Virus genome (UHGV): UHGV-1374671
Source: a virus
Length of the DNA: 64,000 bases
Strand: one strand, 5' to 3'
Below, in pieces: positions 1 through 64,000 of this stretch; position 1 is the first letter of the stretch, and every line of letters begins with the position of its first letter. The notes below the pieces were generated by a model. That model saw only the letters and a list, made by a program, of their open reading frames with translations. It was not told where the DNA came from and ran no database searches. A program made the translations under genes and the position numbers.

Positions 1-2
1 AG

Positions 3-1088
3 CAGACGCAGGAGATCAAGAAGTACGTCGAAGGGGATCTGGCGTTCACCGACGCTGCGAAGAACACCCCGAAGGATCAGGTCCAGGAAATCCCGGGCGC
101 CCAGTCGCTGAATGCGACCCCGGAAAGCGCTCTGGCCGCCACCGGCACCAAGGTTGAGAACATCACCGCCGACGGCTGCCCGACCGGCACCCCGCAGGAA
201 CAGGCGAAAAAGGCGTCCGATTATCGTGCGCAGCTCGCCGGTATTCTGAAGCAGACCCAGCAGAAGAAGGCCGCCCAGGTTCAGAAGCAGGCTTCTTTTA
301 CCGAAGCCGACTTCCGCACCGGCACTGAGGTCATGGAAAAGTTCGCGTCGCTGACCCCGAATTCCACCCAGGAGGACATCCTCGCTGCGCAGGAAGATCT
401 GATCAAGCTGGCGAACACCAACCCGATCTTCGGCATCATTCGCGATCGCATCATCCAGACCAAGATGGCTGCGGACATTGATGCGCTGGCGGAAGCCGAG
501 GGAATCTCTCCGGAAGAAGCCGCTGCGGAGATGCAGGCCGCTGCGGACGCTGACCCGTCCATGATGGCGGCGCTGGAAGACGAGGCGAACGGTGAAGCCG
601 TGGCCGAGCTGGCAGAAGCCGAGGAAGCGACCGACGGACTGATGACCGAGATCCAGGGCATGGCCGACGCCGCGTCCCAGACCCTTGGCGAGGAAGTCAC
701 CCCGGACGACATCGTCGCCGCTGCTGAAGAGACCGACCGCATGGCTGCTGAACTCGGCGTTCCGCCGGAAGTGCTGATTCAGGCCGCGCTTGACGAGATG
801 ACCGGCGAAGCGGCCGCTGCGGAAGTTACCCCGGAAGACGAAGCCAACGCCCAGCAGATTCTCGATGCTGCCGCCGCCGAAGGCATCTCTCCGGAAGAAG
901 TGATCCAGATGGCCACCAACGAGCTGGAAGGCGGCTCGGCGGTGGAGGAAGACGCTGCTGCGGCCCCGGCTGCGGAAGAGCCCAAAGAAGAACCCACCGA
1001 GAAGGCAGCCAGTCTGCAGAAACGTGCGGGGACCTTGCGTGCGGAGTTCGTCCGTCAGATGCGCGCTCAGCGGCGGAGTCAGAAGTAA
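3..1088 (+). CDS. Ala/Glu-rich acidic scaffolding (or protease-scaffold) protein, 5'-partial (frame open from window start)
   Basis: Frame 3 open from base 3; very acidic, A/E-rich low-complexity, helical; lies immediately upstream of capsid genes. Confidence 0.5.
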   Translation, partial: QTQEIKKYVEGDLAFTDAAKNTPKDQVQEIPGAQSLNATPESALAATGTKVENITADGCPTGTPQEQAKKASDYRAQLAGILKQTQQKKAAQVQKQASFTEADFRTGTEVMEKFASLTPNSTQEDILAAQEDLIKLANTNPIFGIIRDRIIQTKMAADIDALAEAEGISPEEAAAEMQAAADADPSMMAALEDEANGEAVAELAEAEEATDGLMTEIQGMADAASQTLGEEVTPDDIVAAAEETDRMAAELGVPPEVLIQAALDEMTGEAAAAEVTPEDEANAQQILDAAAAEGISPEEVIQMATNELEGGSAVEEDAAAAPAAEEPKEEPTEKAASLQKRAGTLRAEFVRQMRAQRRSQK

Positions 1089-1104
1089 GGGAAGGAGGTC
1101 TGTA

Positions 1105-1557
1105 ATGGACTCGAATATGGATGCCCTTACAAAGCTGGCATCTGAGCTTACCGACCGCGTCGAAGCTCTTGAGAAGCAGAACGCACAGCTCTGCTCCGAG
1201 AACAAGGCGCTGAAGGAAAGCCAGGTGAAGCAGGCGGCTGCCACCGTGGTCTCGGAAGAGGTTGCGGCGAAAACCTGCGAACTGCTGGTGAAAGCCGGCA
1301 GCATCCAGCAGGATCAGGTGGAAGCGACCAAGCAGGCGTTTCTGCACGATCCGGAAGCAGCGCACCGCACAATTGAGGGTTTTGTTGACGCTCTCACTCA
1401 GGAGAAGGCAGCATCGAGCTCGGAAGAGCAGGAAGCTGACGACGTGAGTGGAGGTCGTCTGGCGGCTCCGTTGAGCGGTCAGGAAAAGACCGCCGAGGAT
1501 TCATGCCTCGACCGGATGTCCCAGATCCTCAACATGGGACACAGCAATCGCTGGTAA
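1105..1557 (+). CDS. coiled-coil head-assembly/scaffold-associated protein
   Basis: RBS GGAAGGAGG 6 nt upstream of ATG 1105; heptad-like coiled coil; position between scaffold and capsid. Confidence 0.45.
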   Translation: MDSNMDALTKLASELTDRVEALEKQNAQLCSENKALKESQVKQAAATVVSEEVAAKTCELLVKAGSIQQDQVEATKQAFLHDPEAAHRTIEGFVDALTQEKAASSSEEQEADDVSGGRLAAPLSGQEKTAEDSCLDRMSQILNMGHSNRW

Positions 1558-1586
1558 CAGCAGAAACAATAAGGAAGGGTAATCAA

Positions 1587-2171
1587 ATGTCTGCGATTAC
1601 GAGAACCGACTTTACTCGGCAGTATGAGCACGTGGCGGCCATCGCGCACGGCGCCCACCCTGAGTATCGCCTTGAGTTCGATGCCTTCGTGAAGAACGAA
1701 GCGGCCTCGAAGGGCATCTATCAGGGTTCCGTTGTCAGCCTCAACGCTGACGGCGAGTACGTCATCGGCTGCGGAGCCGGTACCGGAATGAACTTCCCGG
1801 TCCCCTGCATCTCGATGAAGAACATCTTTGATCCGGATGTGACGGCCGGCGTTAAGGGCAAGACCTATCAGTCTTCGACCTACAGCGCCATTGGCGGCAA
1901 GATCACCGCGATCCCGTGCACCGGTGGATATGAGATCGAGACCACGGAGTTCAAGACCGACTCGACCTATCACCCGAACGACGCGCTCACCGCGCTGACC
2001 GGGGCTGATATCGGCAAGATCGGACTGGCTACCAAGCAGCCGGGTGACACCGAGCCGTATGTCGGTTTCGTGTCCCAGGTGCCGTACACGGACCGCAACA
2101 CCAACGGTTCGCGTCTGTCGTTCTGGACGAATTTCATCCCGGCCCGGTTCGCAACTGCTGCTGGCGCGTAA
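1587..2171 (+). CDS. capsid-associated (decoration-like?) structural protein
   Basis: RBS AAGGAAGGG; 194 aa; lambda-like order scaffold-decoration-major capsid. Confidence 0.4.
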   Translation: MSAITRTDFTRQYEHVAAIAHGAHPEYRLEFDAFVKNEAASKGIYQGSVVSLNADGEYVIGCGAGTGMNFPVPCISMKNIFDPDVTAGVKGKTYQSSTYSAIGGKITAIPCTGGYEIETTEFKTDSTYHPNDALTALTGADIGKIGLATKQPGDTEPYVGFVSQVPYTDRNTNGSRLSFWTNFIPARFATAAGA

Positions 2172-2187
2172 GGAAGGAGCATAAGAA

Positions 2188-3150
2188 ATGTATAACCAGG
2201 AAAAACTCGCTTCCATTTCGGAAGACATCAAGGCGAAGCTGCTCTCCGGCGATAAAGAGCTGCAGAAGACCGCCGGCCTTGCCGCCAGCGAATACTTCCG
2301 CACGGAAATCCGTGAAAACGGTATCCGCCGCCAGATCACCCCGCCGACCACTGTGACCCGTGAGAACTTCGACACCGTCGAAGACACGGACTTCCCGGTC
2401 ATGTTCGTTGAAATTGCGCCGAAATCGGCGGGCGCTCGCAAGGTGTCCTTCGAGACCGGTCCGCGCGGCAATGTCATTCACGGGAAGAAAGCCCGTGTCG
2501 AGTTTGCGCGTATCATGACGGAGAAGTACTCCATCGACAAGATCCGCCTCGAGACCTACAAGATGCCGATCCTCGACATCTTCTACGACCTGATGCTCAA
2601 AGACATCATGGACGTGGAAGACGAGGTCACCCTTGCGGTCGACAACGACATCGTCGGTACCGTCGACACCGTGAACGACGAGATGGGCTGCTGCCGTTTC
2701 GTCCATGCCGGCCCGCTCAGCCGCGATGCGATGGTCCACCTCAAGAAAGGCATGAAGGTCGCCCCGGGCAACCTGCAGCCGGCCAAGTTCCTGATGAACG
2801 ACCTGACCCACTGCGACTTCGGCGTCTTCGGACGTGACGTCGTCGGCGGTGACATGGCCCAGGAAATGTTCATCAACGGCGTCACCCTGACCAAGGTCCA
2901 GGGCGTCGACACCGTCGTCACGACCAAGAAGAACCTGGTCAAGGCCGACGAAGTGTTCATCTACACCGATCCGCGCTACTACGGTGGGTTCTACACCTAC
3001 AAAGACGTGGCGATGGTCGTGGACGAGAAGGACGACATCTGGTTGACCTTCTTCGCGCACGAAACGGTCGGTGCGTCGGTCATCAACGCCGCTGGCGTCG
3101 CCAAGGCGCTGCTCAACGGCACGCTGAAGGACTGGTACACCGGTCAGTAA
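2188..3150 (+). CDS. putative major capsid protein
   Basis: RBS AAGGAAGGAG; 320 aa; followed by a strong intrinsic terminator; gene order. Confidence 0.55.
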   Translation: MYNQEKLASISEDIKAKLLSGDKELQKTAGLAASEYFRTEIRENGIRRQITPPTTVTRENFDTVEDTDFPVMFVEIAPKSAGARKVSFETGPRGNVIHGKKARVEFARIMTEKYSIDKIRLETYKMPILDIFYDLMLKDIMDVEDEVTLAVDNDIVGTVDTVNDEMGCCRFVHAGPLSRDAMVHLKKGMKVAPGNLQPAKFLMNDLTHCDFGVFGRDVVGGDMAQEMFINGVTLTKVQGVDTVVTTKKNLVKADEVFIYTDPRYYGGFYTYKDVAMVVDEKDDIWLTFFAHETVGASVINAAGVAKALLNGTLKDWYTGQ

Positions 3151-3180
3151 GCGCACATTGATCTGACAAGATCGCAAATG

Positions 3181-3222
3181 AGGGGCTCTCGCTGCTGTAA
3201 ACAGTAAGAGCCCCTTATTTTG
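3181..3222 (+). terminator. rho-independent terminator after capsid gene
   Basis: AGGGGCTCT...AGAGCCCCT 9-bp stem followed by TTATTTTG. Confidence 0.7.
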
Positions 3223-3269
3223 TCCGTTATAGTAGGACTGCAATTCCCTATCACAGAAAGGATGTTACA

Positions 3270-4115
3270 ATGAATCAGTCTCCGATTTACACCGTGGTCA
3301 AAAACAACTCCAACGTCGACCGTACGATCCGCTGGACCGGTGAGGCGCCCATCTGGATCGGGGCCGGTGCAACCGTTGAAATTCCCTATGAGGCTTGGTC
3401 CAAAGCCGACCGCAACAAGCGCACTTCCATGATCGCCGACCTTCAGTCCGGAGCCACTTCCGTGTCTCTGAAAGTCCTGCAGGCGGATGGCTCCTATCTG
3501 GCTGTTCCGTATTCCGTGCCCACCATCATGACCAGCAAGTGCAGAGGCACTGCGACTGTCACGGTGAAGGACAAAGCTCTTGCCTTCAACGAGGACGACT
3601 CCCGTCACAATATCAAAGTCAAGTCCGGAGATGCTGAGAAGGCCGCTGAACATTACGGAGCCACCAAAGCCGCTGAAGAGCCCGTTACCGGAACTCGCAT
3701 CGAAGGTGCCAGCACCGATGGCTTCCAGAAGGACACTGATACGCTGGTGAAAAGCACCCGGGAAACGATTGCCGAAAGCGAGGCCCGTATGAAGGCCGAA
3801 GAAGAAGAGACCGCCGAGAAAGAGTCCCAGGCTGTTGAATCTGACACCGGAAAGCCTGTTGACGACGACAAGGATGACGAAAAGAACGATACCCAGGACA
3901 GCGCTTCCGATGGCGATGATGATGACAAGGAGGCCGAGCTGCCCGAGGATGCCGCCCGTAAGATCTTCGCTGAAAGCATCGCTGCGAAGAACTGGGAAGG
4001 AGCTCGTGGCGTCATGTGCACGTACTTTGGAGAGGACAAGGTCACCTTCAGCGCCAAGACCGTGTCTGCGATGAAGGACTGGGACGCCATTGTCGCCAAG
4101 TACAAGCTGGCGTAA
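3270..4115 (+). CDS. hypothetical virion protein with highly acidic D/E/K-rich central-C region
   Basis: RBS AAAGGATG; ORF 281 aa. Confidence 0.5.
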   Translation: MNQSPIYTVVKNNSNVDRTIRWTGEAPIWIGAGATVEIPYEAWSKADRNKRTSMIADLQSGATSVSLKVLQADGSYLAVPYSVPTIMTSKCRGTATVTVKDKALAFNEDDSRHNIKVKSGDAEKAAEHYGATKAAEEPVTGTRIEGASTDGFQKDTDTLVKSTRETIAESEARMKAEEEETAEKESQAVESDTGKPVDDDKDDEKNDTQDSASDGDDDDKEAELPEDAARKIFAESIAAKNWEGARGVMCTYFGEDKVTFSAKTVSAMKDWDAIVAKYKLA

Positions 4116-4133
4116 CCTGATCAGGTAACCAGG

Positions 4134-4192
4134 TGTGCCCGGGTATCTGTTCCAGTGCGGAGCTGCCCGGGCACGTTTGTTTCCTGACCCGT
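4134..4192 (+). terminator. stem-loop GTGCCCGGG...CCCGGGCAC followed by GTTTGTTT
   Basis: 9-bp inverted repeat with T-rich tail directly after stop of 3270..4115. Confidence 0.5.
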
Positions 4193-4246
4193 AAGCACTG
4201 GTAAAGTGCATTTTATTTTAAAGCTAAATACCTCAAGGAGGATAAC

Positions 4247-4525
4247 ATGGCGAGAGACATTTTTGGGCGTAAGCGCGGGGCTTCCGACCGTCAGGATCAC
4301 CCGGTTCCGTACGAGATCGACTCCAGTACCGGAGAGGGTGGCACCGTCAGATACACGCGGTTCTTCGACATGGGAGATGAGCCTTGCGGAATCATGAAGG
4401 AAGAATATACGGGTGAAATGCCCAATCCCACCTTCTATCGCTGCACTTGGGCCTTTGATAAATGGGACAACCGCACTAAAGCCACGTACATTCCGATTAA
4501 CCAGTGCTGGGACTACGAGAACTAA
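4247..4525 (+). CDS. hypothetical protein (92 aa)
   Basis: RBS AAGGAGGA before ATG. Confidence 0.5.
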   Translation: MARDIFGRKRGASDRQDHPVPYEIDSSTGEGGTVRYTRFFDMGDEPCGIMKEEYTGEMPNPTFYRCTWAFDKWDNRTKATYIPINQCWDYEN

Positions 4526-4537
4526 CGGGGGTTCCGT

Positions 4538-7500
4538 ATGGCGGAACAGGCCAAATACATAACTCTGAAGGACAACAAGCTCTCGTTAAAAGACTTGTTG
4601 ACTCAGATCAGTGCAGTGCTGGAAGATGGTGTTCCCGTACTGAAGATCACCAGCTCCATTCAGTTCTCCGATCAGGTGTCTGGTGTGGTTGGCGGTCTTC
4701 GGTACAACATGGAGACCTCCTCCGTCGAATACTCCAACGACGGAGGCGCCACATGGAATGCGCTGTCTTCGGAGTCGTTCTGGTGGGAGGCTGGAAAGTC
4801 TTACACAGTGGGCACTGTCGTACTGCACGCCACTGGCTGGTATGTATGCCGGATTGCAACGAACAACGCAATCCCAGGAACGTCCGCCGAATGGAACCTG
4901 CTCACTCCTGGCACGATTTTCCAATATGTCACCAGCTCTGCGCAACTGAAAGCGGCGCTGGAAACGGCGACCTCCAAAGTGACCATTATCATGAAGGGGG
5001 ACATCACCACTGCCGTCAGCGCCACTGTGACAGCCGGTACCGTTACGATTTATTCTGACGAGGCCACCACGATACGCAGCACGCTGACCATCGCGGCTCC
5101 GTCCAACGGTAACATTTACTGGCACTCTCAAGGAACCGAATTCAGTGGCGGTTCCATCACGATCACCAGCGGCACGCTGTGGATCGACAGGCTCAAGTGC
5201 ACGGTTGGCACCCAGGCAACGCTTACCGGCGACATCAAATATCAGCGCATCGACGGAACCTTCACCGGCGGCACAATCAACCGCTGGGTGGACATGGGAG
5301 TCGACGACCTGGTTCCTAAAGACCTGTCGACGCTGGAAGAGGTCGCTTACGCGGACGCGCTGAAGTTGTACGTGGACGCCGGCAACCAGTACGGGTATCT
5401 CACAATGGCCAGCTTTGCCACCAGAGTGGCCGAGCTGGCTGCGGCGTACTTCAACATTGATCTTACCGGCCCCCTCAGCTTGAAACCCAGTACGGCTCCC
5501 CGTGGCTATATCTTCTATGCCACGGACACTGGAGATTTGTACATCATGGGCGAGAACAACGTATGGGGGCCGCCCATTCATATCCAGGGGCCTGCTGGCG
5601 CTCAGGGGCAGATCGGCTACACCGTCATGCCAGCTGTCGACGCGGACGGCAATCTGTCCTGGAAGGCGATGCTCATCAACCAGACGGAAACTGGCCCTGA
5701 AGTGCCTCAGCCCGTCAACATCAAAGGCGCTGACGGCAAATCGGCTTTTGTGATCTGGAAAGAGGAGATGGGCAACCCAGGCAGCACCGTGGACGACTTC
5801 CTTGAAGCGCTGGGCATCGGTAATCGCCGCATGATCTTCACATATCTGGATGTGGTGGAACCCGACAAGAACGTCACCTTTCTTACCAAGTACCCGTTTA
5901 TCGCGGTGCTCGACAATATTGGTCTCCAATGGGAGCTGGCAAACGGTCGCGTTCATTACAACGACGATTCCGTCACCATCAACCTGACCGATGTGTACCA
6001 GGCCAAGGGGTTGGTGGATTCTCCTGCCAGCATCGACACAGGACTGGGAACATACGCACGGGACGTCACCAAGGATGCGGAAGGGGCTTTCGCCTGGTAT
6101 AATGCCCAGGTCGAGACTTCCACGCTGTTCACGGCCCTGCAAGAGCCTGCTGTGGCCTCGTATGCGTACACCAACCCTGAGCTTACTGAAAACCCTGTTG
6201 TCGTCAACGCGTACACACCGGAAGTCAAGTCTCCGACCATCGAAGGCAACTGGTACGGGTTGTTTGGCGGGGGTGGCGGCAATGATGGTGGTACCGGTGA
6301 TGTTGAGATCGTTGGAGTGGAAACCCTGCCCACCGGGTCCGACGCCACGTTGAAAGACACCCAGGAGAGCACCTCTCTTCATCGGAAGTACATCCTGGGC
6401 ATACCGGCGGGACCTACCGGATATTCATACAGCACTCCCAAGCCGTTCGATCTGACGGAAACGTATTATCCTCCCAGTGACGACCGCAGGTACTACACCA
6501 CGGTGCTGCACCAGGGAGGCACCTGGGTCTACATCGCCACCGAGGCATCCAGCGGACACACGCCTCCGGAGCTGCCTGCCACCAGCAATGAATGGTGGCA
6601 GCTGATAGCCAAACCTGGAGAAGACGGAGAGGATATCGGCAACGGGATCTCGGTTCATAAGTTCCAGACCAAGAAGCCGTCCTCCCAGTTGCAGCTTCAT
6701 CTCCAGATGATGCGGTCCCCGACTGGTGTGATCTCAGAGGCTGTGCTGTTCCTGGATACGCTGAACACGGCGGAAGACCGTGCAAAGGTACGGTGCTGGA
6801 ATCCGGAAACCACAGACTGGGAACTGATCACGGCAAACGGGTTCGGTCCGGTGTACAACAACAATCCGGTTAATGTGGACATGTCAGATACGAAACAGGA
6901 GCGATACCTGTTCTATCGCTGGGTAACAGCATCCAACACGTCGGCCACCTGGCAGTCCGCGATTTTCCCGAACTCAGGCACAATCGATTACCTGAACTCG
7001 CTTACGCCTGATGGGCATATCGACTTCACAGCGGCCAACCTGACGGACGGCAGGTATCTGCATCTGACTCCTGCCAGATTTGTACTGGCAGTCATCGACA
7101 ACAATGGAAAACAGTGGCCGTTGGCTTCCGATGAGGTCTCTTATGATTTCGTTACAGACGAGGTCATCGTTGATCTCCAGGGCGTGATGACCAGGTCTGG
7201 TGTGGAATCCATTGTCGGCACCTGGAAGCTGATCACCAACGTAGGTATCATGGAACAGCCTATTGTCGGGGATCACACGCACGACAACAAGCCGGCGCTT
7301 GATCTGATCGGGATCGACCTGCATGGGAACATCACCATCGACGGCGCCATCGTGGTTCCAGCCAACGAGCGCGGAGGCGGTCTGTATCTGATCGACCCGG
7401 AAAACTATGCCGACACCACTACGCTTGTGGATCCCGGCGAGTTTGCGGTGTCCATCGAGCTGGTGCGGCCAGGGGACTACAATGCCATCCGTATGTACCA

Positions 7501-7609
7501 GCAGCTGCACAGCGAAACCTACAACATCAGAATGGACATTCTGAATCCGTTTTCATACAACACTACGATCCCGCGTGTGAATCCCGGGGTCTTGCCTGAA
7601 GGAGAATAA
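4538..7609 (+). CDS. large virion-associated protein (1023 aa) with short collagen-like G-x-y run
   Basis: long ORF; GPAGAQGQIG motif; G/T/S-rich beta-like repeats. Confidence 0.55.
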   Translation: MAEQAKYITLKDNKLSLKDLLTQISAVLEDGVPVLKITSSIQFSDQVSGVVGGLRYNMETSSVEYSNDGGATWNALSSESFWWEAGKSYTVGTVVLHATGWYVCRIATNNAIPGTSAEWNLLTPGTIFQYVTSSAQLKAALETATSKVTIIMKGDITTAVSATVTAGTVTIYSDEATTIRSTLTIAAPSNGNIYWHSQGTEFSGGSITITSGTLWIDRLKCTVGTQATLTGDIKYQRIDGTFTGGTINRWVDMGVDDLVPKDLSTLEEVAYADALKLYVDAGNQYGYLTMASFATRVAELAAAYFNIDLTGPLSLKPSTAPRGYIFYATDTGDLYIMGENNVWGPPIHIQGPAGAQGQIGYTVMPAVDADGNLSWKAMLINQTETGPEVPQPVNIKGADGKSAFVIWKEEMGNPGSTVDDFLEALGIGNRRMIFTYLDVVEPDKNVTFLTKYPFIAVLDNIGLQWELANGRVHYNDDSVTINLTDVYQAKGLVDSPASIDTGLGTYARDVTKDAEGAFAWYNAQVETSTLFTALQEPAVASYAYTNPELTENPVVVNAYTPEVKSPTIEGNWYGLFGGGGGNDGGTGDVEIVGVETLPTGSDATLKDTQESTSLHRKYILGIPAGPTGYSYSTPKPFDLTETYYPPSDDRRYYTTVLHQGGTWVYIATEASSGHTPPELPATSNEWWQLIAKPGEDGEDIGNGISVHKFQTKKPSSQLQLHLQMMRSPTGVISEAVLFLDTLNTAEDRAKVRCWNPETTDWELITANGFGPVYNNNPVNVDMSDTKQERYLFYRWVTASNTSATWQSAIFPNSGTIDYLNSLTPDGHIDFTAANLTDGRYLHLTPARFVLAVIDNNGKQWPLASDEVSYDFVTDEVIVDLQGVMTRSGVESIVGTWKLITNVGIMEQPIVGDHTHDNKPALDLIGIDLHGNITIDGAIVVPANERGGGLYLIDPENYADTTTLVDPGEFAVSIELVRPGDYNAIRMYQQLHSETYNIRMDILNPFSYNTTIPRVNPGVLPEGE

Positions 7610-7610
7610 A

Positions 7611-8027
7611 ATGGCAATCGAGACTCACATTCACGCCTTCCCTTTGCTGGCTCCGGTGGATACCATCTACCCGGACGCGGTTGCCGTATGGGATCATGAC
7701 AGGAAGCGCGTGATCATCGGGGACGGCGTTACGATCAACGGCGTCAGGGTCGCCATGATGGAAGACCTGGTGGCGGCTACATCCGTTTTTCTTGAACAGG
7801 AGTTCGCGTCGTTGACCGCCACAGGGGACGCAGGATTCAACGGCGAGCTGTATGTACACCATCTGGTGGCGCCGTCCGGGACAATCTACACTGTGGCTTC
7901 CGGGGACTGTTACTGGAAGGAGGGATACACCTACGTGAAGATGGCTTCGTACATGCAGGCAGAGAATATGCCTACGTTTACCGGAACCTGGATCGCGGTC
8001 TACAACCCGCGTCCTACTGCGTCTTGA
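7611..8027 (+). CDS. hypothetical protein (138 aa)
   Basis: start overlaps upstream stop (TAAAATG). Confidence 0.5.
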   Translation: MAIETHIHAFPLLAPVDTIYPDAVAVWDHDRKRVIIGDGVTINGVRVAMMEDLVAATSVFLEQEFASLTATGDAGFNGELYVHHLVAPSGTIYTVASGDCYWKEGYTYVKMASYMQAENMPTFTGTWIAVYNPRPTAS

Positions 8028-8035
8028 AAAAGGAG

Positions 8036-8072
8036 AGCCTGCCGGCGCTTCGGAACCGGCAGGCCTGGAGGA
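8036..8072 (+). terminator. stem-loop CCTGCCGG-CGCTTCGGAA-CCGGCAGG
   Basis: 8-bp stem directly after stop; loop contains the GCTTCG motif; no clear T-run. Confidence 0.35.
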
Positions 8073-8178
8073 TAATGGATGCTTCGACCATCTCTGTTAT
8101 TACATATACGTCAAGTCCTGCTTAACCCGGCGTGTTTGGTAGGATAAAGAAAATAAACACGTCAGTTGGAGATATAAC

Positions 8179-8493
8179 ATGAGCTTATCCCCAGAGCAAT
8201 TCGAGGCACTTCTTCGAGCACTACGGTCACCGGAGGGATCCAATATTTCTATGTTGGTGTTTACAGGCATTATCGCGACAGTTGCTTTGCTCGGTGTCGT
8301 ATGGTTTATTATCAACCTCAGAATGAAACCGGTGGAACGTTTGGAAAAGCAGCTCGAAAGCATCCAGAAATTGCTGACGGAACTGACGTCCAAGATGTGG
8401 ACCACGGAGAACTTGGAAAACAAGGTGCGCGTCATTGTGCAGGAACATATTGGAAAGCACGAGAACTCCTGTCCTTATCGGAAAACCCGGTGA
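8179..8493 (+). CDS. small membrane protein (one TM helix + coiled coil)
   Basis: hydrophobic stretch MLVFTGIIATVALLGVVWFIINL; AT-richer upstream region. Confidence 0.5.
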   Translation: MSLSPEQFEALLRALRSPEGSNISMLVFTGIIATVALLGVVWFIINLRMKPVERLEKQLESIQKLLTELTSKMWTTENLENKVRVIVQEHIGKHENSCPYRKTR

Positions 8494-8509
8494 CAATTCC
8501 CTGTTCAGT

Positions 8510-8547
8510 ATAGGACCGCTTGCCGCAATATCGTAGGTAGGCGGTCT
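8510..8547 (+). terminator. rho-independent terminator
   Basis: GGACCGC...GCGGTCTTTTTATT. Confidence 0.55.
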
Positions 8548-8559
8548 TTTTATTGGAGA

Positions 8560-10188
8560 ATGCAAATGGCGGAAGACGATTCTTATCTCGATATACCAGA
8601 AGGTTACAAACCCTGGGTACTCGAAGAGGAGACAAAGGACGAGGACGGCAAGCCCATCACAATCCAGAAGCTCATCCTGGACGAGAACGGCAAGGTCATT
8701 CTCTGTGATGAGTGTCCGTGCCTGAAAAAGTGCTGGTGGCTGTACGAATCCACCTGCGAGATCGAGCAGGACCATGAGACAGGGGAGAAGACCGTCATAT
8801 GGGCGGAGCCTGAGTTGATCGCCGTGAACTGTATGCCGTCCCCTGAGATCGCCAACAAATGGTACTGGGTCAGCTACGGAACTGTATGGCAGTACGTTAC
8901 CAACGACCAGCAGTGCAAGGAATCCCTGAATCTTTGTGAGGAATTCACACCGCCCACGGTAGAGAAGCCGGATTTTGAGGATTGCTGCGAGTTCAACTAT
9001 GTCGGGGGTGGACCTACTGAGCTGCCGTTCGAGTGGGACCAGATCTTCGACAGGTTTGAAGAGGATGAGGAAGGATCCCTGTACCCAGTCTTCCGCCCCA
9101 TTAAAAAGTACAGGGACCTGACCAACGACGACAACGTCGTAATCGGCAGCGCAACGTCAGGGGACTGCGAGTGGTCGGAATGGACTGTGGAGTTCGAGAA
9201 CTTCCAAGGAACTCTCAATGCCAGGATCATTTTTCCGTGCGAGAATGCCGAGCCCAGGATCATGCAGCTTGGATCGGCCGAAGGAGGTCCATTATCAGCC
9301 AAGATCAATCTGTGTCCCACCTGGAAAGCGGAACTGTTCGTCACCACTGACTATGCTTGGAAATATAACACTGACTGGGAAGACCCGGAAGGCGTGCATG
9401 AGGACGCCAGATGGTGGGCGCTTGGCCTGCTCAAGTCACAGCGCTGCGCCAAGTACTGCTTTCTTGAATTCTTCGCACAGTGTCTCAGTCCACAAGGATT
9501 GGAGTTGTCCTGGTGCAAGGAGAACACCGCTCCTATCGTGCTTGGCCCCTTCAGTTCGGAATTCAATCCCCCGTTTCCATATAATCGTGGAGGATGGCTG
9601 GTACCGGATCCGGATAACCCGGACGGGCCATGGATACCGCCCATCACAGATGGCGACGAACCGAGCCAGGTAGCAACACTGGTTCAACTTATGTGCGCAT
9701 CCACGCACTTTCCGAACTGGCTGAAGAACAACTGCACTATTGAAATCACCTGCGAAGATTGGGAAACCCCGAAGCAGTGCGAAGAGCCGGAACCGGATAA
9801 CCAGTGCCCTGGATGGGCGAATCTGGCGTGTACCTGCTGCCACAATCCGTATTTCATGGGATTCAAGACCAATATGCGCTACCGCACTTGCGTCGGTTTC
9901 GACCATGACACCTGCACGTCGGTGTACGGGGGGTATACTGCGGTAGTGGATGAGAACGATCCGTGTTACTGCACAATCACAGCGTCTGATTCTGACTACG
10001 CCGATCGTTGGCCAGTGGGGAGCAGACATTCGTGCGACGCCGTAAGAACGGCCATGGGTGGAGAGCCCATTACCGACACGCTGTATGCCTGGGATGGGTG
10101 CGGCCCTGAGAACTCGATTGGCACCAGACTCAGTGGTGCCGTAACAGACATAAATTGGGATGAGTGGGATGCCGAACACAATAACTAA
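8560..10188 (+). CDS. Cys/Trp-rich protein (542 aa), possible metal-binding virion protein
   Basis: more than 30 Cys and many Trp, CxxC/CPC clusters; not a recognisable family by eye. Confidence 0.5.
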   Translation: MQMAEDDSYLDIPEGYKPWVLEEETKDEDGKPITIQKLILDENGKVILCDECPCLKKCWWLYESTCEIEQDHETGEKTVIWAEPELIAVNCMPSPEIANKWYWVSYGTVWQYVTNDQQCKESLNLCEEFTPPTVEKPDFEDCCEFNYVGGGPTELPFEWDQIFDRFEEDEEGSLYPVFRPIKKYRDLTNDDNVVIGSATSGDCEWSEWTVEFENFQGTLNARIIFPCENAEPRIMQLGSAEGGPLSAKINLCPTWKAELFVTTDYAWKYNTDWEDPEGVHEDARWWALGLLKSQRCAKYCFLEFFAQCLSPQGLELSWCKENTAPIVLGPFSSEFNPPFPYNRGGWLVPDPDNPDGPWIPPITDGDEPSQVATLVQLMCASTHFPNWLKNNCTIEITCEDWETPKQCEEPEPDNQCPGWANLACTCCHNPYFMGFKTNMRYRTCVGFDHDTCTSVYGGYTAVVDENDPCYCTITASDSDYADRWPVGSRHSCDAVRTAMGGEPITDTLYAWDGCGPENSIGTRLSGAVTDINWDEWDAEHNN

Positions 10189-10816
10189 AGATGTATGGAT
10201 GGGACACATCAAGGACCTGACCGGATGGGATGATTTTTCGATCAAGGTTCCTGTGATAGGTTTCCCGGACTGCAAGCAGCTGCCGCTGGGTTGGTTGGTG
10301 TCGTACACGACCACTGGCAAACACGGGTTTCAGTTCGACGTATGCACGGTCACCAAAACAGGCCAGTTGTACATGGTGCCCAGCAACGCCCCTGGAGTAT
10401 GCTTTTCGGATACCATGTACTGCCTGTCAGATCATTCTTCCAACAATCCCTGCAATTCTTATTTCTGGCATAACGAGGACAAGCAGTGGAAGTTCAAGAT
10501 AGAGGACGCTGTATTGGTGCAGAGCGTGTCGTTCGTGGACAAGGACACGCTGCTGGTGGTGTATCTGAGTTACAGCAATCAGATCGAGTCGTGCGTGGTC
10601 ACAGAACACGACGCCTGGTTTGTGGAATCCGTACATGGCGACTACATCTGGGCCCTGTGGAAAGACGGTGTGGACTGGATGGGCATAGATCATCTTGGAA
10701 ACACTGTGCGTTGCGAGCCCATATCCATTAACGGCAAGTTCAGCATAGGACCCTGGAAAAGCGGGTTCCTTCTCAATACCAATCCACTGGCGGCGTTGCC
10801 GCCCGATCTTCAATAG
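10160..10816 (+). CDS. Cys/Trp-containing hypothetical protein
   Basis: overlaps upstream stop; ATG 10160 or 10169. Confidence 0.45.
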   Translation: MSGMPNTITKDVWMGHIKDLTGWDDFSIKVPVIGFPDCKQLPLGWLVSYTTTGKHGFQFDVCTVTKTGQLYMVPSNAPGVCFSDTMYCLSDHSSNNPCNSYFWHNEDKQWKFKIEDAVLVQSVSFVDKDTLLVVYLSYSNQIESCVVTEHDAWFVESVHGDYIWALWKDGVDWMGIDHLGNTVRCEPISINGKFSIGPWKSGFLLNTNPLAALPPDLQ

Positions 10817-10825
10817 GAGGACGCA

Positions 10826-11539
10826 ATGGCGTGTTCTTGCAGAAAGCATACAAAAGAAGAGATAACCAGACCCAGGACTGTGAACATCCCGCATGTCGTG
10901 AAACCTGGAGAGTCCTGCATGTTCTGTGCGGAGAAGCATGTGGCCGTAGCCTGTGCAACGTTGCTGGCCGAGCAGCTGAGACCCTACACCAGGCAGGTCG
11001 TCATCGGGGAGCTGGAATGTGCCCGTAGGCACACCTTTCTGGAATACGGATCAGAGTGTGCCGTCATAACGGCCGCATTGAGGGCGTTTCTGTTGCGCAA
11101 TCCAGAAGCTACCGACATACTGACCGAAGCGCAGAAGGTGCTGAACAAGACGGTGTCCCGTATTGAGGCCGGAGAGGATACTGCCGGCAACCGCATGTAT
11201 GTGCCGAAGGACGGTCTGGACAGGGCAGCGCATCCTCTCATCGGGGAGCTTTACTTCTGCGCGGCATTTCGACTTGCCTTTGAGTGCGGGTACGAGTCCG
11301 TGAACCGGTCCATGATTGTCGGAGACCTGTCACTGGCCCAGGTTCACCTGTTTCGGTACAACTACAACTTTGCGGAACGTATCAGGGACATCCGGCACCG
11401 TATCCAACGCTCCGAGTTCAACAGCGTGACCAAGGATTGGATTATCCTGGCGCAGAACATGGACGTCACGCTCACTCCGAACATCGAGAAAATAACGGAA
11501 ACGTACGGGAAGGATCTGTCCTGGTATTTGGGGAATTGA
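10826..11539 (+). CDS. Cys-rich hypothetical protein (CxCxxH...CxxC N-terminus)
   Basis: RBS AGGAGGA before ATG. Confidence 0.5.
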   Translation: MACSCRKHTKEEITRPRTVNIPHVVKPGESCMFCAEKHVAVACATLLAEQLRPYTRQVVIGELECARRHTFLEYGSECAVITAALRAFLLRNPEATDILTEAQKVLNKTVSRIEAGEDTAGNRMYVPKDGLDRAAHPLIGELYFCAAFRLAFECGYESVNRSMIVGDLSLAQVHLFRYNYNFAERIRDIRHRIQRSEFNSVTKDWIILAQNMDVTLTPNIEKITETYGKDLSWYLGN

Positions 11540-11566
11540 CCTTAATGCTTCTATATGGAGGCCAAC

Positions 11567-12472
11567 ATGATTTGTATTGCAGAAAACAGCGGTGGAAAAG
11601 GTGGCGTGGCAGGCGGTGGCGGTTCCGCAGGGCAGAGTTCCGGAGTGGCATCCGGTGCGGCTGCGCACGGCTATGGATGGCCCGTGCTGGAAGTTGTGAC
11701 CGGTATGACCACCGATCTCACTGTTCAGCTTACCAAGGACTACAGCGGGGAGGTTGCCTCTGATCTGTCAGGCATAAAGCATGTCATTTTCCGCTGCCGT
11801 CCGTCCATGTGGTCCTTCAACAAGAAGATCCAGGTGGAGTGCGTGTATACTGAGGACGGTGTTGTCACAGTGCATCTCACTCCGAAAGAGCTGAACTACA
11901 ACAACGGCGTCTGGTACGCGGAGTTCCTCTGCTATGCGGACGATGAGATGAAAGTTCTGGTTCAGGACTATCGTGCGTATTTGTGCATCCGCAAGGGCAT
12001 GGACGGAAGTACCGAAGGGCCGAACACAATCACGGTCATGGACGTCAGGCTGGCGGTTATGGATACGTCTCCTGAAGCGAATTCGTTGCTCGACGACCTG
12101 GAGTTCTCCGATATGATGATCCTGCATGCAGTGGAGCGCTGTGTGAACGAATGGAACGAAACCCCGCCAGGGCTGTCCAAGACGTTCGACATGACCACGT
12201 TCCCGTACAAGGAGCATCTGATCAAGGGTGCGGTTGGCTTCCTGATGCAGGAAGTCGCCTATCGCTACACCCGGAACAGGATGCAGTATTCCGCTTCCGG
12301 GCTGCAGTTGGACACCAACGACAAGGGCCCGATGTACGTCCAGCTGGCGCAGGTCGCCAGACAGGAATGGAAGAACTTCGTCGCCCAGAAGAAGACGGAG
12401 CTCAACATGCACGAATGCTTCGGCACGTTCTCGCTGCCGTACTTCGGCAACAAATGGTACCTGGGTTGGTAA
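11567..12472 (+). CDS. Gly-rich N-terminus structural protein (neck/connector candidate)
   Basis: second ATG chosen because GGAGG lies 8 nt upstream. Confidence 0.45.
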   Translation: MICIAENSGGKGGVAGGGGSAGQSSGVASGAAAHGYGWPVLEVVTGMTTDLTVQLTKDYSGEVASDLSGIKHVIFRCRPSMWSFNKKIQVECVYTEDGVVTVHLTPKELNYNNGVWYAEFLCYADDEMKVLVQDYRAYLCIRKGMDGSTEGPNTITVMDVRLAVMDTSPEANSLLDDLEFSDMMILHAVERCVNEWNETPPGLSKTFDMTTFPYKEHLIKGAVGFLMQEVAYRYTRNRMQYSASGLQLDTNDKGPMYVQLAQVARQEWKNFVAQKKTELNMHECFGTFSLPYFGNKWYLGW

Positions 12473-12475
12473 CAG

Positions 12476-13405
12476 ATGGCAAATCCGTTTACATCATTGG
12501 AGTGCGCGATCCGGTATGACAATGCCAGGGTGCTGACCTGGGAAATGCTGCCGGGCGCCAACTATCCTCCTGATTTTATACTTCAAGTAGAAAATTCCAG
12601 GGCCGGCGGCCCATGGGAAGTACTGGCCACCGGATTGCGGGATGTATGCGCATTTGTGGATACGAGGCGCAGAAACTACAACAAGCAGATGAACGAGTAT
12701 TACCGGGTGCGTTTACTGTCCAAATGTACCGGTGACAACTGGGTGTCTGAAGTTGTGGAGTCCGGTAATTCCAAAGTGTACCCTTTCAGCACCGAAGCTC
12801 AGAATGTACTGAAACAGGTAGAGAAGGCTATCGAGTTGTCAGGATGCACCGGGGTCCTTCTGAAAAAGAAGACCTGGGGCTGCCGTTGCCCTATGTGCAC
12901 GGACTTTGACAATCAGTCCACTGTGAATGAGCACTGCCCGAACTGTTTCGGAACCGGCATCGACGGCGGTTTCTACAATGGAATAACCATGAACGTCATA
13001 AAGGATTCCATTAACTCCAGTGACGGGCCTACCGCGCATGGATACGGACAGTCCGAGATTGTTAAGGCCAGGTGCATTGCGTATCCCTGGATTCACTTTG
13101 GGGACATCTGGTGCGAGGACATCACCAACAACCGGTTCTACATCCTGGATGCCACGCCGACGTCGTCCTACAAACACATTCCGCTGATCTACTCGATCAC
13201 GATGTCCAGACTGGAGATGACGGATGCGCTCTACACTCCTCCGGCGGATGACAAGGTTCTTTTGAAGGATGTGTGGGAATCCTCGCAGGTGGAGTACACA
13301 CCGGAAACTTTGAAGAAGGAAGAAACACAGTCTGCGATCATGGCCGGCAATCCGGTGCCTCCGCCTCCGAGCGACTGGGATAAAGGACTGGGTGAATGTC
13401 TATAG
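12476..13405 (+). CDS. structural protein with C4 zinc-ribbon (CRCPMC...CPNC)
   Basis: ORF; four Cys in two CxxC pairs. Confidence 0.5.
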   Translation: MANPFTSLECAIRYDNARVLTWEMLPGANYPPDFILQVENSRAGGPWEVLATGLRDVCAFVDTRRRNYNKQMNEYYRVRLLSKCTGDNWVSEVVESGNSKVYPFSTEAQNVLKQVEKAIELSGCTGVLLKKKTWGCRCPMCTDFDNQSTVNEHCPNCFGTGIDGGFYNGITMNVIKDSINSSDGPTAHGYGQSEIVKARCIAYPWIHFGDIWCEDITNNRFYILDATPTSSYKHIPLIYSITMSRLEMTDALYTPPADDKVLLKDVWESSQVEYTPETLKKEETQSAIMAGNPVPPPPSDWDKGLGECL

Positions 13406-14067
13406 TCACAGATTACACGAAAGAGGCAACCACAAACACGATGGCTCCAGGCACCCTGCAGCAGTACCGGGCCATCCACTGGCTTCGCGGTGTGTTGCAG
13501 AACTTCATGACGGATCCGATCAACATCAAGGACGAGCGCCTCTGCGGGCTGCTCAAGATGCAGGACGGCATGAGCGATACGCAGTTGAGCGCCCTGTTCT
13601 CCGTTGGAGGTCCTTATTCTCAGAACTCGAAGAAGGCCGGTATCACTCCACAGATCCTGGTAGGCCTGGGTGCCACGTCGTACCCGATGCGCCCGATCAA
13701 TGACTTTGTAGGGGATGCTCAGGTGTCCCAGTTCGTGTACAACCCGCAGGGCGCTTCCTATCGAACCATCGAGATGACCGTGACAGTGGTCACTGAATCC
13801 TACGACGGTACGATCCTTCTTTGCGGCTTCATCGAGGACTTCCTGCTTATCAATGCCCAGGTGCTGGCTGCGGACAGCAGGATTCTGTCAACCATCAATG
13901 TGGCTGGAACCAGTGCACCGCAGGAGATCACGGCAGAACAGATCAAGAACGCAAAACCCATTTACCAGCAGGTGATCGGATTGCGTGCCACCGGAGGACT
14001 CAGCTGGACCACTGATACGCAGGGTCCGGTGTTCAGGGGCATTCATTTGTCGCAAAAACTCATTTAA
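13396..14067 (+). CDS. hypothetical tail/neck protein
   Basis: ORF immediately upstream of sheath. Confidence 0.45.
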   Translation: MSIVTDYTKEATTNTMAPGTLQQYRAIHWLRGVLQNFMTDPINIKDERLCGLLKMQDGMSDTQLSALFSVGGPYSQNSKKAGITPQILVGLGATSYPMRPINDFVGDAQVSQFVYNPQGASYRTIEMTVTVVTESYDGTILLCGFIEDFLLINAQVLAADSRILSTINVAGTSAPQEITAEQIKNAKPIYQQVIGLRATGGLSWTTDTQGPVFRGIHLSQKLI

Positions 14068-14126
14068 GTTTTACCGTGCAGCTTTATTGAAAAGTAGAAA
14101 ACGGATATCAAAGGCGCGAGCAGTGC

Positions 14127-16133
14127 ATGCTGACACCTGCTCAAGCGCAAATCGTCAGCAGAACGGGTACAATCATGGCACTTCAAAACTTTGACTTCCC
14201 CGGCGTGACTCTGAGACAGGAGTTTGCCGAGGCGTCCACTGGTACTACCAGTACGCTGGCTGTTGCCTGCGTAGGTCCGCAGTACAATCTGCACCGTGCT
14301 GACGTGGCCACTGAGGCTGCGAAGATCCCTCAGGAGAGCACTCAGTACGACCCTGACTCCGGTCTTACGGTAGCATCGCTTCCAGGCCGGGTAACGGATG
14401 CAACGCTCGACACCACTCCCAGCACCCAGCGGCTGGTGGTGAAGAACGGTGTGTTCACCTATACGGATTCACTCACTCCCACGCTCCAGGCTAACGGCAC
14501 GATCAAGTTCCCGCAGCCGGTTGCGGATGGCGGCGGTTTCACGGCCGCTGCCGCGTTCGGTACCCGGGGGGTCAAGGTGGGCGACCCGGTCATTCTGGAC
14601 TGGGGAACCACCAAGGTCAATACCGAGATCATTGGACTGGTTTCGGAAACCGGCAAGGGGTACAACACCATCGTGGTCAAGGAGCTCGACCAGCCGGATA
14701 GCGCCACACTGAGCAAAGTCAACTTCGGCGTCTATCAGGACGCTACCTTCCAGGCCGGTTCCGATACGTTCTCCATTGCGGCGAACGGAGCAATGACGAT
14801 TCAGGGCGGACTCACCGCTCCGATCAACGAGCTGTCCGGTATGGAGGGGACTCTGCAAGCCGGTGACTTCTATGTGGAGTACCGGGAGCTGACGCAGAAA
14901 TATGTCGGAAAACTGGGATCGGTTTCCAGCGCCGCCGACGTCGAGGCTGTTCTTGGCGGCGTCACTGCGGAGAACCCGCTGGCGCTGGCCACCTACTTTG
15001 CGGCGATGGCGTCCAAAGGCGTGACGGTGTACTTCTCCGCTACCCGGGACGATTCCTCGCAGTCATACCTGGACGCCATGGACTTCCTGGAAAAGTACAC
15101 TGCGGTGTACAGTGTGGTTCCGACCACGGAGGATAAGGACGTCATTCTGGCCGCCGCCGGTTCGGTGGTTGCGGTGTCCGAAGACGAGGAAAGCAAGATC
15201 CGTCGCACACTGTGGTTCGGAAACACCATCCCGGATCAGGTTCAGATCTGGGAGGGCAAGGGCACCCCGGCTGCGGTTGTCGAGGAAAATCCTCAGGTCG
15301 TCACCATGGAAGAGAACGTGTTCTACGAGCATCCGTTCCGCAAGGGCGATTACCTGATCAACAATGCCGACGGCAAGGCCTATGAAATCGCATCCACGGA
15401 CGGGATGTCCAAGGCCACGCTGGTAGCCGGTGCAGAAATTGCCGGTACGTCTCCGCTGAGTTTCCGCCTGGTGCGCGGCAACCCGCTGAACGAAGACCTG
15501 ATTGATGTGATTATCAGTCAGCGTTACGTGTCCAGCTACCGCGTTCAGTGCGTATGGGCAGACAACATCCTGTTCAACGGGGAGGTTGTCCCGAACTTCG
15601 CCGGAGCGGCAGCTGCAGCTGGTATGCGCGCTTACGAGGCTCCGCATCGTCCGCTGTCGAACCTGGGATACGTGTTCTTCTCCATCGAGGAGCCGCACGG
15701 ATTTACCCGGTCGCAGCTGAAGACCATCGGTTCCAACGGTATCTGGATCATCGCCAACAATGAAGACGGCACCCCGATCAATATGAAGCAGATCACCACC
15801 GCGATGCAGAACAACGTCAACGTCGACGAGGAAAGCATCGTGGCTAACGCAGACGAAATTGCGCTCGATCTGGTTCATGCCGGTGAGACCAGAGTCGGCA
15901 ACAGCAACATCAGCCCGGCGCTGATTGCTGCGCTCGATATGGAGATCACCACCCGCATGGAATCTCGCCTGCGGAACACCAGCGGAAGTGCTTATGTCGG
16001 TCCGCAGCTGCTCAGCTGGGAACTGCTCAACATCTATCAGGATACTGTCAATCTCGATTGGGTGTGGGCTGAGATCGAGTGCGAGCCGCCGAAACCGTTT
16101 AACAAGTTCAAAATGGTCATGCGGATCATCTAA
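14127..16133 (+). CDS. tail sheath protein (putative)
   Basis: 668 aa immediately followed by 176-aa tube-sized protein; start uncertain (ATG 14127 or 14176). Confidence 0.5.
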   Translation: MLTPAQAQIVSRTGTIMALQNFDFPGVTLRQEFAEASTGTTSTLAVACVGPQYNLHRADVATEAAKIPQESTQYDPDSGLTVASLPGRVTDATLDTTPSTQRLVVKNGVFTYTDSLTPTLQANGTIKFPQPVADGGGFTAAAAFGTRGVKVGDPVILDWGTTKVNTEIIGLVSETGKGYNTIVVKELDQPDSATLSKVNFGVYQDATFQAGSDTFSIAANGAMTIQGGLTAPINELSGMEGTLQAGDFYVEYRELTQKYVGKLGSVSSAADVEAVLGGVTAENPLALATYFAAMASKGVTVYFSATRDDSSQSYLDAMDFLEKYTAVYSVVPTTEDKDVILAAAGSVVAVSEDEESKIRRTLWFGNTIPDQVQIWEGKGTPAAVVEENPQVVTMEENVFYEHPFRKGDYLINNADGKAYEIASTDGMSKATLVAGAEIAGTSPLSFRLVRGNPLNEDLIDVIISQRYVSSYRVQCVWADNILFNGEVVPNFAGAAAAAGMRAYEAPHRPLSNLGYVFFSIEEPHGFTRSQLKTIGSNGIWIIANNEDGTPINMKQITTAMQNNVNVDEESIVANADEIALDLVHAGETRVGNSNISPALIAALDMEITTRMESRLRNTSGSAYVGPQLLSWELLNIYQDTVNLDWVWAEIECEPPKPFNKFKMVMRII

Positions 16134-16147
16134 AGGAGGCTCTCACA

Positions 16148-16678
16148 ATGAACGTCTTTACCAATCCTTACAACTCCACCCAAACCTGGTCCGCTCAGGG
16201 GGCCATTGTTACGTGGGGCGTTGGAAGCGGAGATGCCAACAGTCTCGGAGGATCTCAGATTCCGCTTATGATGCTGAATCTGAACATGTCGTATCAGCGT
16301 CAGGTTGCCAAGTTCTACCCGGTCAACGGGGATGCACAAGGCAACATGACAAAGTACAACATCAGCGGTGCCCCACAGGGCATGCTGCAGGTCGGAAGTA
16401 TTTACGGCCCGTCCAACTCCGGTCTGAGTGCATTTATTGAAGCTGTTGCCAAGGACTGCAAGCAGGACTCTGACACGGTACTGATCAAGATTCAGCCGTT
16501 TGGCAATCTGAACTGTTCCAGCTCCGGAGGTGGAAACACCTTTAACAATAGCAAGAACAGTTTCCTGCTGCGAGGTCTGGAACTGGAATCTCTCGGTATG
16601 CAGATCCAGGGCGGCGAAGTCGCTGTGGTGAACATGCCGCTGACTTTCAGCTTCACGTCTTTGGTCTGGGATATCTGA
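16148..16678 (+). CDS. tail tube protein (putative)
   Basis: 176 aa, RBS AAGGAGG, directly after sheath. Confidence 0.5.
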   Translation: MNVFTNPYNSTQTWSAQGAIVTWGVGSGDANSLGGSQIPLMMLNLNMSYQRQVAKFYPVNGDAQGNMTKYNISGAPQGMLQVGSIYGPSNSGLSAFIEAVAKDCKQDSDTVLIKIQPFGNLNCSSSGGGNTFNNSKNSFLLRGLELESLGMQIQGGEVAVVNMPLTFSFTSLVWDI

Positions 16679-16770
16679 GCTGATTAACAGTGACCTGCAC
16701 CTGGTCCCCCTTACTGCGGCCAACGCTAACGTAAGGGGGATCATTTATTTTGAACTGAAAGGGATACATT

Positions 16771-19281
16771 ATGGCGGATTCCTTGTTTGTCGGCACCATT
16801 GCTGCCAGCGCTCCTGACTACGGTGTCGTTCTGGTGTCCAGAGGACATACCACAATTGGCCTGGGCGATCTCGTAATCGCTCATCTGCCATACAGTGACG
16901 GGCAGTTCGGGGCCGTTCCCAAGATCGCGTTCCCAACAGGAACCGATGTGCTGTGCTGGCAGAACGAAAGCTCCTCTCATCTGGCTTACGTGCTGGGAGC
17001 CGCCAACAAGATGATCAGCGACAATGAGGAGTACACAGGCGGCAATCTGCTGTACCATATCGACAAGTTCCTGACCGGTGACGCCCGTGCGTTTGAGGAC
17101 ATGCTGAACGGTCTCATCAGCCAGTACAGAACCTATTTCAGGAATCACTCCCAGGGGGCCGACAGGGACATCCTTCCAGGGGACTTCGACGCACTGGATA
17201 GGGAAGGCCTGGCCGGACTGCACGTGGGTCGTCTGCTTGCCACACTGCGGGGCTCATCGGTGTCCTGCATTGACGTGTCGTCACTGACCAACGCGATACG
17301 CTCCATCGGCGTCACAATAGAGGAGCACACACTCAGGACAGAACGCGTGGTGGATAATGGCATAACGGCCAACAACAGGGCGCTGTCCACCAGTGAGGCA
17401 TTCGGCCTGAGAACCGGTGCCATTATGGAACAGTCCCCTGATGGAACCTCCTTGAGCCCAGTCAATCCCAGCGCCATACCGCTATACCGGTTCCAGTCAG
17501 TGGAAGGAGAAGCGCTACATGGGTCAGAAGATCTGGTTGTCAGTTTCCCGCAGGATACCGAGGTGCATGATTCCGGTACGGAGCCTCCTATTCTGGCCAG
17601 GGAAAGGACGGATCTTGGAGGGGCTATATCCAAAGCCAGTTCGCAAGGCATCCTAATGGCGAAGACTCCGCTCATTCCCGGCATTCATCAACTCGGATAT
17701 GGTGAGCAATCCGCGAAGTCTCCTGACAGCGGCACGTTCTACGATCTCAGGGAACCCTATGAAGCAGGAGACGAGGGCGAGGAAACCACGGAAGAAAAAG
17801 ACGCTTCACCGGAAGAGAAGGTGGACGACGCAGCACTCAACAAGCTGATTGAAACCCTGCTGTCAGAGGACTACAAGGCGCTGCTCAAGGAGAAGCTGGC
17901 TGCCAAAGGCCTGAAGCTGTCCACCATTGACAGCTCCATCTACGGCAAGATGGAGGAGCCGGATGAGATTAGCGGGATCACTACTGAAGCGGCGTATCCG
18001 TTGCCGAAGACGCTGACCCTGGTGGATCCTGCCACTGGAAACGAGCAGCTGTACTATGCGTCAGCGTCGTTCATCTCCCAGGAGTCCGACGGCAGCATCC
18101 TGATCTGTGACGGGTACGGCAGCGAGATCCGCATGTCCCGTGGTAACATCTACATCGCATCCGCACTGGATACCTTTATTCGGCCTGGCCGCGACCTAAG
18201 TGCCATGGTGCCGAGACATCAGTCGTTCAATTCGCAGGGTTCCTGTACGATCAACAGTTCGGACGCCATGTTTGTCAGAGCCGTCAACAGTCTGAAGATT
18301 GCAGGAGCCACTGGAGGTACCGGAGTGGTGACTCTGGAAAGCAAATCCACCCAGGCCGTGGACGTTCCAGGTGGTCTGGTGATCAAATCGAACTCGAATC
18401 TGTCCGTGACCGGCAAGGATCTCTATATCGGCAGAAACGCGCATGAAGGCAAAGCTCAGAACAGGGTAACCGAGCCGGAAGAACAGGGCATGATCATCCT
18501 GGACGCCGGCAGCAACGGCACCATCCTGGAGCGCAGTTTGGCACACACCATGGACTCCATGGAAGTAACGGTGGGCTCGCTGCAGGGATACAGCAACGCG
18601 GCGCTGGTGGTGAGACAGGGCAACATCGGACTCCTGGCAAGGTATGTGCAGATACCTGCGAATGTCGCTATTCAGGGCCTGAACGGACTCGCCACTGTTT
18701 CCGTCTATCGGGACGGGGACATGGTAGATCTTGCGCTGACCACATCCTCTGTATGCGGGGTCACCGTAAACGGCAGCATGATTGTGGACAAGGATTTCCA
18801 GGTCAACGACAGTATGAAGGTTGTCAACACATTGCTGGCCAAAAAGATAGGTTCTACATCCGAACTAAACGGATTGATAGAGTCCAAGGAAGCCGACAAG
18901 GTGTTCCGCAAAGAAGGGCTCGGCTCATCCGTTGCACCGTCCAGTGTCGGCCGTACCGTGTCCGGTATGCTGAAGCAGAGATCGAATACCCTGTATCAGG
19001 ATTACTTCGTGACCGGCAACCAGTTCTCGTTCCCGAAGGACTACGGGATCAGCTCCACCTTGCGTTTCCCAGGCATGGTATGGCAGGCCAGGGACTTCAG
19101 GTACAGCACATCTGAAGTGGTGTGGACAGAACAGTACATTAAGGACGCCAACAACGAGGAAACTGCTTGCTACCCAGGATATAATGTCTGGGAAGAAGCC
19201 ACGCTGTCCGTGACCGGCTATGAAACCAAAAAGCTGAAGGACAGCTACGTCATCAATGCTGAAAGGACTCCTGTAAGATGA
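16771..19281 (+). CDS. large hypothetical tail-module protein (836 aa)
   Basis: ORF between tube and chaperone genes. Confidence 0.5.
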   Translation: MADSLFVGTIAASAPDYGVVLVSRGHTTIGLGDLVIAHLPYSDGQFGAVPKIAFPTGTDVLCWQNESSSHLAYVLGAANKMISDNEEYTGGNLLYHIDKFLTGDARAFEDMLNGLISQYRTYFRNHSQGADRDILPGDFDALDREGLAGLHVGRLLATLRGSSVSCIDVSSLTNAIRSIGVTIEEHTLRTERVVDNGITANNRALSTSEAFGLRTGAIMEQSPDGTSLSPVNPSAIPLYRFQSVEGEALHGSEDLVVSFPQDTEVHDSGTEPPILARERTDLGGAISKASSQGILMAKTPLIPGIHQLGYGEQSAKSPDSGTFYDLREPYEAGDEGEETTEEKDASPEEKVDDAALNKLIETLLSEDYKALLKEKLAAKGLKLSTIDSSIYGKMEEPDEISGITTEAAYPLPKTLTLVDPATGNEQLYYASASFISQESDGSILICDGYGSEIRMSRGNIYIASALDTFIRPGRDLSAMVPRHQSFNSQGSCTINSSDAMFVRAVNSLKIAGATGGTGVVTLESKSTQAVDVPGGLVIKSNSNLSVTGKDLYIGRNAHEGKAQNRVTEPEEQGMIILDAGSNGTILERSLAHTMDSMEVTVGSLQGYSNAALVVRQGNIGLLARYVQIPANVAIQGLNGLATVSVYRDGDMVDLALTTSSVCGVTVNGSMIVDKDFQVNDSMKVVNTLLAKKIGSTSELNGLIESKEADKVFRKEGLGSSVAPSSVGRTVSGMLKQRSNTLYQDYFVTGNQFSFPKDYGISSTLRFPGMVWQARDFRYSTSEVVWTEQYIKDANNEETACYPGYNVWEEATLSVTGYETKKLKDSYVINAERTPVR

Positions 19282-20018
19282 TCGAGCAAGATATGTATGA
19301 GAAGGGACTGGAAATGATGGCAGCCGCTCATGAACAGGCAGCTGCCAGCCAGGCCAGGGAAGCCAATGCCGAACCCAAGTCGGACGACAAGGAGCAGCCC
19401 AAAAAGGACGAACCTGAACTGATGCTGTGTCCGTGCTGCAATAAGAGAACCCTGGTACGTCCTATCGAGGTGAAAGGGGAGCTGCTGGATCACTACATGG
19501 CCTGCATCCTGTCCGGAGAGCCTTTCTGGCGTGAGTACCCGATTTACAGGGGCCATATGCTGGTTACGGTGTCTCAGATCAACTCAGAGGATCAGGAGCT
19601 GATGGAAGCCGGGATCTCCTCGCTTGATTCTCTGTCCGCACTGTTGAACAAGGCCGCGAAGGTGGAACTCAACAAGCTGCAGTACCTGCAGAACCTGATC
19701 AAGCTCTACGGCAGTATCCAGACTATCAAAGTCAAGAGCAAGGACGGGTTTAAGGCGTTCCTTCCCAAATCGCATGTGCTGTCCGTCTGCGAAGGATTAA
19801 AAGACCTGGCGCTAAAACTGGTGACAGAGGAGGTCACCCCAGAGGACGCGATGCTGGAGGTGGACAAGGCGCACAAGGTGCTCACCAACCAGCAGCTGCT
19901 GTCGGCTGCCCCGCATCCGTTGCTGATGTCGGTTGTCGAGAGCCACAACTATCTGTACAATCTTCTGCTGGCGTCAGGATTCGACACAAATTTTTGGGAA
20001 GGTATCGAGTTAGCCTGA
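19278..20018 (+). CDS. tail assembly chaperone (G-like) with candidate -1 frameshift near 3' end
   Basis: position between tube and tape measure; slippery heptamer A_AAT_TTT at 19988-19994 with -1 frame open into next ORF. Confidence 0.45.
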   Translation: MIEQDMYEKGLEMMAAAHEQAAASQAREANAEPKSDDKEQPKKDEPELMLCPCCNKRTLVRPIEVKGELLDHYMACILSGEPFWREYPIYRGHMLVTVSQINSEDQELMEAGISSLDSLSALLNKAAKVELNKLQYLQNLIKLYGSIQTIKVKSKDGFKAFLPKSHVLSVCEGLKDLALKLVTEEVTPEDAMLEVDKAHKVLTNQQLLSAAPHPLLMSVVESHNYLYNLLLASGFDTNFWEGIELA

Positions 20019-20026
20019 TCCTGGCC

Positions 20027-20386
20027 ATGCCTGAATTCGATACCGCCGGTACGATTCGCAGATTCGCCAAAGACCCGAAGAATCTGGGAAACAAACAGGC
20101 ATGGAGATTTCTGCAGCGCAGAGCAAGGCTTTCTGTGAGCTGGGACGGTTTCCGCGCCGGCGGCGTGGATAATATGGAGCTGCTGTCCCAGATGCGACTG
20201 GGGGCGTATACTTCAGTCAACGACACCATATCCTCCGGGCCTTCCGGCAACGACATCACCACGGACAAAATTCTGGAAATGGATCCGAAGGAACGGGATG
20301 ACTGGTTCATCAGAATCTGCGACTCGGTGGGTGTCAAAGTTGACCCGGAAGCATTGATAAATGCACGTAAGGGTACGCAACAGTGA
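20027..20386 (+). CDS. downstream chaperone ORF (GT-like extension or separate gene)
   Basis: in the -1 frame relative to 19278..20018; frame open from 19994. Confidence 0.4.
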   Translation: MPEFDTAGTIRRFAKDPKNLGNKQAWRFLQRRARLSVSWDGFRAGGVDNMELLSQMRLGAYTSVNDTISSGPSGNDITTDKILEMDPKERDDWFIRICDSVGVKVDPEALINARKGTQQ

Positions 20387-23304
20387 GCTATCAATTTACC
20401 AATTTCAATCCGAGCGCTGCGTCCGTAACGACAGGCTCTGATTTGTTCAACCAAGGACTGGCTAAGGTTCTTGGTTCCATTATTCCCGGTGGGGAAGCTA
20501 TGGCGGGATTGGCGTCTCCTTTCCTGCAGCGCATGCTGGGCATACAGAACGACGTCCTGATGAACTCCGTCATCATGTCCAACATGACCACTTACGGAAC
20601 GTACCAGCAGAACATGAGCCGCATGGCCTCCATGATCGGACAGCAGAGCGCTGCTCCGTTCATGAACGCAGCTCAGAATCAGTTCCTGCAGGGCATCGCC
20701 CGTACCATGACGTCCGAGGAGGCCTACCGGCAGAAGTTTATTGAGGGCAAGACGAACGCCCCCACCTACCAGGCCTACATCAATAGCGAAGTGCAGGGAC
20801 TGAAGAACAACCCAATCACCAGCACCCTGTATAGCATGTTGGATCCGATGAGTATGAACGACGCCGGCAGGTATATGGGATACACTGCCACCAACATGAT
20901 CCAGGCTGGACTGGCCGCTGGCAACCGCAATGCGTTCGCCAATGTCAAGACGGTCATGCGCGGTCTGTTCCAGGACGAGAATGGGAATTACAATTTCAGC
21001 TCCAGTGATTACGGTGGCATGGGACAGACCGAAGTGACGGCTCTGATGGCGGCTCTCACCAAGAACACGGATTTCCTGAAAGACGCTGATCTGACCAAGG
21101 CCGGATCTCTTGGTGACGCAGCCAAGAGATTGAAGGACACTGTGCAGGAGTATGCCAAAGCGCTGGCCCCTCTGAAGGACGTGTTTGGAAAAGACATCCC
21201 AGGCATGCTCCAGTCCATTGAGGAGCTCACCGGACAGAGCATAGCCACCATGGATCCGGAAAGAGCCCGTTCCGTGGCCATCAGGGCCATCGACAGCACC
21301 AGCACGGGTAGATACTCGCTGCAGCACCTGACAGCGATCTCCGGAGTTATGAATCAGCAAATGAGAGGCATGAATGTTCCTACCCTGAACCGGCTGAACG
21401 CCACGCTGTATGCCAGCCGTGCATTGGACTACATGAAAGGAGGTGTCATGCCGAATTTCATGACTGCAGACGACTTCAACAACGCTGCGGCGAACCTCGC
21501 GCTGTCCACTGCCAGCTCCAATGGCGCGGACATGTTCGATCAGGCGTACTCACTGTGGGCTCACAACCAGGAAATGGCCGGCAAGGATTCCAGCATAGAC
21601 ACCTTCAAAGACATGGTGCAGAAAACGGCTGGTCCCAATGGAAATATGCTGAAGGCCGCCATGGCTGTCGCTGGTGCGAACAGTTCCATGGACCTGGAAC
21701 GCGGCATGAACTATTCAGGGTACAGGAACGCAAAAGAAACCGGACTGGGACAGGGCATGGCCTTCGATTCATACCTGAAGCAGGAGGGCAGAGTCGCCAC
21801 GGACTACGTGGCAGGCAACAAAGGGCTGCGTCAGTCCCTGGGAGCCATTGCCGGCAGGGAGATCGGATACGAAGAAACGTACCAAATGTTCCAGAAGACA
21901 CTGGATCTGGTTGACAAGGATGTCAGTCTTCTCAACATGAACGACACACAGCGCAGAGCCGCGTTGAAGCAACAGGGACTGACCGACGCCGAGATCAACA
22001 TGCAGAACGTCCTCATGACCCGTATCACCCAGGACTCCTGGTTCACGCCGTTTGTAGGACAGCTGTTCATGGTGGACGGCTTCCGCAAGCAGGAGCAGGC
22101 TCGCAACAAGGCGGCCGAGCGCAGAAGTCTGATAGAGTCCCTGGACGTCAGCATTGCACAGGACGAGAAAGGATTGTTCCGCAAGCTGTTCGTAGACGGC
22201 GGAAAAGGGTTGCGCGACGGCGCTGTCACTGATATGCTGGCCAATGTGCAGCGGCTCGGTCTGGCAGGCTCGAAAGAAGCCGTGCAGGAAATGGAAGCGC
22301 TTCTGGTGATTGGTGCCAGGGAGGCTAACAGAACCATCGGAACCATAGACGGGCGGGCCAAGACACTTGCTGATTACGGGAAAGAAGTCAGAGAACTGTA
22401 CAGCGAGGATTCTGACACATACAAGACCTGGGTCAGGATGCAGGAAGCGAAACAGAGAATGGGTGGTTCAAGGACTCCCATCACGTATGAGCGTTTCGTT
22501 TCCATCCGTGCCCAGGCCATGAAGGCACGTGACGAGAAGGCGAGACAGAATGCAGCCAGAGATCTGGGCGTGTACGGCAGCGATGTTGCCGGTTTGAGCA
22601 ATGCCGGGTTCCGCACCAATCTGGAAAGGTGGATGCAGCTGTCCCAGAAAGAGAATCTGACGGACGCCGAGAAAGAGGAAATGAACACCGCCGAGAGCAT
22701 GGTTGTTCTGTACAGGGATCTTGGCGAGGACGCTCTCACCAGGCATATAGAGTCGTACACGGATGAGGTGACCTCGGATGACGAGCGCAAGAGGATGCAG
22801 TTGTCCGCTGAGAAGGAACTGGCCACCGTCTACCGGAAGCACGGTCGACAGGCCACTCTGAACTTTGTACAGCGCCGCGCCATTGAGAACAAACTGTCGG
22901 ACATGAAGGACTCCTCGCAGCTACTTGAGATGTGGGCTAAGGCGCAGGATTATGCCGGGATTACGGAACAGACCTCCAGCATCGACGCGGACAAGATGAA
23001 CGAAGCCTATAAGCGCATGGAAGCGGATTACAAGGCTGGGCGCAATCTTGGAGGCAGGACCAAGGAGCAGGCGCTGGCTGACCTTGAACAGCTGCGTCAG
23101 GGTGTGAACGAGGCGTCCACGGCGGTGGGACTGGGCGCCGGCCAGCAGGGAGATCAATTCAATGTGCTGGCAACGGCCATTCAGGACCTTGTCGAGTGGC
23201 TGAAAACCAACAAGACAGTCAACACCAACAGCGCCACCAACACAAGCAATACGAGTAAGGAAGTGAAGCCAAACGCCGGCAGCGGCGCGTCCGGTACATG
23301 GTAA
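20383..23304 (+). CDS. tail tape measure protein
   Basis: 973 aa, A/G/M/Q/N-rich helical low complexity; position after chaperones. Confidence 0.6.
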   Translation: MSYQFTNFNPSAASVTTGSDLFNQGLAKVLGSIIPGGEAMAGLASPFLQRMLGIQNDVLMNSVIMSNMTTYGTYQQNMSRMASMIGQQSAAPFMNAAQNQFLQGIARTMTSEEAYRQKFIEGKTNAPTYQAYINSEVQGLKNNPITSTLYSMLDPMSMNDAGRYMGYTATNMIQAGLAAGNRNAFANVKTVMRGLFQDENGNYNFSSSDYGGMGQTEVTALMAALTKNTDFLKDADLTKAGSLGDAAKRLKDTVQEYAKALAPLKDVFGKDIPGMLQSIEELTGQSIATMDPERARSVAIRAIDSTSTGRYSLQHLTAISGVMNQQMRGMNVPTLNRLNATLYASRALDYMKGGVMPNFMTADDFNNAAANLALSTASSNGADMFDQAYSLWAHNQEMAGKDSSIDTFKDMVQKTAGPNGNMLKAAMAVAGANSSMDLERGMNYSGYRNAKETGLGQGMAFDSYLKQEGRVATDYVAGNKGLRQSLGAIAGREIGYEETYQMFQKTLDLVDKDVSLLNMNDTQRRAALKQQGLTDAEINMQNVLMTRITQDSWFTPFVGQLFMVDGFRKQEQARNKAAERRSLIESLDVSIAQDEKGLFRKLFVDGGKGLRDGAVTDMLANVQRLGLAGSKEAVQEMEALLVIGAREANRTIGTIDGRAKTLADYGKEVRELYSEDSDTYKTWVRMQEAKQRMGGSRTPITYERFVSIRAQAMKARDEKARQNAARDLGVYGSDVAGLSNAGFRTNLERWMQLSQKENLTDAEKEEMNTAESMVVLYRDLGEDALTRHIESYTDEVTSDDERKRMQLSAEKELATVYRKHGRQATLNFVQRRAIENKLSDMKDSSQLLEMWAKAQDYAGITEQTSSIDADKMNEAYKRMEADYKAGRNLGGRTKEQALADLEQLRQGVNEASTAVGLGAGQQGDQFNVLATAIQDLVEWLKTNKTVNTNSATNTSNTSKEVKPNAGSGASGTW

Positions 23305-23323
23305 ACAAGGGGCGGTAACAGTA

Positions 23324-23803
23324 ATGGCACTACAGCTTTTCAATTCAGGTATGGGAACAGTAAGCAAGACCGTGCTGGGTCAGCGTACTGCGTTCATCAC
23401 CTTTACAGATACGTTGAGAAAGGTTATCACAGCCACTGCTCCGGTTACCGGGGTGCGTGTTATGCAGCGGGTGGATTTTTCGGTTACGAAGTCGCTCAGC
23501 AAAGATTTCTTGATCTCGGCGTTCGGTGACCAGCCTGTGCAGATCGTGATTTCTGGAATGAGCATCTTCGCTGCCGGCTGTTCGGATGACGGCGACTCCT
23601 CAAACGCAATCCCGAAGTTCTACAGACAGAATCGAATCAGTACAGACCTGGATAAGCGTGTACAGGTCGGTATAGCCGGGCTGGGAAGCTCCAGTCAGGC
23701 GTTCAATTGCGCAGTGGTCGGGCTTGATTTGGAGGCGAACTCTGAGAACGCACAGGCCGGTACCAATACATACACGCTGACACTGGTTGGAGTTGAACTA
23801 TGA
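23324..23803 (+). CDS. tail protein (hypothetical)
   Basis: ORF, translationally coupled to next. Confidence 0.45.
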   Translation: MALQLFNSGMGTVSKTVLGQRTAFITFTDTLRKVITATAPVTGVRVMQRVDFSVTKSLSKDFLISAFGDQPVQIVISGMSIFAAGCSDDGDSSNAIPKFYRQNRISTDLDKRVQVGIAGLGSSSQAFNCAVVGLDLEANSENAQAGTNTYTLTLVGVEL

Positions 23804-24234
23804 CGAATCGCTTATACGGACTGCTGACCTACGGGCACAACCTGGAAGGTTCCTATTACAAAAAGCTGCATACTCCCGTTTTTCCTACGAATAATGGGAT
23901 TGAAATCCAGAAAATCATACTTTCCGGTGTACCTGAGGAAAGAATTCCAATGCTGGCCTGCTTTCTCTGCTACGAGGTGATGTTCACCGAATTCGGAGCT
24001 GAGATCAGGGAGCTGGACGGAAACAACACATACAACCCGGTGTCGAAGAACCCGAGTCTTGGTGTTCTTGACCAGAACAACCTGCTGCATGACCTGACAG
24101 GTCCAGTGTCCGACTACAAGTTCATGTATCGATATCTTGCGGATGATATTGTTTCCAGACTGTCCGTTCCTACCTGGCTGGACCTGATGGCGGCTGGTTG
24201 CCTGCAAATGCTGAGGGAAACGGAGAACAGCTGA
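23800..24234 (+). CDS. tail protein (hypothetical)
   Basis: ATGA overlap. Confidence 0.45.
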   Translation: MTNRLYGLLTYGHNLEGSYYKKLHTPVFPTNNGIEIQKIILSGVPEERIPMLACFLCYEVMFTEFGAEIRELDGNNTYNPVSKNPSLGVLDQNNLLHDLTGPVSDYKFMYRYLADDIVSRLSVPTWLDLMAAGCLQMLRETENS

Positions 24235-24235
24235 T

Positions 24236-25924
24236 ATGCCTGTTGTGAAGTCAAATCTGTCCAGTGATGCTGTTGGCATAATCCGACTTACCGCCGGTGG
24301 TTCCTCTTTTGTATGTACTGCCTTGCAGTATACGATGCGGATGAACAACATCCCGGTCGCAACTGTCACCATTGGAAGCGGAGCGTCTCTGCGGTCACCA
24401 GGAGGTCGTTATCAGACTCCGGAGGAATTGTTGTCCGCAGTGCTGGACAAGCGCAAGGCTGCGTACTCCGACATGGTTGAATGCGCTATGGAAGAGGTCA
24501 TCAACATTGGTGGAGTAAGGCGTACCACTACGATATTCAAAGGCGTGATCGTAACTGGGTCCCCTGTTTACAGGGCCGGCACCCCTACCACCAGAATGAT
24601 CCGGTTCATGTGCATGAACAAGGTCTGCAAGCTCTACACCAAGCCGTTGACCGAGTATGTCAACATGGCAGGCACAGAAGTGATCCAGAAATGGCAGAAG
24701 CGTGACCCGTTCGCAGTGGCCGGAGCTATGGAGCATAACAACCTGTACAGCACAGGAAAACTCAGCGTACCGCAGCTGCTGGAACGTTATGCGTCCAAGC
24801 TGAAGGATGCTACTGTTGTGGAGCGCGTTTCCACCATCACCGGAGCCGTGTTGAATGCAGCTTCCTATCAGGAGAGGGGTGAGACCACTGATTTCAACAT
24901 CGGCGAATACTTCTGCGGAAAGGCCAGGCCGAACACTGATGATTACGGAGATCAGTGTGGAGATGAGTTCAACTCCACATTCTGTCAATACTTGATCCAG
25001 GCCATGCAGAATTCCTCCATTTACGACGCCCTGCAGAGTGTGCTGACATCCGAGTCCTATATGTTGGATCTGCTTCCCAGATGGGACGGCGAGTCGAAAG
25101 AGGACTTCCGTATGGAGATCAGACCTTCCGAGGCCTGGAATCCTAGCGAACCGATCACCATCAAGGAATCTTCCGTCATCGGTATAGACTCCAATTACAA
25201 TCCGATTGCGTGTGTGAACACGCCTGAGGTGTTCATTGTGAACTTCAGTGACGCTGTCGAGTTTGCCATGGACAACATGCCGAACGGCCGTATTGGCCTG
25301 AACGGGGTGTACGCGATGAATGAGACCCTGTGCAACGCGCTCAAGCAGCGCTATCGGAGCGGGAACTCCTGGCTGTCGGCCGAAGATGGAAAACGCATGT
25401 ACAGGGCAAAGTTGTACACGGCCCCGTTCTGGATGCAGCCTGCCATTATCGACCCCAAAAAGGCGAGGAAAGGCACAGACGGCAAGAACTCGGTCAAGAA
25501 CGAGCTTCCTCCTATGGACCCGAAATCTGACAACGAGCAGCCAGATACTCCGGAACCCGCATCCGAGACCCAGAAAAGACTCAATGACATCGCAGACGAC
25601 ATTGCCGAGTCCCTGTTCGCGTTTATTTACGGGAGACAGGACAGATCCATAGTCAGTCTGTACCCGTCACTGCGTTTCGGATACGGTGACGTGTCCCTGG
25701 AAAACAATCTGGGAAAGGCGGTCGACATCGAGTTCACGCCGGACAGCAGAAACAGCTCTTCCGCTGCGAAATCCGTTATGAATATCAGGGGTATTCTGGA
25801 AGCTGTTCAGTACGATTACACCGCAGGACAGTCCACTTCCGCATCGTACACCATAGAACTGAAGTGCGTCCGTCCGCTGGACAAAAACGAGCCGGCTGTA
25901 CCTTGCAAGTTATACAAAGAATAA
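24236..25924 (+). CDS. baseplate hub/late-control-D-like protein (putative)
   Basis: 562 aa after tape measure gene. Confidence 0.35.
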   Translation: MPVVKSNLSSDAVGIIRLTAGGSSFVCTALQYTMRMNNIPVATVTIGSGASLRSPGGRYQTPEELLSAVLDKRKAAYSDMVECAMEEVINIGGVRRTTTIFKGVIVTGSPVYRAGTPTTRMIRFMCMNKVCKLYTKPLTEYVNMAGTEVIQKWQKRDPFAVAGAMEHNNLYSTGKLSVPQLLERYASKLKDATVVERVSTITGAVLNAASYQERGETTDFNIGEYFCGKARPNTDDYGDQCGDEFNSTFCQYLIQAMQNSSIYDALQSVLTSESYMLDLLPRWDGESKEDFRMEIRPSEAWNPSEPITIKESSVIGIDSNYNPIACVNTPEVFIVNFSDAVEFAMDNMPNGRIGLNGVYAMNETLCNALKQRYRSGNSWLSAEDGKRMYRAKLYTAPFWMQPAIIDPKKARKGTDGKNSVKNELPPMDPKSDNEQPDTPEPASETQKRLNDIADDIAESLFAFIYGRQDRSIVSLYPSLRFGYGDVSLENNLGKAVDIEFTPDSRNSSSAAKSVMNIRGILEAVQYDYTAGQSTSASYTIELKCVRPLDKNEPAVPCKLYKE

Positions 25925-25935
25925 GGAATACCGGC

Positions 25936-26742
25936 ATGGAAAATCTATTTGATCGAATTGTCAAAACCGTACCGCCGCCGAAGCCGGAAGACGTGGCTAA
26001 GCTCAACGAATTGGATGCAGCAAAGCAGCCCGACCCGACAAAACCGCTTCCGTTGAAGGACCTGGTTGCACGGTGGCAGAAAAACCCGACTTCGGAGGAC
26101 ACTTCCGAGATCCTTCATCAGCTGCAGCCTACCATCAAGTCAGCTATGACCAGTTACGCTCCTGGCATGGATAAACAACTGTCCATCAAGGCGGCCACAC
26201 TTGCGCTGGATGCAATGAAGACATACAATCCGGATAAAGGCGCCGATCCTACTACGCATGCGTTTCACAATCTGAAACGACTCAGCCGGCTCAGCGCCGA
26301 CAGGAACAGCATCATTCCGCAACCGGAGGGGGCCAGGTTGGAGACTCAGCGGTTGATGGAACTTGCGGCGCGTTTCGAGGACGAGAGGGGTCGTGAGCCC
26401 TCCTTTGGAGAGCTGGCGGACATGACAGGCCTGAGCACCAAGCGCGTTGCCAAGCTGATGAGCGGCAATACAGTCATCAACGACACCAGCAGTCTGTCGG
26501 AGGAATCCAAGGAGTCCACGTTCACTCAGAAGGATCTCACTGACGAGGACTATTTCGAGTATGTGTACTCCTCTGTCGGACCTGTTGATCAGAAGATCAT
26601 GGAATGGACGTCAGGAATGCATGGCAGACCGCAGCTGAGCAACGGGGAAATCGCCACTAAGCTGGGGATCAGCGCCGCAGCGGTGAGCCAGCGCAAAAAC
26701 AAGATCATGCAGATGATATCGGATGTGAGGGCCGTGCTATGA
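25936..26742 (+). CDS. sigma-70 family RNA polymerase sigma factor (FliA/sigma-28-like)
   Basis: region-2-like (DPTTHAFHNLKR), region 3 HTH (GELADMTGLSTKRVAKLM), region 4.2 HTH (GEIATKLGISAAAVSQRKNKIMQ). Confidence 0.6.
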   Translation: MENLFDRIVKTVPPPKPEDVAKLNELDAAKQPDPTKPLPLKDLVARWQKNPTSEDTSEILHQLQPTIKSAMTSYAPGMDKQLSIKAATLALDAMKTYNPDKGADPTTHAFHNLKRLSRLSADRNSIIPQPEGARLETQRLMELAARFEDERGREPSFGELADMTGLSTKRVAKLMSGNTVINDTSSLSEESKESTFTQKDLTDEDYFEYVYSSVGPVDQKIMEWTSGMHGRPQLSNGEIATKLGISAAAVSQRKNKIMQMISDVRAVL

Positions 26743-27104
26743 GTCAAGACGCCGCTATTCTGGCCGCTATAACCAGGGAAGAAGTTCAGGAGATCGATCG
26801 TCTGCTGTGGCCCATCATGTTCGGCACCGAGAAAGAGGTCGAAGAACCCAGCGCTCTTGACTCCACCATGCTGAACCGCGAGGAGGCTGACAAGATAGAC
26901 CAAATCACCGTGGCCACTACGTTGGGAGGAGAGGAGCTGCACGCAGCTTCCAGAGCATACTCCATTGTCCAGGAAGGTCAGCGTGTCCGCAGAGACGTCA
27001 ACATTGCCAGGGCGTCCAGAAAGGATCTGTGGTTCTCCCAGTTGGGCATCATGTTCAAACGGAAACGCCAGCTAGAAGCAAAACTGACCAAGGAGAAGAA
27101 ATGA
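26739..27104 (+). CDS. hypothetical protein (121 aa)
   Basis: ORF, coupled. Confidence 0.45.
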   Translation: MSQDAAILAAITREEVQEIDRLLWPIMFGTEKEVEEPSALDSTMLNREEADKIDQITVATTLGGEELHAASRAYSIVQEGQRVRRDVNIARASRKDLWFSQLGIMFKRKRQLEAKLTKEKK

Positions 27105-27472
27105 GCAAGGACATTCTGATGATACCAGACCAGTCCGGCGATGTTTCGTTCTCCATATTGGGAGAGCAGAACGATACCGGGTTGTCGCTGCTGCAGCGTC
27201 TGTACGTGATTCTGCTGTCTCCCAGCGGGGATGCTTACAGAGGCGGTTCCGGCATGTCGCTGCTTCAGTTCGCAGAGGGTGCCAACACCCCGCCTGATTC
27301 TGTGTTGAACTCGATGCTTGCTATTGCCTGCGCCAACGCGCTGAACCAGCTGGACGACGAGGACGCCCGTCATGTTTCGTCGTTCTCAGGTACGGCGTTG
27401 GATGCCAATATAACATTCGTGCTGGAGCTGACGGATGGAACCACAGTGAAAGGACTGCTGACAAATGCCTGA
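27101..27472 (+). CDS. baseplate assembly protein W/gp25-like (putative)
   Basis: 123 aa; position immediately before J-like wedge gene. Confidence 0.35.
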   Translation: MSKDILMIPDQSGDVSFSILGEQNDTGLSLLQRLYVILLSPSGDAYRGGSGMSLLQFAEGANTPPDSVLNSMLAIACANALNQLDDEDARHVSSFSGTALDANITFVLELTDGTTVKGLLTNA

Positions 27473-29012
27473 TACGTATATAGAACCTACACAGACTGAA
27501 TTCGATACCGCCGAACAGGTGGCCATCGATGTCGTGAACACCAATTCTCCTTCCGTGATGACCAAAACCGGTTCTGTGATCCGTGAGCTGGTGGTCCGGC
27601 CGCTCTCGTACCTGTTTGCCTGGTCGTCGAGCAACATAGCCAATCTGCAGGAAAAGTCCAGTGTCGAATATTTGATGACGTCGCAGGCCACTGACAATCC
27701 GCTGGCTGACCAGGTGGCGTCCAACTACTTCGTAACACGTAACACCGGTACGAGATCGAAAGGAATCATAACGCTGACGCTGAACACCGGGGTCACCAGA
27801 ATCGCCCAGGGATCCACATTCCAGGCCGGTGATCAGAAATTGATCACTGATGATCAGATTATTGTCACGTCCACTGAGATGACCGACGTTATCGAAGGCG
27901 TCACTTATGTGAAGTCCATTCCTCTTGGAGACGCGTACCTGGCGAACATCCCCGTGGTGGCTACCGCCGTCGGGAAGATCGAAGTTCCGGTAGGAACCCC
28001 TGTCGAAGTGGAGTTCATCAACGGCGTCGTCCTGGACGCGGAGCTGACGTCGGCGGTCACTGGCGGTTCCGACACTGAAACGGATGCATCCATGATGAAG
28101 CGAGCCAGGTACAATACGGCGGAGTCCGGCATCGGCTCCTATTTCGGGTTGAAGAAGAAGTTCTCAAAAGCTCCGGTCACTGTACTGGGGCTGTCCGTGG
28201 TAGCAGGCGAGGACACCCCGATGTTCCGCGCCAGATACAACAACGTGAATGTCAACCCTGGAGGGTTCGTGGACACGTACCTGAAGACACAGGTGCAGCC
28301 GTCCACCACCTCTGTGGTCGTCACTGCCACCAAAGGGTCCGACGGTCGCTATTCAGCACTCCTTACCGGAGACACCTGCTCCGGGTTCTACAGAGTCGTA
28401 TCCGTTGTCGCCGGCGGCGAGTATGTGGATTCCTTCTCGGTCGAGTTCGGAACGGCCAACAATATGTCCAACGCCGAGGGCAGCAGACTGTCCGTGGATC
28501 AGACGGCCACTGTCACGTTCACCAGTACAGCGACGGACGCTACGCTTGAGACCAGCATCATGGTCGAATACATGCCAGGCATCAGCCAGCTGCAGGAATA
28601 CATCGACAGCGACAACGAGCGCTTCATCGGACAGGACATCAAGGCCAAAGCCGCCGTACCTGTTGTCGTATCGTTCGACTGCGCGGTGCGCGGACAGGAA
28701 GAACTTTCCGAAGCCGACGTGGCGCTGCTGAAGCAGGCGATTGTGGATTACGTGAACAGCATCGAAGTCGGCACCAAAACCGTAAACTTCTCCGACATCA
28801 GAAAAGCCTGTCAAACCGTGCTGCCGACTGCGGAGCTGCGACTGCCGTGCATCATGTCGGCAGAGATGGTTCTCAAGGACGGTACGCTGGACACCTTCTA
28901 CACCAGAACCGGCATCCTTGACATCGGCAATCAGGCCAACGAAGGCTACTGGGATCCGCTGATGTGCTTCTTCAGCTTAACCTTGGACAAGGTCAGGATT
29001 TCGCAGATATGA
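27465..29012 (+). CDS. baseplate J/gp6-like wedge protein (putative)
   Basis: 515 aa; gene order. Confidence 0.4.
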   Translation: MPDTYIEPTQTEFDTAEQVAIDVVNTNSPSVMTKTGSVIRELVVRPLSYLFAWSSSNIANLQEKSSVEYLMTSQATDNPLADQVASNYFVTRNTGTRSKGIITLTLNTGVTRIAQGSTFQAGDQKLITDDQIIVTSTEMTDVIEGVTYVKSIPLGDAYLANIPVVATAVGKIEVPVGTPVEVEFINGVVLDAELTSAVTGGSDTETDASMMKRARYNTAESGIGSYFGLKKKFSKAPVTVLGLSVVAGEDTPMFRARYNNVNVNPGGFVDTYLKTQVQPSTTSVVVTATKGSDGRYSALLTGDTCSGFYRVVSVVAGGEYVDSFSVEFGTANNMSNAEGSRLSVDQTATVTFTSTATDATLETSIMVEYMPGISQLQEYIDSDNERFIGQDIKAKAAVPVVVSFDCAVRGQEELSEADVALLKQAIVDYVNSIEVGTKTVNFSDIRKACQTVLPTAELRLPCIMSAEMVLKDGTLDTFYTRTGILDIGNQANEGYWDPLMCFFSLTLDKVRISQI

Positions 29013-30331
29013 ATTGGATCGCCAAAACAAAGTACATACTGGGCAAGTTCTGGGTCACGTTATTTGGTGACTCTGATTTTATACTTGGAGTAGAAAAGCT
29101 CCATGCACTGTTCGGGCGGCTGAAGGAGAACTCGCTGTTTAACTTCAAAGAAGGCAAAATCTCTCGCAGCAAAGCGTTTAAGCAGGATATAGCCCCGGTT
29201 GTCATCTACATAGACTCCCTTCAAGTCAGGGCTCCTTATTCCTCCGTGGATTCCATCTTGAACGGGGGTACGATTGGGGGGTCACAGCAGAACGCCGGCT
29301 GGGTGGCCGAGTGTACTGCGGATATTGCGTACCCTGACTACCTTACCGATCACGCGGTGGACTTCACCAAAACACTGTTTGCCGGTATTGACTACGAAGT
29401 GAAGGGACGACAGTTCCTGTTCTATGTTGATCCGTCCACAATCGGGTTCCCAACTGTCAAGAGATCTGATCCAGACGGGACGCTGCATGTCTACTATGTC
29501 GTTTTCGGATGGCGTCGCCGCACGTATGCACAGAAGGACGCCGTTGCCGGTTTCCTGGACCCTGCGCTGTCTCCTTACGCGGACAAGGCCTGGGACGTGT
29601 ATATGAACGGCGCGACCTATTACAACACGAAGATGCTGCTCGGCGCCATCACCGGCGCCGTGATCTGCGAGAATGACGGTGTTGTAGATCATCTGTGGCA
29701 GGAACAGGATTACTGGTGCATGCTGGTGGGAGACAAGGTGTACAGCGCCAAGAACGGTATTCAGATCAACTTCGATCACGGCGACGACGTGAAACAAGGG
29801 GACATCCTGTTTGGAAGCATGCGTTTCTACAGCGGACGAGATCTTCCTCCCTATTCCGAGGTTCCTGGAATCCGTGTTCGTACTGATGTAGGCGGGATGA
29901 TCGCACCCAACAACGACACGGCAGCGTACCAGGTGGAAGGAGAGAACATTCTTCCGCTTACCGAGAGCGCTTCCAGGGTTCAGCTGTACAAGGACAGGGC
30001 ATATGAACTGTCCCAGGATCAGAAATGCCCGTATACGTCGATTCCAGCCACTGTGAACCCCTTCAAATTCATCATGCAGGATATGAGACGGGGTCGTGGT
30101 TGTTTTGCAATGCTGACCACCGACAGGCTTCAGAGCATTAATCCTGCCTTGCAGGTGATCCGGGAAGGGATCTGCGCGTCCGGCATCCTCAATGTATTTG
30201 TAAAGGCTGAAGGAGACACCGTAGGGGTCACTGTATCCGACTTCACAGCTGAAACTGGGAATGCGGCGGTGTCTGTGGATGCCACAATTACAATTCAGGA
30301 AGCCTCGGTTGAGGCAAGGGTGTTCATATGA
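29009..30331 (+). CDS. baseplate/tail protein
   Basis: ATGA overlap start at 29009. Confidence 0.4.
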   Translation: MNWIAKTKYILGKFWVTLFGDSDFILGVEKLHALFGRLKENSLFNFKEGKISRSKAFKQDIAPVVIYIDSLQVRAPYSSVDSILNGGTIGGSQQNAGWVAECTADIAYPDYLTDHAVDFTKTLFAGIDYEVKGRQFLFYVDPSTIGFPTVKRSDPDGTLHVYYVVFGWRRRTYAQKDAVAGFLDPALSPYADKAWDVYMNGATYYNTKMLLGAITGAVICENDGVVDHLWQEQDYWCMLVGDKVYSAKNGIQINFDHGDDVKQGDILFGSMRFYSGRDLPPYSEVPGIRVRTDVGGMIAPNNDTAAYQVEGENILPLTESASRVQLYKDRAYELSQDQKCPYTSIPATVNPFKFIMQDMRRGRGCFAMLTTDRLQSINPALQVIREGICASGILNVFVKAEGDTVGVTVSDFTAETGNAAVSVDATITIQEASVEARVFI

Positions 30332-30771
30332 TGTCGCAATGGCTAAAGGACGGCAAACGCTTTATCTCGGAACTCATAGCAGGCTCTCAAAAGAAAATCA
30401 ACGGCATGTATATCGAGTACAGGCCGTTTAAGGAAAACGGCGGACTTAATAAGGACGCGGCATACTATGAGAACCTGTTGAAAAGTCCGGATTCAGGCTT
30501 TGCTCGTATCGCCATCCAGAGTGCGACAGTCGGTACGGACGGCGTCATTCAGTTCACCGCTTTGCTTACAACAGAAGACCTGAAAGGCGGCGCTATCACG
30601 GAGAATACCGTTCTGACCAGCGCCACCCTGGTGCATATGCCGTCAGAGTGCATGGTCGACGATGTGCTGATCTATAATGCCCTGTTCGGCGGTCGGTACG
30701 GCAACCTTCCCATCAAAGTGGTCAAGGGCGCCTATACAACTGTGAATGTACGCCTATCGTTAGGAGATTGA
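30328..30771 (+). CDS. hypothetical tail protein
   Basis: ORF coupled. Confidence 0.45.
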   Translation: MMSQWLKDGKRFISELIAGSQKKINGMYIEYRPFKENGGLNKDAAYYENLLKSPDSGFARIAIQSATVGTDGVIQFTALLTTEDLKGGAITENTVLTSATLVHMPSECMVDDVLIYNALFGGRYGNLPIKVVKGAYTTVNVRLSLGD

Positions 30772-30772
30772 C

Positions 30773-32716
30773 ATGGCCGAAAATGACACTTTCACGCTGC
30801 CGAGGATTTCGGCCGGCGTTTCCGGAGAAGCTGCCATCGATGCGCTAAACGCGCCTGTTGAAGCCACCGAGGATGCACTCAACCAGCTGAGCGCCCGTAT
30901 CAGCAATCAGAACAACAAAAGCGCAGTCATCCGCCAGTACGTGCCCATTGCGGAAGGAGTGCTTCCCGGCACGCTGGTGTACTACGACACCGAGACCGCC
31001 AGGTTCGCGCCGGCCATTGCCGAGCTGCTCGGAACGCCCGGTGAGAACGGGGCGTCTGTCGAGTCCCCGAAAGCGCGCTGCGAAGGGTTGATCCTGTCGA
31101 TTGATTCCAGTGGAGTCACCGGTACGATGCTCTGCGGTGGGTACTATGAGTCTGTATCAGTGGCTCAGGCCTGTCTGGGCGTTAACGCGGTTGCCGGCAC
31201 GTATTACCTATCCCCGTTCAACGCAGGCAAGGCCGTGACCGACACCTATGGTCATTTGCGACAGGCCATCCTCTCGTACTACGGAAACGGAAAGTTCAAT
31301 CTGAACGTGTTCTATCTGGCGCACGACAACCACTTTCACGGCAGCTCAGTGCTGTCAGGAATGTGGGTCGCGGCAGATCACTTCGAGGACAAGGGCGTGA
31401 CTCCGCCGGAAGGAGCTGCGTATGTGTACGACGGAGCAGGTGACCTGAGCTTCGACAACCTGGGACAGCTTACGGCTGCCACGACTGCCGTGTTCTACAA
31501 GGGCGTGCTGCAGGTACCTGGAAGCGACTTCCTGGTGGACAAGGGATACCTGTGGTACAAGGGAAGCACACCTCCTGGCACGAACGAGGTCACCATCTTC
31601 AACCACTACCCGTTCGCATACAACAGCCCGATTGTCAGAAGCGTGGAGTCCATGAACGCCGCGCTGTCCGTCACCAACCGCAACGGACTGATCCAGCTTA
31701 CGATGTCGGATTTCGTTGCCGGCACTGTCGCCAAGAACGCCATGGCGATCTCCGCGATTTCCGGCAACCGCATTTTGTACACTCCTGTGGTTACGGAAGC
31801 GAACCAGGGACCCGGCATTCTGGTGACCAGAGCTGCCGACGGCAGCGTAACCATTGCCGCATCCAACCTGGTTGGCAACCCGATCGACGCGTACAGCATC
31901 AATCACAACGGAACCAATATGACCAGTGACGGTACGTTTACTTACGTCACGTTCCCCAGGACCCGCAGCAGCGAGTTCGTAATGTCGCTCCCGGTGAAAG
32001 ATGTTTCGTCCGGTACCAAGATGAAGGCCACTGCTTGGGGAATCTGTGCCGGCAACGGCGCTACGTTCGATGTGAAGATCTACTTCGTGCCCACTCCTGG
32101 AGCTTCCTCTCCTGCTCAAATCCCGTCTTCTCCGAGCGCGACCACCACGTTGTCGTTCTCAGGGCAGTCAGGACAGCTTACCTATGCGGAGACTCCTGCG
32201 GTGGTTGAATTTGAAGGTGACGGGATGCTGGTTGCCTCGGTGGCGATCCAGAGTGCGCCGAATACCGACATCAGGTTGCTGCGCGTGGGTTTCAAACTGG
32301 ATATTGTGAAGGCCGAATCCGGAGACGACGAGGAAGAACCGCCTGTGGACACCACGAATGCGATTACCGGTACGCTGGCGTCCGGATACACGGCGTCCAA
32401 GTACGATCTCGTGTACGTAGTGGACGGCAGGCTCGCACTGTGCAGAAGCAATAATGTGGCCAGTGCAAACAGCTGCGTCGGCATGGCGCTGGCGAACGCA
32501 AGCACCGGTGACTCTCTGGAGTACATCATCACCGGCATTGTACAGGACCCGTCCTTTGCGTTCAATCCAGGGCAGCCTGTCTATGTCGGGCTGGACGGCA
32601 AGATGACTCAGGCCGACCTGTCGCAGACTGCCGCGTACGTGCAGAAGGTCGGCATGGCGCTCACTGCGGTGGCCGTGCAGATCAGACTGGAAACCGCTGT
32701 AATCACGGAGAAATGA
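30773..32716 (+). CDS. tail fibre/receptor-binding protein (putative)
   Basis: 647 aa, G/S/T/A-rich beta-like. Confidence 0.4.
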   Translation: MAENDTFTLPRISAGVSGEAAIDALNAPVEATEDALNQLSARISNQNNKSAVIRQYVPIAEGVLPGTLVYYDTETARFAPAIAELLGTPGENGASVESPKARCEGLILSIDSSGVTGTMLCGGYYESVSVAQACLGVNAVAGTYYLSPFNAGKAVTDTYGHLRQAILSYYGNGKFNLNVFYLAHDNHFHGSSVLSGMWVAADHFEDKGVTPPEGAAYVYDGAGDLSFDNLGQLTAATTAVFYKGVLQVPGSDFLVDKGYLWYKGSTPPGTNEVTIFNHYPFAYNSPIVRSVESMNAALSVTNRNGLIQLTMSDFVAGTVAKNAMAISAISGNRILYTPVVTEANQGPGILVTRAADGSVTIAASNLVGNPIDAYSINHNGTNMTSDGTFTYVTFPRTRSSEFVMSLPVKDVSSGTKMKATAWGICAGNGATFDVKIYFVPTPGASSPAQIPSSPSATTTLSFSGQSGQLTYAETPAVVEFEGDGMLVASVAIQSAPNTDIRLLRVGFKLDIVKAESGDDEEEPPVDTTNAITGTLASGYTASKYDLVYVVDGRLALCRSNNVASANSCVGMALANASTGDSLEYIITGIVQDPSFAFNPGQPVYVGLDGKMTQADLSQTAAYVQKVGMALTAVAVQIRLETAVITEK

Positions 32717-32719
32717 TAA

Positions 32720-33718
32720 ATGGGTTGGAACGCGCTGGAATGGCTGAACGAGAATATGCACCGCAACTATCCCATTGTGGACGATGCGGTAGTGAACGGA
32801 GTAACTGGAGAGTCCCTGCCGTCCAGCCTTATCGTTGACTTCTCATTGCTGATCCCTCCGCTGGACGATACGGACGCTGCGAACAGGTTCTACGTGTCCG
32901 AGGTTAACCAGACCGGAGGCTACGTACAGATCGCCATCTCCTACTGCATGCCGTCCGGAGGAGTGTTCGTGGTGGCCAGAACCCAGAACATCTCGATCGA
33001 CGTGCAGTCCGGCGATCCGGTGGAATCCAGAACGTTCCCGTTGATCGCAGCCAATACGATTCCTGATGGATACTCCCAACTGCGGGATCTCACCGGGCGC
33101 CTTATCATAGGCACCTGTCAGGACATCATAGGCAAGGGATCTTTCACGTTCAACTACGAGAACTCCACGCTGCTGAGCACGTTGATCACACAGTCAATTG
33201 CCGGTATCCAGCATATCACAGTGGTGGACAAGGACGACAACTCCACGTTGCTTGCAGGAGATTTTGTCATTCGCGCCGGGGACGGCATCAACTTCGCCGT
33301 ATCGCAGGAATACAATTCAGAGGCCGGTGAGTACATGGACGTTCTTACGATCAGCCGTGTACCGACGGAGGCGGAGACCAGTGCGGAATTCAAATCCGTG
33401 GACGACATTTTGAGAGCGCTGGCTGAGGAATACGGGAATCCGATCAAGAGCATCAACGGAGCCACTCCGGACTCGTCAGGAGCCATCGTCATCCAGGGAG
33501 GCGACTGCACCAGCATCACCACCACGGAGAACGGTATCGCGATCTCAAATCCGTGTTCCAAACCCTGCTGCTCGGAAGCGTCCACATCAGACGCGCAGAT
33601 GGCCTTGCAGCTGCTGGAGGAAGCTCGTACACGCCTGACCGGGTACTTCGAGTCCGTATCGACCAACATAAACGCGATCCAGTCCCGTCTGGCCTCCCTG
33701 ATCGCCTCCAGGAGGTGA
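32720..33718 (+). CDS. tail fibre-associated protein
   Basis: ORF. Confidence 0.4.
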   Translation: MGWNALEWLNENMHRNYPIVDDAVVNGVTGESLPSSLIVDFSLLIPPLDDTDAANRFYVSEVNQTGGYVQIAISYCMPSGGVFVVARTQNISIDVQSGDPVESRTFPLIAANTIPDGYSQLRDLTGRLIIGTCQDIIGKGSFTFNYENSTLLSTLITQSIAGIQHITVVDKDDNSTLLAGDFVIRAGDGINFAVSQEYNSEAGEYMDVLTISRVPTEAETSAEFKSVDDILRALAEEYGNPIKSINGATPDSSGAIVIQGGDCTSITTTENGIAISNPCSKPCCSEASTSDAQMALQLLEEARTRLTGYFESVSTNINAIQSRLASLIASRR

Positions 33719-33721
33719 CCA

Positions 33722-35071
33722 ATGGCCATCAGACGCATTTACATCCAGGACAACAACAAGAACAACCTCAAGACCATCGACGGAAACTTGACGCTGAAGG
33801 GCACCAAGTCGGACTGGGAAACGCAGGACCTTAATCTTGAAGTGAACCAGGTCACGAAAGAGATCACCATCTCCAGTCCCGGATACAGCGATATCTATAC
33901 CCAGGCTTACGATTCGTTCACCGCCACGCAGATGATCACCAACATCAACGGGGTTCACGCCACCGACGACGGAAACTTCTTTATGCTGGGGTCTGAGTGC
34001 ACCAGCTGGAGGTACGGGAATTCGGATTCCGATCTGGAAGGGGCGGGCAGCATTATCTCCGTACTGGATCTGTGTCCCACCTGCGTCAGCTGCGACGCCG
34101 CCATCAAACTGAAGAAGCAGATCGAGTATTACAAGATGGTGTTCAACGCGCTAAAGGACGCCCAGCTGTATTACGATGATATTCTTCAGCTCAGAACTCA
34201 GTACCTGGCTGCGAACAGACTGGCACTGCCTTCCAACTGCGCGGAAGCCGTGGCCACACTGGATCCGAAGTTCCTGGAGTCACCGGAGATCAAGGGATTG
34301 AGCCTGTTCCAGCAGTATGCCACGTTGGTCCACATGTGGAACTACGTGGTGAGTCAGAACAACGCTTCCATTGAGATTCACAACACTCCTGAGGACTCTG
34401 CCGGATTCTACGTACAGACGAAAAGGTCGCTGCCGAGCTGCAATCGTCAGAGCACCATCAAGTGCACGATTGAAGTCAGGCTGAACAGCGGACAGGCCGG
34501 GCTCAGCATGTATGTGCATGAACCGGTGACTGAGTTCAAACCCTTCAAGGACGAGGGAGGCGTAACCGAGCACCAGGCGACTGTTACCCATGTCGGGTTC
34601 ACGGAAAAGCGTGTCGAAACCAATTTCGCACCTGCATCATGCGCCGGCACCTATGTGCTTACTGTGAAGTTCCTGCCTTTCATTTACTCGTTCATGCTGG
34701 ACAAGTACGGGAACCAGATCAACATCCGCGATTTTGCATGGAGCATCTTATCAGAGGAAGGCTCTGTTCCTGGAAGCGGGGGCGAGGACACTGACTTTGA
34801 GAACACCACGTACAATCTCGGCGCCAAATACACCACGGCTCAGATCATGCAACCGACGGAGAAGAATTATAACGACGCCAAGACGTATCCGTCCAAATCA
34901 GTCGCCACCAGAAACATCTGGGAAGTGCGCATAACCTGGCAGCTGGAAGGCAGCATCAACAAGACGTTCGTCGACACGTACTATTACGCATGCAACGGCG
35001 TTCGTGAGTATATGGACGGCATCTTGAAAGACTCCGACCTGATCTCTATTGCGTCTGGGAGCTACTTATGA
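33722..35071 (+). CDS. tail fibre/baseplate protein
   Basis: ORF. Confidence 0.4.
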   Translation: MAIRRIYIQDNNKNNLKTIDGNLTLKGTKSDWETQDLNLEVNQVTKEITISSPGYSDIYTQAYDSFTATQMITNINGVHATDDGNFFMLGSECTSWRYGNSDSDLEGAGSIISVLDLCPTCVSCDAAIKLKKQIEYYKMVFNALKDAQLYYDDILQLRTQYLAANRLALPSNCAEAVATLDPKFLESPEIKGLSLFQQYATLVHMWNYVVSQNNASIEIHNTPEDSAGFYVQTKRSLPSCNRQSTIKCTIEVRLNSGQAGLSMYVHEPVTEFKPFKDEGGVTEHQATVTHVGFTEKRVETNFAPASCAGTYVLTVKFLPFIYSFMLDKYGNQINIRDFAWSILSEEGSVPGSGGEDTDFENTTYNLGAKYTTAQIMQPTEKNYNDAKTYPSKSVATRNIWEVRITWQLEGSINKTFVDTYYYACNGVREYMDGILKDSDLISIASGSYL

Positions 35072-35850
35072 TCAACACGTACATCAACGACAACGTAAAC
35101 GTACCGTATCCGTTTTTCGGTATGGGGTCCCTGCCGTTCCCCATGTGCTGCATCGTCGGGTTCGGCATCTGCATTCACGGACCGCTTACCGGGCTGATCT
35201 TCATATCGTCGCTGGAGATCACCAACAGCTCGATCAAGGCTGTCGTTGTAATGGGAAGCACCATCCTGGGTACCGTGGAGTGCCGGTCGTATTCCGGAAA
35301 CAGGACTTCGGCTATCCAGGCAACGCAGTCCGACGTTCAGCTGTCAGGGTTCATGACCATCGGTGACATCCCGAAGACGGCTATCGGTCACTATGATGGG
35401 GTGTTCCCGATCGATCCGTCTTGTATAACCAACATGCCTGATGCAGTGTTCGGATACCACAGGGCTGTGGAGATCAACGGAACATCTTACACGATCGGAC
35501 AGCAGTTGGAGATCTCGGCGTCCGGTCTGTTGTCGATCTCCGGAAACACCATTCAGGGAACGAACCAGGTCACGAGCGCCAACCTGACGACGTTCGACTA
35601 CATGAACGACTACTCCATGGTGAAGACCGTAAACGGCATGTCCTTTCATCCTCACACGGAGTCCAACATACCGACGCTGACCTTCAAGACGGACTATCCT
35701 GATTGTGTGAAGTTCGACGTGATAGGCGGGGCCGGCATGCCCGAAGAAGGAGATGTGGATGAAGGCATCGGGGACGTTACGGTACTGGTGATCAATGGAA
35801 CCAAGAAGTTTCCGAACTGCTACAAGCAGGAAGATGACGAGGCCCTGTAA
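35068..35850 (+). CDS. tail protein
   Basis: ORF. Confidence 0.4.
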   Translation: MINTYINDNVNVPYPFFGMGSLPFPMCCIVGFGICIHGPLTGLIFISSLEITNSSIKAVVVMGSTILGTVECRSYSGNRTSAIQATQSDVQLSGFMTIGDIPKTAIGHYDGVFPIDPSCITNMPDAVFGYHRAVEINGTSYTIGQQLEISASGLLSISGNTIQGTNQVTSANLTTFDYMNDYSMVKTVNGMSFHPHTESNIPTLTFKTDYPDCVKFDVIGGAGMPEEGDVDEGIGDVTVLVINGTKKFPNCYKQEDDEAL

Positions 35851-35865
35851 GGAGACCTGACAGAA

Positions 35866-36603
35866 ATGCTGAACTCATTCAACATAGACAGATCCGATTC
35901 CGAGATCAACACCAATTTCCCATTCCAGTGGCAGTGCAGGCTGCAGCTTGGATCCGTACAGCTGCCATCAGGTCTGATACGCTCCATTCGAGTGCATTGC
36001 ACGGAAGGCATACTGCCCCCTGTGAGGCTTCACAAGGTCCAGATCAACGGCGACAACGGAACGGCCGAGTTTCGTGATTCACAGGGCGTATCCGTCTGCT
36101 TCTGGAAATTTTCTTACAAGTCATCCGACACTCGTATCAGTGCGTTTCTGACGAACAGTTACAACGTGATCAGCGGACATATCGTGTGCTCGGAAGAATT
36201 GCCGGCCATGCTGTTCTCGATTGCGGCTGCCAATAATAACGAGGTGACCACAGAGAGCGACGATTTCCTGTTGCTGCCCCAGTGTCACACCTCCAGTTTG
36301 TCCGGGTACTGCAAGGCGTTCAAGATCGGTGATACTGTTTACAACAGCGATCTTACAATCAAGTCAGGTGCTTACACCAGTTCAGAATTCAAGGGCGGCG
36401 TGTACTCCATAAGCCTGCTTGGCAAATACGCAGTAGACACGGATTCCGCCATGAACAGGGACGGTATCATGCAGTTGAGCGTGAACGGTGAGACCTATTA
36501 CGTTGGTGGACGACACCTGCTTATCCGGGCGGGAATGACGTCGAACCTGAGAGTGGTGATGGCGAACTCCGCAATAACGCTGAAGGGGGTGCAGGATGAT
36601 TGA
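35866..36603 (+). CDS. tail protein
   Basis: ORF. Confidence 0.4.
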   Translation: MLNSFNIDRSDSEINTNFPFQWQCRLQLGSVQLPSGLIRSIRVHCTEGILPPVRLHKVQINGDNGTAEFRDSQGVSVCFWKFSYKSSDTRISAFLTNSYNVISGHIVCSEELPAMLFSIAAANNNEVTTESDDFLLLPQCHTSSLSGYCKAFKIGDTVYNSDLTIKSGAYTSSEFKGGVYSISLLGKYAVDTDSAMNRDGIMQLSVNGETYYVGGRHLLIRAGMTSNLRVVMANSAITLKGVQDD

Positions 36604-37330
36604 GGCTGTAAAGGATCTTGCGGTCAGCTACCCGTTTATCCCTGGAAGCACGGTGCCTGAGGCGCTGAAGCACATCAAGGACGCCAGGATCATCTTTGAG
36701 CTGCCGGCAAACACGTATCGACAAGGCGACAGCAATACGATGCAGTTCTACGCCGAGCTGGTCAGCATTGATCCGAGCAAGGCTGTGTTCCATGTTGTGT
36801 GCACACCGTTCTCGGTGGACGAGAACGTGACAGTGCCTGTCAACGTGGGAATCTTCAATGTTCCGATGGGCAACAATTACGTGCTGGTGGACGAGCCTGT
36901 GACTTATACCGGGTCTCACACGCTGCATCCGGATTGCCTGATCTTCTTCCAGAAAGCTCCCAAGCTCAGTGCGGCTGATAGGACCGCTGTACGGTCTGAT
37001 GATTCGTATTCTTCGGAAGTGTACGGTTTTGGGCCAACCATAGCCTTTGCGGACGGGTACAATGTGAACGTGTCCGGCAACGAAAGCACGGTGGTGTTCA
37101 ACGGAGGAGAAGGAAGCGGACTCGGCATCTGGCTGACGTCTCCGTGGGTCGACGTTAAGGACTCCACCTTGAGAGCCGCAGTAGGCCTTCGCACCATAAA
37201 CGGAAAGAACGGCAACGTCCAGATCAACGGAAGCCAGTCAGTCGGCGTCGAGGGTACCGGAGGCATCGAGCTGGTGATTAACCCGCTGCCTTATCCAGAA
37301 GACGATGAGGACGAAGAGGTCACCCCATGA
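36596..37330 (+). CDS. tail protein
   Basis: ORF. Confidence 0.4.
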   Translation: MIEAVKDLAVSYPFIPGSTVPEALKHIKDARIIFELPANTYRQGDSNTMQFYAELVSIDPSKAVFHVVCTPFSVDENVTVPVNVGIFNVPMGNNYVLVDEPVTYTGSHTLHPDCLIFFQKAPKLSAADRTAVRSDDSYSSEVYGFGPTIAFADGYNVNVSGNESTVVFNGGEGSGLGIWLTSPWVDVKDSTLRAAVGLRTINGKNGNVQINGSQSVGVEGTGGIELVINPLPYPEDDEDEEVTP

Positions 37331-38487
37331 TCAGGATCAAAGAGAACAGGTGCGGTTACGCCGGATACAAGTGCGTCGGTATTGAAGAGCTGAAAGAACC
37401 GTTCCGGTATAAAAAACTGGTGTGCGACACCGAGATAAACCGTACCGAGTTCCCTGTGCAGGACTGGTCCGAGGATACGCCTGACGAGGCCAAGTATCAT
37501 CTCATAGACAACTACAAGAACATCCCGACCCTGCTGAAGGGTTTCATGATGACCAGCAGCACTCTGATCGATATGGACGTTGCCGTGTCCTACCCTGAGA
37601 AAGAGTGCCGCACCAATGTGAACCCGTTCCTTACCGTTAATGGCGAGGTCGGATTCCTGGACATGTTCAACGAGTACAGCGACCGGGTCAAGGGCCGCAC
37701 CGAGGGCAGCGAATACGTTGATTTGAAGACCAACATGCTGTGCTTCAACACGAATCCAGGAACGGCTGAAACAGAGGGCACTGACGGGGATGAGTTGATG
37801 TTCGAGCCTGGCATCATTGAGCCCATGCTCGACACGGAATTTTCTCCTGTCGGAATTGAACTCAGCACAGGTGTGGACGCCAGTCTGGACGGTATCATGC
37901 TCGCGATTGCCATGCTTACCAAGTGGCGTACTGTCATCGAGGGCAAGATCAACGATATCTACACCCGGCTCGGTCATATCACCGGGATCAGAAACATGCT
38001 CATCTCGATGCAGATGGAAAGTATCTGCGACGACTTCCGGATTGAACTGGTATCAGGAGATCCTATTCAGTGGACCGGATCCAAACGCGAACCTCGGTAC
38101 CGCGTAGGGGATGGTTACGTATATGTGAACGGCAATCCGATATACGTCAGTGGACGGTCAGCAGAGGGAGAGTTCTACATGTACATAAACCTGTACAAGG
38201 AAGGAACCGACCCGGAAGCGACAATCACTGCAGAGATGGAGACCGAGCCGAAAGGAGACTTCTCTCTTGGCATAGGCGGCGTCAAGATGACGTACAAGAC
38301 TCAGCGCGGAGTGCCTACCTATCGTGTATATCAAATTTGGCAGGAAGGCTGCATGTTTGAAATCGACATGGTACGCACCAATGACGAGGGCTTCCTGTTC
38401 CGTACACTATCCGGTGATTCCCCGTACAAGGCATATCCATACGGTACCTGTCCGAAGGAAGGCGATGAAGACAATCCGAGCTCGTAA
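37327..38487 (+). CDS. tail protein
   Basis: ORF. Confidence 0.4.
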   Translation: MIRIKENRCGYAGYKCVGIEELKEPFRYKKLVCDTEINRTEFPVQDWSEDTPDEAKYHLIDNYKNIPTLLKGFMMTSSTLIDMDVAVSYPEKECRTNVNPFLTVNGEVGFLDMFNEYSDRVKGRTEGSEYVDLKTNMLCFNTNPGTAETEGTDGDELMFEPGIIEPMLDTEFSPVGIELSTGVDASLDGIMLAIAMLTKWRTVIEGKINDIYTRLGHITGIRNMLISMQMESICDDFRIELVSGDPIQWTGSKREPRYRVGDGYVYVNGNPIYVSGRSAEGEFYMYINLYKEGTDPEATITAEMETEPKGDFSLGIGGVKMTYKTQRGVPTYRVYQIWQEGCMFEIDMVRTNDEGFLFRTLSGDSPYKAYPYGTCPKEGDEDNPSS

Positions 38488-38561
38488 ATATTGATAGTTG
38501 TGCTACATTATTGGGTATACGGAGTATACGCAATTTGGCTTAACTAGCAAAGGACACAGCT

Positions 38562-39299
38562 ATGGCGATTCATGGGTGTCACAGTTGTGGGGTAGACATT
38601 TCACAGTACAAGAGCTATGAAGAAAGTCCATGCGCCACATGCAAGCTGACAAAAGAGCACAACAAGACTCACCGTCCGGAGCTGTTTGACAGCGGTATTG
38701 ACGTCTCCACGGCGGAAGAGCAGGAAAAACTCGAAGTACAAGAGGACAGCGACACTGTATTGCTGCTTCAGCGACTGGGATGCGGTAAAGAGGACAAAGA
38801 CAAGGCCATCCATCTCCTGATGGAGGTCATACAGAACCAGGTTTACATTACCGCGTCCAACATCATCATCAAGATGTTGAAGCTGGCGAAGATCAGTCCG
38901 ATCATGTTTGAAGTCGTTCTTAAGAAAATGCAGTTCCCGTACATGAGCTACTCGGAAATAGGGGACAGCATGAATCCGCCATGCAGTAAACAGAACGTGC
39001 TCTATCATCTTAAGCACGCGGTTGAACTGTTCCCCGACCTGAACAACGCGCTGCTGACTGACACCAGATTCAGCGCCGGCAGGTACGCACTTCAAACCGT
39101 AGCCAATCGTTACCGCCAGATACAGGGCAAACGAAAAATACACGGCTTGATTTACAGCAACGACCCGGCTATGCGTGCCCATGCCATGACTGAGTTGAAT
39201 GCGATACTGTCTGCTCCGTTCATGATAAGTGACGCCATTGTAGATTTTGATCTGTACACCAAAGACGAGGAACATAATGAGCGCACCGCTGCGAATTGA
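38562..39299 (+). CDS. zinc-ribbon + sigma region-4-like HTH protein (putative late transcription regulator)
   Basis: N-terminal CxxC...CxxC; C-terminal YSEIGDSMNPPCSKQNVLYHLKHAV resembles sigma region 4.2. Confidence 0.4.
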   Translation: MAIHGCHSCGVDISQYKSYEESPCATCKLTKEHNKTHRPELFDSGIDVSTAEEQEKLEVQEDSDTVLLLQRLGCGKEDKDKAIHLLMEVIQNQVYITASNIIIKMLKLAKISPIMFEVVLKKMQFPYMSYSEIGDSMNPPCSKQNVLYHLKHAVELFPDLNNALLTDTRFSAGRYALQTVANRYRQIQGKRKIHGLIYSNDPAMRAHAMTELNAILSAPFMISDAIVDFDLYTKDEEHNERTAAN

Positions 39300-40473
39300 C
39301 GTAAACCAGGAAGTATTCAAAATCAAAGACCCCAGGGTGGACAAGTTGAAGGCCGGGAAGCTGTCCGCAGAGGGGTTCTCTTTTCTGTTGTCCGACAGGG
39401 ATCCTTTCGTGCTGATCGGACACACCATCTATGTGCTGACAGAGCAGGAGTTCTATGCGCTGCGCGCCGTGTATCCGATTAATGAAATCACTGAGGAAGG
39501 GTTTCACAAGATTCTCGAAATTGAAGACCTGTCGTTCATGCACCAGGTGGACAGAGAATTCATGGAGCTCGTGAAGCGCGAGCTTCCTACCTGTCCCAAA
39601 TGCAAGTACAAGCGTTACCAGGACGCCGTGTACAAGCTGGCTAAGAAATACAACCTCAAAATGATCAACGAGGTGCCTGGCGAGGATGCTCCTGACATGA
39701 ACAGCTGGGCTCAATATCCTGAGACCACTGAACCTGTCATCTCATACGTGTCCGCCTTGCTGGATCACATGTACAGGGTTCCGAAACAGCAGCGTCGCGA
39801 CTGTCTGGACTGTGTGGAAAAGCATGTGTCGCAGGCCTGGATACTCGGCAACGAGGCCCTTATGGGGTATCCGTCCCACCTTGCACTTGCCGTCGGACAT
39901 CTAAGTGAGGCGCTGGATGAGATGCCGAAGGACTTCACCGCGCTGCACGACACCATTGAGTTCTGCTTGGGCAAGACCAACGTAATGCGCCAGGCCTTCA
40001 TCCCTGTCGGTCTGATCCTGCCTCTCATAAACGCCGCCAGGCAGCACCAGGGTACGGAGTTCGAGAAGGAATCCGACGACGTCACTGAAGCCCGCAGCGC
40101 AGTGATGGAGATCGATTTCACGTTCCATATGCGTGAGGAGCTGGTAAATGCAGACAGGAACACGTTGTCCAGAGTGACGACCATGATAGCAGACGCCGAC
40201 AAAATTATACTGGAGTATAAAACCTCTCCAAGCTACAAGAACAGAATCATTTGGGAAGGTGCGTTGTCCTGTGCCGCCGACAACCTGGCATCAGTTGCCC
40301 CGGAGTTTGCAAATATGCTTCGCAACCGCAGGCTGTTATTCGTTGCCGATCCCAGCATTGCACAGGACGCCGGCTACAGATTCACCGATGTGCTGATCTA
40401 TCTGAAAGAACTGATGGATCAGAATGACGTGGAACCCTCGGAGTTCAGCTCGTCGTCCTCGAAGTCATTGTAG
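39277..40473 (+). CDS. hypothetical protein (approx. 399 aa) with CPKC motif
   Basis: ORF; start at ATG 39277 overlapping upstream stop. Confidence 0.45.
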   Translation: MSAPLRIDVNQEVFKIKDPRVDKLKAGKLSAEGFSFLLSDRDPFVLIGHTIYVLTEQEFYALRAVYPINEITEEGFHKILEIEDLSFMHQVDREFMELVKRELPTCPKCKYKRYQDAVYKLAKKYNLKMINEVPGEDAPDMNSWAQYPETTEPVISYVSALLDHMYRVPKQQRRDCLDCVEKHVSQAWILGNEALMGYPSHLALAVGHLSEALDEMPKDFTALHDTIEFCLGKTNVMRQAFIPVGLILPLINAARQHQGTEFEKESDDVTEARSAVMEIDFTFHMREELVNADRNTLSRVTTMIADADKIILEYKTSPSYKNRIIWEGALSCAADNLASVAPEFANMLRNRRLLFVADPSIAQDAGYRFTDVLIYLKELMDQNDVEPSEFSSSSSKSL

Positions 40474-40796
40474 GCGTTAACCAGGGTGCGGATGTCGTGC
40501 TGCACCCTGTCCAACACGGCACTGGCCAACGTGACCGTATCGAAGATCATCGTTATGTCGTCAGTGCGGAAGTAGCAGTTGTCGCCTGGAATGCTGTCCG
40601 GGAATTCAACCATCTCCGACGGGGAACATACGTGACTGAACCGGTATAAGGGCTTCAACTTGTCAGCGCTCCTGGGAAGAAGTTCGATGGCGAAAATTTT
40701 TGGGGAAATGCCTTCAGCCTCCACATACAAGTGCAGCTTCGTGTATCCCTTGCGGGCAGTGGTGATCTTGTGATTGAGTTTTATAGAGACGCTCAT
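40419..40796 (-). CDS. hypothetical protein (125 aa), inverted cassette gene 2
   Basis: minus-strand ORF filling a 620-bp gap free of plus-strand ORFs. Confidence 0.4.
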   Translation of the reverse strand: MSVSIKLNHKITTARKGYTKLHLYVEAEGISPKIFAIELLPRSADKLKPLYRFSHVCSPSEMVEFPDSIPGDNCYFRTDDITMIFDTVTLASAVLDRVQHDIRTLVNAYNDFEDDELNSEGSTSF

Positions 40797-40803
40797 GACA
40801 TCC

Positions 40804-41037
40804 TCACTTTATCAAGACTCCGCCGATCATGCACGGAAGCGGAAACAGCTGTCGGCACGCTTCCACAAATATCGGATCGTTAGCATATTTAGTCGCTGCC
40901 AGTCTCAATGCGGCGTTCACGTTCACATTAGCGTGCCCGCACTTTCCGCAACGCTTCCAGGCTGCTGACGCGGCACTTATCATAGGAAAGCCCTGTAGAT
41001 TGGCGTTGAGAAGAGTTTTCTCGGCATTGCTTAACAT
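40804..41037 (-). CDS. hypothetical small protein (77 aa) with CGKCGH motif, inverted cassette gene 1
   Basis: minus-strand ORF, 7 nt upstream of 40419..40796. Confidence 0.4.
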   Translation of the reverse strand: MLSNAEKTLLNANLQGFPMISAASAAWKRCGKCGHANVNVNAALRLAATKYANDPIFVEACRQLFPLPCMIGGVLIK

Positions 41038-41095
41038 AAGAACCTTTCAACCCTGACTTTATCTTAAAAATACAGTTTCCAGAAGGGACAATAAC

Positions 41096-42013
41096 ATGAA
41101 CAACTTGAGTGACAGCTGTTTCGCATACCAGTCCATGCGAAAATATCCGATCCATACCAAAGAGGCCGCGTGTAACTCGTATCAGGAGTTTTCCAAAGAG
41201 GCGAGCTGCTATCCGAAAGCGCTGGCCGACTCCATTAAGAAGCGCTTTCAAAAGGCCGCAGAGTATCACGAGATCGATCTGGAGTCCCTCACCAAGGAGG
41301 CTTCAACCACTCCCAGGGAAACGATCACCTTCAAGGGCGTTGATGGCAACATTACGATGTCCAAAATCGCGTCCGCAAGCGACATTCCGGCTGCAATGGA
41401 GAAAATCCTGGAATACAGAGCGGTAACCAAGCGAGCCAACCTCCAGGAGGCTGCAAAGTACGTTATTTGGGCTGCTGCGAACACTGATTTCGACATGGAC
41501 TCCGATGACATGCGCAAAATTGCCCATATCGCAGGGCTGGGAGTCGGTGACCGGGAGCAGATCCAGGCAGAATTTGAGAAACGGGCCACTTTGAACATTC
41601 TGGATGGCGAATCCAAGGACGCGTTTTGGAAATTTGCTTCCGAATTGAAGGATCTCAGCGACGAGGACTTCTATTCCGAGGGCAATTTGAACAAAATGTG
41701 CTCGATTTTGGAAGAAATCGACACGCTGTACGACAATACGCACAAGTACGGAACCCAGCTCAAGCGGCCTGAGGATATTGTTTTTGCCCAGACCATGGAC
41801 GATCTCATCAAAGAAGCGCATGATCTGCTCCTGATCCCGTCCATCGACGCCACAATCAGCAAAACGGCGCTCCTGGAGCGTGCCGACAAGGCGAATTCCT
41901 TCTTCAAGACCTATCTTGGACAGGAAAAAGAACTCTCCGGAGACGATTTGTTCGGAAAAGTGGCGTCTCTGGATGCTGAAATCGCAGCCGCGCTGCTGGA
42001 AAGGATCGCATGA
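41096..42013 (+). CDS. hypothetical protein (305 aa)
   Basis: ORF. Confidence 0.5.
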   Translation: MNNLSDSCFAYQSMRKYPIHTKEAACNSYQEFSKEASCYPKALADSIKKRFQKAAEYHEIDLESLTKEASTTPRETITFKGVDGNITMSKIASASDIPAAMEKILEYRAVTKRANLQEAAKYVIWAAANTDFDMDSDDMRKIAHIAGLGVGDREQIQAEFEKRATLNILDGESKDAFWKFASELKDLSDEDFYSEGNLNKMCSILEEIDTLYDNTHKYGTQLKRPEDIVFAQTMDDLIKEAHDLLLIPSIDATISKTALLERADKANSFFKTYLGQEKELSGDDLFGKVASLDAEIAAALLERIA

Positions 42014-42630
42014 GCGAGCTTCCGATCAACAAAGACACGTTTGTGACCACCATGGCGCTGCTCGGGGTGCGCGAACTGGGGCTGGAATCCCTGGACTGGG
42101 AGCCGGAAATCCTCAGAGACGCCTTCGAGGACGCCTATGGGATCAAAAAACTGTCCCAAAAGCTGTTCGACAAGCTGAACTGCGGGTATACGCTGATCGG
42201 TACTGACTCGTTCACGTCGTCCATAGAGGCGTTTCTGGCGGCTACGGCGGTTATGAACAACCGCGTGTTCGAGGCGGACGAGATTCCCTACTGTACTTTT
42301 GAGATGTGCGCCTGGAGCGTGTGGGAATACATCAACCTGATGGGCGACATCGAGGACGGGAAACCAACTGATCAGTTCAGTCCTGACATCATTGAGTACA
42401 TTCGCCAGGCCGCAAACGAGAACGGGATCTCCAGATTCCCCTTGTGGCTAAAGTTTGCGGAGCCAGAGAACAACCTTCCTGACCTGTCCGGCGACATCGA
42501 CCAATTCGAGATGTATCAGGAGCGACAAAACGACCGTATCAGTGACATGAATGGGTTCGTTACCAAGCGTCAGGAAGATCTTACAGCTGAACTTACGAAA
42601 ATGCAGGAACTTGGTTTTCTGGGGAACTGA
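42010..42630 (+). CDS. hypothetical protein (206 aa)
   Basis: ATGA overlap. Confidence 0.5.
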   Translation: MSELPINKDTFVTTMALLGVRELGLESLDWEPEILRDAFEDAYGIKKLSQKLFDKLNCGYTLIGTDSFTSSIEAFLAATAVMNNRVFEADEIPYCTFEMCAWSVWEYINLMGDIEDGKPTDQFSPDIIEYIRQAANENGISRFPLWLKFAEPENNLPDLSGDIDQFEMYQERQNDRISDMNGFVTKRQEDLTAELTKMQELGFLGN

Positions 42631-42631
42631 C

Positions 42632-43057
42632 ATGATCAAACTTACCTACACGAAAGTGGCTGCTCTCAGGAAGTTGGCTTATGGCGGGGATATGGGAGAC
42701 GGTTCCTATTACGACCGCACGTACATCCCGCTTCCAGGACTGGATGAGTGGGACCCGGAGCTGAACAAGGAGTATAACAACGCTGATGCGCTCATCAAGG
42801 AGCTGGACAGTTGGCTCCCGATGTACAAAAGACATCTCAAGTCCTTTGCCAAGGACCCGGACAACTCCGTCATGGTCAGTCAGCACGCATACAACGTGAA
42901 CGACAATGGGGACGTGGACGAAATCCCTCTGTCGGAGTGGGTGGCCCGCTACAATGCTGCCAAAAAGGCAAAAGATCCGAAAGCGCTGCGGGATATCGGC
43001 TCATACGCCTTCTACAGGTACGCTGAGCCCAGGAAGAAATTTCTGGGCATTTTCTAA
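42632..43057 (+). CDS. hypothetical protein (141 aa)
   Basis: ATG overlapping stop TGACATG. Confidence 0.45.
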   Translation: MIKLTYTKVAALRKLAYGGDMGDGSYYDRTYIPLPGLDEWDPELNKEYNNADALIKELDSWLPMYKRHLKSFAKDPDNSVMVSQHAYNVNDNGDVDEIPLSEWVARYNAAKKAKDPKALRDIGSYAFYRYAEPRKKFLGIF

Positions 43058-43146
43058 CGAAAATAGCTTAAAATCGCCCACTTTTAGGGCATAATAAGGT
43101 GGATGGAATTTAACATCCGGTTGCTGGGACCTTAACCGGCTGATCT

Positions 43147-43179
43147 GCTCCTTCTCATCGAAGGAGCGTTTTCATTTTT
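43147..43179 (+). terminator. rho-independent terminator ending the long plus-strand operon
   Basis: GCTCCTTC-TCATC-GAAGGAGC followed by GTTTTCATTTTT. Confidence 0.7.
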
Positions 43180-43300
43180 ACACTGGCTTGATTTGATCGG
43201 TGATTCGCCGACCGTGTTGATCGTCACAAAGCGGTACTGAAGTCGCAGCATGACGAACTGGATCCTGGTCAGGAACCGTTCTGAGAATCAGACGCTCATC

Positions 43301-43332
43301 CTTCCCAGCCTCGCTTGCGGAGCTGGGAAGGA
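43301..43332. repeat. 10-bp inverted repeat CCTTCCCAGC...GCTGGGAAGG with 12-nt loop
   Basis: seen directly. Confidence 0.6.
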
Positions 43333-43465
43333 ACATCGTCTCTCAAAGAGTAAACTCTTCGAGTGAACTCTTCGAGTGAAGCGACACGCTTCAGATTCCC
43401 AGAACTTACTTCCGACCAGGATCCATATTTATACTGCGTGAAGCCAGATTTTCTGATTTGAGTTG

Positions 43466-43482
43466 TCCTATGCTTCGTAGGA
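43466..43482. repeat. hairpin family member 1: TCCTA-TGCTTCG-TAGGA
   Basis: 5-bp stem, invariant 7-nt loop. Confidence 0.6.
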
Positions 43483-43696
43483 TTGAATGTTTAGTGCGTG
43501 AATGCATTGAAATTACAATCGTTCTTTCACACGCAGCGAACGGGATCCCTTCGTTTCCTTCCTCGGTAACGGCACGCCGTTACCGGATACGTCAACGAAA
43601 GGGATCCCTCACGCTGCATTGTTCATTCTCAGACTGCAAGAAATCAGAACAGCCGGTACGTTGGGGCTGTAAATCCAATGAGCAAACTGGAACTTT

Positions 43697-43713
43697 GCAT
43701 ATGCTTCGTATGC
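43697..43713. repeat. hairpin family member 2: GCATA-TGCTTCG-TATGC
   Basis: 5-bp stem, same loop, different stem sequence. Confidence 0.6.
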
Positions 43714-43937
43714 TGATGAACCTGGTAACTGACACCAGTAAGTATCGATGTGACATGGGCTGCGCTCTGAGTCGCGATCTGTTCACCGGGCTTAAAACTC
43801 GCAGCCTGGCGGCTGCGTGTTCACAGCCACGTTCACAAACGCGACTCAGAGCGCTTTTCGCCCTTGTCTTGAATATGTCACCGCCATCAATAGCAGTTTG
43901 CATTTTCTACTCCAGATATAAAATCCTCTATGACCCG

Positions 43938-43954
43938 GTATGTGGTTCGCATAC
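43938..43954. repeat. hairpin family variant: GTATG-TGGTTCG-CATAC
   Basis: loop variant TGGTTCG. Confidence 0.45.
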
Positions 43955-44290
43955 AAGCCCAGCAGTCAGATTTGCCTGTTGAAATGTGAAACCCTGCGAG
44001 AACCATGAACCTTCCTGGAAGTGGTTTTCCAGGAAGTTCATTTCGTCTCGCTGTCTCGGGTTTCAGATAGAGGTGTGTTTGTTGAATTTCTGTATGATTC
44101 GTACAGGTGATGTAGTGTACGACTGTCCATGTAAACAGCATGGTCGTTACCACTATTACGACTCAACTGGACCTACCGTCTGGCGCCCGCTACCTTAACC
44201 GGAATGCGAGGCGCCTGACGACGGTCCATTGAGTCTACATAGTTATAACAACCGCTTCAGAACAAACACCGTCCTTACTGATTTTGAATT

Positions 44291-44309
44291 TTGCCGTGCT
44301 TCGCGGCAA
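44291..44309. repeat. hairpin family member 3: TTGCCG-TGCTTCG-CGGCAA (preceded by TTGAATT)
   Basis: 6-bp stem. Confidence 0.6.
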
Positions 44310-44475
44310 TGTGTGCGGCACCAAATCCAGTGTCGGAAACAAGGTTCTGCATACAAACCGGCTCCCTCCTGAATTTCTGCCTTAGATGCGGGGATCGCCC
44401 CCGCATCTACAGCCAAAATTCAGCGGGTTCCGGCTTGACTTTGAACCATTAGAAAATCAGTCGATTACTTGAATT

Positions 44476-44494
44476 CTTTGGTGCTTCGCCAAAG
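44476..44494. repeat. hairpin family member 4: CTTTGG-TGCTTCG-CCAAAG (preceded by TTGAATT)
   Basis: 6-bp stem. Confidence 0.6.
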
Positions 44495-44666
44495 TGCGCG
44501 TATGTCTGGAATACGTGTTTAAACAAGAATGAGCTTGCATCAGTACGACGACCAGTCATGCAGCGCCTTCGTCTTCTTTCAGAAGTACAAAGGACGCATG
44601 CAGACTGGCGTCTCCCTATCCCCAAGCATATTCTTCAGAAGTAATCAAATTACGCGAATTGACTAG

Positions 44667-44683
44667 GTCAGTGCTTCGCTGAC
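44667..44683. repeat. hairpin family member 5: GTCAG-TGCTTCG-CTGAC (preceded by GAATTGAC)
   Basis: 5-bp stem. Confidence 0.6.
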
Positions 44684-44858
44684 ACGGGAAAACGTAGCGG
44701 CATCCCTGATGGAGTAATGACGTTCATTTACCTGCAGGATACCAGCCTACACGAACACATCGATCCCTTGGCTTCCGTCGAGCTTCGACGAAGCTCAGAC
44801 TCCACCAAGGAGATCTTATGTTATTCGTTACGGCCTGGACACCTGCTGGCAATTCATC

Positions 44859-45239
44859 TCATTTTGAATTCGCGTTCTTTCCGGCTTCCCGTTTCTCGAA
44901 TTCAAGCGCGACAGCGGGAATCGGCATGTTCAGCTTTCTGCGTTGCTCACAGGCCTCCAGAATGCGTATGCGGAAGTCCTTGGCGATGTCCGCCAGCGTA
45001 TCCCATCCTCTGATCCCGTACCTGAAATAGTGTGAGACAGTGAGCTGGGTGTCGTTGTACTTCTCGATAGCCTTTCCAAGCGGGAAGATCACGTCCCGCT
45101 GGCCTTGCCTTCCACGAAGCACGATATCGCCGTTCACAGCCTCCAGTAAACCGATTCCACCAAAGGTCTGCGTGGAATCCTGCAGACTGGAATATCTGTC
45201 TGCTTTCGGCTTTCCTGCTTCTTTTTTTACATTGTCCAT
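44859..45239 (-). CDS. hypothetical protein (126 aa), downstream of terminase on minus strand
   Basis: minus ORF; possible HTH; not assigned as the terminase small subunit because it follows rather than precedes the terminase large-subunit gene. Confidence 0.4.
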   Translation of the reverse strand: MDNVKKEAGKPKADRYSSLQDSTQTFGGIGLLEAVNGDIVLRGRQGQRDVIFPLGKAIEKYNDTQLTVSHYFRYGIRGWDTLADIAKDFRIRILEACEQRRKLNMPIPAVALEFEKREAGKNANSK

Positions 45240-45250
45240 GCTGGCGCTCC

Positions 45251-47086
45251 TTATATGAACTGGTTGTCAGGTGTTATTACGGATGCTCTCAAATCCACGG
45301 CTTCCTTGAAGCGCTCGAAATCCCCTCTGGGACCAAACACTTCGTCGTCCATGATCTTGTTGTGGTTCTCGTCGAAGTCCAGTACGGACGCGTCGTATCT
45401 GGAGCCGATTTTGGGATATGCTCCGAAGTGGTCCCATATCTGGGAGCATCCGAAGTTGACGGCATGCGCGAAGTCGTCAGGCGCTCCCGGCTTCTTGATG
45501 ATCAGCACGACGGTTTCGTTCCCCATGGACTTTCTGGGATCCTCCCGAAGGGCCAGCAAATCGCGCTGGAAGGCCTTCTCATCGGTTTCGGCGAATCCGG
45601 GCAGTCTGACCCGGGTTGCCTTGATCGACATCACTGTGATCGCCAGAGAGCGGCTTTTATCAAGGGTGTAGTAGTACAGGTCCGACTCACGCATCCCGGT
45701 ATGGGGAACCATCACATCCCCGGCACGGGGCCTGACGTAGTTGATGGGAATGACGATCAGCCCGGGAATGTCCCGCAGCCCCTGGTGGTTCATGATCTCC
45801 AGCCGGGCGAACCCGGCCCCGCCGTTGTCGTAAGTGAAGGCGTCGGCACCGGTTCCCCGTATCCAGTCCATGATCTCGTTCGCTTCATCGGTAGGAGTGA
45901 CGCCGTGCTTGATGCGCTTCCCGTACAGCACGTCGATCACGTCCGAATCCCGCCGCAGCCCCAGCACGGCATACGCGGTGTACGAATCGCTGACCATGGA
46001 ACCGCCTGACCAGTCCACCGCAACCGTGATGTACGAGTACAGATGCTTCAGCCCACGTACATCGGCAGGACGCTGCACGGAGATGTCATGCGTGGCCTTC
46101 TGCAGGTCGGACATGGTCAATGGGCTGGTGGCCGCATCGTAGGGCCACCCGAACACTTCGTTGTACAGCGCCAGCGGCGCATAGTTCTCGATCTTGTCCA
46201 GCAGCTTGTTCCACTTGTCCTGCGACAGGATGTGAAGCGGGTGCACTGTCTGCGAGATGTGATATCCGGGAAACGACAACTGGCGTTCCGGTCTGGCGTG
46301 CACGTATCCGCCGTTCTTGGGAAACACCGGCTTTCCGCAGTGGGCGCATACCGGGCCGTGCTTGCCGATCATCTTCAGCAGGTGCTGTTCCGGGTTCGGG
46401 ATGTTGAACTTGTTGCAGTGCTCGCAGCGGATCACCCACTCGGCCTGGCTGGAGCGGTTCCACAGCAGCGCCAGTGTGGTATCGGTGGTTTTGGGTGTTC
46501 CGGTGTACCGGGCGAAGCCCCAGAAAATCGAGGCCGACATCATCTCGTTACCGATGTCAATGAACTCGTACTCAATGTCTTGCACTTCATCCCACGTGGT
46601 GCTGGCCACGTTCGAGATACCGCGAGCCCGATCCGGTGACTCGAACATATGTTCTGCATAACACATGGATCCATTTTTAAATTCGCGTAAAGCCATTTTC
46701 TGCAATTCCGTGCTCTGAATGAACTGGGTTCGGATAGGGCAGGAGGAAAGGAGGGGTCTGTAAACAGTATTCACTAAACGCTGCACCTGGTCCGCTCTGG
46801 GCTGGATCAGCACTGTGTGGTAGTAGGGAATCAGCATGTTCCTGAGTCCGATATCGGCGGATATGCTGTACGACTTACCAAGCTGGCGGCCGCACATGTA
46901 AACAGAATGGGGAGACTGGACTGTGCTGAACATCGGTGCGAACTGATAGTGCAGATGCAGCGTCATGGGCTTTCCATTCAGCCGGAACAAGCATAGGAAA
47001 GGGATCAACGTCTTCAGTGATCCCTTCCTGATCTTATCGTAGGCATCCGCAAAGATGCTGTTCAGTTTTGTCGTTGAATTCGTCAT
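45251..47086 (-). CDS. terL: terminase large subunit
   Basis: Walker A CGRQLGKSY, Walker B-like DEVQDIE, C-terminal RNaseH-like nuclease (VAVDWSGG...DNGGAG); 611 aa. Confidence 0.7.
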   Translation of the reverse strand: MTNSTTKLNSIFADAYDKIRKGSLKTLIPFLCLFRLNGKPMTLHLHYQFAPMFSTVQSPHSVYMCGRQLGKSYSISADIGLRNMLIPYYHTVLIQPRADQVQRLVNTVYRPLLSSCPIRTQFIQSTELQKMALREFKNGSMCYAEHMFESPDRARGISNVASTTWDEVQDIEYEFIDIGNEMMSASIFWGFARYTGTPKTTDTTLALLWNRSSQAEWVIRCEHCNKFNIPNPEQHLLKMIGKHGPVCAHCGKPVFPKNGGYVHARPERQLSFPGYHISQTVHPLHILSQDKWNKLLDKIENYAPLALYNEVFGWPYDAATSPLTMSDLQKATHDISVQRPADVRGLKHLYSYITVAVDWSGGSMVSDSYTAYAVLGLRRDSDVIDVLYGKRIKHGVTPTDEANEIMDWIRGTGADAFTYDNGGAGFARLEIMNHQGLRDIPGLIVIPINYVRPRAGDVMVPHTGMRESDLYYYTLDKSRSLAITVMSIKATRVRLPGFAETDEKAFQRDLLALREDPRKSMGNETVVLIIKKPGAPDDFAHAVNFGCSQIWDHFGAYPKIGSRYDASVLDFDENHNKIMDDEVFGPRGDFERFKEAVDLRASVITPDNQFI

Positions 47087-47316
47087 AATTGCCTGCCTGG
47101 TATGTGTTCACGCTCTGCTTACAGTAGACTTGAACACAAACCCAGGAGCACTAAGATGCTGGTACAGGCACAGAAGTATATGAGATCCAAACATGTGATC
47201 CCGGCAGACAGATACCTGAAGAAAGACTCTTTGGGAACGGACCGAACGCAGGAGACAAGGAGGCCTGACAGAACGGACGTCGTGTCTGTGCAGAAACCGA
47301 ACAAACAAAGATCACA

Positions 47317-47703
47317 TTGAGCAGAACACTCAACAACAAAGTATGGGCACTGATCGGTCTGCTGATCGCAGTGCCCGTTTTCATTTCACCGGTAACGGTT
47401 GTCCTGACCGTCGGAATCATGCTGTACTGCCGCGCCAACATGGCGCGCGCACTGAACCCGTGGATCAAATCCGGGCTCATGTTCGTACTGGCTGTTCTGA
47501 TGCTCAGCGTACTCAGCGCTTACGACCCGACGTGGAAGATCTGGTTCTGGACCGTGAACACGGCACTCATGCTGACCGTCTGCATGCACTTCATCGGGGG
47601 CATACTGGATGAAGCCAGGAACAGAAGGGAAACCAGAAGACTCGACTCGGAGGTCGTGGATCCTGAGTGGTACAATCCGAAGACCGGTAAGTGGGAACGA
47701 TAA
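47317..47703 (+). CDS. small multi-pass membrane protein (holin-like?)
   Basis: 3-4 predicted TM helices; 128 aa. Confidence 0.45.
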   Translation: MSRTLNNKVWALIGLLIAVPVFISPVTVVLTVGIMLYCRANMARALNPWIKSGLMFVLAVLMLSVLSAYDPTWKIWFWTVNTALMLTVCMHFIGGILDEARNRRETRRLDSEVVDPEWYNPKTGKWER

Positions 47704-47934
47704 CCTGATTCAAATGCAGGGCTCTGGAGGCCGGGATAGGTCTTACCCATACAATGAGAGGGGTAACGACCTAAGTCGCGCCACAGGGCCCTTTCCGTTG
47801 AATTCTGGGCATTTTGGACGACTACTGACGAAATTCATTGCAACGACAGTATCCGATCATGTCATTTTCAACATGCCTGGCAACAGGCGGAGAACAACAA
47901 GAGAAAACCATGAAGAAATTCACTTAGTAACGCC

Positions 47935-47962
47935 TAAATTAGACGCGTCTAAAAAATTTTTA
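47935..47962. terminator. palindrome TAGACGCGTCTA followed by AAAAAATTTTT (bidirectional terminator-like)
   Basis: seen directly. Confidence 0.4.
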
Positions 47963-48128
47963 CAAGAAAGAAGTGATCAAGAAAGAACTGGGTGCGAGAA
48001 TCCCCGCACTGTCCACGGCAAATCATCTGAGGATCCTTGCGAGCACTGCTTGGTTCACGGGGCTTGAGGGCAGTTCCGGCATAGCCCGACAAGACCCCCA
48101 CAAGTACGGTATACCCGGCACGCCTAGT

Positions 48129-48150
48129 GTACTTAAATAAATTTAAGTAC
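48129..48150. promoter_or_regulatory. AT-rich perfect palindrome GTACTTAAAT-AA-ATTTAAGTAC (operator-like)
   Basis: 10-bp arms. Confidence 0.4.
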
Positions 48151-48184
48151 CTTAGTCGCGCCCGTGCATACGTACACGTGAGAG

Positions 48185-48660
48185 CCAGTCCAGCCATGGC
48201 GGAGCTCTCCCCTCCCCCATGACCAATCAGCGCCGCAGGCTCTCGAGACGATTTCCGCCGGGACGGCGGAAATTCTCGCCGCGTAGCGCGCGCTAGCGCG
48301 CTGAATGCGCACGCGCAGGCGCGATAGAAGATCGCGCGATCTTCTACGCGCGCCTCCCCGGCGCATACCTGCGGATCTGCGCACGCATTATGCGTGCGCT
48401 ACCCGCATCGCAGGACTTGCGCGTGCGCATTATGCCTGCCGCCCGAAATACCGCACGCCTTGTAACACGCGAAACTGGTGATGCGCTTGCGCATACCGCG
48501 CAGCGCGCGAGGATGAAGCCCGGTCCAGCGCCTGACGAAGCCTCCAACCTGCGGTATACCCACCCTTGCCCCTTCGGGCACAACCGCTAGCGCGGTTGCC
48601 AAGGCATTGGGGATAACGCAGGTTTCGGCTTCTAACCCAGCCATGCCTGCTGACGCAGGA
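48185..48660. repeat. GC-rich non-coding island containing at least five distinct perfect palindromes, flanked by 9-bp direct repeat CCAGCCATG (48190 and 48637)
   Basis: palindromes TTTCCGCCG-GGA-CGGCGGAAA, GCGCGCTAGCGCGC, AGAAGATCGCGCGATCTTCT, GCGCACGCAT-T-ATGCGTGCGC, AACCGCTAGCGCGGTT; only Arg-rich spurious ORFs. Confidence 0.55.
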
Positions 48661-48711
48661 TAGCTGGGAGCCAGAGGGTGGTTGGAAGAGAAAACTGACG
48701 GTCACATCAGG

Positions 48712-48830
48712 TGAAACGCAAATAGAGCGATTTTGAGGCCCACATAGCTGTCACCCCATGTCGTTGCCCGGTTTTGAGACCGATCGCCATCAGAAGGGCC
48801 TCAGAATTGATTTATCTGGTATTCGCACCG
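48712..48830. repeat. direct repeat copy A (~110 bp, starts CAAATAGAGCGATTTTGAGGCCCACATAG)
   Basis: 29-nt identical head then ~75% similar body vs copy B. Confidence 0.6.
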
Positions 48831-48885
48831 GATACCTGACCCGGCTTTCGCACCACCATCAGCTGATCCAGGTCTAAGCGCCGGT

Positions 48886-48960
48886 GAAAACACCGGATTC
48901 AGACGCCGGAAAACGACCGATTCAGCGCCAGGAGAACCACCGGATTCAGCGACCCTGTTC
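48886..48960. repeat. three spaced CCGGATTCAG/CCGATTCAG iteron-like repeats
   Basis: seen directly. Confidence 0.45.
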
Positions 48961-49007
48961 ACGACTGTTAATCCCTGCGCCAGGTTTTCATGCCAGGTTT
49001 ATCGGGA

Positions 49008-49125
49008 TTCAAATAGAGCGATTTTGAGGCCCACATAGATCGACCCCTAGTGAGAGCCCGTTTTCGACCACGTCGTCGATCAGAGACAGTCAGGAATCGA
49101 TTTATCGGGCATTTCCATCAAGTTG
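49008..49125. repeat. direct repeat copy B
   Basis: see copy A. Confidence 0.6.
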
Positions 49126-49286
49126 TTGATCCGGCAACTGTCCATCAGACCCGTACCAGGATGAAACCGGGTCGCCGACATGCGCTTCTCAACCGGGTTC
49201 AGGTTGTAGTGTATGTGCACGTCCGACGACCAGGTTCACGAGCCTGGTTATTTAGTCATAAAAAGTTTAACATAAGGAGGTTATAC

Positions 49287-50420
49287 ATGTTCGAGAAGAT
49301 ACTGTTCATGGCTGACTGTCACATCAGGTCACGCACATGGACGAACTTCATGCAGCTCCAGGGAGACGCCTACTGCGCGCTGCAGAAAGTGTCCGATCAG
49401 CTGGCCGCCATGAAGAGCCCGCCGAAGGTGCTCGTAGTCGGAGGAGACTGGTTCGACGGAAACCGACCCAGTTCGTGGGACGTCAGGGAGACGTTCCGGT
49501 TTCTGAGTCAGTTCGAGCTGGTGTTGTTCGTGAACGGGAATCATGACAAGGTCGAGCCTTCGTTTCTGGAGATTCTCCAGGGACTGGGCTGTACGAACGT
49601 CAGGGTCGAGAATCTGCAGAACCAGCCCGGTCGCGTACTCCAGTTCGATAACCAGTTTTTCATAGCTGGACTGAATTGGGTGGAGAACGCTGATCAGCTG
49701 AAAGCGGCGATAAGGGAGATCGCCGTGGAGTACAAATCGCTCGGTACAGACCAGCCGCTGTACCTGGTTCTGCACACCAGCTTTCAGCATCTGCTCGGTT
49801 ACGAGGGCTCGTACAAGCTCACGATTCAGGACGTCGAGGAGATCTTCGGAGACAGCCAGGTTCGTGTGCTTGTGGGAGACATTCATACCCGTGACCTGAC
49901 TCACATCAGCAACATGAACGGAAGCTACGTTCACAGTCCAGGATCGCTGTATCCCAGGAGCTTCGACAAGGTGAACGAGGAGTACGCCGTGTCGTTGATC
50001 GACACGGGCACGGGAGAGATCAGGGACCTCGACTGTCGTGTCAGGCTCTACTACCGATACGATTACAAGAGCCGTGACGAGCTCGATCAGCTGGTCGAGA
50101 TCGCGAAGCAGGAAAGCAAGGACCTTCCACTGCCGCCGTTTATCAGGGTCGTCGTTCCGAAGGATTCTGAAGTCAAGATTCTTCAGACGGACTACGAGGA
50201 CGTCGTCATCCAGGTCGTAACCGAGGATGTTGAGGACCAGGAGGAAGTCACCGCCAGACAGCTCCAGGAACAGTACACGCTTGCCCAGGCCGTTGCCGAG
50301 GAGGCGAACGAGGACGACGACATCAGGGATCTCGCCGTGGCGCTGATTTCAGCAGACGACCCGCTGGCCGAGATCGAGGGCTGGTTGAAGTTCTGGAATG
50401 TCGTCAGATCAACGATATGA
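49287..50420 (+). CDS. sbcD: SbcD/Mre11-family nuclease (calcineurin-like phosphoesterase)
   Basis: RBS AAGGAGG; motifs DCH, GDWFD, GNHD. Confidence 0.65.
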   Translation: MFEKILFMADCHIRSRTWTNFMQLQGDAYCALQKVSDQLAAMKSPPKVLVVGGDWFDGNRPSSWDVRETFRFLSQFELVLFVNGNHDKVEPSFLEILQGLGCTNVRVENLQNQPGRVLQFDNQFFIAGLNWVENADQLKAAIREIAVEYKSLGTDQPLYLVLHTSFQHLLGYEGSYKLTIQDVEEIFGDSQVRVLVGDIHTRDLTHISNMNGSYVHSPGSLYPRSFDKVNEEYAVSLIDTGTGEIRDLDCRVRLYYRYDYKSRDELDQLVEIAKQESKDLPLPPFIRVVVPKDSEVKILQTDYEDVVIQVVTEDVEDQEEVTARQLQEQYTLAQAVAEEANEDDDIRDLAVALISADDPLAEIEGWLKFWNVVRSTI

Positions 50421-50429
50421 GGTCATAGC

Positions 50430-52439
50430 ATGTTCAAGTTATCGAGAGTGCGTTTGCACAACATCTGCCAGTACGACGATGCGGACATTCCGATAGAGGG
50501 CGGACTGACTGCTGTGTGCGGCAAAAACGGGGCTGGCAAGAGCAACTGCATCAGGGCCATCGCCTACGGGCTCACCGGATTGGTGGACGGTTCCTGGGGC
50601 AATCAGCAGAAGCTCCAGAAGGACGGCACCGCCGATCCTGGCTGGGTTGAGGTGTACCTGACAGGAACCGAGGATCTGGTCGTCAGGAGATTTTCTACTT
50701 CGAGTACAAAATTTCCGGATCGGATTCTGAAGACGGTCAACGGAGTGGTAACCGAGGTCGCTGTCCGCCGCAAGGAGGTGGACAAGTACATGACGGGCGT
50801 GTTCGGCATTCCAGTGCCGCTCATGTTCCAGATCATGTGGGGAAGACAGGGCAGGCTGGACGATCTGCTTACGTCTCCTCCGGCGCTGGTGAACACGTTC
50901 CTGGCTGCGGTGTTCGACACCAAGAAGCTGGACAAGCTCAGAGAGAAGCTCAAGATCCAGATCGACACGATAGCTAACATCCCGGCCGACAGCGTGACCC
51001 TGCTTGAGCGATACAAGGCCGAGCGGGAAGCGCTGCCGTCAGTGGAGAGCCTGGCGGCGTCACTGGAGTCCAGCAAGGCAGCTCTGCATGATGCGGAGGC
51101 CAGACTGGAGGAGCTGAACGACACGATGAAAGCCGGCATCACGAAAGCGTCCCTGGATGGGTGCATCGCGATGTACACAGAAGAGCTTCAGACGTCCGAG
51201 AACTGGCTTTCCAGCAATCCTGAGACGCCTGAACCGTCTGTGCCGTCCATAGACGCGGCAACCGTTGATGTCAGCCTTGCAGGCGCTTCCAACGAGCTTT
51301 CCCAGCTGCAGAACCGGCGTAACCACACTGAGCTCACGCTGCGCAACCTGGAGGCAGGTCTTCCGGTCAAGAAGACCAATCTGCAGGATCTTCGTGACAG
51401 CCATCAGTCTATTCTGGACAAGATGTCGGTGCACGACTCCGAGTGCCGGCTGTGCAAGGGCCATATCGTGGACCACGTCAGTTACGACGCAGCGCGCTGG
51501 AAGATGCTGACCGGGTACACTACCCAGGAACAGTACGAGAAGGCCTTCACGGGCAAGGAAAGCACCCTTCTGGCCGTTATAAGCGCGGACGAGGATGCCA
51601 TCCGGACAGCCAGCCAGATGATCGATGCCATGGATGTGGAGATCTCGAAGCAGCAGGAGCTGCTTCAGAACCTGTCGGAATTGAAGGCGGCACATGAGGC
51701 GCATGCAAGATGGTCTGCGACCAACGAGCTGCGAATCATGCACACCGAGAAATCTAAAGGTCTTAATGAAGCACTTGACAAGTACAGGTCGATGACTCCG
51801 ATAGACGACTCGATTCCTCAGGACATCGCCGAGCTTTCCAGCAGAGTCGACCAGCTCAGAACCGAGGTGGAGACCAGGCAGAAAGCACTGTTCAAAACAG
51901 AGGCGGATTTGAAGTATTACGACAGGTCCATCCAGGACTACGAGAAAGCGGCTCAGAGCTACCAGATCAACTCAGAGGCCCGCAGAGTGCTCACTACGAT
52001 CCGTGACATATACTCTCAGGGACGGGCCCAGGCCAGGTACCTGCGTTCCAAGATCCAGCAGCTGAACAGGCGGATCGGTTCCTACATGGAACAGACCGGC
52101 ATGCCTTTCAGCCTGTATTTGAACGAGGACACCCACGTGTTCGAGTATGTGACTGACAGCGGATTCACGCACCCGGCAGCCCACCTGTCCGGAGCTCAGA
52201 AAAGCATCTCGTCTGTCGTTCTTCAGATGGCTATGCTGTCTGTAATCGGGCCCCAGATGAACCTGTTTCTCGTTGATGAGCCATCCGAGGCTCTTGATGA
52301 TGAAAACAAGATTGTCATGAGTTCGTTGTTCCAGAGGCTCAACAACTTACTACCGTCCATGGACGGAGTGATGCTGATTGTGACCCGAGATTCGCTCATT
52401 ATTGAGAGTTGTGAAAATGTCATAAATGTAGGAGATTGA
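50430..52439 (+). CDS. sbcC: SbcC/Rad50-family ATPase
   Basis: Walker A GKNGAGKS, central coiled coil with CxxC zinc hook, C-terminal LFLVDEPSEALD. Confidence 0.65.
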   Translation: MFKLSRVRLHNICQYDDADIPIEGGLTAVCGKNGAGKSNCIRAIAYGLTGLVDGSWGNQQKLQKDGTADPGWVEVYLTGTEDLVVRRFSTSSTKFPDRILKTVNGVVTEVAVRRKEVDKYMTGVFGIPVPLMFQIMWGRQGRLDDLLTSPPALVNTFLAAVFDTKKLDKLREKLKIQIDTIANIPADSVTLLERYKAEREALPSVESLAASLESSKAALHDAEARLEELNDTMKAGITKASLDGCIAMYTEELQTSENWLSSNPETPEPSVPSIDAATVDVSLAGASNELSQLQNRRNHTELTLRNLEAGLPVKKTNLQDLRDSHQSILDKMSVHDSECRLCKGHIVDHVSYDAARWKMLTGYTTQEQYEKAFTGKESTLLAVISADEDAIRTASQMIDAMDVEISKQQELLQNLSELKAAHEAHARWSATNELRIMHTEKSKGLNEALDKYRSMTPIDDSIPQDIAELSSRVDQLRTEVETRQKALFKTEADLKYYDRSIQDYEKAAQSYQINSEARRVLTTIRDIYSQGRAQARYLRSKIQQLNRRIGSYMEQTGMPFSLYLNEDTHVFEYVTDSGFTHPAAHLSGAQKSISSVVLQMAMLSVIGPQMNLFLVDEPSEALDDENKIVMSSLFQRLNNLLPSMDGVMLIVTRDSLIIESCENVINVGD

Positions 52440-52458
52440 TAATCATGGAGTTGCAAAA

Positions 52459-53736
52459 ATGAAAATTGTACTGGCCGATACAGTGATCACTGTGTTCGGG
52501 TGGCTCAATGTGATGGATCAGATCGGAAAGTACAAGCTGAAGATCCGCAAGACTCCTCAGGAGATCCGTGAGGAGAAGGAGATCAGACGACAGCGGTACG
52601 GAAGCGACGCCCATAAGGTGAATCCTATGCGGTACGAAGATCGCACCGTGATCGCCAAGAATCCGTCTGATCCTACCATCGCATACTTTCTCCCAGGGCT
52701 GTGGCCACGGGTGAAAGGCTATCTGGATACGCAGAAGATTACATACGAAATCGAGGACAAAAGGGATCCTTCCATCAGGCCTGACCCGGACTATTCAAAA
52801 CTGGCCGGAGCGACATTGAGACCAGGACAGGATACCGCCTTGGCCCTGATTACGTCGTTGGATTGTGGGCTAATAAATACCAGCACGGCATGGGGAAAAA
52901 GCCATCTAATATCTTTTATATGCAAGGTTTATCCCACGCTTAACATTGTCGTCACCACTGGATCCACCACGGTGGTCTCAACTCTGTACGAATATCTGTG
53001 CAAGCAGCTGCCCGGCCAGGTCGGTTACCTGTACGCCAGGGGCAACACCACGCATGGAAAACGGGTGATTGTGACCACGCTGAAGTCGTTGCCGAACATC
53101 TCTCCTGAGCGCGTCCAGTTGCTGTTGTGCGACGAGTGTCATGCCTGCGGAGACAACGAGGCCGGCAGGGCAGTGTCCAAGTTTGTGTTCAGCCGCAGAT
53201 TTGGATTCTCCGCCAGTCCGATCCGCAATGACGGCTCCAGAATCGTTATGGAGTCCATCTTCGGACCTGAGATCATGAAGATGACCTACCAGGAGTCTGT
53301 TGACGTTGGAAACATCGTTCCCATGAAGTACCTGATGCTGCCTTGTCACAAAGGGCCAACCAGCTTGTGCGACAAGCCGGGCATGGACGATGTATTCAAG
53401 AAGCGCTTCGGGTACTGGTGCAACTACAACAGGAACAGGGCTATTGTGGAACTGGTCTACGACATCAAGCAGGTGTATGAGGGCCAGATTTTGATAATGG
53501 TCGGTTCACTGGAACACGCAATTCAGTTGCACATTATGCTGCCCTGGTTCAAGGTCGCTCATTATGGCGCAACTGACTTGGACGAACTCAAGAAAAAGAA
53601 GTTCTCCAAAGACAAATACTCCGACATTGACTTTTCTCAGTACAAGATGAGCCAGAAGCAGCTGGACATTATGCGGGCCGCCTTTGCAAAAGGTACGCTC
53701 AGGTACGTGATCTGCACCAAAGTGTTTAAACAAGGT
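52459..53736 (+). CDS. SF2 DECH-box DNA helicase, exon 1
   Basis: motif I TAWGKSHL, motif II DECH; ORF runs into intron and hits stop 24 nt inside it. Confidence 0.6.
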
Positions 53737-54002
53737 AAACATCAATGCCTCGCAGCATAGGAATGTGCTGTCGTGAGCCGCTTAATTGCTGGGAACTCCG
53801 ACCGGGTAATGCCGAGGACAATCAGCAGCGAAGTCCTGAAAAGTAGGAAACGTTCAACGACTATCCCTGCGGGGAGTACACGCAAGTGCGTGGAAACAGC
53901 GGCCACCCAGAACGGGTGAAGATATAGTCTGACCTTGCATGGTAACATGCAGCTGGATTAACAATCCGGGCTGAGCGTAACGAACTCAGTTGAACACAAA
54001 AG
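53737..54002 (+). ncRNA. group I self-splicing intron (266 nt, no ORF) in helicase gene
   Basis: AATTGCTGGGAA P3/P4-like element, UAGUC P7-like element, P1 pairing exon CAAGGU with intron GCCUCG giving G.U at 5' splice site, intron ends in G; exon junction restores helicase motifs V-VI in frame. Confidence 0.6.
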
Positions 54003-54284
54003 GTTGATTTTAAAGCACTTACGGTGTTGTTCCGTGGAGACGGCGACGTGTCTGGTGTGGAATGTATCCAGATCCCTGGCCGAGTTGCCCGTCTGTCGGA
54101 AGGCAAGGACTGCGGTTACCTGATCGACGTCAATGACACGTTCAGCACTTGGTCCAGAGAGCGGTCACAGGCCAGAGAGAAGCAATATCAGGAGCAGAAA
54201 TGGACGAAGATAACAAGGGAGGATCTGCTGGATGATCTCCGTAGACTCACTGAAGGCAACCCTGACAGGGCTTCTGGGGAGTAG
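54003..54284 (+). CDS. SF2 helicase exon 2 (motif VI QIPGRVAR)
   Basis: in-frame continuation after predicted splice. Confidence 0.55.
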   Translation, partial: VDFKALTVLFRGDGDVSGVECIQIPGRVARLSEGKDCGYLIDVNDTFSTWSRERSQAREKQYQEQKWTKITREDLLDDLRRLTEGNPDRASGE

Positions 54285-54756
54285 GGTTCCCAGTGGATTC
54301 CCGTTCGAGTTGGTTGCCAAATCCCTGTTGAAGCAGGAGAAGGCAAGGGACATCAAGCTCAGTTCCTATGGGTATCTGATGTATGCCATCGATCACTACG
54401 GCGCCGGCATCCTGTACCGGAACATACTGGCGTCCAACAAGACGATCGAGGGCTATGCAGCGGAGGCCGACAAGTACAGAACCGACATGCCTGTCATGCT
54501 GGTCAATGCGGCACAGTACGTGGAGCATATCTTCAATCTGATTCCTGACATGGAAACATGCTTCAGGAAGCTGGAGGATATGACATTCCCGTATGTGCTG
54601 TATGTGCTGTTCACAGCCGGAGGCCAAGAGGAGCTTGTCACAAAGTACAAGGAGGACTTCGAGGAGCATATGCACAGATACCCGTCCACGCTGGATCTGC
54701 TGCCTGAGTCCTATAAGAAAGTCGGTACGGAGGTCAGCGATGCAGACGTTAAGTAA
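54232..54756 (+). CDS. hypothetical protein (174 aa)
   Basis: ORF; 5' end overlaps helicase exon 2, true start may be further downstream. Confidence 0.4.
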   Translation: MISVDSLKATLTGLLGSRVPSGFPFELVAKSLLKQEKARDIKLSSYGYLMYAIDHYGAGILYRNILASNKTIEGYAAEADKYRTDMPVMLVNAAQYVEHIFNLIPDMETCFRKLEDMTFPYVLYVLFTAGGQEELVTKYKEDFEEHMHRYPSTLDLLPESYKKVGTEVSDADVK

Positions 54757-56215
54757 GGTTGAGCTGGCGTTCCTGTCCGTGATCGGATATCCTGAACTCA
54801 CTTCCAAGGCGCTGAAGCTGTGTGCTGACAAGGTGATCCTGTTCGATAAGAACACGCACCCTCATGTGAGCATGATGTGGTCTGTTTACCTGAACACGTT
54901 GAAGAAGTACAAGAAGAAGTTCGGGTTGAAGGTATCCCATGATCTCATTGCAGGCGACCTGGACGAGGCGATCAAGAACGACGAGGACATGCCTGAGGAG
55001 GTGTTGTCCAGTTGTGAGACCATTCTCAACCGACTGGTAACTGGTCAGCTGCCGTCCAGGGAGGAAGGCATCGCGTTGATCCAGTCTCTGGTGAACCTGG
55101 ATGCCAACCGCAAGATCAGCGCCCAGGTGCTGAAGAACGCGGATCTGGAGGCCATCCAGAAAACCCTGGATTCGTCGAAGCGGGTCATGACCATACTGGA
55201 CAACACAGAGGATCTGAACAAGGGCAGGATCCTGTTCAATCCGTTCAATGAGATCCAGAACCTGGCCAAGCACGTGGTGCGGATCCCGACAGGCATCAAC
55301 TTCCTGGACATCGCATCCAGCGGTGGAGGCCGGTCCCAGGAGCTGTGGCTTCTTCTTGGTCCGTCAGGAGGAGGCAAGTCGACGTTCTCTGTTCAGTATT
55401 CCGCATCGCAGGCTCTGATGGGCAACAATACGCTGTGGGTCACTTACGAGCAGAGCATGGAAGGAGACTTGGCCGAGCGACTTATCGCCAACGTGACGGA
55501 CTGCAGTCTGGATGACATCCGTGATATCGGGTTCGACAATTTGAGCCAGGATATCAGGAACAAGTTCTGGGCTGCTGTGAACGGCTCCGAGGAGCACCTG
55601 AAAGTGTTGGACATGACCAGAATGGAGTTCGACCAGGAAGATCCTGCCGATGACTCCGGCATCTACTCGGTATGGAAGCGCATCAAGGAGCTGAAAGCGG
55701 AGGGATGGAGCCCGAAGACGGTCCTCATAGACTGGTTCGGCGCAATGATGTCCATGATCGGAACTGTAACCGGTCAGGACTTGTCCAAGGCGTACAGGTT
55801 CCTGGCTCAGCATCAGATCGACATTGCCCGCAAGATGGTCAAGGACGAGGATATCATGTGCATCTTCACACATCAGACCGACATGCAGACACAGCATGCC
55901 AGGCCGACCTATCCTCCCGACAAGACCAACTCGAAGGACATGAAAGACCTGTGCAACTACATGGACATCGTTCTCACACTTGGAAACAGGGACAAGAACG
56001 ACATCCAGTATTTCAATGCGGCCAAAGCCCGTAAGGGCGCGTCCGTCCTGCAGACGGTGCAGCTCATTGGAGAGAAGGCCAGGTTCAAGAAAGCCGACGG
56101 CTGGCTTCCAAACCGGGATGGGAACTTCTACCGACCCTCGGATGAGTACACATCAGACGAGGACGACGATATACAAGACGAGACTGCAAGGTCGTATACA
56201 AGAGAGATCATGTAG
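54740..56215 (+). CDS. DnaB-family replicative helicase
   Basis: RecA-like domain: Walker A LLGPSGGGKSTF, YEQSMEGDLAERL; start at ATG 54740 is a guess. Confidence 0.55.
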   Translation: MQTLSKVELAFLSVIGYPELTSKALKLCADKVILFDKNTHPHVSMMWSVYLNTLKKYKKKFGLKVSHDLIAGDLDEAIKNDEDMPEEVLSSCETILNRLVTGQLPSREEGIALIQSLVNLDANRKISAQVLKNADLEAIQKTLDSSKRVMTILDNTEDLNKGRILFNPFNEIQNLAKHVVRIPTGINFLDIASSGGGRSQELWLLLGPSGGGKSTFSVQYSASQALMGNNTLWVTYEQSMEGDLAERLIANVTDCSLDDIRDIGFDNLSQDIRNKFWAAVNGSEEHLKVLDMTRMEFDQEDPADDSGIYSVWKRIKELKAEGWSPKTVLIDWFGAMMSMIGTVTGQDLSKAYRFLAQHQIDIARKMVKDEDIMCIFTHQTDMQTQHARPTYPPDKTNSKDMKDLCNYMDIVLTLGNRDKNDIQYFNAAKARKGASVLQTVQLIGEKARFKKADGWLPNRDGNFYRPSDEYTSDEDDDIQDETARSYTREIM

Positions 56216-56239
56216 TTTGGTTCGATTGTGACTTGACTT

Positions 56240-56272
56240 TTTTTCGTTTTGGTGTTATGTTGCGAACGAGCA
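56240..56272. promoter_or_regulatory. 10-bp stem hairpin GTTATGTTGC-GAACGA-GCAACATAAC preceded by TTGACTTTTTTT
   Basis: seen directly between DnaB-like gene and next ORF. Confidence 0.35.
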
Positions 56273-56299
56273 ACATAACCTGAACGAAGGAGGTCGGTC

Positions 56300-56701
56300 A
56301 TGAAACAACCCGAGTTCGAGAAGCTCTGTAAGGATCTGGCCCGCATATGGACCAGAAAAGACGGGGCCCTGGCGAAGCTGGGCAGCTGCTCTGAGAGCAC
56401 TGGCTCGTACATCTTGTGCATCGGAGCGAAGAACAATACAGGGTTCTCCGCTCACTATTGCGTTGTGTGGGAAGGAGACAACAAGGCGTTTGAAGGCCGT
56501 CTCCATTCCATCGAACTCAGAAAATTCCTCACATCGAAACACCTCTGTTTCGCAGAGGTAACCACTTCACGCATGCTGGATCAGAACAAGAAAGGTCTGA
56601 TCAACTGCTACGGAAAGAAGGAGTCGTGCTGCAAGCTGAACTGCTCTGTACGCGACAGGAAGCCGTTCCAGGTGACTGAGACGGTGGCAACCACTCTGTA
56701 G
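56300..56701 (+). CDS. hypothetical Cys-containing protein (133 aa)
   Basis: RBS GAAGGAGG. Confidence 0.5.
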   Translation: MKQPEFEKLCKDLARIWTRKDGALAKLGSCSESTGSYILCIGAKNNTGFSAHYCVVWEGDNKAFEGRLHSIELRKFLTSKHLCFAEVTTSRMLDQNKKGLINCYGKKESCCKLNCSVRDRKPFQVTETVATTL

Positions 56702-56747
56702 CGCTCCCGGTATTGCCGGGCAGCGTGCATGTCCGGGAGGAAAGCAA

Positions 56748-57878
56748 GTGTTGAACAAACCACTCTATGACACGCTTGTGCGCATGTTCAAGCGTGTCGA
56801 AATCGCCAACGAAGGGCAGCATGCACGGGTCAGCAGGAAAGCGGGTACCGTGTCGGCGTGGTGTATTGAAAGGAACAACGAACACGGTGAGCAGTACCGT
56901 GTGAATTGTCCTTTCTGCGACGACCGGAACAAGCACCTCTACATTTCGTATCTGTCCTACATTCGTCCAGTCGTGAACGGTCAGGTGCTTCAGGTAGGCA
57001 AATTGAGAGCCCAGTGCTTTCGCAGAGGCTGTCTGAAGAAGATTGAGAACAGAGAATGGCTCGAAGGGCAGATCGCTATGTACAGGTTAGCTCTTGGAGC
57101 AGGTGCGGAAATTCCAAACATTGAAATCTCGGAAACAGACTCGGAAACCCTTCCCAGATACGAGGTGTCGGACGACATTTCCGTGGATGGGTTCAAGACA
57201 TGGGTACCTGATTATGAGCCGATCACAGCGCAGTCCAGGAGTGACATTCTGGAGTACCTGGCGGCTCGTCGTGTGTCCATGGATGACGTGGAATGGATGA
57301 GACTCGGCTGGGGGCCTGTCAAGTCCCCGCGTTCAGGCAACTACCTGAACAACGGCAGTCCGTTCATTCTGATTCCGATGATACAGAACAACCAAGTGAA
57401 GGGCATCCAGGGCAGGTGCCTTCCCCAGTACCTGAAGGAGGACGGCATCAAATACTGGATTCACCCTGCCTGCAGAAAACGTACTGTTGTGCTGAACATC
57501 GACATTGCCAGACAGCTCGGCCTTGGTGTCGTCTGTGAAGGCGCTTTCGATGTGCTCAGCATTGGTAAACCGGGCGTATGCACCTTTGGACATACACCAT
57601 CAGAAACGCAAAGGCGGTTGCTTACCACGTTCTCACAGGGCATCATATGGTGTCCTGACACGGACGTGACGCCGAGGCTGAATCCTATTCAGATCGCCAG
57701 GGAGCATGTTGCTGTCTGGAACGCGTCCAATGCGTTTCCGAAAGGTGCGCACGTCGTAGAACTGTCCCAGAAAGATGCCGGCAGTATGTCCCGGCAGCAA
57801 GTATGGGAGGAGATCGTTTCCCAGGTTCCTGCTCATATGCAGGACTTCCTGCTGGAGAGGATCATCCCAAACCTATAG
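56748..57878 (+). CDS. DnaG-type DNA primase (CHC2 zinc finger + TOPRIM)
   Basis: CPFCDD...H...C zinc motif; TOPRIM EGAFDVLS...DTD; GTG start with GGAGG upstream. Confidence 0.6.
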   Translation: MLNKPLYDTLVRMFKRVEIANEGQHARVSRKAGTVSAWCIERNNEHGEQYRVNCPFCDDRNKHLYISYLSYIRPVVNGQVLQVGKLRAQCFRRGCLKKIENREWLEGQIAMYRLALGAGAEIPNIEISETDSETLPRYEVSDDISVDGFKTWVPDYEPITAQSRSDILEYLAARRVSMDDVEWMRLGWGPVKSPRSGNYLNNGSPFILIPMIQNNQVKGIQGRCLPQYLKEDGIKYWIHPACRKRTVVLNIDIARQLGLGVVCEGAFDVLSIGKPGVCTFGHTPSETQRRLLTTFSQGIIWCPDTDVTPRLNPIQIAREHVAVWNASNAFPKGAHVVELSQKDAGSMSRQQVWEEIVSQVPAHMQDFLLERIIPNL

Positions 57879-57895
57879 GAACAGAGGAGATCGAG

Positions 57896-58924
57896 ATGCA
57901 AGACTTAGGCGTCGTCGACGTCAGCATGCGGCACTTTGTCGGGCCGGTTCACATCCGGGTATGGGAGCCCGGAGATCCGTTCCCGACACTGGGGCCTTCC
58001 GTTGGCGTTGACACAGAAACCGAGCTGATCACGGACACGGTGAAGGACCCGCCGGTAGTTGTTACCGGCGTGTTCGACCCTGCGAACTCGAATTGCTGGA
58101 TCGTTTACTGGCAGCATACCGCAGCGTTCATGCGGGAGCTGAACAAGCGCGACATCCAGCAGAGGTACTTCAACGTCGGGTTCGACGAACAGGTGCTCGA
58201 CAACGAGGACGAGGAGAAGAGCCTTCTGACGGCTGTCGACGCAAGGCGGGTGCGTGATATGCAGATCCGCATTCACCTGCACGAGATCGCCACGCTGGGT
58301 TGGATCCGAGGCAATCTGTACAACCTGGCGGACTGTGCTCTGCACTTCCTGAATGTGACGCTGGACAAGGGTGATCCGGACGACTACGAGAACTCTGCAC
58401 GAATGACGTTTCGGCGGCATAATAAAGATGGGAGCGTTTATCGCATAACGGATGAACAGGCCAAATACCTGTGTTATGACTGCGCTTCCACCTGGGGTCT
58501 CGGAGAATCGGTACCGGAACAGCCAACCGAGGTGGAACATACCAAGGGCATGATCGTCCTGGCACACATCAGCACCAACGGCATTCAGGTCGACCCTGTA
58601 GTGTTCGACGCCATGGAGGAGAAGCTGTTCAAAGCCAGGGACGAGGCCAGGCTTCGTCTGCTGGCGTTTGGATTCCCAGATCCGTACAAGGACGTCAAGA
58701 AGGAGGCCGCAGCCGAGCGTCAGCTTTTCTACTCGGAATACAAAAAGCTGTGTGAATCGGCAGGACTGGAGTGCCATCTCGGCATGGAGGAACAGACACT
58801 CGATGACGAAGACGAAACCGTCATTCAGGTTCCTAAAATACCAAAGAAGGACTCTCTCAGGCTGATGGTCTGCTACCTGTATCGATGCTTCACGTTCGTA
58901 CACAATACCAAGAACGCGGCGTAG
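57896..58924 (+). CDS. family-A DNA polymerase N-terminal 3'-5' exonuclease domain (exon 1 or separate exo gene)
   Basis: Exo I VGVDTETELI, Exo III YLCYD; stop codon TAG coincides with first bases of intron-like sequence. Confidence 0.55.
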   Translation: MQDLGVVDVSMRHFVGPVHIRVWEPGDPFPTLGPSVGVDTETELITDTVKDPPVVVTGVFDPANSNCWIVYWQHTAAFMRELNKRDIQQRYFNVGFDEQVLDNEDEEKSLLTAVDARRVRDMQIRIHLHEIATLGWIRGNLYNLADCALHFLNVTLDKGDPDDYENSARMTFRRHNKDGSVYRITDEQAKYLCYDCASTWGLGESVPEQPTEVEHTKGMIVLAHISTNGIQVDPVVFDAMEEKLFKARDEARLRLLAFGFPDPYKDVKKEAAAERQLFYSEYKKLCESAGLECHLGMEEQTLDDEDETVIQVPKIPKKDSLRLMVCYLYRCFTFVHNTKNAA

Positions 58925-59247
58925 GTACCTTTGCGGCGTGAGCCGCATCGAAGAAGAAAGTGAATTGCTGGAAGCCTAAACCGGGAGTGTAGCCCGGCAT
59001 GGTAATCAGCAGCCAATCAACCGGATCGCTAAACTGGATTCAACCATCCAGCATGCACCGGGGAAAAGGTTCAACGATCATCGGGGTGTCCACCTGATAA
59101 GCGGCCCCGTTAGCGTGCAAGCGTGCGCGAAGTGCTCCGTGACGGGAAACCGTCACGATGATATGATCTGTGCTACCCGAAAGGGATAGGAAGCCCCAGC
59201 CTGATCAGCTGGATAAGCCGGGTGAGCGTAGCGAACTCACTTGAACA
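58900..59247 (+). ncRNA. group I intron ribozyme core homologous to helicase intron (5' part of IStron)
   Basis: blocks GTGAGCCGC, AATTGCTGG, CCGGG...GCCCGG, AATCAGCAGC, GTTCAACGA, CAGCTGGAT, GAGCGTAGCGAACTCACTTGAACA co-linear with 53737-54002; exact 5' splice site unresolved. Confidence 0.55.
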
Positions 59248-59272
59248 AGAACCATGAGGTCTTATGAATCGA

Positions 59273-59292
59273 CGTAAATTCTCACATTTACG
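59273..59292 (+). repeat. IS left-end subterminal hairpin CGTAAAT-TCTCAC-ATTTACG
   Basis: perfect 7-bp stem ~25 nt inside predicted left end. Confidence 0.5.
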
Positions 59293-59293
59293 C

Positions 59294-59321
59294 TTGATAT
59301 TGTTGACGTACATGCTATATT
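59294..59321 (+). promoter_or_regulatory. sigma-70-like promoter TTGATA-16-TATATT for tnpB
   Basis: seen directly; ~35 nt upstream of GTG start. Confidence 0.45.
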
Positions 59322-59355
59322 AGAACCAGGTACTATAATACACGGAAGTTTTGAA

Positions 59356-60462
59356 GTGATAAGCAGAGCTCATACAATCAAGCTGAAACCCAATAAAGCA
59401 CAGGCGATCATGCTGGCCAAGACGGCCGGTACTGCCAGGTATGCCTACAACTGGGGATTGGCCAAGTGGAATGAGCTGTACGAAGCCGGTGAGAAGTGCA
59501 GTGCTTACAGCCTGATGAAACTTTGGCAAGAAGGCAGACCTGACTGGGCATTGGAAGTGGGCGCTGCGTGTTTGCAGCGCCCGTTCATGCACCTGGAAGG
59601 CGCCTTCAAAGCGTTCTTCAGAGGACAGCGTAAGCACCCAACCTTTCACAAGAAGGGTTTGCGGGACGGGTTCTACGTCCCGAATACTCATTTCAAACTC
59701 CGTGGTAACAAGGTTCAGCTACCCAAGTGCGGACTTGTCAGAATGACCGAGCGTATTCGTTACGCGGATGTGAAGGTTGTTTCTTCGGCAGTCAAGCACC
59801 AGGCAGACGGCTGGTATGTCGTAATCCAGGTCGAGCTTGAAGAGGAACACAGAACCGAATCCGACTCTTTTGTCGGAGTCGATGTCGGATGTACCCAGCT
59901 CGCAACAGCGAGCGACGGTACGACCTGCTGCTCACCGGCCAAGCTCAAAGACCTGGAACGTCAGCTGAAACGTAGACAGCGCTTGCTGGCACGCAAAGCC
60001 AAGGGCTCCAACAATCGAGCGAAAGCGAGATTGAAGGTAGCCCGTACCTGGCAACGAATCAACAATATCAAACAAGACACAGCTCACAAGTTCACTGCAC
60101 TCATTGCCAAGAACCACGGCACTGTTTGCATTGAAAAGCTGGATGTGAAGAGTATGCAATCAGGAGACAACGCCCTCGTAAGAAAGGGCGTGCATAACTC
60201 CTGCATGTCGGAAATCCTGAGACAACTCAAGTACAAGTGTAACAACTTTATTGAAGTTGACAAGTATTTCCCGTCCAGTAAGACTTGTTCGAACTGTGGG
60301 CACATAAACGCTGAACTGACCCTTGGGGATCGCACGTATAATTGTCCGGGCTGCGGACTGAAAATCGACAGGGATCTGAACGCAGCGTTGAACCTCCGTA
60401 AGGAGGGTCTGAGGATTTACACGGTGGGTCACACCGGCAGTGCCTGTGGAGTTGCCCGGTAA
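59356..60462 (+). CDS. tnpB: TnpB (IS605 OrfB family RNA-guided endonuclease)
   Basis: RuvC-I VGVDVG, RuvC-II E in CIEKLD, zinc finger CSNCGH...CPGCG, RuvC-III DRDLNAALNL; N-terminal OrfB helix-turn-helix region; GTG start after GGAAG. Confidence 0.75.
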   Translation: MISRAHTIKLKPNKAQAIMLAKTAGTARYAYNWGLAKWNELYEAGEKCSAYSLMKLWQEGRPDWALEVGAACLQRPFMHLEGAFKAFFRGQRKHPTFHKKGLRDGFYVPNTHFKLRGNKVQLPKCGLVRMTERIRYADVKVVSSAVKHQADGWYVVIQVELEEEHRTESDSFVGVDVGCTQLATASDGTTCCSPAKLKDLERQLKRRQRLLARKAKGSNNRAKARLKVARTWQRINNIKQDTAHKFTALIAKNHGTVCIEKLDVKSMQSGDNALVRKGVHNSCMSEILRQLKYKCNNFIEVDKYFPSSKTCSNCGHINAELTLGDRTYNCPGCGLKIDRDLNAALNLRKEGLRIYTVGHTGSACGVAR

Positions 60463-60559
60463 CGGGCGGCGCTGAAGCAGGAAGATTCATAAGAATCGTG
60501 AACAGAACCACTCGGACGAGCCTGACGAGCTCCAGCTGTGTGCCGAGAACGTCAAAATC

Positions 60560-61453
60560 GTGTGCGAAATGGAGAAACCGTCACTGCGGAAAGACGCCAG
60601 GAACATGTACTCGAAGCTCCTGGAGGACTACGAGATCATGGCGTTCGACCAGGCCACCAAGGGAATCGTCATGCCGTCGTTTGTGGCGCATCTGATGGAG
60701 CACTACAACAAGCAGCGTGATTCCGGAGAGGTCGCAGCAAAGGGCTACGACTTCGGAGCCGCAGTCAAGTACGCCAGCGAGTACATCGACGATCATCCTG
60801 AATGGCTGTCGAAATCCGAGCAGATAGGTCCCAGCAAATTCTTCCAGAATCATGTGAAGGGCATCATGGAGGCCAATCCGAAGCTGGAGCTGGAGACCAC
60901 TCCCAAGAGTGGGGCAGTCAAGCTGACACTCAAGGACAAGTGGCGGTTGGAGGACAACGGCATCAAGGACAAGTTCTTGGATGCTTACATTGACTTCAAT
61001 CATTGCCAGAAATATTTAAGTACCTATATGAACCGTTTGTTCATCAAAGGGGATAATCGGATACATGCCAGGTTCACAAATATTTTGCGGACCGGACGTA
61101 CCAGCTGCACCGGACCTAACTTGCAGAATTATCCCAGCAGGGACAAGGTGTTTCCGTTGAAGAACATCTTCTGTCCTTACGATGGCATGCTGTTGTGTGC
61201 TACCGACTTCTCGTTTATTGAGTTGTGTGGCTTTGCCCAGTCCTGTTACAGCAGGTTTGGGTTCAGCGTTATGCGCGACGTCATCAACGCAGGTCTGGAT
61301 CCGCACCGCTGGTTCGCAGCGGTGATGGACAAGCTGATCAAGCCGGACCTGACGCACAAGGACGACCCGAAATGGGTCGCGGAACTGAAAGGATTTTTGA
61401 AAGCAAATGTAGACGATTCAAGACGACAAAAGGCCAAAATGGCCAATTTCGGT
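60560..61453 (+). CDS. family-A DNA polymerase palm/fingers segment (pre-motif A RIHARFTNILRTGRTSCTGPNLQNYP, motif A DFSFIELC, motif B RRQKAKMANFG)
   Basis: frame open from 60476 immediately after tnpB; ORF stops 6 codons after NFG inside motif B. Confidence 0.6.
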
Positions 61454-61672
61454 CGACCATCAAGGCCGAATTAAAACTGCGGAATTAAGCGGGGAACTCT
61501 CATTGAGACGATCCGAACCGAAGCCTGGAAGGGATTCCAGTCAGGGACAGAGCATACCGGCAGGGGAAGAACTCCCATCAGCCGACACGAGGCCGCAGCA
61601 ACTGGAGAAACAACTCTGGTTGAAAAGATATGCCGAGCTGTGTGGCGACATACAGAAGTGCTGGATAAAAAG
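61454..61672 (+). ncRNA. small group I-like intron (~215 nt) interrupting polymerase motif B
   Basis: interrupts conserved NFGxxYG motif with stops in all frames; shares GCGGGGAACTC and CGAAGCCTGGAAGGGATTCC blocks with the other two introns; boundaries approximate. Confidence 0.45.
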
Positions 61673-62328
61673 CCGGCACGATAACAAAACTGTTTCCAGG
61701 AGCACTGGGTGTCAAGACTTTCTACAGGAACTGCAGGGAGTCCGGCGTACACCTGACCATGGAAGAAGCTGAATTCATGCGGGATGCGTGGATCAGCACT
61801 TTCAAGGAAATGAAGTTCCACATGAAGCCAGAGAAGTTGCGTAACTCGACAGGGTTCGGCAACCAGTTCGGCTTCAGGGACGACGAAGAAGAGTACATCG
61901 ACCCGTCCGAGCAGGACAGGCAGTTGTACAGGGCAAAATTAATTAATGGAATGGTTAGAAACAGGTGCAGTTTCAATGCGGCCTGTAATATGCAATTCCA
62001 AGGGCTCGTGGCATTTGGCGCGAAGCTGGCAGGCTGGAATCTAGTAACTCACGGATACGAACATAGAGTAGTCAATTTCGTACACGACGAATTTCTGTAC
62101 TGCCTGTATCCGGAGGAGCTCAAGGTCCACATCCCTGTCATTGAGCGCCTGATGATCGACGGGATGAGAGTTGCCATCCCGGATGTTAAAGTAGGAGTGG
62201 AATCCAGCGTCATGCGTCATTGGGACAAGAAGGCGACGGAATTCCACGACGTGAAGTGGGACGAGCAGGGAAGACCGCTCATTGAAGAGCCGCTGTTCGT
62301 CCAGAGTGTTCTCAAAATGGCCCAGTAG
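61673..62328 (+). CDS. family-A DNA polymerase C-terminal segment (O-helix tail...motif C VHDE)
   Basis: KLFPGALGVKTF...EEAEFMRDAWISTF continues the post-motif-B region; HDEFLY = motif C. Confidence 0.55.
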
Positions 62329-62356
62329 GGCGAACGAAAACGAAAGGTACGCAAGA

Positions 62357-63862
62357 ATGAAAACGACAATTGGTGCAACCACCCGCAGCAACCGCAGCGA
62401 GTACGTATCCATCGTCAAGAAGGAGTTCCGCAAGGGCTACACCATCCCCATGATTCCCTATCAGACGAACGGCATCATCAGCAAGTCGCTGTGGCCGTCC
62501 CGGGATCAGATGGTCCGGATCGTTCCAGGATACGATCCCGTCACCGGCCAGGTGTTCAGCCAGAACATCAACGCCAACGAATACTGCACGGACGCCAACC
62601 TGCAGGACTACCTCAGCGACACGTTTATCCTGTCCACCGTTGTGAACGGATTCGGCGCTTCCCGTCAGACCTTCATCACTGACTTCGCTCCCGGTTCCCC
62701 GGACGAGGAGAAGTGGGGAGGCGACACTCCGATTCACTGGTTTATCCGTAACATGTTCTACAGCGTGAACAGCAAGAGTAAACGGAAACCCAAGTACCAG
62801 CCCATCAATGAATGGAACATCTGGTGCGGCAAGAACGGGACCATTTCGTTCGACAAGGCTGCCCTCATGTTCCAGGCGCTGATGTACAAGATCAACGGCA
62901 AGGAGATGCAGGACGAGAACGAGCAGCCGCTGGTGGACGAGTATGGCAATGCGTTGCCGCTGTTCGGCATTGTGACCATCGACAACGTGGCATCGATCAA
63001 CCTGCTGATGCAGGCGCTGGTCGAGCCTACGAATCCTGCCCTGCCGCTGGATGCCATCAACAATAACAAGTATGGGGGTCTCGCTGAAATGAACGGCAAT
63101 ATGTTGTTCCTGAACAGCGTGAAGGATCCGGAATCCGGCAAGAGCATGATGCGCCCGTCCGTTCAGCTTCCCGGCAAGGGCTGGACTGCGACACCGCTCC
63201 CGTTGTCCGAGGATAATGTTAAGGCGCTGTGGCGTCCGTGGGAGCAGATCCTGCACTACATGACCGCTGAGGAACAGCTGAAGCTGCTGGCTGCGGAATT
63301 CGGAGCTGACACCGTGAACTATCTGATCGGTACTGATCCGAAGTTCGCGGATCTGCAGATGCCGGATGAAATTGCCAAGGCAGGTTTCGGCCGGTATGCG
63401 CAGTTCTGCGGCGGTGTGTCTGTACCGCAGAAGATCACGCTCCAGCAGAACACTGCTCCGGCTGCGAATGGCGGACTTGCTGCTCCCGGGATTGCGATGC
63501 CTGGTGCCAGTGTGGCTATTCCCGCCGTTCCTGCTGCTCCTGCCGCTCCTGCTGCTCCGGCAGTTCCCAAGGCTGCTGGCTTGGCTGCTCCCAGGCCGGC
63601 CGTTCCGGTGCCTCCATCCCCGGTTGCAAAGCCGGCGGTATCGGTGCCCGGTATGGCTGTGAGTAACGCAGTCGATCCCAAGAAGATCGCCGAGGAGGTC
63701 AGGAAGATGAAGGCGGCTGGAATCAATACCCCGGTTACCCCGGCCTCCAGAGAGCTCGAGGATCAGGCTGCCGCAGCTGCCACGCTGCTCGAAGGAGATG
63801 ACGAGGATCTGGAACAGGTTGTTCCCGAGTTTGTAGAAGACCCCACTGAAACCGAGGAATGA
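62357..63862 (+). CDS. candidate single-stranded DNA-binding protein (globular domain + P/A-rich linker + acidic C-terminal tail)
   Basis: architecture only: PAAPAAPAVP linker and DDEDLEQVVPEFVEDPTETEE tail typical of SSBs; position in replication module. Confidence 0.3.
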   Translation: MKTTIGATTRSNRSEYVSIVKKEFRKGYTIPMIPYQTNGIISKSLWPSRDQMVRIVPGYDPVTGQVFSQNINANEYCTDANLQDYLSDTFILSTVVNGFGASRQTFITDFAPGSPDEEKWGGDTPIHWFIRNMFYSVNSKSKRKPKYQPINEWNIWCGKNGTISFDKAALMFQALMYKINGKEMQDENEQPLVDEYGNALPLFGIVTIDNVASINLLMQALVEPTNPALPLDAINNNKYGGLAEMNGNMLFLNSVKDPESGKSMMRPSVQLPGKGWTATPLPLSEDNVKALWRPWEQILHYMTAEEQLKLLAAEFGADTVNYLIGTDPKFADLQMPDEIAKAGFGRYAQFCGGVSVPQKITLQQNTAPAANGGLAAPGIAMPGASVAIPAVPAAPAAPAAPAVPKAAGLAAPRPAVPVPPSPVAKPAVSVPGMAVSNAVDPKKIAEEVRKMKAAGINTPVTPASRELEDQAAAAATLLEGDDEDLEQVVPEFVEDPTETEE

Positions 63863-63864
63863 AA

Positions 63865-64000
63865 ATGGCCGTGAGCTTCATTGACTCATTGATGGACGAT
63901 CTTGTCAAGGACGACAAGGAAGGCGCCATCATGACAGTTCAGGAGCTCCGTGAGCATCAGTACGGGATACCGTTGCGTTACTATGCGCAGCGGTATCTTT
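63865..64000 (+). CDS. hypothetical protein, 3'-partial
   Basis: ATG 63865 after GAGGAATGA; ORF runs off window. Confidence 0.4.
   Translation, partial: MAVSFIDSLMDDLVKDDKEGAIMTVQELREHQYGIPLRYYAQRYL

Follow-up and report, generated by a model that had tools for sequence, protein, structure and literature searches.

What interrupts motif B of the family-A DNA polymerase in this uncultivated phage, and is the gene behind it whole? In the window, by which we mean the whole 64,000-nucleotide stretch of UHGV-1374671 analysed here, the upstream frame reads ...RRQKAKMANFG, runs on as RPSRPN and meets a stop codon at 61472-61474, six codons past the glycine, while in a different frame further downstream the canonical continuation FPGALGVKTFY...EEAEFMRDAWI...HDEFLY picks up again; both observations had been made correctly in the original prediction. 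Its central proposal, namely that a small group I intron sits in motif B of the polymerase, is borne out by an exact junction, a covarying P3/P7 fold, covariation of P1 with the exon and a 154-bit match to a covariance model (R2, described below). Based on comparison of sequences, we consider it about 92% probable that 61454-61692 is a group I intron, 239 nt long and lacking an endonuclease ORF, which is inserted between the motif B glycine (...AKMANFG) and the phenylalanine that follows it.

The polymerase is spread in three pieces across 57.8-62.3 kb of the window, as judged by tblastn with P0001, an uninterrupted 859-aa homologue of 65% identity (Table 1). Exons 2 and 3 align by tblastn at ~65% identity to uninterrupted homologues without frameshifts or stops, and the match to P0001 residues 641-848, on 61693-62310, begins exactly at the first base of exon 3. 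Pfam DNA_pol_A is recognised on the spliced protein, which supports exon 2. Under the intron reading, the host gene would very probably be the PolA gene of an uncultivated tailed phage, a single gene in three exons and neither a pseudogene nor three ORFs. Among deposited phages, no polymerase exceeds 28% identity to it, and for annotation it matters that gene callers and Rfam both overlook its three-exon structure.

Table 1. Exons of the interrupted polymerase gene and elements of the predicted intron RNA (positions in the window)
Feature	Position	Strand	Evidence or remark
PolA exon 1	57896-58885		P0001 residues 1-325; tblastn
PolA exon 2, palm/fingers to motif B (...RRQKAKMANFG)	60506-61453	+	P0001 residues 325-640; tblastn
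P1 5' strand UUCGGU, last six bases of exon 2	61448-61453	+	
Probable group I intron, 239 nt, without endonuclease ORF	61454-61692	+	homologue junction; R1 and R2 models
Internal guide sequence GGCCGAA, P1 3' strand	61464-61470	+	minimum-energy and centroid folds; guide/exon covariation
P3 5' strand CUGCGG, with CCGCAG at 61593-61598	61477-61482	+	6/6 pairs compensatory; 99.7% of cells paired
P4 enclosing P5	61490-61515	+	P4 99.6% paired; GC/UA/AU switches
P6 hairpin, GCCUGGAA / UUCCAGUC	61523-61542	+	
P7 5' strand G(A)GCAUA, one bulged base	61550-61556	+	pairs with UAUGCC at 61629-61634; pseudoknot with P3
Extra P7.1-type hairpin between P7 and P3'	61558-61584	+	outer CGGC/GCCG, inner GGGG/UCCC
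P3 3' strand CCGCAG	61593-61598	+	
P8 hairpin, CAACUGGAG / CUCUGGUUG	61599-61622	+	6/6 modelled pairs compensatory
J8/7 (AAAAGA), then P7 3' strand (UAUGCC)	61623-61634	+	compare Rfam consensus GAAGAUAUAGUC
P9 (CUGUGU/AUACAG) and P9.1 (GUGCUGG/CCGGCAC, loop AUAAAAAG)	61638-61679	+	
3' tail GAUAACAAAACUG, ending in the terminal G	61680-61692	+	conserved in the family
PolA exon 3, FPGALGVKTFY... via motif C (HDEF) to the stop codon	61693-62328	+	tblastn

The ends of the insertion were fixed by aligning the spliced protein with 120 homologues found by searching 5.8 billion proteins. The uninterrupted homologues, more than 100 of them, all read ANFG-[FL]PG[AG][LM]G with no indel or extra residue, and the intervening sequence is therefore 61454-61692; in addition, ~15 relatives break off exactly at ANFG in this alignment, and the tblastn match of P0001 stops at 61453 and resumes at 61693. 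The start given in the original prediction was thus exact, whereas its end, at 61672, fell short of the true one at 61692, and the length of ~215 nt has to be corrected to 239 nt. With the 5' splice site after U61453 and the 3' splice site after the terminal G61692, the exon ends in GGU and the intron in CUG, in keeping with the canonical group I rule that the exon ends in U, here as a U.G pair with the guide, and the intron in G; the boundaries, once suspected of being unusual, are ordinary ones. G61692 is the first G past the conserved GAUAACA tail, and the join made there, ANFG/FPGALG, is in register with the >100 homologues. The residues KL that precede FPG in the downstream frame are intron bases read in the frame of the exon. 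A 3' boundary after G61680, which would give NFG-ITKLFPG, was considered and rejected, as its four extra residues occur in no homologue.

It had also been thought that the YG of NFGxxYG was not recoverable by any simple G-terminated join. This expectation was itself mistaken, since the >100 homologues carry [FL]PG[AG] after ANFG: motif B of the clade is NFG[FL]PG[AG], canonical PolA having NFGLIYG, and a simple join after the terminal G yields exactly the clade version. The alignment of the joined protein to the PolA motif B/O-helix, proposed earlier as a check and carried out here against a solved PolA structure, places NFG/FPGA opposite NFG/LIYG. As the clade has NFG-[FL]PG[AG] in place of NFGLIYG, the equivalent of the O-helix tyrosine is absent from this polymerase clade. 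The insertion site, directly after the glycine of motif B NFG, is what we take to be residue 763 in E. coli numbering.

The RNA of this segment can be folded helix by helix into a group I structure. P1 is predicted to form between GCCGAA (61465-61470) and the exon end UUCGGU, with U61453.G61465 as the wobble at the splice site; C61454-G61464 lengthens the helix, and its loop in the window copy is ~9 nt. P4 pairs CGGG (61490-61493) with UCCG (61512-61515), and P5 pairs UCUC (61498-61501) with GAGA (61505-61508). P6 of the window copy has a single C.U mismatch at a position where relatives have G.U. The segment AAAAGAUAUGCC looks like the Rfam consensus GAAGAUAUAGUC. P7 is modelled as G(A)GCAUA/UAUGCC. 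A hand-drawn P7 of CGGCA/UGCCG was rejected, as covariation pairs CGGC with the downstream GCCG as the P7.1-type stem. In that hairpin, 5/5 outer pairs are compensatory and 99.3% of cells are paired, and the window copy has one non-standard pair at the foot of the stem. Compensatory pairs make up 5/6 of P9 and 7/7 of P9.1; P10 is weak, with ~3 pairs, wobble included, as judged by eye. The modelled extra hairpin between P7 and P3', together with the lack of a P2, would very probably place the intron in subgroup IA in the broad sense.

Several lines of covariation bear on this fold. The single sequence by itself yields P1, P3, P5, P6, P8, P9 and P9.1 (z = -3.4), and when eight same-site introns are aligned with MAFFT, RNAalifold returns P3, P4, P5, P6, the two-tier hairpin between P7 and P3', P8, P9 and P9.1, with 34/55 pairs compensatory. 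Across 62 family introns, 97.2% of cells are paired, as compared with 69% after shuffling and 32-37% when the partners are slid by 1-3 columns, and double changes are seen in 46/56 pairs of ten helices; since this alignment was fitted to R1, a covariance model built from eight introns of the polymerase clade, the count leans towards the model, a bias of which P7, the MAFFT/RNAalifold result and the P1 test are free. P7 had been deliberately excluded from the model and was brought in afterwards as a pseudoknot; in the 62 introns 100% of its cells are paired, its outer pair, across the single bulged base, being A-U in 35 and G-C in 27.

The P1 test made use of 32 family members whose guide sequence directly precedes P3. 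A 6-mer that ends in U and is exactly complementary to the guide lies upstream in 28 of them, at a distance of 9-16 nt in the ORF-less forms and of ~800-1100 nt where the P1 loop carries an ORF. Guide and exon vary together, with GCCGAA/UUCGGU, GCCAUG/CAUGGU, GCCGUG/CACGGU and GCCCAC/GUGGGU among the combinations. In addition, the exon end TTCGGT is found in the window and in four intron-plus relatives with the same site and in 0/15 intron-minus alleles, which have TTT or TTC followed by GGC, GGG, GGA or GGT; this contrast reflects either the constraint imposed by P1 or co-conversion of flanking exon sequence.

A covariance-model search, another check put forward with the original prediction, detected the intron with both models of ours and missed it with the Rfam one. 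R1 matches 61464-61692 at 211.8 bits and finds over the window no second copy of the subfamily and nothing similar in the TnpB-bearing insertion upstream. R2, for which the only sources were the intron of phage JCL1032 and 30 IMG/VR introns from unrelated phages, most of them AT-rich, matches exactly the same interval at 154.1 bits (E ~5e-47). The Rfam model RF00028, in contrast, did not find the window intron at its gathering score (50 bits) or, with the limit relaxed to E <= 10, in searches of 3.8 kb and of 301 bases, and none of ~12 tested members of the subfamily reached the gathering score. As the same model does find other introns in the same loci, at 54-94 bits, the miss reflects model coverage and is not evidence against a group I intron. 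RF00028 thus seems to be blind to a large subfamily of group I introns of phages that is conserved in sequence; at least 120 IMG/VR contigs (L043-L162) contain its degenerate core pattern, GAACCGAAGSCT...GTCAGGGRCARMGCATA. Counts of these introns in viral metagenomes would consequently come out too low if they relied on RF00028, and R1 and R2 might be reused both for such counts and for the repair of split genes. In the AT-rich members of the subfamily, the loop of the hairpin that follows P7 repeats the J8/7 motif GAAAAGAUAU.

The anatomy, the covariation and the homology to a published self-splicing intron lead us to infer splicing, the chemistry of which would be expected to follow the group I scheme. 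In the pre-mRNA, the guide would pair with the exon end to form P1, presenting the U61453.G61465 wobble at the splice site, and the P3-P9 core would fold about the putative guanosine-binding P7 helix. An external guanosine would then attack after U61453, and the freed 5' exon would in turn attack after G61692, joining ...AAUUUCGGU to UUUCCAGGA... and restoring the polymerase as ANFG-FPGALG. The predicted spliced junction has ...TTTCGGT directly followed by TTTCCAGGA..., that is, AATTTCGGT joined to TTTCCAGGA.

The comparison set for this site consists of 42 loci of the polymerase clade (L001-L042) from IMG/VR and JGI metagenomes, collected by an alignment search; a single-protein search of IMG/VR had returned only 2 loci. 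At least 15 distinct loci are uninterrupted at the NFG/[FL]PG boundary, and a homologous intron occupies the same codon in eight (L005, L009, L015, L022, L023, L027, L034 and L038). The first six of these have a same-site intron of 1.0-1.35 kb, whose P1 loop holds an ORF of ~300-350 aa with a C-terminus that extends into the ribozyme core, and this ORF is recognised as HNH (Pfam PF01844) at 21.5 bits against a cut-off of 21.4. No HNH ORF is present in the window copy or in L038. The window copy has therefore either lost the gene or never gained it, and it cannot home alone. Such an ORF-less copy could also serve as a cheap form of immunity, in that it disrupts the target site and so shields the polymerase from the HNH endonuclease of co-infecting relatives.

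In a further frame, that with coordinate mod 3 = 0, there is no stop anywhere in 61454-61692, which contradicts the earlier statement that the insertion has stops in all frames; it is the frame of neither exon. The open stretch spans 61413-61772, contains an 89-aa ORF starting from TTG at 61503 and is not in the frame of the relatives' HNH tail. That it might be a relic of this tail was rejected on reading the codons, AAUUAA giving a stop where the relatives have AAUGAA. The open frame through the intron is probably due to chance, for which we estimate a prior of roughly 6%.

Among the 42 loci, the polymerase is interrupted at no fewer than six positions: after residues ~50-52, 85, 159 and 162, after ~101-109 of the last exon, and after ~131-134, just before the HDE of motif C. 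In L038 (4230-4931), and apparently likewise in L023, L027 and L034, two different group I introns lie 9 nt apart. The order in L038 is a 'type B' intron, positive with RF00028, at 4230-4688, a micro-exon AACTTCGGT encoding N-F-G at 4689-4697 and an intron of the window type at 4698-4931; the micro-exon must act both as 3' exon for the first intron and as P1 partner for the second. A lone 'type B' intron of 209-231 nt, placed 9 nt upstream at A/NFG, is seen in L025 (1256-1486) and L037 (~4518-4726). Because these 'type B' introns are present where the window-type one is missing, each of the two neighbouring sites is occupied independently of the other. Near the NFG site of L030, a third RF00028-positive intron (2727-2989; 71.7 bits) has ends that cannot be placed by the 5'-U / 3'-G rule. 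Tentatively, and at somewhat less than even odds, we would regard the window intron as one piece of a larger picture, in which a widespread subfamily to which Rfam is blind meets an unusually heavily invaded polymerase clade, with a possible role in immunity.

Other explanations of the insertion have to be weighed against the intron. It is improbable that the segment is a decayed, splicing-dead intron relic that leaves the polymerase as a pseudogene or truly split into two separate polypeptides. Decay would agree with the missing endonuclease ORF, with an R1 score that is the lowest among the close relatives (211.8 vs 244-279 bits) and with the C.U mismatch in P6, but no core helix is broken, neither the terminal G nor the wobble at the splice site is lost, the TTCGGT required for P1 stands unchanged at the end of the 5' exon, and both exons are fully conserved, with the identity and the unbroken frames described above. 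Two separate polypeptides, moreover, are hard to reconcile with the downstream frame, which has a stop at 61666-61668, no ATG, GTG or TTG from there to 61693 and its first start, an ATG, at 61759; a separate C-terminal protein would thus lose 22 conserved residues of motif B/O-helix.

An assembly or sequencing artefact, be it a chimeric join or an indel, has no specific point in its favour, although the window is probably of metagenomic origin, and seems extremely improbable, given that a homologous structured intron lies at the same codon boundary in at least eight distinct contigs from several assemblies, that the GC content of the insertion resembles that of the exons (0.52 vs 0.51) and that each end coincides exactly with a boundary between codons in a conserved motif. 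The TnpB-containing intervening sequence in the same gene (~58886-60505) might suggest an element of another kind, such as a miniature IS200/IS605-type element akin to it, or else a segment skipped by translational bypassing. We give such proposals hardly any credence, as R1 sees no likeness in the TnpB element, the covariation fits a P1-P9 group I fold with a P3/P7 pseudoknot and the gene found in the relatives is an HNH gene, not a transposase.

Two other intervening elements of the window deserve description. A DNA helicase ORF (52459-53760, phrog_16) is interrupted at 53727-53952 by a group I intron to which RF00028 responds strongly (88 bits). The first gap of the polymerase, 58886-60505, has a weak group I core at ~58873-59189 (RF00028 26.3 bits, under the 50-bit cut-off) and a TnpB ORF of 368 aa at 59356-60462 (Pfam OrfB_IS605, Cas12f1-like_TNB, HTH_OrfB), a combination that amounts to an IStron-like layout within a phage polymerase gene. 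The motif B insertion at 61454-61692 contains no TnpA/TnpB module and so does not qualify as an IStron. It resembles the other two introns of the window in the generic group I core only. Of the two sequence blocks that it was earlier said to have in common with them, GCGGGGAACTC does recur with one mismatch, at 53788 only, within the helicase intron, whereas CGAAGCCTGGAAGGGATTCC has no counterpart at up to 3 mismatches. Even the recurrence of GCGGGGAACTC is at chance level, since an 11-mer with up to 2 mismatches gave 22 matches in the window against 21.6 expected.

The closest link to a characterised system is provided by the Lactobacillus delbrueckii phage JCL1032, whose introns are self-splicing according to Riipinen & Alatossava 2004, as cited in PMC6669764. 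R1 finds the intron in its terL gene at 76 bits (E ~1e-25); terL is annotated as a CDS in two pieces, and the predicted boundaries, after AACGGU and after AAAUG, give an in-frame, ORF-less intron of 226 nt. The two introns fall within one structural subfamily and share an NNNGGU exon end with a GCCNNN guide, the J8/7-P7 segment AAAAUAUAUGCC, the P9.1 loop AUAAAAAG and the GAUAACA...G tail. They differ in that the JCL1032 intron resides in a terminase gene of a Gram-positive phage, has a quite divergent P4-P6 sequence and is lower in GC.

Further similarities extend to other phages. Tourasse & Kolsto 2008 (PMC2504315) described IA1/IA2 introns in tape-measure and terminase genes of Bacillus cereus group prophages, with relatives in the Staphylococcus phages ROSA and phiSH1. 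Our BLAST searches of deposited phage genomes with the window intron and a family member gave partial matches of 70-130 nt, all to the intron's 3' half, in phages including ROSA, 6ec and others of Bacillus and Caldibacillus, in some cases inside terminase or tape-measure genes; they lead into the circle of phage and prophage introns treated in that study. No close relative of the window intron turned up in the 50,697 phage genomes deposited, the best match covering 27% of the query. Common to the introns of PMC2504315 and the one described here are a highly conserved P3-P7 core and variable P1, P8 and P9, while host genes and hosts differ.

Polymerase genes of Bastillevirinae carry one to three group I introns, mostly IA and many with HNH, of 173-3279 nt, and the authors of that survey found P7 hard to predict (PMC11878797); the window, in contrast, represents a separate lineage of uncultivated phages with a divergent PolA clade. 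Against this size range and the 226 nt of the JCL1032 terL intron, a length of 239 nt is unremarkable, and the suggestion of the original prediction that the intron is a minimal one does not hold.

Introns in family-A polymerases of phages are classical, and nothing here would surprise a specialist in phage introns. Those of SPO1, SP82, Bastille and Pf-WMP3 lie at position 674, that of phiL7 at 676 and those of PhiI and W31 at 881 in E. coli numbering, and they are HNH-encoding group IA2 introns (PMC3428280). Shared with the present case are the assignment to subgroup IA, the additional pairing that separates P7 from P3', insertion at critical conserved sites of PolA and, in the relatives of the window copy, HNH; the insertion sites differ, the window copy is ORF-less, and the HNH gene begins in P6a in Pf-WMP3 whereas it lies in the P1 loop in the window's relatives. 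The window site is not among the three in PMC3428280, the paper with which it was compared. The site at the glycine of motif B adds another insertion point within a conserved part of the polymerase to positions 674, 676 and 881.
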